Below are positions 1-64,000 of a stretch of 64,000 nt of DNA, piece after piece (position 1 is the first letter of the stretch; every line of letters begins with the position of its first letter). The DNA lies in contig CAKPRG010000004.1 of the NCBI GenBank assembly GCA_934182465.1, positions 66,529-130,528 of the forward strand. The letters run 5' to 3'. The notes beneath the pieces are model-generated. The model ran no database searches. It saw only the letters and a program-made list of their open reading frames with translations, and was not told the origin of the DNA. This stretch comes from an uncultured Clostridia bacterium. Lineage in GTDB: Bacteria > Bacillota > Clostridia > TANB77 > CAG-508. The translations under genes and the position numbers were made by a program.

Positions 1-164
1 TCTTTTCTTCAAATACACATCCATTGTTGAAAAAGCTTCTTTTACTAAATTATTTGTTTTTACTAAAGAATTGTATTTAATAATTGTATATAATACAATT
101 ATACTTAATATTACTATAATTAACAAAATCATTATCATCATCCTCTATTTCTAAAAATAATAAT

Positions 165-953
165 CTAATTGTTTTTAGTTGGTATAAAATTACTTGCAAA
201 TTTGTATTTTTCCCTATTTTCAATATATAAAAATCCTATCGCACTAAATGCAACTGCACCAATAAAATTAACGATTAAATCTTTCATAGTGTCATTAATT
301 CCAATATCCAAATATCCACCATTTATAACGAAAGTTCCATCTTCTGTAATAATATCTGTTTCTTTTATATTATTTATAACTATTGGTTTATTTTTCTTTT
401 CTGGATTTATTTCAGTAGATGATATTGTTGTGACAATTCTATCTTTTTGCATATCTAATTTCAATAAAGAATCAGCTCCATATTCAAAAAATTCCCATAA
501 AACACCTATTGTCATAGAAAAACAAAATGCTACCAAAGCAACAAAAATCGGTGATAATTTAATTTGTTTACTATTTTGATTTAATAAATCTATTAATGAA
601 AATCCTATTCCTGCTGCTAAAAATCCATTTATTGTATGTAATACAGTATCCCAATGAGGAATAATTCCATAAAAATTATTTATTTCTCCTAGAATTTCTG
701 CAGAAAAAATAAAAACATATATAATTCCCTCTAACAAAGATGGCAATGTTATTTGAAATTTATCTTGTATTAGTGTTGGAATTGTAAATAAAAACAACGA
801 CACCAAACATAAACATGCATTGTTTAAATCCCCTCTTAAGATTTGTAATACCATACAAATTATAACTAAAATTCGTAATGTCAAATAAACTCTAAGTGAT
901 CCTTTTTTAGTTTCTTTGTATTTTTCTTTCATTTTATTAGAAAACTTTCCCAT
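165..953 (-). CDS. Polytopic membrane protein of unknown function: N-terminal ~150 aa with 4-5 TM helices, then a soluble C-terminal domain
   Basis: 262-aa ORF; hydrophobic stretches LRILVIICMVLQIL, LVSLFLFTIPTL, GIIYVFIFSAEILG, FLAAGIGFSLIDLL, VALVAFCFSMTIGVLW; no catalytic motif recognised. Confidence 0.5.
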   Translation of the reverse strand: MGKFSNKMKEKYKETKKGSLRVYLTLRILVIICMVLQILRGDLNNACLCLVSLFLFTIPTLIQDKFQITLPSLLEGIIYVFIFSAEILGEINNFYGIIPHWDTVLHTINGFLAAGIGFSLIDLLNQNSKQIKLSPIFVALVAFCFSMTIGVLWEFFEYGADSLLKLDMQKDRIVTTISSTEINPEKKNKPIVINNIKETDIITEDGTFVINGGYLDIGINDTMKDLIVNFIGAVAFSAIGFLYIENREKYKFASNFIPTKNN

Positions 954-1026
954 ACATCTCTCCTAAAATTTAATATAAAACTTTTAGAAAATATATCACA
1001 CTTTCATTTAAAATACAAATTTAAAA

Positions 1027-2007
1027 TTATATTTGATTAATTAAATTAATAATATCTTTTCCGTGAAAATTTATTTTTACATCTGGTAATATTTTTGATT
1101 TTTTTAAATCATCAATTGTCTTTGGCATTAGCTCTAGAATCTTCTCTAATTCATCATTATTAAAAACATAATATGCAGGTATATTTTTTTCTTTGGATCT
1201 TTGTTTCCTAAATTCAATTAACTTTTCTTTTAAATTATCATTATTAGAATATTCACATTCATTATCATTAATATCAAATTCAAAGTTTTCTTCTTTTTTT
1301 ACATTTAATTTAATAAAGTGATTTGCCCATTGTTCCATTGATTTTTTATTATCCCACAAATCTTTATCACTATGGTTACGATCATATTCTAATTTCCTTA
1401 TTAGAGCATCTGCTTTTACAATATTATCTTTCATCTCTTTTGGAGCATATTTGGTATTTAATATATTTTCTCCATTTGAGGCAACAACTAGTACTCTATG
1501 AATATTTTCAAAATTTCTTTCACAAATGAAACTTTTTAATTTTCCTTGTAATTTAACCCAAATTTTTTTGTAAACTTCTCTCTGAGCTTGAACTTGTCTA
1601 TAAGGTGATTCCATTCCTTTTTTCACTTTATTACCTTTGAAATAATATTCTCTAATAAAATCCCCTTTTTCGTCAACTAAAATATTTCCAATTAAATTTT
1701 TACATTCTATAAAATAACAACACCATGGCGTTATTACAATAAAATCAATTTGTGCTTTTAAATCTTCATATATAAGGTTTACATCATGAAGAACAAACAT
1801 ACCAATATTAGATTTTTTTAATTGATATATTATTTCATTTTCTCCTTCCAATCCCTTTTGAGCCATATATAATTGTTGACTAATATTCTTATTATTTGGA
1901 TGTTTATTCTTTAATTCATTCAAATATTTTACTTTTCTTTCTAACTCACAATCTTCTTTTAAAATTATAGCATCTCTAAATTTATCAAATATATCTAAAA
2001 TTCCCAT
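1027..2007 (-). CDS. NERD (nuclease-related domain) protein with C-terminal HRDC-like helix bundle
   Basis: 326-aa ORF; NERD-type core (…GENEIIYQLKK…HDVNL…DFIVITPWCCYFIECKN…) and C-terminal IPAYYVFNNDELEKILELMPKTIDDL resembling RecQ HRDC. Confidence 0.6.
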   Translation of the reverse strand: MGILDIFDKFRDAIILKEDCELERKVKYLNELKNKHPNNKNISQQLYMAQKGLEGENEIIYQLKKSNIGMFVLHDVNLIYEDLKAQIDFIVITPWCCYFIECKNLIGNILVDEKGDFIREYYFKGNKVKKGMESPYRQVQAQREVYKKIWVKLQGKLKSFICERNFENIHRVLVVASNGENILNTKYAPKEMKDNIVKADALIRKLEYDRNHSDKDLWDNKKSMEQWANHFIKLNVKKEENFEFDINDNECEYSNNDNLKEKLIEFRKQRSKEKNIPAYYVFNNDELEKILELMPKTIDDLKKSKILPDVKINFHGKDIINLINQI

Positions 2008-2038
2008 ATTTTTACTTCTTATCTTTCAATTTTTCTAA

Positions 2039-3022
2039 TTATAATATCTTCCAAGTACCATTTTTGGTAGAACCATCTCTTTTAATTATTCCTTTTTCTT
2101 TTAGTTTTTTTATATTATATGATATTCCATCTCTTGTTAATCCAAGTATTTTTGCCATTTCAACTTGTGTAATAGCTGGATTTTTCTTGATTAAATTTAT
2201 TATTGTTTCTTGTGTAGTTTCTTGTGTAGTTTCTTGTGTAATTTCTTTATTAGATGTTAAAATCATTCCATCTACAGCTTCTTTGATAATTTCAAGCATA
2301 AATTCAATAAATTCGTTTGAATTTCCAGCATTATTGCAATTTTGAATAACAGCATAGTATTCTTCTTGATGTTTTCTTATTATACTTTCTATTGGAATAT
2401 ATTTAAATAAATCTTTCCAATGTGATAATATAGCTGTTTGCCATAATCTTGCAGTTCTTCCATTTCCATCTGAAAAGGGATGTATAAATACAAATTCATA
2501 ATGAAATATGGAAGATAAAATTAATGGATTAACTTTTTCTTTTGCTTCGTTCATCCAATTAAATAAATTATCCATTAATGTTGGAACCATTCTATGATGT
2601 GGAGCCATAAAAATTTGAACATCTCCATCATAAACAGCCTCTCCATGATTTCTAAACTTTCCACTATCATCTTCAATAGCAAAAGTTAATATTCCATGTA
2701 TCTTTTTTAAATCCTCTACAGAATACGGATTTACATTATCTATCTCTTCATAAGCCTTATATGCATTTTTAACTTCTTGAATATCTTTTTGCTCTCCTAT
2801 TACTGATTTTCCATTTATTACAGCTTCAACTTGAAACAATGATAATTGATTATTTTCAATTGCTAAAGATGAATGTATTGACTGAATTCTTGTTTTTCTT
2901 CTTAATTCCGGAAATCTATTTAAACTTTCAAAATAATTTGCTTCTCCTATTTTTTCCATTATACTTGTCGCCAAATTTAACATTTTATCAGTAATTGTAT
3001 ATGGTGGGTATTCTATTTCCAT
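2039..3022 (-). CDS. Fic/Doc family protein (AMPylator-type fold) with C-terminal winged-helix DNA-binding domain
   Basis: Canonical Fic motif HPFSDGNGRTARL; C-terminal MAKILGLTRDGISYNIKKLKEKGIIKR HTH; internal TQET x3 tandem repeat (nt ~2200-2245). Confidence 0.85.
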   Translation of the reverse strand: MEIEYPPYTITDKMLNLATSIMEKIGEANYFESLNRFPELRRKTRIQSIHSSLAIENNQLSLFQVEAVINGKSVIGEQKDIQEVKNAYKAYEEIDNVNPYSVEDLKKIHGILTFAIEDDSGKFRNHGEAVYDGDVQIFMAPHHRMVPTLMDNLFNWMNEAKEKVNPLILSSIFHYEFVFIHPFSDGNGRTARLWQTAILSHWKDLFKYIPIESIIRKHQEEYYAVIQNCNNAGNSNEFIEFMLEIIKEAVDGMILTSNKEITQETTQETTQETIINLIKKNPAITQVEMAKILGLTRDGISYNIKKLKEKGIIKRDGSTKNGTWKIL

Positions 3023-3271
3023 TTCAAACCTCCAAATCGTATATTTATTGTAAATTTTTACTTTCTAACCGTTTTTATAAGCTTCTTCTTTTTTTATATT
3101 TATATCATAAATTTCAATATTTTCATATATTTTTATTACAATTTATAAAAAATTGAAAATATTGCTAATTCAAAATATATAAAACTCTAAATTTTATCTC
3201 TTTTACTAAATATCTCAAATAATTAGATTAGCAACAGATTAGTAAAATACTTATTCCAAAATGCAAAAAGA

Positions 3272-3301
3272 AAGAGTAAGAATTGTTTAACTCTTACTCT
3301 T
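3272..3301. terminator. Hairpin (aagagtaag/cttactctt) flanked by A- and T-runs, possible bidirectional terminator
   Basis: 9-bp inverted repeat with 12-nt loop seen directly. Confidence 0.3.
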
Positions 3302-3442
3302 TATTGTTGCCGTTGACGTAGACATCTACAACTTCTTCGGCCTCGTAACAATTGATACAAATATCAATCAATTTATTAAAAAAATATCATATTCTTGATA
3401 AAATGCAATATAAAATTACTAAAATTTTTAAAGTAATGAAAA

Positions 3443-3473
3443 AGACCATCCTATGGGGATGATCTTACCTTTT
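3443..3473 (-). terminator. Rho-independent terminator for the 99-aa ORF
   Basis: aagaccatcc/ggatgatctt imperfect stem followed by T-run on minus strand. Confidence 0.4.
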
Positions 3474-3523
3474 CTTTGACAAATGAGACCTAAAAAAGGA
3501 TTTTGGAGACGTAATTCACCGAC

Positions 3524-3823
3524 TCAAATAGCTTTTCCGTTGTAGGTAAGGTTACTCCAACGAGTAATCTTGAGCCCATTGAACTCAAAGCTAGAACCCA
3601 CAGGCATTGTTGCCATGCGTTCCAATACATATTCAGGAGCCTTCACGTACAGACACAGAGCCTCTCTCGTCATCATTGCAGGTGCAACAACATCCATATA
3701 GGAAATCTCAGAGAGAACATCTTTAATTTTGTTGTCGTCAGCACTGTTTTCGAAGCAAATTCCCATTACCCGAAAAACTCCACGTTCTTTGTCCACTGCA
3801 TACTGAGTTCTGTTGTAAGTCAT
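3524..3823 (-). CDS. Hypothetical 99-aa protein in a GC-elevated patch
   Basis: ORF with codon usage and GC clearly higher than neighbours; followed on its own strand by hairpin plus U-run (3443-3470); no family recognised. Confidence 0.45.
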   Translation of the reverse strand: MTYNRTQYAVDKERGVFRVMGICFENSADDNKIKDVLSEISYMDVVAPAMMTREALCLYVKAPEYVLERMATMPVGSSFEFNGLKITRWSNLTYNGKAI

Positions 3824-3962
3824 ATTTTCTCCTTTCTCTGTGCCATCCTTAATTGTGGTATGGTCTTACCAGAAAGCGCTTTTGACTTTTGCATAATTTA
3901 ATTATAGCACATTTTACATAAAATTTCAAATTTATACCTAAATTTTGCCAATATTTACAAAT

Positions 3963-4247
3963 TTATATTTTTTTCAAATCTTCTTCTAACTCTGATAATT
4001 TTATCTTTTTATATAAGTTTGAAATATACACATCATTTGAATAATAGAAAACTAAAAAAGTAATACTTTTAATAATCACTTTATGTGGCTCAATATATGT
4101 AAGATTAGTTTTTTCTAATTTTCTAATGCTACCATTTATAAAAGTAGGGGTAACTTTAGCAAATTCACATATAAATTCAAGTCTCTGTTTTAGACATTCT
4201 TCAAATTGTAATTCTTGTTTAATTATTTTCAATATTAACACCATCAT
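3963..4247 (-). CDS. Hypothetical small protein (94 aa)
   Basis: ORF only; no motif recognised. Confidence 0.3.
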   Translation of the reverse strand: MMVLILKIIKQELQFEECLKQRLEFICEFAKVTPTFINGSIRKLEKTNLTYIEPHKVIIKSITFLVFYYSNDVYISNLYKKIKLSELEEDLKKI

Positions 4248-4287
4248 TTCATTTGGATGATTTTAATATTATTTTAGACAACAAAAA

Positions 4288-4316
4288 AATCAACCAGATT
4301 TATTTTCTGATTGATT
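4288..4316 (-). terminator. Terminator hairpin downstream of tRNA-Leu
   Basis: aatcaaccag/ctgattgatt stem followed by U7 on minus strand. Confidence 0.5.
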
Positions 4317-4357
4317 TTTGTATCTATCTGTTCCATTAGTTCGAACAGATACATCAT

Positions 4358-4445
4358 TGGTGCAGATGGCCGGAATCGAACCGGCACGGTTTATTCAACC
4401 GCAGGATTTTAAGTCCTGTGCGTCTGCCAGTTCCGCCACATCTGC
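4358..4445 (-). tRNA. tRNA-Leu (anticodon UAA), class II with long variable arm, CCA encoded
   Basis: Reverse complement folds as GCAGATG acceptor, CAGGA-CUUAAAA-UCCUG anticodon arm (UAA), long variable arm CGGTTGAATAAACCGTG, GCCGG-TTCGATT-CCGGC T-arm, discriminator A + CCA. Confidence 0.9.
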
Positions 4446-4855
4446 ATTTACTGGCATTTTCTTTTTGTCTATCACCTGCTGACAAGTGATATTATACTAT
4501 CTGATAAATCATTTGTCAACACATTTTATAAATTTTTTTAAAAAATTTTACATTTTTTCAAAATCATGATATAATATTTCTGTTGAAAGTATTGCTACTA
4601 CCCATTCATGTAGATTTTTCAATATTATATTACAATATAAAATTTATTATATAAACTGCATAAATTTATACCAATTTTATAAATTTTATTTTATATACTA
4701 TATTTTTATTACAAACTCATTTTAAAATTTATAAAATATATTAGTTTATAATTTATAATAGATAATATAAAATATAATTTACAATATATTTTATAATTTT
4801 GGTTTATAGGTAAATCCAGTTTAAAACCTAAATATATATAAAGGATCAGATTTTT

Positions 4856-5476
4856 ATGAATAATGAATATGATTGCAAAACACCATTAGAATATCAAATA
4901 ACAGATTACGATTGTGGTACAACTACTTTGCTAAATGCTATACGCTTTTTATTTTATAGAAGTGAAATTTCACCAGAAATTTATAAATTTATTTCTCACC
5001 ATACTCTCGATATTTGCAATACAAATGGCGAAATTGGAAAAGGTGGTACATCAACACAAGCATTAGACTTTTTAAGTAATTGGTTAAATCAAAATAGTAC
5101 AAAGCAAAGAATGCCTATTTTATGTACAAAATTAATTAATAATGATGTTTCTATATATAATAAATTTTTGGAAGAAAAAATTAGCAATGGAGCTGTAGCA
5201 ATTTTAAGAGTACATCAAGAATGTGAACACTATTGCTTACTTACTTCTTTAGATTCTAATTTTGCATATATTTTTGATCCTTATTATTTAGAAAAAGGTA
5301 CATATGATGATGATAATTTAGTTGAAATGATTTTTGATAAACCTTTTGAATATAATAGAAAAATAAAAAAAGAACGACTTAACAGTAATTCTCTTGAAGA
5401 TTTTTCTTTAGTAACTGGTAAAAATGGAAGTATTATAATTATAGAAAAAATAAAAATACAAAAAAGCCACGGCTAA
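4856..5476 (+). CDS. Papain-like cysteine peptidase, C39-like domain protein
   Basis: DCGTTTLLNA Cys motif near N-terminus and downstream HYCLLTSLD…IFDP His motif typical of C39-like peptidases. Confidence 0.5.
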   Translation: MNNEYDCKTPLEYQITDYDCGTTTLLNAIRFLFYRSEISPEIYKFISHHTLDICNTNGEIGKGGTSTQALDFLSNWLNQNSTKQRMPILCTKLINNDVSIYNKFLEEKISNGAVAILRVHQECEHYCLLTSLDSNFAYIFDPYYLEKGTYDDDNLVEMIFDKPFEYNRKIKKERLNSNSLEDFSLVTGKNGSIIIIEKIKIQKSHG

Positions 5477-5490
5477 GCCGTGACTTATTG
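5461..5490. terminator. Bidirectional terminator between convergent C39-like gene and spoVG
   Basis: gccacggc-taa-gccgtgac hairpin with A5 upstream and T-rich downstream. Confidence 0.6.
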
Positions 5491-5495
5491 TATTT

Positions 5496-5774
5496 CTATT
5501 CTTCAACTTCTGCTGTTTCAGCTTCTGGAGATTCATAAGCTTCTAATATAGCTTTTTGAATTTTTTCTCTAGTTTCAGCATTAATTGGATGAGCGATGTC
5601 TTTGAATTCTCCGTTTGGAGTTTTTCTGCTAGGCATAGCTATAAATAATCCATTTTGACTTTCGATAACTTTGATATCGTGAACTACGAATTCCTCATCG
5701 AATGTTACAGAAGCAACAGCTTTCATTCTGTTCTCTGAATTTACTTTTCTTAAACGTACATCTGTTATTTTCAT
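5496..5774 (-). CDS. spoVG: Septation protein SpoVG
   Basis: [64 protein letters not shown] is near-identical to SpoVG consensus; true start at internal Met. Confidence 0.95.
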
Positions 5775-6185
5775 TTTGTTAAGCACCTCTTTCTCAAGTT
5801 TTTTATACATATATTATTATTTATGTACAATTATAATATTCGCCAAAAAAATTTTTTTTCCTTCTTATTTTTACAAAAATTTCAATTTTTATTAACCTAA
5901 TCTATATCTTTTTATAAATTTTAGTAAATTACATAATTTTTCACATATTTTTTTCTTTTTCATAAAATAATATTAGTGCAAATGTTTTAAAAAAACTTAT
6001 GTAAAAATTTGGCATGATTCTTTGCATAATCGAATTTTAAAGATTTTTCTACTATAGAATTTTCTCCAAAAAACTTTCTTTTTATAAAAATTAAAACATA
6101 TTTTATTCACAAAATTTCTTTTTGAGAGTTGAAAAACTTTATGTTTCATTATATAATGTAAAAAATTCAAGGAGGCGCATAATAA

Positions 6186-7598
6186 TTGAACTTAGAAGTT
6201 AAAGATTTAAAAAAATTCAAAAAAATTCATTTAATTGGAATTGGTGGCATTAGTATGAGTGCTGTTGCTGAAACACTACATAACTGGGGATTTCACGTAA
6301 CTGGTTCTGATGCTGCTCACAGTGAAATTACTGATAAATTAAATTTACATGGAATAAAAACTACAATTGGTCATGATTTAGAAAATGCTAAAAATGCTGA
6401 CTTAATTGTTTTTTCTGCTGCAATAAAAGATGAAGATCCAGAAATGGTCTTAGCTAGAGAAAATAATATTCCTCTAGTTGGTCGTGGTGAATTTGTTGGC
6501 TTACTTACAAAAATGTATAAAGAAACTATTTGCGTTGCAGGAACTCATGGAAAAACAACTACTACTTCTATGTTGTCTGTATGTTTTTTAAATGCTGAAA
6601 AAGATCCTACTATTGAAGTTGGTGCAATTTTAAATAAAATTGATGGTAACTATAGAGTTGGAAATAGTGAATATTTTATATTAGAGTCTTGTGAATATAA
6701 AGGAAACTTTTTAAAATTCTTCCCTAATACAGCAATTATTTTAAATATAGACAATGATCATTTAGATTACTACAAAACATTTGATAATGTTGTTAAAGCA
6801 TTTACTGATTTTGCACTTTTGCTAGAACCTAATGGTTTATTAGTTACAAATGCTGATGATAAAAATTGTTTCAACTTAAAAAATGTTGTAAAATCTAAAT
6901 TTATTTCTTATGGTATAGAAAATAAAAATGCTAACTTTATAGCAAAAAATATAACTTTTAACGATAATGGATTTGCTATTTTTGATATATTCAAAAATGG
7001 TGATTTCTTTGAACATATTGAACTTTCTGTTGCTGGAAAACACAATATTTTAAATGCTCTTGCATGTACTTCTGTTTGTGATTACTATGGTATTAGCAAA
7101 AATGTAATAGCAAAATCTTTAAAGGAATTTACTGGTGCTGAAAGGAGATTAGAATATAAAGGAGCTATTACTCCAAAAAATTCTAATACAGCTTCTGTTT
7201 CAATTTTTGATGATTATGGTCATCATCCTACTGAAATTGAAGCAACTGCAAATGCTATTGCAGAAAAGAAATTTAATGAATCTTGGGTAATTTTTCAACC
7301 ACATACTTATAGCAGAACAAAAACTCATTTAGATGCTTTTGCAAAAGTTTTAACTAAATTTGATCACATAATTCTTTTAGATATTTATGCAGCTCGTGAA
7401 AAAAATACAATTGGTATTAGCTCAAAAGATTTAGCAAACAAAATTAATTCTCTTGGAAAAGAAGCTTTATATATGCCAGATTTTGATGAAGTTGTAAATT
7501 ATATAAAATCAAATGTTAAAGATAATGATTTAGTATTAACATTAGGTGCTGGAACTGTTACTGAAATCGGTCCAATGCTTGTTAATTTTGAAAATTAA
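6186..7598 (+). CDS. murC: UDP-N-acetylmuramate--L-alanine ligase
   Basis: IHLIGIGGISMSAVA…GSD; VAGTHGKTTTTSML Mur ligase P-loop; TTG start with aggagg RBS. Confidence 0.9.
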   Translation: MNLEVKDLKKFKKIHLIGIGGISMSAVAETLHNWGFHVTGSDAAHSEITDKLNLHGIKTTIGHDLENAKNADLIVFSAAIKDEDPEMVLARENNIPLVGRGEFVGLLTKMYKETICVAGTHGKTTTTSMLSVCFLNAEKDPTIEVGAILNKIDGNYRVGNSEYFILESCEYKGNFLKFFPNTAIILNIDNDHLDYYKTFDNVVKAFTDFALLLEPNGLLVTNADDKNCFNLKNVVKSKFISYGIENKNANFIAKNITFNDNGFAIFDIFKNGDFFEHIELSVAGKHNILNALACTSVCDYYGISKNVIAKSLKEFTGAERRLEYKGAITPKNSNTASVSIFDDYGHHPTEIEATANAIAEKKFNESWVIFQPHTYSRTKTHLDAFAKVLTKFDHIILLDIYAAREKNTIGISSKDLANKINSLGKEALYMPDFDEVVNYIKSNVKDNDLVLTLGAGTVTEIGPMLVNFEN

Positions 7599-7622
7599 AA
7601 GTGGACTAATGTCCACTTTTTT
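7599..7622. terminator. Bidirectional terminator between murC and spoIVB
   Basis: aagtggac-taat-gtccactt hairpin followed by T6. Confidence 0.7.
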
Positions 7623-8817
7623 AATATTTCATATTCATATTTTTTATCATTATATCACCAAAAATAGCATATCCTTTTGTCGGTGAATTTACCAAAACAT
7701 TCGTTATTGCACCAATAAACTTTCCATTTTGTATAATTGGAGCTCCAGATAACCCTCTTATTATTCCACCAGTTTTGTTTATTAAATTTTTATCAGTCAC
7801 TTCTATTAACATACTTTTATTATCTTCATTATTGTCTTTATAAATTTTTTCTATTTTTATATCATATTCTTCTGCTTCATTACCATCTACTGAGCACAGT
7901 ACTTTTGCATTTCCCTCTTGTATTTCGTCTCTTAATGCTACTTTAAGTTTATTGGAATAATTAAATTTTATATTAGATAAATTTGTTAATTCACCATATA
8001 TTCCAAATTCAGTATTTTTATACACTTTTCCTATTGTTGGTTGATTTATAATACTTCCTCTTATTTCTCCTGGTTTTCCCTGTTCTCCTTTTTGAATAGA
8101 TACAATCTTTGATGTAACAATATTTCCAGAGTCAATATCTATCAGTTTATCAGTATCACTATCTGTTATTCCATGTCCTAATGCTGCAAAACTTTTACTA
8201 TTTGGTTCATAATATGTTAAAGTTCCCACTCCTGTTGCAGCGTCTTTTACCCATAACCCTAATTTATATTCTGTATTACTTACTTTTACAGGTTTTATAT
8301 TTGATGTTTCTATTGTCCCATCCTCTTTTAATATTGTTAAATCTATATTTTTCCCATCTGATTTATTTATTTCTTTTTGTAAATTTTCTATAGTTTGTAT
8401 TTCTAAATCATTTACTTTTAATATTGTATCTCCCTCTTGAATATTCAAGTTTTCATAAGGTCTTTCTTTTTGATGATTTACATTTTCTATTTCTGACATT
8501 CCAACTATCAAAACACCATTTGTATATAACTTTAATCCTATTATTTTTCCAACTGGTATTACTTCAACATTTTCTAATCTAGTCACATTAATTTGTTTTA
8601 CAGTATTTCCAAACATATTCAAATTTACTTGTGATGTGTTTCCATTTTCTGATACGACTGCTGATGTTTGAATAACATCTATTCCAAGCAGAGTTCTTAT
8701 TTTATAATTTTCTCCTTCTAATAAAACTATTTGTTTTGGGATTAATGTTACATTAGAAATATACATATATATAATTAATAAAAATAAAATGGTTATTACT
8801 ATTTTAATCTTTTTCAT
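7621..8817 (-). CDS. spoIVB: Stage IV sporulation protein B (SpoIVB serine peptidase S55, PDZ domain)
   Basis: N-terminal signal anchor, PDZ region, GLSGAPIIQNGKFIGAITNV catalytic Ser motif. Confidence 0.85.
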   Translation of the reverse strand: MKKIKIVITILFLLIIYMYISNVTLIPKQIVLLEGENYKIRTLLGIDVIQTSAVVSENGNTSQVNLNMFGNTVKQINVTRLENVEVIPVGKIIGLKLYTNGVLIVGMSEIENVNHQKERPYENLNIQEGDTILKVNDLEIQTIENLQKEINKSDGKNIDLTILKEDGTIETSNIKPVKVSNTEYKLGLWVKDAATGVGTLTYYEPNSKSFAALGHGITDSDTDKLIDIDSGNIVTSKIVSIQKGEQGKPGEIRGSIINQPTIGKVYKNTEFGIYGELTNLSNIKFNYSNKLKVALRDEIQEGNAKVLCSVDGNEAEEYDIKIEKIYKDNNEDNKSMLIEVTDKNLINKTGGIIRGLSGAPIIQNGKFIGAITNVLVNSPTKGYAIFGDIMIKNMNMKY

Positions 8818-8968
8818 ATAAATAGCATAACCATTTTTTTATTAATTATTAAATTTGATTTTTCTAAAATTTATTTATATTTCATTATATTATAGTTTAT
8901 TTTTAGTTTTAAGGTGAATATAAATTTTAAATTTTTCACAATTTTAGTTTTAACTTTATTGTTGAATT

Positions 8969-27733: not shown

Positions 27734-28927
27734 TTATTTTACTTTTATGTATTTAATATTTTTTATTGTTTTTGCTTCATTTCTTAAAGATCTCATTGCA
27801 CCATATTCTACTAATTTATTTTTATAAAATTTACGAATTGGTTCATATTTATCTGATTCATCTTTTAAATCATATAATTCTCTTTTTAAAGATAGAATTT
27901 CTTTTTCTTCTGATGTTTTTGCTTTACTATATGCTGACCAGAATTTTTTGTATACTTCTCTTTCTTCTGGTTTGTCCCAATAAACTTTTGTTGATAAAAG
28001 TTTTACATTGTAATCTTCTATCAATTTCAAAAGCATTTGATAAGCTTCTTCTCTTTTAGTTTCTTGTTTTAAGTTAATTATTAATTTTCTAGTATCTCTT
28101 AATAATTTGTTGTAACATTGTTCTGCTGCGACTAATGGTAAGCTATGTGTAAATAATACTCTACTTAATCCTAATAAAATCATATTTTTTTCTAAGAAAT
28201 CTTTTTCATCTAATTTTCCAACACTAAATCTTTCATATTCTTCATATTCTGAAATAATTTTAGAATATTCACCTTTGTTATCTGTTTTTAATTTTATTGG
28301 TAATATTTCTTTTATGTATTCTTCTAATGTGCAGAATATATTTTTATATGTTTCTACTGAAGTTGCAACATTATTTCTTTGACCATCTGATAATTTTACT
28401 GAATAGTGTTTTAATATACCTTTGTATAATACGTCCATTTTTTTGATATATAATTTTTCAAATCTTGGAACTATTTTTTCTTTTTCTGATGTTACAACAC
28501 TTTGGTAATCTACTTCTAATAAAAATTTTTGTTTTTGATATTTGTATTCTAAATATTCGTTTTCTTTTAAATGAACTATATTGTAATATTTAGATAAAGC
28601 TTCTCTTTCAAAGCTTGAGGCTGTTCCACTTTTTACTTTTTTATATATTGAATCCATTATAAATTTATCTATTGACTCTAAATATAATGTATAACTTTCT
28701 TCAAATTTGTTTGTTAATTGTTCTTTTCTTTGAGCATCTGTATCATCTGCATTTTCTAAATTTTCAAATGCCTTTATTGCATTTGTTCTTTTTATTGTAA
28801 TTAAAAAACCATTTAATCCTATTTTTGTAGGCATTAATAATTTCGTTAGTGTATTTGAGATTTTGTTAAAAAAAGTTGTGTCTGCAGCTAAAACCTTTAA
28901 ACTTCTTTCCTCCATAAAATGTCTCAC
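27734..28927 (-). CDS. Hypothetical soluble 397-aa protein occupying the phoH/pgpH slot of the yqfCD-ybeY cluster
   Basis: No P-loop, no TM, no HD motif; Lys/Glu-rich helical protein. Confidence 0.4.
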   Translation of the reverse strand: MRHFMEERSLKVLAADTTFFNKISNTLTKLLMPTKIGLNGFLITIKRTNAIKAFENLENADDTDAQRKEQLTNKFEESYTLYLESIDKFIMDSIYKKVKSGTASSFEREALSKYYNIVHLKENEYLEYKYQKQKFLLEVDYQSVVTSEKEKIVPRFEKLYIKKMDVLYKGILKHYSVKLSDGQRNNVATSVETYKNIFCTLEEYIKEILPIKLKTDNKGEYSKIISEYEEYERFSVGKLDEKDFLEKNMILLGLSRVLFTHSLPLVAAEQCYNKLLRDTRKLIINLKQETKREEAYQMLLKLIEDYNVKLLSTKVYWDKPEEREVYKKFWSAYSKAKTSEEKEILSLKRELYDLKDESDKYEPIRKFYKNKLVEYGAMRSLRNEAKTIKNIKYIKVK

Positions 28928-28936
28928 CCTTTCAAT

Positions 28937-30127
28937 CTATAAATTTTCTTTTGTGCCAATTTCTTCTTGTACAATAAAAGTAACTTTTACGTTAACAATT
29001 CCGTTTTCTACATTAGTTTCTAAAAGTTCTTCTATTTCTTTATCTTGTAAGCTATGTTCTTCTTTTAACTCTTCTTCAAGTTCTTTTTTTATCTTTTCAA
29101 TTAACTCTTCTTGACCATAATTTTTATATTCTTTTTCTTTTTCAATTAAATTAATTTTTGTTATTGAAATTGGAAGATAAAAATTAGAAAATAACTTCAA
29201 TTTTTTGTTCGTCTTTATTGTATCATAATTTTCAAATTTTGAAACCCCTTTTGGTAAAATAATTTTAAAATTATTTAGATTTATTTCTATTTTTTTCTCT
29301 TCATTTCCTGTATTTTTTTCAATTTCTTGTATTAAACTTTCTTTTTTACTTTTTTCATATAAAATTTTGCCATAAATTGACGCTTCAGCATGCACCTGTC
29401 TTATTCCTGTATACTTTCCTTCCATTATTCCTTCTACTAACAAATCACCTGGTTTTACTTCATCTCCAACATTTACTCTAGCAGTACCATTTTGAACTAC
29501 TATTTTTGAAATGATAGCTGATTCTTTAGCAACTATATTACATACTTCATTTTCATCAACTATTTCTGGTTTTTCTTTTGTTTCAACAATTTCAACTATA
29601 GCATTTGTTCCTTTTATTTTAATTCCAATCCAAGCAATTTCTTCTTTTTGCAATCTTATCTCATTTATTATTTCATCAGTTTTTATTTTACTTTTTAAAG
29701 TTCCACTTTCAATTCCATCTTCCTTTAATAATTCTAATATTTCATTCTTATCAATTTTTTCATTTCCTATAACATCTACATTCCAAATAAACCTTGTCAT
29801 TATAAATATTAAAACAAATATTAATATTGTAAAAATAAAAAATATTTTTCTTTTTCTATAATTATGTATAACAAAAGGAACACCAGTCTTTTTCTCAATT
29901 TTTACACGACACTTAGTTTTTTTAGCTATTCTTTTTATTTTCTTAAAGTCTTTTGTACTTATACAAACTTTTACATAAGTATTTTTTTCTCTTTTTACAT
30001 TCCACAAAAATATATCTTGTGCAAAGCACATATTCATAAATCTTTCAACAAAAAAACCTTCAATTGCAATAGTTACAAATCCAGTTAAGTGCATGTATAA
30101 ACGTCTAACTAGCATTGTAAATTTCAT
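28937..30127 (-). CDS. yqfD: Sporulation protein YqfD
   Basis: 396 aa, central TM (IFFIFTILIFVLIFIMT), synteny after yqfC. Confidence 0.75.
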   Translation of the reverse strand: MKFTMLVRRLYMHLTGFVTIAIEGFFVERFMNMCFAQDIFLWNVKREKNTYVKVCISTKDFKKIKRIAKKTKCRVKIEKKTGVPFVIHNYRKRKIFFIFTILIFVLIFIMTRFIWNVDVIGNEKIDKNEILELLKEDGIESGTLKSKIKTDEIINEIRLQKEEIAWIGIKIKGTNAIVEIVETKEKPEIVDENEVCNIVAKESAIISKIVVQNGTARVNVGDEVKPGDLLVEGIMEGKYTGIRQVHAEASIYGKILYEKSKKESLIQEIEKNTGNEEKKIEINLNNFKIILPKGVSKFENYDTIKTNKKLKLFSNFYLPISITKINLIEKEKEYKNYGQEELIEKIKKELEEELKEEHSLQDKEIEELLETNVENGIVNVKVTFIVQEEIGTKENL

Positions 30128-30179
30128 TCCTTTCGCTTGTTTTTATCTAATTTTTTTGCTTTAGTAAACTAATATATTT

Positions 30180-30461
30180 TTATTCTTTTGCTTCTAAATC
30201 TATGCTTTCTATTTTTCCAGACACAAGTATATCGTCTTCTGTCATTTGACTAAGTTTCAAATTAAATCCATTTATACTAACAACTCCAATATATGTTGAA
30301 ATTCTCACAAAAAAATCTTCATATTCTAAAATTGCTTTAAAATTCTCTATTAGCATTTCATCAAAAGCTGTTATTGTTATTTTAGGAATTTTTCCTACAA
30401 CTTCCCTTGGAATTTCTAAAGCATTTTTCACTCTTCTATTTATATTTGATAATTTTCTCAT
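30180..30461 (-). CDS. yqfC: Sporulation protein YqfC (YabP/YqfC family)
   Basis: IPKITITAFDEMLIENFKAILEYEDFFVRISTYIGVVSINGFNLKL matches family; start at internal ATG after aagggat RBS. Confidence 0.75.
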   Translation of the reverse strand: MRKLSNINRRVKNALEIPREVVGKIPKITITAFDEMLIENFKAILEYEDFFVRISTYIGVVSINGFNLKLSQMTEDDILVSGKIESIDLEAKE

Positions 30462-30525
30462 ACTCAATTTATCCCTTCTAAGCAAATATTAATAATTGAT
30501 ATTTGCTCATTGCACCAAGTTTTTT

Positions 30526-30567
30526 AACTTGTGTGAAAAATTGGGCATAATCATTTATATAATAAAA
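30526..30567. repeat. Copy A of conserved ~42-nt intergenic motif aacttgtgtgMaaaRttgggcRtaatcMtttatataataa
   Basis: 41/46 identity with copy at 40037-40078; upstream of yqfC on minus strand. Confidence 0.6.
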
Positions 30568-30641
30568 ACGAATCATTTATTATTATATAAAAAACACCCT
30601 CTTCTTTAGAATATATATTCTAAAAAAGAAGGTGTATGACT

Positions 30642-31172
30642 TTATTCTTCTAATAATTTTAAAATTTCTTCATCTTTTTGGAGTTCTGGTGCTAAATAAC
30701 CAATTACTTTCTTTTTTCCTTTTGAAACAGCTGCTTTTGCAACATCTTTGTCTGTTCGAAGTCTTAAACTAGCATATTTTAATATAAGTGGTTTTTGAGT
30801 TACTGCAGCAAGTACAACATCTTTGTCATCTCTTAATCTTTCGCTCGCATAATATAATACTTGTCCATCATTTTTTACTGCTGTTAATATAACATCTTTA
30901 TCATTTCTTAAATTATCGCTTGCATAGCACCCAGTCCAACCTGCTTGTGAAACAGCTGCTAAAAGAACATCTTTATCATCTTTCAGTCTATTGCTTGCAA
31001 ATTCTAAAGCTCCTCCATCAACTTTCACAGCAGTAAGCAAAACTTCTTTGTCATCTCTAATTGAATCATTTGCCCACTCTATTAAAAGTGGCATTGTTTT
31101 TACTCTTTCTAGGTAAAATTCTCTATCATTTGTCTTTTGCTTAGCTTCTACAACTTCTGCACTATCTGCCAT
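30642..31172 (-). CDS. DUF4116 repeat protein (GC-elevated)
   Basis: Six ~23-aa repeats of the form DKEVLLTAVKVDGGALEFASNRLKDDKDV. Confidence 0.7.
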   Translation of the reverse strand: MADSAEVVEAKQKTNDREFYLERVKTMPLLIEWANDSIRDDKEVLLTAVKVDGGALEFASNRLKDDKDVLLAAVSQAGWTGCYASDNLRNDKDVILTAVKNDGQVLYYASERLRDDKDVVLAAVTQKPLILKYASLRLRTDKDVAKAAVSKGKKKVIGYLAPELQKDEEILKLLEE

Positions 31173-31185
31173 TTTTTGCCTCCAA

Positions 31186-33786
31186 TTATATTTTTCTTAA
31201 TTCTAGTTCTTCTTGTTCTTTATTTAAGTAAACTTCTATATTATCTCCAGAATTTATTTCTTTTGCAATAATAGCTTTACTTACTAAAGTCTCAACTTCA
31301 CTTTGGATTGTTCTTTTTAATGGTCTTGCACCAAAGTTAACATCATATCCTATTTCAATTATAAAATCTATTGCTTCATTTGTTATATTAAATTTAATAT
31401 CTTTATATGCTAATCTATTGCTTAAATCTTTAAGCATTAATTTAACAATATTGTATACTTGTTCTTTTCCAAGTGGATTAAAGCAAATTGTTTCATCTAA
31501 ACGATTTAAAAATTCTGGTCTAAAGTGTGTTCTTAAAGCTTGATTTATTTCATTTCTAGCTTCTTCTGTTATTTTTCCATTTTCACTAATACTGTCTAAT
31601 ATATATTGAGATCCTAAATTTGATGTTAATATTAATATTGTATTTTTAAAATCTATTAGTCTACCTTGTGAATCTGTAACTCTACCATCATCTAATATTT
31701 GTAAAAATATATTGAATACATCTGGATGAGCTTTTTCAACTTCATCAAATAAAACTACTGAATATGGTTTTCTACGAACAGCTTCTGTTAATTGTCCACC
31801 TTCTTCATATCCAACATATCCTGGAGGTGCTCCTATTAATCTTGTTACACTAAATTTTTCCATATATTCAGACATATCTATACGAATCATATTTTTTTCA
31901 TCATCAAATAATGTTCTTGCTAATGTTTTTGCAAGTTCTGTTTTACCAACACCAGTAGGACCTAAGAATAAGAATGAACCTATTGGTCTATTCGGATTTG
32001 CAATTCCAGCACGAGAACGAATAATACACTCTGTTACTTTTTTTACAGCTTCATCTTGTCCAATTACACTTTCATGTAATGTAGATTCAAGATTCATTAT
32101 TTTTAATCTTTCACCTTCTTGCATTTTTGTAACAGGAATACCTGTCCAACGAGATACTATTTGTTGAATTTCTTCAGCTGTTACTTTATTTCTTAATAAT
32201 GTTGATTTTCCACCTTGTCTTTTTTCTGCTTCTTTTTCTTCTTGTTCCAAAACTGTTTTTAAATTTGGTAAAGTAGAATATTTTAATTCTGCTGCTTTAT
32301 TTAAATCGTAATTTCTTTCTGCTTGTTCTATTTGAGCATTTACTAAATCAATTTGTTCCTTTAAAGCTTTTACTCTAGCAATATTTTTCTTTTCTTCTTC
32401 CCATTTAGCTTTCATTTCAGTAAACTTGTCTCTTAATTCTGCAAGTTCTTTTTGAACTTTTGCAAGTTGATCTTTTGAACTATTATCTTCTTCTCTTTCT
32501 AAAGCTGCTTCTTCAATTTCATGTTGCATAATTTTTCTAGAAATTTCATCTAATTCAATTGGCATTGATTCCATTTCTGTTCTAACCATTGCACAAGCTT
32601 CATCTATTAAATCTATTGCCTTATCTGGCAAAAATCTATCTGTAATATATCTATTTGATAAAGTCGCTGCTGCAATTAATGCTTGATCTTGAATTTTTAC
32701 ACCATGGAATATTTCAAATTTTTCTTGAATACCACGAAGAATTGTAATTGTATCTTCTACTGTTGGCTCATTTACCATAACAGGTTGAAATCTTCTTGCT
32801 AATGCTGGATCTTTTTCAATATATTCTCTGTATTCATCTAAAGTTGTTGCACCCATACAATGTAACTCACCTCTTGATAATTTAGGTTTTAACAAGTTAC
32901 TAGCGTCCATTGCTCCTTCTGATTTTCCAGCTCCTACTAAATTGTGAATTTCATCTATAAATAATAAAATATTTCCTTCACTTTTATCTAATTCATTCAT
33001 TACAGATGTAAGTCTTTCTTCAAATTCACCTTTGTACTTAGCTCCTGCTACTAATAAACCTAAATCTAAAGAATATATATGTTTGTCTTTTAAACTTGTT
33101 GGAACATCACCTCTAACAATTCTTTGTGCTAAACCTTCAACAATTGCTGTTTTACCAACACCAGGTTCACCAATTAAAACTGGATTGTTTTTTGTTTTAC
33201 GAGTTAATATTCTCATTACATTTCTAATTTCTTCATCTCTACCAATAACAGGATCTAATTTGTTATTTCTAGCTTGATCAGTTACATCTTTTCCAAATTT
33301 TAATAATACATCATAAGTATTTTCTGGTGTATCTGTTCTTACAGATACATTACCTCTAACATCTTTCAATGCAATTAAAAAACGATGTTTATCAATTCTA
33401 TATAACTTGAATATTCTACCTAATTTTGGTGTACATTTTTCTATAATACCAAGCATTATATGTTCAACTGAAATAAATTCATCTTTCATATTTTTTGCTT
33501 GTTTTTCTGATTCTTGCAACTCATCTTCAACTTCTTGTGAAAAACGCATTGCAACATTACCTGTGATTTTAGGTAATAATCGAATTTCATTTTCTATATT
33601 TTCCTTTAATTCTTCTACATTTACTCCCATATTTTTTAGCAATTGATATATAAGATTATTTTCATTATTTACCATTGCATCAACCATGTGAAATTCTGTA
33701 ATTTCTGCATTTCTATTTTGAACTGCTATATTACTTGCATCAGAAATTAAAGTTTTTGATTTTTCTGTTAAACTTGAAACATTCAT
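31186..33786 (-). CDS. clpB: ATP-dependent chaperone ClpB
   Basis: Two AAA+ modules (GEPGVGKTAI; GPTGVGKTEL), long coiled-coil M-domain. Confidence 0.95.
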   Translation of the reverse strand: MNVSSLTEKSKTLISDASNIAVQNRNAEITEFHMVDAMVNNENNLIYQLLKNMGVNVEELKENIENEIRLLPKITGNVAMRFSQEVEDELQESEKQAKNMKDEFISVEHIMLGIIEKCTPKLGRIFKLYRIDKHRFLIALKDVRGNVSVRTDTPENTYDVLLKFGKDVTDQARNNKLDPVIGRDEEIRNVMRILTRKTKNNPVLIGEPGVGKTAIVEGLAQRIVRGDVPTSLKDKHIYSLDLGLLVAGAKYKGEFEERLTSVMNELDKSEGNILLFIDEIHNLVGAGKSEGAMDASNLLKPKLSRGELHCMGATTLDEYREYIEKDPALARRFQPVMVNEPTVEDTITILRGIQEKFEIFHGVKIQDQALIAAATLSNRYITDRFLPDKAIDLIDEACAMVRTEMESMPIELDEISRKIMQHEIEEAALEREEDNSSKDQLAKVQKELAELRDKFTEMKAKWEEEKKNIARVKALKEQIDLVNAQIEQAERNYDLNKAAELKYSTLPNLKTVLEQEEKEAEKRQGGKSTLLRNKVTAEEIQQIVSRWTGIPVTKMQEGERLKIMNLESTLHESVIGQDEAVKKVTECIIRSRAGIANPNRPIGSFLFLGPTGVGKTELAKTLARTLFDDEKNMIRIDMSEYMEKFSVTRLIGAPPGYVGYEEGGQLTEAVRRKPYSVVLFDEVEKAHPDVFNIFLQILDDGRVTDSQGRLIDFKNTILILTSNLGSQYILDSISENGKITEEARNEINQALRTHFRPEFLNRLDETICFNPLGKEQVYNIVKLMLKDLSNRLAYKDIKFNITNEAIDFIIEIGYDVNFGARPLKRTIQSEVETLVSKAIIAKEINSGDNIEVYLNKEQEELELRKI

Positions 33787-33938
33787 ACACAATCTTCCTT
33801 GTATATTTATTTAGGTTTTTGAGGATTTACCTATAAACCTTATTTTAACAATGTTATTGTATCACTAATTTTTTTGTTTTAAAAGTTTTTATATTATAAA
33901 TTTATTAAAATTTCATTTATTTCTTTTAAAACAAATTT

Positions 33939-33966
33939 GAAAAGCACCCTATTAAGAGTGCTTTTC
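33939..33966 (-). terminator. Terminator hairpin after 172-aa ORF
   Basis: gaaaagcac/gtgcttttc 9-bp stem. Confidence 0.45.
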
Positions 33967-33996
33967 ATAAAATCTTTTTAAGTTTAGCTATAAAAT

Positions 33997-34515
33997 TTAT
34001 TTCATCTGAATTCTGATAATATTATCTTCCATTTGTTTTACAATAACTTCTGGAATCCTTTCATTAATATCTGCAATTAATTCATTCAAATGTTGACTAG
34101 TTTTACACTTAATATCAATAATATGTCTTTCCGAATACAATGTAGGATAGTATTCTTCAAAATCGATCTGATACGTTTTTTTTATATGCTTAAACAATTT
34201 GTCATGACTTTTTTTCAAAGAATAAGAAGAATCATAATAAATGGTAATTATTATTACACCGTTGCTATCTGATCTACCTGAAGTTCCAATCTCAAAACAT
34301 CCATCTGCATCATACTCAATTTTAAATGCAATCTTACATTTAGGGTGATTTTTCTTTTGAAATTTTATTGCCCGTAGAACATACTCATTAGTTTCTAAAA
34401 ATCTCCATTCCCATTTCATATTATCCAAATATTCATTAAATAGTTCCTCTGTTTTGGCCTTTGCAACAATTACCTCCGCAACTTCATCTGGAATTTCCAT
34501 GCCTAAAATTTTCAT
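33997..34515 (-). CDS. Hypothetical protein (172 aa)
   Basis: ORF only. Confidence 0.35.
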   Translation of the reverse strand: MKILGMEIPDEVAEVIVAKAKTEELFNEYLDNMKWEWRFLETNEYVLRAIKFQKKNHPKCKIAFKIEYDADGCFEIGTSGRSDSNGVIIITIYYDSSYSLKKSHDKLFKHIKKTYQIDFEEYYPTLYSERHIIDIKCKTSQHLNELIADINERIPEVIVKQMEDNIIRIQMK

Positions 34516-34660
34516 AGCTTTTTCCTCCTGCTTATTTAGATTTAATTAACTTAAGGCTTCTACCTTGTTATTACATTTATTGTAGCAACATTTTTGTATT
34601 ATGTAAAATACAAAAACGAGCACAAGATATAATTTAGAGTTATATCTTATGTTCGTTTCA

Positions 34661-35518
34661 TTACTGAATATTTTTAAATATACTTTTTATATTCTTTATC
34701 TTATTATTAGAATTGTAATAAATTCCATACTCTAGAACTGGAGATTCAATTTTCAATTTTAGTTTTCTTAATTTACCACACTCAAGTTCTTGTTGTATAT
34801 ATTCTTCTGTTATATATGCAATTATATCTTCATTTTGCATTTTTTCAATAATTGTATTAAATGTTGCATTCTTTATTTCTATATTTTTAAAATTCTTTTC
34901 TTTTAATATATTTTTCAAATTTTCACTTGTACTGGATATATTCCTTAATGTATATATAGTCATTTTTTCATCATGATTCAAAATACTTTTATCCAAATAT
35001 TTTGAATTACTATTAACAAAAAAATTGTCATGAAAAAAACCTAATCTAATAAACTTAATAAATTTATTATGTATATTCTCTGGTTGTTTTTTTGATAAAT
35101 ATGCATCTATCTTCTGTTTTTCTAACATTGAAAACATCTCTTCAGTAGGACTTTTTTCTATAGCAATCTCAATATTAGCATTATCTTTTCTTATTTTTGC
35201 TATTATTTCTCTATATATTTCTTTTGGCATATTTGTATGAATTCCCAAATTTAATATTGCACTTTGTCTTATATTATTTTCTACATTTATCAATGTATTT
35301 ATAGCATCTTTTATTTGATTGTATATCTTTTCTCCATCTACTGTTAATTTCATTCCATATTGTGTTCTATAGAATAATTTTAACTTCAATTCCTTTTCTA
35401 AATTGTGTATATGTTTTGTTACTGCTGGTTGAGATATATTTAAAATCTCACTTGCTCTTGTTAAATTTTCTTCATCTGCTACAAATTTAAATATTCTATA
35501 TAATTCTAAATTTACCAC
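34661..35518 (-). CDS. LysR-family transcriptional regulator
   Basis: N-terminal HTH LTRASEILNISQPAVTKHIHNLE, C-terminal substrate-binding fold length. Confidence 0.8.
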   Translation of the reverse strand: MVNLELYRIFKFVADEENLTRASEILNISQPAVTKHIHNLEKELKLKLFYRTQYGMKLTVDGEKIYNQIKDAINTLINVENNIRQSAILNLGIHTNMPKEIYREIIAKIRKDNANIEIAIEKSPTEEMFSMLEKQKIDAYLSKKQPENIHNKFIKFIRLGFFHDNFFVNSNSKYLDKSILNHDEKMTIYTLRNISSTSENLKNILKEKNFKNIEIKNATFNTIIEKMQNEDIIAYITEEYIQQELECGKLRKLKLKIESPVLEYGIYYNSNNKIKNIKSIFKNIQ

Positions 35519-35562
35519 AAAAATATCTCCTTTTTTCTATACTTTTGTCAAATATTTTATAT

Positions 35563-36345
35563 TTATCTTACAAAATCGTTTAAACTTCTAATCTCATATC
35601 CTTGTTTTTTTATTTCTTTTATTAAATCATCTAAAATAACACTATTATCTTTTGATGTTGAATGTAATAAAATAACAGCTCCATTATGCAAATTATCTAA
35701 TACTTTCTTTTTGCCATATTCTTCTCTTCCTTGTTTGTTTTTATCCCAATCATCATAAGCAGATGACCAAAGCACACTTGTATAGCCTAAAGAATTAATA
35801 TAAGCTGTTGTTCTCGCACTAAATTCACCTTTTGGTGGTCTAAAAAATTTCATTTCATACCCTGTTTTTTCATATACAGCAGTATGTAATTTCATTATTT
35901 CATCTTTTATCTGTTCATTAGTTAAATTAGGTAAACATTTATGATTTACGGTATGGTTTCCGACAACATTTCCACCTTCTATCATCTTTTTTACCATATC
36001 TTCAGCAGTGTTTAGATAATGTCCTGTTATGAAAAATGCAGCTGTTACATTATTGTTTGCTAATGTATTTAAAATACTTTCCGTATAGCCTGCTTCATAG
36101 CCAGAATCAAAAGTTAAATAAACATATTTATCATTTGAATTTCCCATTGCAATTCCATTATACTCATTTACTACTTTTAAACTTTTACTATCTAATACAG
36201 GCTGAGTATGATTTTCTCCTCTTCTAAATCCCCAAGCTAACAATTCGTTACTTAATTCGTTTGCCTGTGACACAAAAGAAAATTGTGCAATGCTTACTAC
36301 TAATAATCCTAAAACAAAAACATATCTTTTCATTTTATCTTTCAT
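35563..36345 (-). CDS. Secreted polysaccharide deacetylase (NodB domain), PdaA-like
   Basis: Signal peptide; NVTAAFFITG…VVGNHTVNH…ILLHS NodB motifs. Confidence 0.7.
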   Translation of the reverse strand: MKDKMKRYVFVLGLLVVSIAQFSFVSQANELSNELLAWGFRRGENHTQPVLDSKSLKVVNEYNGIAMGNSNDKYVYLTFDSGYEAGYTESILNTLANNNVTAAFFITGHYLNTAEDMVKKMIEGGNVVGNHTVNHKCLPNLTNEQIKDEIMKLHTAVYEKTGYEMKFFRPPKGEFSARTTAYINSLGYTSVLWSSAYDDWDKNKQGREEYGKKKVLDNLHNGAVILLHSTSKDNSVILDDLIKEIKKQGYEIRSLNDFVR

Positions 36346-36404
36346 ATATTGTTCCCTCCAACAAATTCTAATTCATTGTATGAGCAAACAACATATTTAT
36401 ACCA

Positions 36405-36663
36405 TTAACAATAAAATTTTACTGAATCTTCTCCGTAAAATTCTTTCCACTTTGAAACGATTTTCATATAATATAAAGGTATTATTTCTAACAAACTATT
36501 TAATTCTTTTTCTGGAATACGTCCATTATTATTAGCTAAAATACATCCTGAAGCTTTTGTTAGCCAAACCTTAGTAGCATTTGGTACTGGTTTTCCCTTC
36601 GATATGTGAACATGTATAGGTTCATTATTTTCATTTGACCAAAAATAAATCTTATATCCGCAT
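36405..36663 (-). pseudogene. DUF4160-family gene with N-terminal frameshift
   Basis: Body frame YKIYFWSNENNEPIHVHISKG…KVWL matches DUF4160; only ATG (MRI*) is in another frame 2 codons upstream. Confidence 0.5.
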
Positions 36664-36676
36664 TATTTCTAAAATA

Positions 36677-36952
36677 CTAGGCAAATTTAATTCCTCCTTG
36701 TCTTGCATATTTAAAAAATAAATGAGCTCCTTTTTCTACTGTTTCTCTAAATTCTTTTATTTCCTCATCAGAATAATTACCTGCTTTTTCTACAATTTCA
36801 TAACTTGGAAGTTCAAAAATAACTGTATCAAAACCATTTTTAGTAGGTCTTTCAAAAGATACTCTTATATATTCATCACCATTTTCTTTTTTTCTAATAT
36901 CAGAAAAAACTACTAATGTTTCGTCTGGATATTTAGCAAATTCATAAACCAT
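36677..36952 (-). CDS. Hypothetical small protein (91 aa)
   Basis: ORF only. Confidence 0.35.
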   Translation of the reverse strand: MVYEFAKYPDETLVVFSDIRKKENGDEYIRVSFERPTKNGFDTVIFELPSYEIVEKAGNYSDEEIKEFRETVEKGAHLFFKYARQGGIKFA

Positions 36953-36973
36953 AATTTTATCACTCCTTCTTTT

Positions 36974-37696
36974 TTATTCTTCTAATATCTTCCAACTGCC
37001 AATTTTTTCTGGATAATCTTCAAATGTTAAACGTTCTTTTGTTGTTGGATGATTAAAACTTAATGAATACGCCCATAAAGCTAATTGTTTTCCTCTACCT
37101 CTATTTCCATATTTTTGATCTCCATATAGGCTATGATTTCTAGAAGAAAACTGAACTCTTATTTGATGGTGTCTACCTGTATGTAATAAAACTTTTACAA
37201 CTGATAAATTTATTTCTTCATTGTATTTTACAACTTCATAATCTAATATTGCTTCTTTTGCATTTTTAGCAAGTTTGCTTTTTAGCTCACTTGGATTTAC
37301 AACTTTACTTGTATTTGTTTTTTCATTTTTAAATAAATAGTCTTTAAATGTACCTTTTTCATTTTCCATTTTGCCATCTACTATACAAAGATATTGTTTT
37401 TCAAAATTTTTGTTTCTTATTTGTTCACTAAGTCTAGAGGCAGCTTTGGAAGTTTTTGCAAACACCATTACTCCACCTGTTGGTCTATCTAATCTATGTA
37501 CTAATCCTAAATATACTTCTCCTGGTTTATTATATTTTTCTTTTAGATATGCTTTTATAATTGTAAGCATATCTTCATCACCAGTTTTATCTCCTTGTGA
37601 TGGAATATTTACCGGCTTTTCAACTACTATTATATGATTATCTTCATAAATAACTTTTAAATTCATTTTATTCTTCCCATCTTCCATAAATTCCAC
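36974..37696 (-). CDS. RluA-family pseudouridine synthase
   Basis: HRLDRPTGGVMVFAKT catalytic Asp motif. Confidence 0.85.
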   Translation of the reverse strand: MEFMEDGKNKMNLKVIYEDNHIIVVEKPVNIPSQGDKTGDEDMLTIIKAYLKEKYNKPGEVYLGLVHRLDRPTGGVMVFAKTSKAASRLSEQIRNKNFEKQYLCIVDGKMENEKGTFKDYLFKNEKTNTSKVVNPSELKSKLAKNAKEAILDYEVVKYNEEINLSVVKVLLHTGRHHQIRVQFSSRNHSLYGDQKYGNRGRGKQLALWAYSLSFNHPTTKERLTFEDYPEKIGSWKILEE

Positions 37697-47342: not shown

Positions 47343-48764
47343 TCACATTCGATTGCTAACAATACCATTACTTGATTTAACAACATAGTCGTTTTCTTCT
47401 GGTCCGATACCAATGTATTTAATCGGTACTCCAACTTTTTCTTCAATAAATTCGATGTACTTTCGGCAATTTTCAGGAAGTTCTTCATAGCTCTTAGGTT
47501 TTCCTTCAATATTCCAACCTTTAAACATCTCATACTTTGGAAGAACATACTCAGTAGGATTCACTGGAATATAATCGATTACTTTTCTTTTATAAAAATA
47601 ACCAATGCATACCTCGATGCAATTGTCATTCATCAAACCTACTCGACCAATAGTATCAATGTGATTAATGCACAATTCAGTTACACTTGAAGTCATAATA
47701 GCTTCTTTTAACTGTACTAAATCAAGCCAACCAACATCTCTCGGTCTTCCAGTTGTTGTTCCATATTCGTATCCTTCTTCTCTAATCATCTCTCCTAGAG
47801 CACCTGTCTGTTTAGTTAAAAATGGTCCTGCTCCAACACGCGAACAATATGCTTTAAATACTCCGCATACTCTTTTAACGTACATTGGACCAATGCCAGC
47901 GCCAGATAACGCCCCCGAAGCATTAGGACTTGAGCTTGTACAAAACGGATAATCTCCATGGTCAATGTCTAGGGAATGAGCCTGTGCCCCTTCAATTACA
48001 ATTTCCTCGCCATTATTAATAGCATCCCAGATTATATGCTGAACATCTGCATGATATTCCTCTAAATATTCTCTGTATTTTTTGCACAATTTCATTATTT
48101 CTGGCACTTTGTATTTGTGAAACCCTAGATCTTCTTCAACCTGTTGACCTTTAATTTTCTTAACAATTCTAATTGGAATTGTTAATATTCTTTTTCGCCT
48201 GTACTGCCCAAAAAGAATATTTGGAATTTTTATAGCTTCCTTAATCTTTTTTTCAAGTACATAATCTGAAAGATATAAATCTCCAACTCTTATTCCTACT
48301 CGGTTCATTTTATCTGCATAACATGGACCTATCCCTCTTTTAGTAGTTCCTATCTTTTCTTCTTTAATATACTCTTGATATAAATCCATATCTTTCGTAT
48401 ATGGAAAAATCACATGAGCACGATTACTTACTAAAAGTTTTTCACTACTAATAGGAATCCATTGTTCTCTCATTTTCTCGATTTCGTCATTAAACACTTC
48501 AGGATCAATAACAACACCTGAACAAATGATGCTTAAGACATCAGAGCGTACAATGGAAGATGGCAATAAATGTACTGTAAACATTTGTCTATCTACAACA
48601 ACTGTATGACCTGCATTATTACCACCAGTCGTCCTTAAAACAAACTTTGCATTTTTTGAAAAAATGTGAGCATATTTTCCTTTGCCCTCATCTCCCCATT
48701 GTAATCCAATTACTTCTGTTACACACCGATGTTCTTCTTTAAAGTTACAAATTTTCTTTTCCAT
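47343..48764 (-). CDS. purA: Adenylosuccinate synthetase
   Basis: QWGDEGKGKY P-loop, GGNNAGHTVVV, GTTKRGIGPCY; N-terminal ~20-aa extension relative to typical PurA. Confidence 0.9.
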   Translation of the reverse strand: MEKKICNFKEEHRCVTEVIGLQWGDEGKGKYAHIFSKNAKFVLRTTGGNNAGHTVVVDRQMFTVHLLPSSIVRSDVLSIICSGVVIDPEVFNDEIEKMREQWIPISSEKLLVSNRAHVIFPYTKDMDLYQEYIKEEKIGTTKRGIGPCYADKMNRVGIRVGDLYLSDYVLEKKIKEAIKIPNILFGQYRRKRILTIPIRIVKKIKGQQVEEDLGFHKYKVPEIMKLCKKYREYLEEYHADVQHIIWDAINNGEEIVIEGAQAHSLDIDHGDYPFCTSSSPNASGALSGAGIGPMYVKRVCGVFKAYCSRVGAGPFLTKQTGALGEMIREEGYEYGTTTGRPRDVGWLDLVQLKEAIMTSSVTELCINHIDTIGRVGLMNDNCIEVCIGYFYKRKVIDYIPVNPTEYVLPKYEMFKGWNIEGKPKSYEELPENCRKYIEFIEEKVGVPIKYIGIGPEENDYVVKSSNGIVSNRM

Positions 48765-48868
48765 AGGTTAGCCCTTTCTTTGATAAAACATTATACTCTA
48801 AACAATTGGTTACTGAGTTACATAAAAAACTTACCAAATAATTATAGCATATTTTTCAGACAAAAACA

Positions 48869-48902
48869 ATGGAAAGTGCTTAAATAAAACACTTTCCTTA
48901 AT
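48869..48902 (-). terminator. serS terminator
   Basis: ggaaagtg/cactttcc hairpin followed by U-rich tract on minus strand. Confidence 0.5.
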
Positions 48903-48955
48903 TCTTAACATATAAAATTTATATTTTGTTTTTTAATATTTTTATATAATCTAAA

Positions 48956-50242
48956 TTATTCTTTTGGTTTAATTACTTCTGTTCCACCCATATAAGGTTG
49001 TAATGCTTTTGGAACTTTTATACTTCCATCTTCTTGATAATTGTTTTCTAATACAGCTATTAATCCTCTTGGTGTAGCTAGAACAGTATTATTTAAAGTA
49101 GAAACTAAATAATTTCCTTTTTCACCTTTTGCACGAATGCTTAATCTTCTAGCTTGCGCATCTCCTAATGTAGAACAACTTCCAACTTCAAAATATTTCT
49201 TTTGACGTGGACTCCATGCTTCAACATCACAAGATTTTACTTTTAAATCAGCTAAATCTCCACTGCAACATTCAAGAGTTCTTACTGGTACATCTAGACT
49301 TCTAAAAAATTCAACTGTGTATTTCCACATTTTGTTGTACCATTCCATTGCATCTTCTGCTTTACAAATTACAATCATTTCTTCTTTTTCAAATTGATGT
49401 ACTCTGTATAATCCTCTTTCTTCTATTCCATGTGAACCTACTTCTTTTCTAAAACATGGAGAATATGATGTTAAACATAAAGGTAATTCTTTTTCTTGTA
49501 TAATTTGTCCTTTAAATTTTCCTATCATTGAATGTTCTGATGTTCCAATTAAATATAAATCTTCTCCTTCAATTTTGTACATCATAGCATCCATTTCTTC
49601 AAAACTCATTACTCCATTTACTACATCACTACGAATCATAAATGGTGGTATACAATAAGTAAATCCTTTGTTTATCATAAAGTCTCTAGCATAAGCAAGC
49701 ATTGCTGAATGAAGTCTTGCTGCATCTCCCATTAAATAATAAAATCCGTTTCCACTTGTTCTTCCGGCACTTTCTTTATCTAATCCATTTATTTTTGCTA
49801 AAATATCTGCATGATGTGGAATTTCATATTCTGGAACTACTGGATCTCCAAATTTTTCATTTTCTACATTTTCACTATCATCTTTTCCAACAGGTACAGA
49901 TTCATCCATTATGTTTGGTATTTTCATCATACGAGCTTTTATTTCTTCTTTTAATTCTTCTTCTCTACCTTCGTTTTGAGATAATTTTTCATTAATTTCT
50001 TGAACTTCTGCTTTTTTAGCTTCTGCCTCTTCTTTTTTTCCTTGTCCCATAAGCCCACCGATTTCTTTGCTTATAGAATTTCTTTTCATACGAAGTTCAT
50101 CACACATTAAAGTTAATTCCCTTGATTCTTTGTCTAATTTTATAACTTCATCTACTAATGGAAGTTTTTGATCTTGAAATTTCTTTTTAATATTTTCTTT
50201 TACTATTTCTGGATTTTCTCTTAAAAATTTTATATCTATCAT
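48956..50242 (-). CDS. serS: Serine--tRNA ligase
   Basis: N-terminal coiled-coil arm, class II motifs; 428 aa. Confidence 0.95.
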   Translation of the reverse strand: MIDIKFLRENPEIVKENIKKKFQDQKLPLVDEVIKLDKESRELTLMCDELRMKRNSISKEIGGLMGQGKKEEAEAKKAEVQEINEKLSQNEGREEELKEEIKARMMKIPNIMDESVPVGKDDSENVENEKFGDPVVPEYEIPHHADILAKINGLDKESAGRTSGNGFYYLMGDAARLHSAMLAYARDFMINKGFTYCIPPFMIRSDVVNGVMSFEEMDAMMYKIEGEDLYLIGTSEHSMIGKFKGQIIQEKELPLCLTSYSPCFRKEVGSHGIEERGLYRVHQFEKEEMIVICKAEDAMEWYNKMWKYTVEFFRSLDVPVRTLECCSGDLADLKVKSCDVEAWSPRQKKYFEVGSCSTLGDAQARRLSIRAKGEKGNYLVSTLNNTVLATPRGLIAVLENNYQEDGSIKVPKALQPYMGGTEVIKPKE

Positions 50243-50271
50243 TTTTATTTTCCCCCTATTATTTTTTTGTA

Positions 50272-50514
50272 TTATTCTTCAATTAATTCAAATCTATGTT
50301 TTTGACCAGTTGTATTTCCTGCTTTTTGGCTTACATCTGTTTCTTCTATAAACATTGCTTCTGGTCTTGCCCATAATTCATCTGTACCTAAATGTTTATA
50401 TATTACTAAATTTTCTAAAGTTTCCGAATGTTTTGCAATTCCTATAACTTCTACTTTGTGTCCTTTAAAATGTTGATATTTTTTTCCTACTTCTACTTTT
50501 TTCATACTAAACAT
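50272..50514 (-). CDS. DUF1653 family protein
   Basis: KYQHFKGHKVEVIGIAKHSETLENLVIYKHL…WARPEAMF matches DUF1653. Confidence 0.6.
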   Translation of the reverse strand: MFSMKKVEVGKKYQHFKGHKVEVIGIAKHSETLENLVIYKHLGTDELWARPEAMFIEETDVSQKAGNTTGQKHRFELIEE

Positions 50515-50528
50515 TCCTTTCTTATAAC

Positions 50529-50745
50529 AAAAAAGCCCTTATGCATCTCTACATAAGGGCGAATAATCTTTTTTCGCGGTACCACCTTGATTTATCTCTT
50601 TAATTTGCTATAACCTGCAACAACTCGGTCTAGTTTTGCTAGAAATATCTTAAGAGTAGATTTCGTAAATTCTTTTTTCTGTTTTCACCAACCACAGACT
50701 CTCTATAAAAAGATTTTTTACTACTTAGTTCTTAATTAACATTTT
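50529..50745 (-). promoter_or_regulatory. T-box riboswitch leader controlling DUF1653-serS operon
   Basis: Minus-strand aaatcaaGGTGGTACCGCGaaaaaag T-box sequence, followed by terminator gcccttatg…cataagggc + U6 (50529-50562). Confidence 0.75.
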
Positions 50746-50839
50746 TATTTTTATTTTTCTTTCTGTTATCTGATTGATATTCATATTATATCACAAATAA
50801 TAAAAAAGTAAACTATTAATTTAAAATAATTTGTTTACT

Positions 50840-51019
50840 TTATTTTTCTATTTTAGAAACGATCATTTTTAAAGCTTTTTCTCTTGGTAGCATTATTGTA
50901 TGTTCACAACCTGTACATTTTAATTTAAAATCAACACCTACTCTAGTTATCTCCCATATTTTACTACCACATGGATGTTGTTTTTTAGTTTTTACTCTAT
51001 CTCCTACTTTATATTCCAT
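50840..51019 (-). CDS. DUF951 (YyzM-like) small protein, 59 aa, below ORF-track cutoff
   Basis: MEYKVGDRVKTKKQHPCGSKIWEITRVGVDFKLKCTGCEHTIMLPREKALKMIV matches DUF951 pattern. Confidence 0.6.
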   Translation of the reverse strand: MEYKVGDRVKTKKQHPCGSKIWEITRVGVDFKLKCTGCEHTIMLPREKALKMIVSKIEK

Positions 51020-51119
51020 TTTATGTTCAAAATAACCTTTCTATTTTGCTATTGTGGCAAAGCCACTTGCCCCGCAAGGCAAGCAACTTCTTTTCAATAG
51101 ATCCAGATTCCTTCTCTTT

Positions 51120-51473
51120 CTAAAGATTGTCAAATTCTTTCGAAGGATTGTGTTTGAAATCTTGGATAATTTCCCTCACTACATTCAATCTGTCAATTTT
51201 GACAGTTAGAGATTCTCGGTAAGGAGATGTTGTAGCATTGAGACAAACCTTCACGTAAATCTGAAATTCGCTATGGATCTGTGGTGTTCTGCCGTTTTTA
51301 AACAGTTCAAAAATACGATCCACAAATTCGTCTTCCGTCATCTTGTTTTTACGAGCTTGTCTTTTTATGCCACCGCACGAATCTACAATCCGAAGTCGGA
51401 ATGCAATGCCTCTCTCGTAGGTTTCTTTTTCTGATAATTTTCGACTGTAAATCTTCTTTTTAGTTCCAATCAT
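51120..51473 (-). CDS. Hypothetical 117-aa protein in GC-elevated patch
   Basis: ORF with GC ~40% against ~25% background; no family recognised. Confidence 0.4.
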   Translation of the reverse strand: MIGTKKKIYSRKLSEKETYERGIAFRLRIVDSCGGIKRQARKNKMTEDEFVDRIFELFKNGRTPQIHSEFQIYVKVCLNATTSPYRESLTVKIDRLNVVREIIQDFKHNPSKEFDNL

Positions 51474-51640
51474 AAAATCTAACCTCCCTTGAAACTGCTA
51501 AAAATTAAGTTTACATATTAATTATATCATAAAAATCTACCCTGAACAAGAAATTTTGTCCTGTGTTAGAAAATTTCTCTTTCTTTTAAAAATTTTGTTA
51601 ACTTTTTTAAGTTTTGTATAAGATAAATTATATAAATTAA

Positions 51641-53272
51641 TTAAATTCTTTTTAATAATCTTTCTTTTCCAATTACTTGCATTATTTCATATAAATCTGG
51701 TGTATTACATCTTCCTGTTAATTTAACTCTAATTACAGTACTAATGTCTCCAACATGACCTTTATATGCTTCTGGGTTTGTTTTGTATTCTTTAACTTCT
51801 CTAGCATATCCCATTTCTTCTGATAAATCTTTCATTTTGTTAAACCATGTTTGTTTATCATCATTTTCATCATAATATTTTTCAAAATAAGTTTTAACAA
51901 TTTTTTCGATTTCATCTTTGTCTGTTATTTTTTGATATTCAAATTCACCGTTTTTGTCAAATTTTTCATCATACATATAATAAATTATATTTTTTACATC
52001 AGACCATTTTGCAATATCTTTTCTTGGTTTTGCATTTCCTCTTTCAATACCTAAAACTTTTAAAGCATAATCTTTGTCTTTAAGCATCTCTGCAAGTTCT
52101 TCATCAAATTTACTTGCCCAAGTATATGTAGCATCATATACTTCTTCTGCTGTAAATTTTGATATTATTCCTTTAGATACATCTAAAAGTTTTACCATAT
52201 CAAATAAAGCTCCACTAACTCCCATTTTGTTTAGTTTGAAATCAAAATCTTTCATCATATCTTTATCTGGATTTTGTTTTCTCCAAATTTCAAAGTTAGA
52301 ATTTGCAATATTCATTAAATATTCTTTTAAAGCTTCTTTTGGTATACCTTCTTTTGTATAGTAACTAACAGCAGCTTCTGGATCTTTTCTTTTACTTAAT
52401 TTACGTTTTGTATCTCCTTCACGTTTTTCTAATGGAGCTGTATGCGCAAATTTTGGTGTTTTAAATCCTAATACTCTAAATAATTGTAAATGTAAAGGTA
52501 CAGATGCTACCCATTCATCACTACGAGTAACTATTGTTGTATGCATTAAATGATCATCTACTGCGTGTGCAAAATGATATGTTGGTAAACCATCAGATTT
52601 GATAATAACAATATCTTGATCATTTTCTGGAAAATCTATATTTCCTTTTATTACATCTTTGTGTTTAATTTTTTTGTCTGGATTTCCTGGTGATTTGAAT
52701 CTAATTATGTAAGGAACTCCAGCTTTTATTTTTTCTGCTGCCATATCGATAGGCATATTTCTACATTTTGCCCATTTTCCATAATATCCTGTTCTTTCTT
52801 GTGCTTTAGTTTGATTTTCTCTAATTTGATCTAATTCTTCTGGAGAGCAAAAACATGGATATGCATTTCCTTCTTCAAGTAATTTTTTTGCATAAGATTG
52901 ATATATTTCTTTTCTTTCACTTTGAACATAAGGACCATAATTTCCTTTTCCTACTGTTTCGTCTGGATATAAATCGTAATCTTTGTATGCTCCTAATATT
53001 TCTTCTACACCGTTTTCAATTTTTCTTTTTTGATCAGTATCTTCAATTCTTACAAAAAATACACCATTTGTTTGTTCTGCAATTTTTTTAGCTATTAATC
53101 CTTGAAAAATACCACCTACATGTATAAATCCTGTTGGACTTGGAGCAACTCTAACAACTTCTGCTCCTTCTGGTAAATCTCTTTCTGGATATTTTTCTTC
53201 ATAATAATTATAATCTTTCGCATCCGGAAAAATTAAATTTGCTAATTCTTTATTATCCATATTAAACTCCAT
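51641..53272 (-). CDS. gltX: Glutamate--tRNA ligase
   Basis: PSPTGFIHVG HIGH-type motif, IEDTDQKR, KLSKRK (KMSKS). Confidence 0.9.
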   Translation of the reverse strand: MEFNMDNKELANLIFPDAKDYNYYEEKYPERDLPEGAEVVRVAPSPTGFIHVGGIFQGLIAKKIAEQTNGVFFVRIEDTDQKRKIENGVEEILGAYKDYDLYPDETVGKGNYGPYVQSERKEIYQSYAKKLLEEGNAYPCFCSPEELDQIRENQTKAQERTGYYGKWAKCRNMPIDMAAEKIKAGVPYIIRFKSPGNPDKKIKHKDVIKGNIDFPENDQDIVIIKSDGLPTYHFAHAVDDHLMHTTIVTRSDEWVASVPLHLQLFRVLGFKTPKFAHTAPLEKREGDTKRKLSKRKDPEAAVSYYTKEGIPKEALKEYLMNIANSNFEIWRKQNPDKDMMKDFDFKLNKMGVSGALFDMVKLLDVSKGIISKFTAEEVYDATYTWASKFDEELAEMLKDKDYALKVLGIERGNAKPRKDIAKWSDVKNIIYYMYDEKFDKNGEFEYQKITDKDEIEKIVKTYFEKYYDENDDKQTWFNKMKDLSEEMGYAREVKEYKTNPEAYKGHVGDISTVIRVKLTGRCNTPDLYEIMQVIGKERLLKRI

Positions 53273-53698
53273 CCCTTTCTTGCTTTCCTGAAAAGCACAA
53301 ATAGTAAGGAAAATTTTATTCCAAACTATTTGTTTCTTATATTCATCTTTATTTTAAGTTTTTGTATTATATCATATTTAATTTAATTTGAAAAGTGTTT
53401 CACTCTTTTAATCCAATTTTTCTTTTTAAAACTTGCTTTTTCTCGTACAAGTTGCATTTACTTTACAGAATTGCATTTAATTTTTCACTTAACGTTTTTC
53501 TTTTTAATATTTATATATTATTAACAATTCCTTTTAAACTACAACTATATAGCAAATCATAATTATTTTTTACATAAATTTTTAATTATTTTATTAAAAA
53601 TATTATATTGTTATATTATTAAAAATAACCAAAAACTAACAAAAAGGTAACAAAAAAGTAATACCAAGTTTTGAATAGCTTGGTATTACTGCATTTCA

Positions 53699-55732
53699 TT
53701 AAACTTCCATAATAATTGGTAAAATCATAGGATTTCTTTTTGTTGTTTTGTATATATATTCTCTTAAATTATCTTTTATTGTTGATTTAATACTTGCCCA
53801 ATCTGTAATGTGTTCATCAACACATTTTTGAACTTGGTAACCAATAACAGATTTTACATCATCCATTAAGTTTTCAGATTCTCTTACATATACAAATCCT
53901 CTAGAAATTATATCTGGTCCAGCTATTACTTCACCTGTTGCAGAATCCATTGTTAAAACAACAATTATTAAGCCATCTTGTGATAAATGTTGTCTATCTC
54001 TTAAAACTATGTTTCCTACATCTCCAACGCCTAGACCATCTACCATAACTTTTCCAAATGGTACTGTGCCTGTAAGTTTAGCTTCATCTTGATTCATTTC
54101 CAAAATTCTTCCATTTGTTAATAAAAAGATATTTTTATTATCATAACCTAATGATTTTGCTGTCTCACTATGTGCTATTAATTGTCTATATTCTCCATGT
54201 ACTGGAACAAAATATTTTGGTCTTACTAAAGAAAGCATTAATTTTTGTTCTTCTTGGCAAGCATGTCCTGAAACATGGACATCTGCTAAAGCACTATATA
54301 CTACTTCTGCTCCGATTTTCATTAAATCATCAATTACTTTTGCAACATATTTTTCATTTCCTGGAATAGGAGTTGCTGAAATAATTACTAAGTCATTTGC
54401 AGTAATATTTACTTTCTTGTGTTCTCCATTTGCCATACGAGTTAATGCAGACATTGCTTCACCTTGACTACCTGTTGTAATTATAACAAGTTGATCATCT
54501 GTATAATTTTTTACCATGTCTATATCGATAAAAACATTTTTTGGAACATTTATATATCCTAATTCAATTGCTGTTTCTATCATATTAATCATACTTCTAC
54601 CACATACAGCAATTTTTCTATTGTTTTCCACAGCTGCATCAACAATTTGTTGAACTCTATGCACATTTGATGCAAATGTTGCAACTACAATTCTTTTTTT
54701 ACAATTAAAGAATAATTTATCAAATACTTCTCCAACTGTACTTTCAGACATTGTGTATCCTTTTCTTTCTGAGTTTGTACTATCTGATAATAAAGCTAAA
54801 ACTCCTTTATTTCCAAGTTCTGCTAAACGACCTAAATCTATTCTTGCATCATCAATTGGTGTATAGTCTATTTTGAAATCACCAGTATGAACAACAGTAC
54901 CAACTGGTGTATGAATAGCTAATGCAACTGCATCTGGAATACTATGTGAACTTCTTATAAATTCAACTCTCATCTTTCCAAGTACAATAGTTTGACCTTG
55001 TTTTACAACTTTTAGTCTTGTTATTTCTTTTAAATGATGTTCTTCTAATTTATTTTCGATTAAACCTGCTGTCAATTTTGTAGCATAAATTGGTATATCT
55101 CCTAATTCTTTTATAAAATAAGGAATAGAGCCAATATGATCTTCATGTCCATGAGTTATTACTAATCCTCTAATTTTTTCTCTATTTTTTACTAAATAAG
55201 TAAAATCTGGAATTACTAAATCTATTCCAAGCATATCATCTTCTGGGAATGATACACCACAATCTACTATTACAATATCATTTCCATATTCAAAAACAGT
55301 TATGTTTTTTCCTATTTCTTGAATTCCACCTAAAGGTATAATTTTTAAATGATCTTTTTTGAATCCAACTTCCTCTTGGGCGCCAACTAAATCTTTTTTG
55401 TTCTTTCTTGTTGTTCTTGTTTTATTAGTATTTTTGTTAGTATTTTGATTTCTTGTCTTTCTAGTTGTCTTTTTAGTATTTTTGTTTTCTGTTTCATTAT
55501 TGTTTTCTACTTTGATTTCTATATTTTCTTTTAATTCCTTTGTTGATTCAGCTACAACTGCATTCTCCTTATTTCTTGTGTTTGTTTTAGTATTTGTATT
55601 TCCAGCAGTTCCCCTTCTTTTCCTTGTTGTTCTATTTATTGTTGGTTTAAAATTTGTTCTAGTTCTAGTTTTCTTATCTTTTGAAAACACTGCATCTGTA
55701 TATTGAACTTCTGATTTTGTATTGTTATCCAT
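53699..55732 (-). CDS. rnj: Ribonuclease J (metallo-beta-lactamase/beta-CASP) with ~120-aa basic low-complexity N-terminal extension
   Basis: LKIIPLGGIQEIGKNITVFEY…HGHEDHIG motif; N-terminus rich in K/T/N/R repeats (TRKTRNQNTNKNTNKTRTTRKNKK). Confidence 0.9.
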   Translation of the reverse strand: MDNNTKSEVQYTDAVFSKDKKTRTRTNFKPTINRTTRKRRGTAGNTNTKTNTRNKENAVVAESTKELKENIEIKVENNNETENKNTKKTTRKTRNQNTNKNTNKTRTTRKNKKDLVGAQEEVGFKKDHLKIIPLGGIQEIGKNITVFEYGNDIVIVDCGVSFPEDDMLGIDLVIPDFTYLVKNREKIRGLVITHGHEDHIGSIPYFIKELGDIPIYATKLTAGLIENKLEEHHLKEITRLKVVKQGQTIVLGKMRVEFIRSSHSIPDAVALAIHTPVGTVVHTGDFKIDYTPIDDARIDLGRLAELGNKGVLALLSDSTNSERKGYTMSESTVGEVFDKLFFNCKKRIVVATFASNVHRVQQIVDAAVENNRKIAVCGRSMINMIETAIELGYINVPKNVFIDIDMVKNYTDDQLVIITTGSQGEAMSALTRMANGEHKKVNITANDLVIISATPIPGNEKYVAKVIDDLMKIGAEVVYSALADVHVSGHACQEEQKLMLSLVRPKYFVPVHGEYRQLIAHSETAKSLGYDNKNIFLLTNGRILEMNQDEAKLTGTVPFGKVMVDGLGVGDVGNIVLRDRQHLSQDGLIIVVLTMDSATGEVIAGPDIISRGFVYVRESENLMDDVKSVIGYQVQKCVDEHITDWASIKSTIKDNLREYIYKTTKRNPMILPIIMEV

Positions 55733-56257
55733 ATATCAAATTTGCAATTTTACTCTTTATTTTTATTACATTTTATTTTTTATTTTCTCATTCTCTTATA
55801 GTAAAATTGCTCTCCTTTCTTTATTTTTTATCGCATAAAAAAATAGCTTAATTTTATTAAACTATTCGAAAATTAATACTTTTTGGAATTATTAAAAGAC
55901 TATTAAATTTAGCTTATATTTTTATAATTTAGCTAAATTTTAATATTGATAAAATAAATATAAATACAAATATTCTATTTGTGTATCTTATATTTTATGA
56001 TTTACAATTTTATGTTTTATATTCAATATTTTGTTTATTATTTTTTAATTTTAAACCGTTTACACACCTTTAATATAAATATACCCTTGTCTCTTTTCTT
56101 TTATATTAATTAACGATTTACTATTCCGTTTCCGTACTGTTTATTTTTAATAATTTACTAATTAATTTTCCGAACAATTTGTTAATAAATTTTTTTAAAT
56201 CTCTTTTTATACTGTTTGGTATTATACACTATTTTTTCATTATTGTCAAATAAAAAG

Positions 56258-56290
56258 AAAAACCCCGTATTAGCTACGGGGAAAAACGAT
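56258..56290 (-). terminator. Terminator after 124-aa ORF
   Basis: ccccgta-ttagc-tacgggg hairpin + U-run on minus strand. Confidence 0.6.
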
Positions 56291-56344
56291 CTTTTTGATT
56301 CAAATTTCGAGAATCTTAATAGAAGTCGTTTTTTGAGGTTTTAG

Positions 56345-56719
56345 TTAAGCTGCAAACTCAACAGTAAAGTCGAGAATCGGTTCGAAACGCAATTCCGTGT
56401 CAATTTCCATCCAAAGATTATGTCGATAAGACATATACATTCGAAATAAGATGCCAAAAGCATTTCCATCAGAGTTCTCAAGGATCACCTTATAGCGATG
56501 TGCTTTCACCTTGGTAACATTCAGCGAAGTTCCATGCTTTTTGTAACATTCCAGAGTTTCCAGAAAATCGTCCTCAAAAGACGAGTTAACAGAGTTAAAC
56601 TCGACTTCGAAAGCTTTAATTTCTGTACAATTTCGTGCATGTGCAATGTTTTCTGGCTTTCTGGTAATTCCGATGAATTTTACTTCTTTCCGTTCTTTGC
56701 TGCTTTTCATTATGTGCAT
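56345..56719 (-). CDS. Hypothetical 124-aa protein in GC-elevated patch
   Basis: ORF with higher GC than flanks, own terminator; no family recognised. Confidence 0.4.
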   Translation of the reverse strand: MHIMKSSKERKEVKFIGITRKPENIAHARNCTEIKAFEVEFNSVNSSFEDDFLETLECYKKHGTSLNVTKVKAHRYKVILENSDGNAFGILFRMYMSYRHNLWMEIDTELRFEPILDFTVEFAA

Positions 56720-56912
56720 AATACTACCTCCATGTAAATAAAAAAATTTATACCTACATTTTTATTATACCATATTATGTAAATAAAATCAATTTTTTAA
56801 ATTCCACTTTTTTACACTTATAATTATAATTCCAAATTATACTAAAATAGTGCTATATCTTTATCATAACATAGCACTATTCGTTTCATTATTTTAATTT
56901 TAAATTATATTT

Positions 56913-57821
56913 TTATTCAATAATTGTTGCTCCTATAATACCAGCATCATTATTGTATTCTGCTGTACAAAATTCTGGCTTTGCTGAATTGAAAGTTGCA
57001 TTTGGTTCCATTATTTCACTAATTAATTGTTTGTATAATGCTGTCTCTTTCCAATATGCAAAACTTCCTCCAAAGCACACAACTTCCGGTTCAAATATAT
57101 CTATATAATTGCATATTCCTGTTTTTAAATATTCTATATATGTATGTATATCTTGTAAAACTTTTTCTCTATTGGCAGGAATAATTTTTTCTCTTAATTC
57201 TTGTCCAGATATATCACTATCTATATCTAATGTTTCTGAAATTTTTAGTCTTAAAGCTTTTATAGATGCATAAGCTTCCAAGCAACCTTGTTTTCCGCAA
57301 CTACATTGTCTACCACCTTTATTTACAACCATATGTCCTAATTCAAACCCAGAAAATCTTTTTGGCTCCAGCAATTTTCCTCTCATAAAAACTGCTCCAC
57401 CAATTCCTGTCCCTATATTTATAAATACACAATCATCATATTTTTTCATTGCACCATATTTTTTCTCTGCAAGAGCAGCACATTTTCCATCATTTCTAAT
57501 ATAAATTGGTATATTAAAATTTTCTTTTAAAGCTCCTACTAAATTAAAATCTTTAATATTTAAATTTCCTGCTTTTACAATATATCCATTTGAAATTGTT
57601 CCTGGTGATGCAATTCCTATAAGCTCAATTTGTTCAATTTGTACATTATTTTCTACTAGTAATTCATTTATCATTCTAGTAATTTCTTTTACAATGCTTT
57701 CTTCAATATTTACTCTGTCTTGTCTTGTTAAAATTTTATCTTTTGTATTTCCAATTATTTTATCTTCTTCAATTAGTCCAACTCCTATATGACTTCCACC
57801 TAAATCTACACCTATTCTCAT
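56913..57821 (-). CDS. ROK-family sugar kinase (glucokinase-like)
   Basis: MRIGVDLGGSHIGVGL N-terminal ATP motif; CSCGKQGCLEAYAS zinc motif. Confidence 0.85.
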   Translation of the reverse strand: MRIGVDLGGSHIGVGLIEEDKIIGNTKDKILTRQDRVNIEESIVKEITRMINELLVENNVQIEQIELIGIASPGTISNGYIVKAGNLNIKDFNLVGALKENFNIPIYIRNDGKCAALAEKKYGAMKKYDDCVFINIGTGIGGAVFMRGKLLEPKRFSGFELGHMVVNKGGRQCSCGKQGCLEAYASIKALRLKISETLDIDSDISGQELREKIIPANREKVLQDIHTYIEYLKTGICNYIDIFEPEVVCFGGSFAYWKETALYKQLISEIMEPNATFNSAKPEFCTAEYNNDAGIIGATIIE

Positions 57822-58000
57822 AATATATATTTGCTTGTTTTTATATAATTCAAGCTCTCCTTTTCTTTTGAATTATTTGCTTAAATTATATATTTTGATG
57901 TATAAAAAGTCAAACTTAAATCATTTAAAAACTAATTCACTTTTTCAATATATGTGTTATAATACTTACAATATATTACATTATAAATTAGGAGAAAATT

Positions 58001-64000: not shown

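What the first reader, a model, noticed from the sequence alone, without database searches (positions are those of the whole stretch)
1027..3022. Adjacent NERD nuclease and Fic-wHTH genes beside a tRNA-Leu, a defence or TA-like accessory pair
- A NERD-domain protein with an HRDC-like C-terminus is immediately followed by a Fic protein (HPFSDGNGRTARL) fused to a winged-helix domain.
- Both lie within 1.4 kb of tRNA-Leu(UAA) (4358-4445), a classical integration hotspot.
- An orphan GC-elevated ORF sits in between at 3524-3823.
- NERD and Fic domains both recur in phage-defence and toxin islands, and the pairing suggests an uncharacterised two-gene module.
- The Fic gene carries a TQET tandem repeat, which may be a contingency tract.
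Basis: partly seen in the sequence, partly recalled or inferred. Interest (0 to 1): 0.55.

Follow-up and report, generated by a model that had tools for sequence, protein, structure and literature searches.

The report
Unlinked Fic and NERD genes beside tRNA-Leu
Two stand-alone, horizontally mobile, probably defensive genes (a SoFic-type Fic AMP-transferase and a NERD-HRDC nuclease) sit side by side because each landed separately in the same tRNA-Leu integration hotspot, and they are not a conserved two-gene system.

Summary
The sequence observations hold. A NERD+HRDC protein (1027-2007, minus strand) follows a class II Fic+wHTH protein (2039-3022, minus) by 31 nt, downstream of tRNA-Leu(UAA), with a GC-rich ORF (3524-3823) and a 12-nt x3.6 repeat (2205-2247).

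The "two-gene module" reading fails.
- No Fic gene is adjacent in 80 species-level NERD-HRDC loci. No NERD lies within 6 kb in 80 Fic-wHTH loci.
- No neighbour family recurs in more than 9 of 84 NERD loci.

The common factor is the tRNA-Leu(UAA) 3' flank.
- Close Fic homologues sit 84-1131 nt after this tRNA in 17 of 27 informative loci, in about 8-10 otherwise unrelated contexts.
- NERD-HRDC is cargo of a ~4.5 kb integrase element with a 12-nt att repeat at the same tRNA (L010).
- The GC-rich ORF rides an integrase/relaxase element that carries a 56-nt tRNA-Leu fragment (L185).

Both proteins are far more conserved between species (75-91%) than co-resident core genes (30-62%), which indicates horizontal transfer.

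The window is therefore a decayed composite island with no integrase or att left. The Fic protein matches the known SoFic defence type. NERD-HRDC is an uncharacterised stand-alone nuclease. The repeat is an in-frame linker of variable length, not a phase switch.

The parts
4358..4445 (-). tRNA-Leu(UAA), the anchor of the accretion hotspot. It has its own consensus promoter (4519-4491) and terminator (4319-4285).
   Evidence: ARAGORN; Rfam 59.4 bits; promoter TTGACA-17-TATAAT 12/12 and terminator. The same tRNA precedes NERD in L009 and L010 and precedes Fic in 17 loci.
3963..4247 (-). ORF94, a 94-aa AT-rich ORF of unknown function between the tRNA and ORF99.
   Evidence: No Pfam, PHROG or PADLOC hit. 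tblastn relatives only in L167 (84%, 3.2 kb from a Fic gene) and L041 (39%).
3524..3823 (-). ORF99, a foreign GC-rich 99-aa gene with its own promoter (3929-3901) and terminator (3466-3442). It is cargo of a tRNA-Leu-targeting integrative mobilisable element in other genomes.
   Evidence: GC 42.7% and GC3 43%. 33 homologue clusters with no Pfam domain. Substitutions by codon position 13/7/45. In L185 the homologue lies on an element with integrase and Mob_Pre fragments and a 56-nt tRNA-Leu 3' fragment.
3271..3345 (-). Short GC-elevated fragment (38.7% GC) ending in a terminator hairpin. Probably a remnant of an earlier insert.
   Evidence: Sequence; terminator at 3302-3271; GC; no Rfam match.
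2039..3022 (-). Class II Fic AMP-transferase fused to a C-terminal winged helix (SoFic-type architecture). Inhibitory motif S52-xxx-E56-N57, catalytic motif HPFSDGNGRTAR, strong RBS, promoter-like site at 3218-3191.
   Evidence: Pfam Fic and HTH_24. PADLOC SoFic 4e-50 covering 20-344/361. PDB 4RGL 5e-68. Homologues at 84-92% identity in unrelated contexts.
2205..2247 (-). 12-nt x3.6 tandem repeat encoding (T)TQE units in the linker between the Fic and wHTH domains.
   Evidence: TRF. Copy number is 1 to about 5 among homologues at 75-92% identity, and the repeat is absent in the 66-69% clade.
1027..2007 (-). NERD (PD-(D/E)xK nuclease; D88, E101, K103) fused to a C-terminal HRDC nucleic-acid-binding domain. 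It starts 31 nt after the Fic stop with no terminator between them.
   Evidence: Pfam. Invariant catalytic residues. AF2 model with pLDDT 83.7. HRDC TM 0.84 to 2RHF. Cargo of integrase elements in L010 and L003.

Best explanation
Window ~1027-4357 is a decayed composite island built by successive insertions into the 3' flank of tRNA-Leu(UAA). It now holds at least three unrelated cargo genes and has no integrase or att repeat left. The Fic-wHTH gene and the NERD-HRDC gene are independent, stand-alone, horizontally mobile accessory genes. They are adjacent, and probably co-transcribed, only in this species.

Inferred function of each gene:
- The Fic protein is a SoFic-type class II AMP-transferase. 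It would be held off by its own N-terminal inhibitory helix and would AMPylate host targets when triggered, as in abortive-infection-type defence.
- NERD-HRDC is a PD-(D/E)xK nuclease that its HRDC domain would direct to nucleic acid. It most likely acts against invading DNA or for the benefit of the small integrative elements that carry it.

Shown here: the domain content, the independence of the two genes, their mobility, and the tRNA-Leu targeting. Inferred only: the biochemical activities and any defence role.
For: Independence of the two genes:
- 0 of 80 species-level NERD-HRDC loci have an adjacent Fic gene. Only L011 has a Fic-wHTH relative, 5 kb away.
- 0 of 80 Fic-wHTH loci have a NERD within 6 kb.
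- No neighbour family occurs in more than 9 of 84 NERD loci.
- Fic homologues at 84-90% identity lie in three unrelated contexts.

Hotspot at tRNA-Leu(UAA):
- L010 reads tRNA-Leu, then ORF163, integrase, GIY-YIG-like gene and NERD, then a 12-nt repeat (CATCTGCACCAA) of the tRNA 3' end. After the repeat comes DNA that directly follows the tRNA in L009.
- Fic lies 84-1131 nt after tRNA-Leu(UAA) in 17 of 27 informative loci, and the flanks are mostly unrelated between groups.
- The ORF99 homologue in L185 sits on an integrase/Mob_Pre element beside a 56-nt tRNA-Leu fragment.

Horizontal transfer:
- NERD is 86% identical to its L009 copy, against 30-62% for syntenic core genes.
- Fic is 75-91% identical where co-resident proteins are 31-48%.
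- The NERD block is 98% identical between L009 and L010, while their tRNA genes are 88% identical.

Function:
- PADLOC SoFic hit at 4e-50.
- The cis inhibitory motif and the canonical Fic motif are read directly from the sequence.
- SoFic is described as a stand-alone defence toxin.
- D88, E101 and K103 are invariant in the NERD alignment, and the HRDC fold is confirmed.
- In strain L102, NERD has a stop at codon 2 while Fic is intact.
Against: - In this species the pair is fixed in all 23 contigs examined, is 31 nt apart, and has no terminator between the genes, so a local functional coupling cannot be excluded.
- L003 shows a second NERD-HRDC (67% identity) next to a SoFic-like Fic gene (25% identical to the window's), in the opposite order.
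- Fic- or Doc-family genes lie within 10 kb in about 7 of 84 NERD contexts, slightly above a rough chance estimate of about 3%.
- No att repeat or integrase survives in the window, so the accretion history is inferred from other genomes.
- How the Fic gene reaches the tRNA flank is unknown. No att repeat longer than 8 nt follows it.
- No experiment supports defence activity for either protein.
Confidence: 0.78

Rival explanations
1. A lineage-specific, newly assembled two-gene defence operon. Fic-wHTH would act as sensor or toxin and NERD-HRDC as nuclease effector, working together in this species and, convergently, in L003.
For: The genes are 31 nt apart with no terminator between them, so co-transcription is likely. 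The pair is fixed in all 23 contigs of the species. There is an independent adjacency of NERD-HRDC with a SoFic-like Fic gene in L003 and L004. Fic-family genes are modestly in excess within 10 kb of NERD-HRDC.
Against: There is no adjacency in 80 plus 80 loci searched in both directions. The nearest orthologues of each gene occur without the other. Both families are stand-alone elsewhere, and SoFic is a single-gene system. Strain L102 has a nonsense codon in NERD while Fic is intact. Homology to relatives stops at each ORF boundary, which indicates separate acquisition.
Confidence: 0.12
2. A toxin-antitoxin pair in which Fic is the toxin and the neighbouring protein neutralises it, as in class I FicT/FicA or Sofic/AS1.
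For: Fic proteins are frequent TA toxins. EcSofic has a downstream 47-aa antitoxin, AS1. The NERD gene lies immediately downstream of Fic.
Against: The inhibitory (S/T)xxxE(G/N) motif is in cis (S52...E56-N57), as in class II Fic proteins. NERD-HRDC is a 326-aa predicted nuclease with intact catalytic residues, not a small antitoxin. The Fic gene exists without NERD in all 80 other loci. No small ORF lies between or after the two genes.
Confidence: 0.03
3. Both are ordinary housekeeping genes in conserved core synteny, for example a Fic-type regulator functionally tied to tRNA-Leu and a repair nuclease.
For: Fic follows tRNA-Leu(UAA) in many related genomes with no integrase nearby. Some NERD-HRDC loci are flanked by core genes such as PPDK or Spo0A.
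Against: The flanks on both sides of the tRNA-Fic unit are mostly unrelated between groups. Fic and NERD are 75-91% identical where core genes are 30-62%. att repeats and integrases are present in L010, L003 and L185. Other Fic copies follow tRNA-Gln or tRNA-Asp/Phe, or lie beside an ISL3 transposase.
Confidence: 0.07

Closest known systems
SoFic, the stand-alone Fic-domain anti-phage defence protein (Millman et al. 2022; PADLOC PDLC03963; structures 3EQX, 3ZCN, EcSofic)
   Same: Class II Fic fold with an N-terminal inhibitory helix motif, the canonical HPFxDGNGRxxR AMPylation motif and a C-terminal winged-helix domain. It is a single gene that usually stands alone in accessory regions. The PADLOC model matches at 4e-50 over about 90% of its length.
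   Different: It is only distantly related to Shewanella and E. coli SoFic (PDB hits 3e-10; NCBIfam equivalog 67.5 bits against a cut-off of 550). Its closest solved relative is 4RGL (5e-68). It has a variable TTQE linker repeat. There is no AS1-like small ORF downstream. It shows a strong preference for the tRNA-Leu(UAA) 3' flank. It has not been tested for defence.
ZwsA (Zowangsin), a stand-alone NERD-domain defence RNase (bioRxiv 10.64898/2026.04.06.716636)
   Same: A single protein that combines a NERD PD-(D/E)xK nuclease with a nucleic-acid-binding domain and acts as a stand-alone effector. It has the same catalytic D/E/K arrangement.
   Different: ZwsA has the domain order VHS-DUF647-NERD-S4 and cleaves RNA-phage genomes in Pseudomonas. 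The protein here is NERD-HRDC from gut Firmicutes, is much shorter, and shares no detected sequence similarity with ZwsA beyond the domain type. Its substrate is unknown.
tRNA-targeting integrative (mobilisable) elements and genomic islands, including tandem accretion at tRNA 3' ends
   Same: L010 has a tyrosine integrase next to the tRNA and a direct repeat of the tRNA 3' end at the far end. L185 has a displaced 56-nt tRNA fragment. Cargo consists of defence-like genes, and different cargo occupies the same site in different species.
   Different: The window itself retains no integrase, relaxase or att repeat. It is an immobilised remnant, so membership is inferred by comparison only.
Class I Fic toxin-antitoxin modules (VbhT/VbhA, FicT/FicA)
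   Same: A Fic-domain toxin whose activity is blocked by an inhibitory helix carrying (S/T)xxxE(G/N).
   Different: Here the helix is part of the Fic protein itself, and the neighbouring gene is a 326-aa nuclease, not a small antitoxin.

Membership tests
SoFic-type class II Fic defence protein | Canonical Fic active-site motif HxFx(D/E)GNGRxxR | tested here: met
   HPFSDGNGRTAR at residues about 181-192. Pfam Fic 76.5 bits against a cut-off of 24.
SoFic-type class II Fic defence protein | N-terminal in-cis inhibitory helix with the (S/T)xxxE(G/N) motif | tested here: met
   S52-L-A-I-E56-N57, read from the translation and aligned to the same motif (SLAIEN) in 4RGL.
SoFic-type class II Fic defence protein | C-terminal winged-helix domain fused to the Fic domain | tested here: met
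   Pfam HTH_24 7.5e-11 and MarR_2 at residues 270-315.
SoFic-type class II Fic defence protein | Match to the family profile used by defence-system annotators | tested here: met
   PADLOC PDLC03963 SoFic: 4.1e-50, 169 bits, profile positions 20-344 of 361.
SoFic-type class II Fic defence protein | Equivalog of Shewanella SoFic (NCBIfam NF046030) | tested here: not met
   67.5 bits against a cut-off of 550, and only residues 148-318 match. PDB SoFic chains hit at 3e-10. It has the same architecture but belongs to a different subfamily.
SoFic-type class II Fic defence protein | Confers phage resistance or is toxic when de-repressed | not testable with these tools
   Requires an experiment.
NERD nuclease (Pfam PF08378) with HRDC | NERD profile match above the gathering score, with the PD-(D/E)xK catalytic residues | tested here: met
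   NERD 60.9 bits against 22.1. D88, E101 and K103 are invariant in 12 homologues at 57-100% identity. Weak PD-(D/E)xK fold matches.
NERD nuclease (Pfam PF08378) with HRDC | C-terminal HRDC fold | tested here: met
   Pfam HRDC 48.7 bits against 23.8. phmmer hit to 2RHF at 2.5e-5. Foldseek TM 0.84 and rmsd 1.3 A.
Known NERD-containing defence systems in PADLOC-DB 2.0 | Profile match of the nuclease part to a catalogued system | tested here: not met
   Only the HRDC tail matches DpdF models (2.5e-8). There is no hit to the NERD part. The NCBIfam MADS6 match is weak (3e-4, 19 bits against 460).
Conserved two-gene NERD+Fic module | The two families are adjacent in many unrelated genomes | tested here: not met
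   0 of 80 and 0 of 80 adjacent in reciprocal scans. The single exception, L003, has a Fic protein only 25% identical.
Class I Fic toxin-antitoxin module | Small separate antitoxin gene that supplies the inhibitory helix | tested here: not met
   The motif is in cis. The neighbour is a 326-aa nuclease, and there is no small ORF in the 31-nt gap.
tRNA-integrated genomic island | Integrase plus a direct repeat of the tRNA 3' end bounding the insert | tested here: not met
   In the window there is no second copy of the tRNA 3' end (up to 3 mismatches in 25 nt, or words of 9 nt or more on the tRNA strand) and no integrase within 10 kb. The feature is met in relatives: L010 has an integrase and a 12-nt repeat, and L185 has a 56-nt fragment and an integrase fragment.

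The most novel reading that the evidence does not exclude
NERD-HRDC is a previously unrecognised stand-alone nuclease defence or anti-MGE gene. It is spread among gut Firmicutes as cargo of very small (~4.5 kb) tyrosine-integrase elements that target tRNA genes. In addition, the Fic-wHTH clade may have a dedicated, integrase-independent way of homing to the tRNA-Leu(UAA) 3' flank.
Probability: 0.3. Interest if true: 0.5.

Novelty: new member of a known kind. Interest (0 to 1): 0.3.

Why it matters
This case shows that adjacency in a single genome can suggest a "system" when it only reflects two independent mobile genes piling up at one tRNA integration hotspot.

Useful by-products:
- A well-defined, uncharacterised NERD-HRDC nuclease family (about 1,700 clusters) carried by tiny integrative elements. 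It is a reasonable candidate for defence screening.
- A SoFic-type Fic clade in gut Clostridia that repeatedly sits just after tRNA-Leu(UAA).
- A documented tRNA-Leu(UAA) accretion site in uncultivated low-GC gut Clostridia.

None of this changes current concepts.

Tried and rejected
- Structured-RNA explanation for the GC-rich stretch: Rfam at gathering and at E<=1 found only the tRNA. The codon-position pattern shows it is coding.
- att remnants in the window: none found.
- Empty-site or variant arrangements within the species: all 23 contigs have the same arrangement.
- Phage origin: there are no close relatives of either protein in IMG/VR. Phage records reach at most 45% identity for Fic.
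- Plasmid origin of the GC-rich stretch: no match.
- A conserved alternative partner for NERD-HRDC: none. The best candidates were an ABC transporter (9 loci), an XRE regulator (8) and a Zn-ribbon protein directly downstream (6).
- General tRNA enrichment near NERD-HRDC: not seen. tRNAs were found in 10 of 80 loci, at 0.13 per 10 kb.
- att repeats after Fic in the tRNA-Leu-Fic loci: only chance-level matches of 8 nt.
- Orthology between the window's DUF2207 gene and the one after Fic in L097: no match.
Full report
**What is there**

The window is low-GC DNA (26% GC) from an uncultivated gut Clostridia lineage. Identical contigs occur in Hadza gut metagenomes, for example a 190 kb contig.

On the minus strand the order is as follows:
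- tRNA-Leu(UAA), 4445-4358
- ORF94, 4247-3963
- ORF99, 3823-3524
- Fic-wHTH, 3022-2039
- NERD-HRDC, 2007-1027
- a DUF2238 membrane protein, followed by LemA and DUF2207 genes

Core genes lie on the other side of the tRNA: SpoVG, MurC and SpoIVB.

Pfam confirms NERD (2e-16) plus HRDC (7e-13), and Fic (3e-21) plus HTH_24 (7.5e-11). The 12-nt x3.6 repeat at 2205-2247 and the GC elevation of ORF99 (42.7% GC, GC3 43% against about 12% for neighbours) are also real.

**What the two proteins are**

*Fic-wHTH*
- It has the canonical AMPylation motif HPFSDGNGRTAR.
- It has an in-cis inhibitory motif, S52-xxx-E56-N57, which makes it a class II Fic protein.
- It has a C-terminal winged helix.
- It matches the PADLOC SoFic profile over about 90% of its length (4e-50).
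- Its closest solved relative is 4RGL (5e-68). Canonical SoFic structures hit only at 3e-10, and it misses the NCBIfam SoFic equivalog cut-off (67.5 against 550 bits).
- It therefore has the SoFic architecture but is not an orthologue of Shewanella or E. coli SoFic.
- SoFic is described as a stand-alone defence gene. EcSofic is described as a toxic AMPylase dimer whose C-terminal domain is needed for toxicity, with a 47-aa antitoxin downstream in one E. coli strain.

*NERD-HRDC*
- It keeps an invariant PD-(D/E)xK triad (D88, E101, K103) across homologues at 57-100% identity.
- A confident AlphaFold model (pLDDT 83.7) shows a C-terminal HRDC domain that superposes on RecQ HRDC (TM 0.84, rmsd 1.3 A).
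- The nuclease part has only weak matches to Shedu SduA, Bax1 and Can2.
- PADLOC has no model for the nuclease part.
- A 2026 preprint describes ZwsA, a stand-alone protein with a NERD domain and an S4 RNA-binding domain that acts as a defence RNase. It is a functional analogue, not a relative.

**Is the pair a module?**

I tested linkage in both directions.

*(a) Starting from NERD-HRDC*
- An alignment-based scan of one genome per species returned 80 NERD-HRDC loci at 46-87% identity.
- I searched them by tblastn with the window's Fic protein and by a six-frame Fic-motif search. No locus had an adjacent Fic gene.
- Fic- or Doc-family genes lay within 10 kb in only four loci: L011 (5 kb away), L038, L041 and L082.
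- The two closest orthologues (L009 at 86%, L010 at 87%) have no Fic gene.
- Clustering all neighbours within 6 kb in 84 loci found no family in more than 9 loci.

*(b) Starting from Fic-wHTH*
- 80 Fic-wHTH loci from metagenomes (66-92% identity) contain no NERD relative within 6 kb.
- Three further close Fic homologues lie between CarD and a PRK-family kinase gene, between SMC and an EAL gene, and between an ISL3 transposase and DUF2207.
- Distant NERD-HRDC relatives on C. botulinum and Brevibacillus plasmids also lack a Fic neighbour.

*The single exception*

In L003 and L004 a 67%-identical NERD-HRDC is followed by a different SoFic-like Fic gene (25% identical to the window's). The pair sits inside an integrase/Mob_Pre element next to tRNA-Pro.

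*Conclusion*

Taken together, the pairing is not a conserved system.

**What actually explains the arrangement**

The recurring element is the tRNA.

*NERD-HRDC at tRNA-Leu(UAA)*
- In L010 the order is tRNA-Leu(UAA), ORF163, tyrosine integrase, a GIY-YIG-like gene and NERD-HRDC.
- About 80 nt after the NERD stop there is a 12-nt repeat (CATCTGCACCAA) of the tRNA 3' end.
- After this repeat comes DNA that directly follows the tRNA in L009.
- That defines a ~4.5 kb integrative element with NERD as cargo.
- L009 holds a truncated copy with the same distal repeat.
- The NERD block is 98% identical between L009 and L010, although their tRNA genes are only 88% identical.
- The L003 and L010 integrases are homologous, at 41% identity.

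*Fic-wHTH at tRNA-Leu(UAA)*
- Among Fic homologues at 83% identity or more with at least 300 nt of upstream sequence, 17 of 27 lie 84-1131 nt downstream of tRNA-Leu(UAA) on the same strand.
- Other copies follow tRNA-Gln (35 nt) or tRNA-Asp/Phe.
- The flanks beyond the tRNA and beyond Fic are mostly unrelated between groups of loci.
- The DNA after Fic holds unknown ORFs, a Mob_Pre relaxase, a Tad4-like domain, a patatin gene and ordinary genes.

*ORF99 at tRNA-Leu(UAA)*
- In L185 its homologue lies on an element with integrase and Mob_Pre fragments.
- That element begins with a perfect 56-nt 3' fragment of tRNA-Leu(UAA), running from the anticodon loop to the 3' end.

Each of the three cargo genes in the window is thus individually tied to this tRNA elsewhere.

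**Mobility**
- In L009 the NERD protein is 86% identical to the window's. The syntenic MurC and SpoIVB are 62% and 49% identical, and three further co-resident genes are 30-50%.
- Fic is 91% identical in L121, where another shared protein is 48%. Fic is 75% identical in the L154 group, where shared proteins are 31-34%. Orthology of these comparison proteins is not verified.
- Homology between the window and its relatives stops at the ORF boundaries: 2051-1026 for NERD and about 3053-2038 for Fic.
- The window has no second copy of the tRNA 3' end and no integrase within 10 kb.
- All 23 contigs of the species share the arrangement.
- The region is best read as an old, immobilised composite of separate insertions.

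**Local organisation**
- The tRNA, ORF99 and a short GC-rich fragment each end in a terminator.
- A promoter-like site at 3218-3191 precedes Fic.
- No terminator separates Fic from NERD, so the two are probably co-transcribed in this species.
- This leaves a small chance of lineage-specific cooperation.
- Against dependence, one strain (L102) has a stop at codon 2 of NERD with an intact Fic gene. The clustered G-to-T changes in that region could be assembly errors.

**The TQET tract**
- The (T)TQE unit sits in the linker between the Fic and wHTH domains.
- It ranges from 1 to about 5 copies among homologues at 75-92% identity and is absent in the 66-69% clade.
- Its 12-nt unit keeps the reading frame, so it tunes linker length and cannot switch the gene on or off.

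**Verdict**

The observations are correct, and the hotspot and defence flavour are reasonable. The proposed NERD+Fic module is not supported. The Fic gene is a new member of the known SoFic-type class. NERD-HRDC is an uncharacterised but ordinary-looking stand-alone nuclease carried by small integrative elements. Interest is modest.

Noticed in passing
L010:6508-11082: A compact ~4.5 kb integrative element at tRNA-Leu(UAA): ORF163, a tyrosine integrase (-), a 295-aa GIY-YIG-like protein and NERD-HRDC, bounded by a 12-nt direct repeat, CATCTGCACCAA. The GIY-YIG-like gene ends 33 nt before NERD, the same spacing as Fic-NERD in the window.
   Followed up: partly
L185:~327-382 and 523-6300: A perfect 56-nt 3' fragment of tRNA-Leu(UAA), with no intact tRNA in the locus. 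It is followed by an integrase fragment, a Mob_Pre fragment, ORF215 and the ORF99 homologue. This looks like a decayed tRNA-Leu-targeting integrative mobilisable element.
   Followed up: partly
window 3524-3823 (-): ORF99 belongs to a 33-cluster family of 99-102-aa proteins with no Pfam domain. Members are GC-rich (38-44%) in every AT-rich host examined, which suggests recent spread from a higher-GC donor. Function unknown.
   Followed up: partly
L188:6001-7392: A 74%-identical ORF99 homologue lies convergent with, and 157 nt from, a Doc/Fic-like gene (motif FIDGNKRTA). This is a second case of ORF99 next to a Fido-family gene.
   Followed up: no
L102:6947-6952 (= window ~2007-2002): One strain of the same species has GGA->TGA at codon 2 of NERD-HRDC, plus three other G->T changes within 50 nt. 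This is either pseudogenisation or an assembly artefact.
   Followed up: partly
L033, L035, L043, L051, L054, L058 (30-84 nt downstream of NERD): In six species a ~410-aa protein rich in CxxC zinc-ribbon repeats lies directly downstream of NERD-HRDC on the same strand. It is the tightest recurring neighbour found, but it is present in only 6 of 84 loci.
   Followed up: no
window 3271-3345 (-): A short GC-elevated (38.7%) fragment ending in a strong terminator hairpin, with no ORF of note and no Rfam match. Possibly the 3' remnant of a lost gene.
   Followed up: partly
window 42747-42909 (+): A glmS ribozyme/riboswitch (Rfam RF00234, 98 bits, full length).
   Followed up: no
window 4491-4519 (-): A perfect sigma-70 consensus promoter (TTGACA-17-TATAAT, 12/12) drives tRNA-Leu(UAA).
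   Followed up: no
L134:445-519 and L116:1-173: Close Fic-wHTH homologues (88-89% identity) follow other tRNAs: tRNA-Gln 35 nt upstream, and tRNA-Asp and tRNA-Phe about 840-930 nt upstream. The tRNA-flank preference is therefore not exclusive to tRNA-Leu.
   Followed up: no
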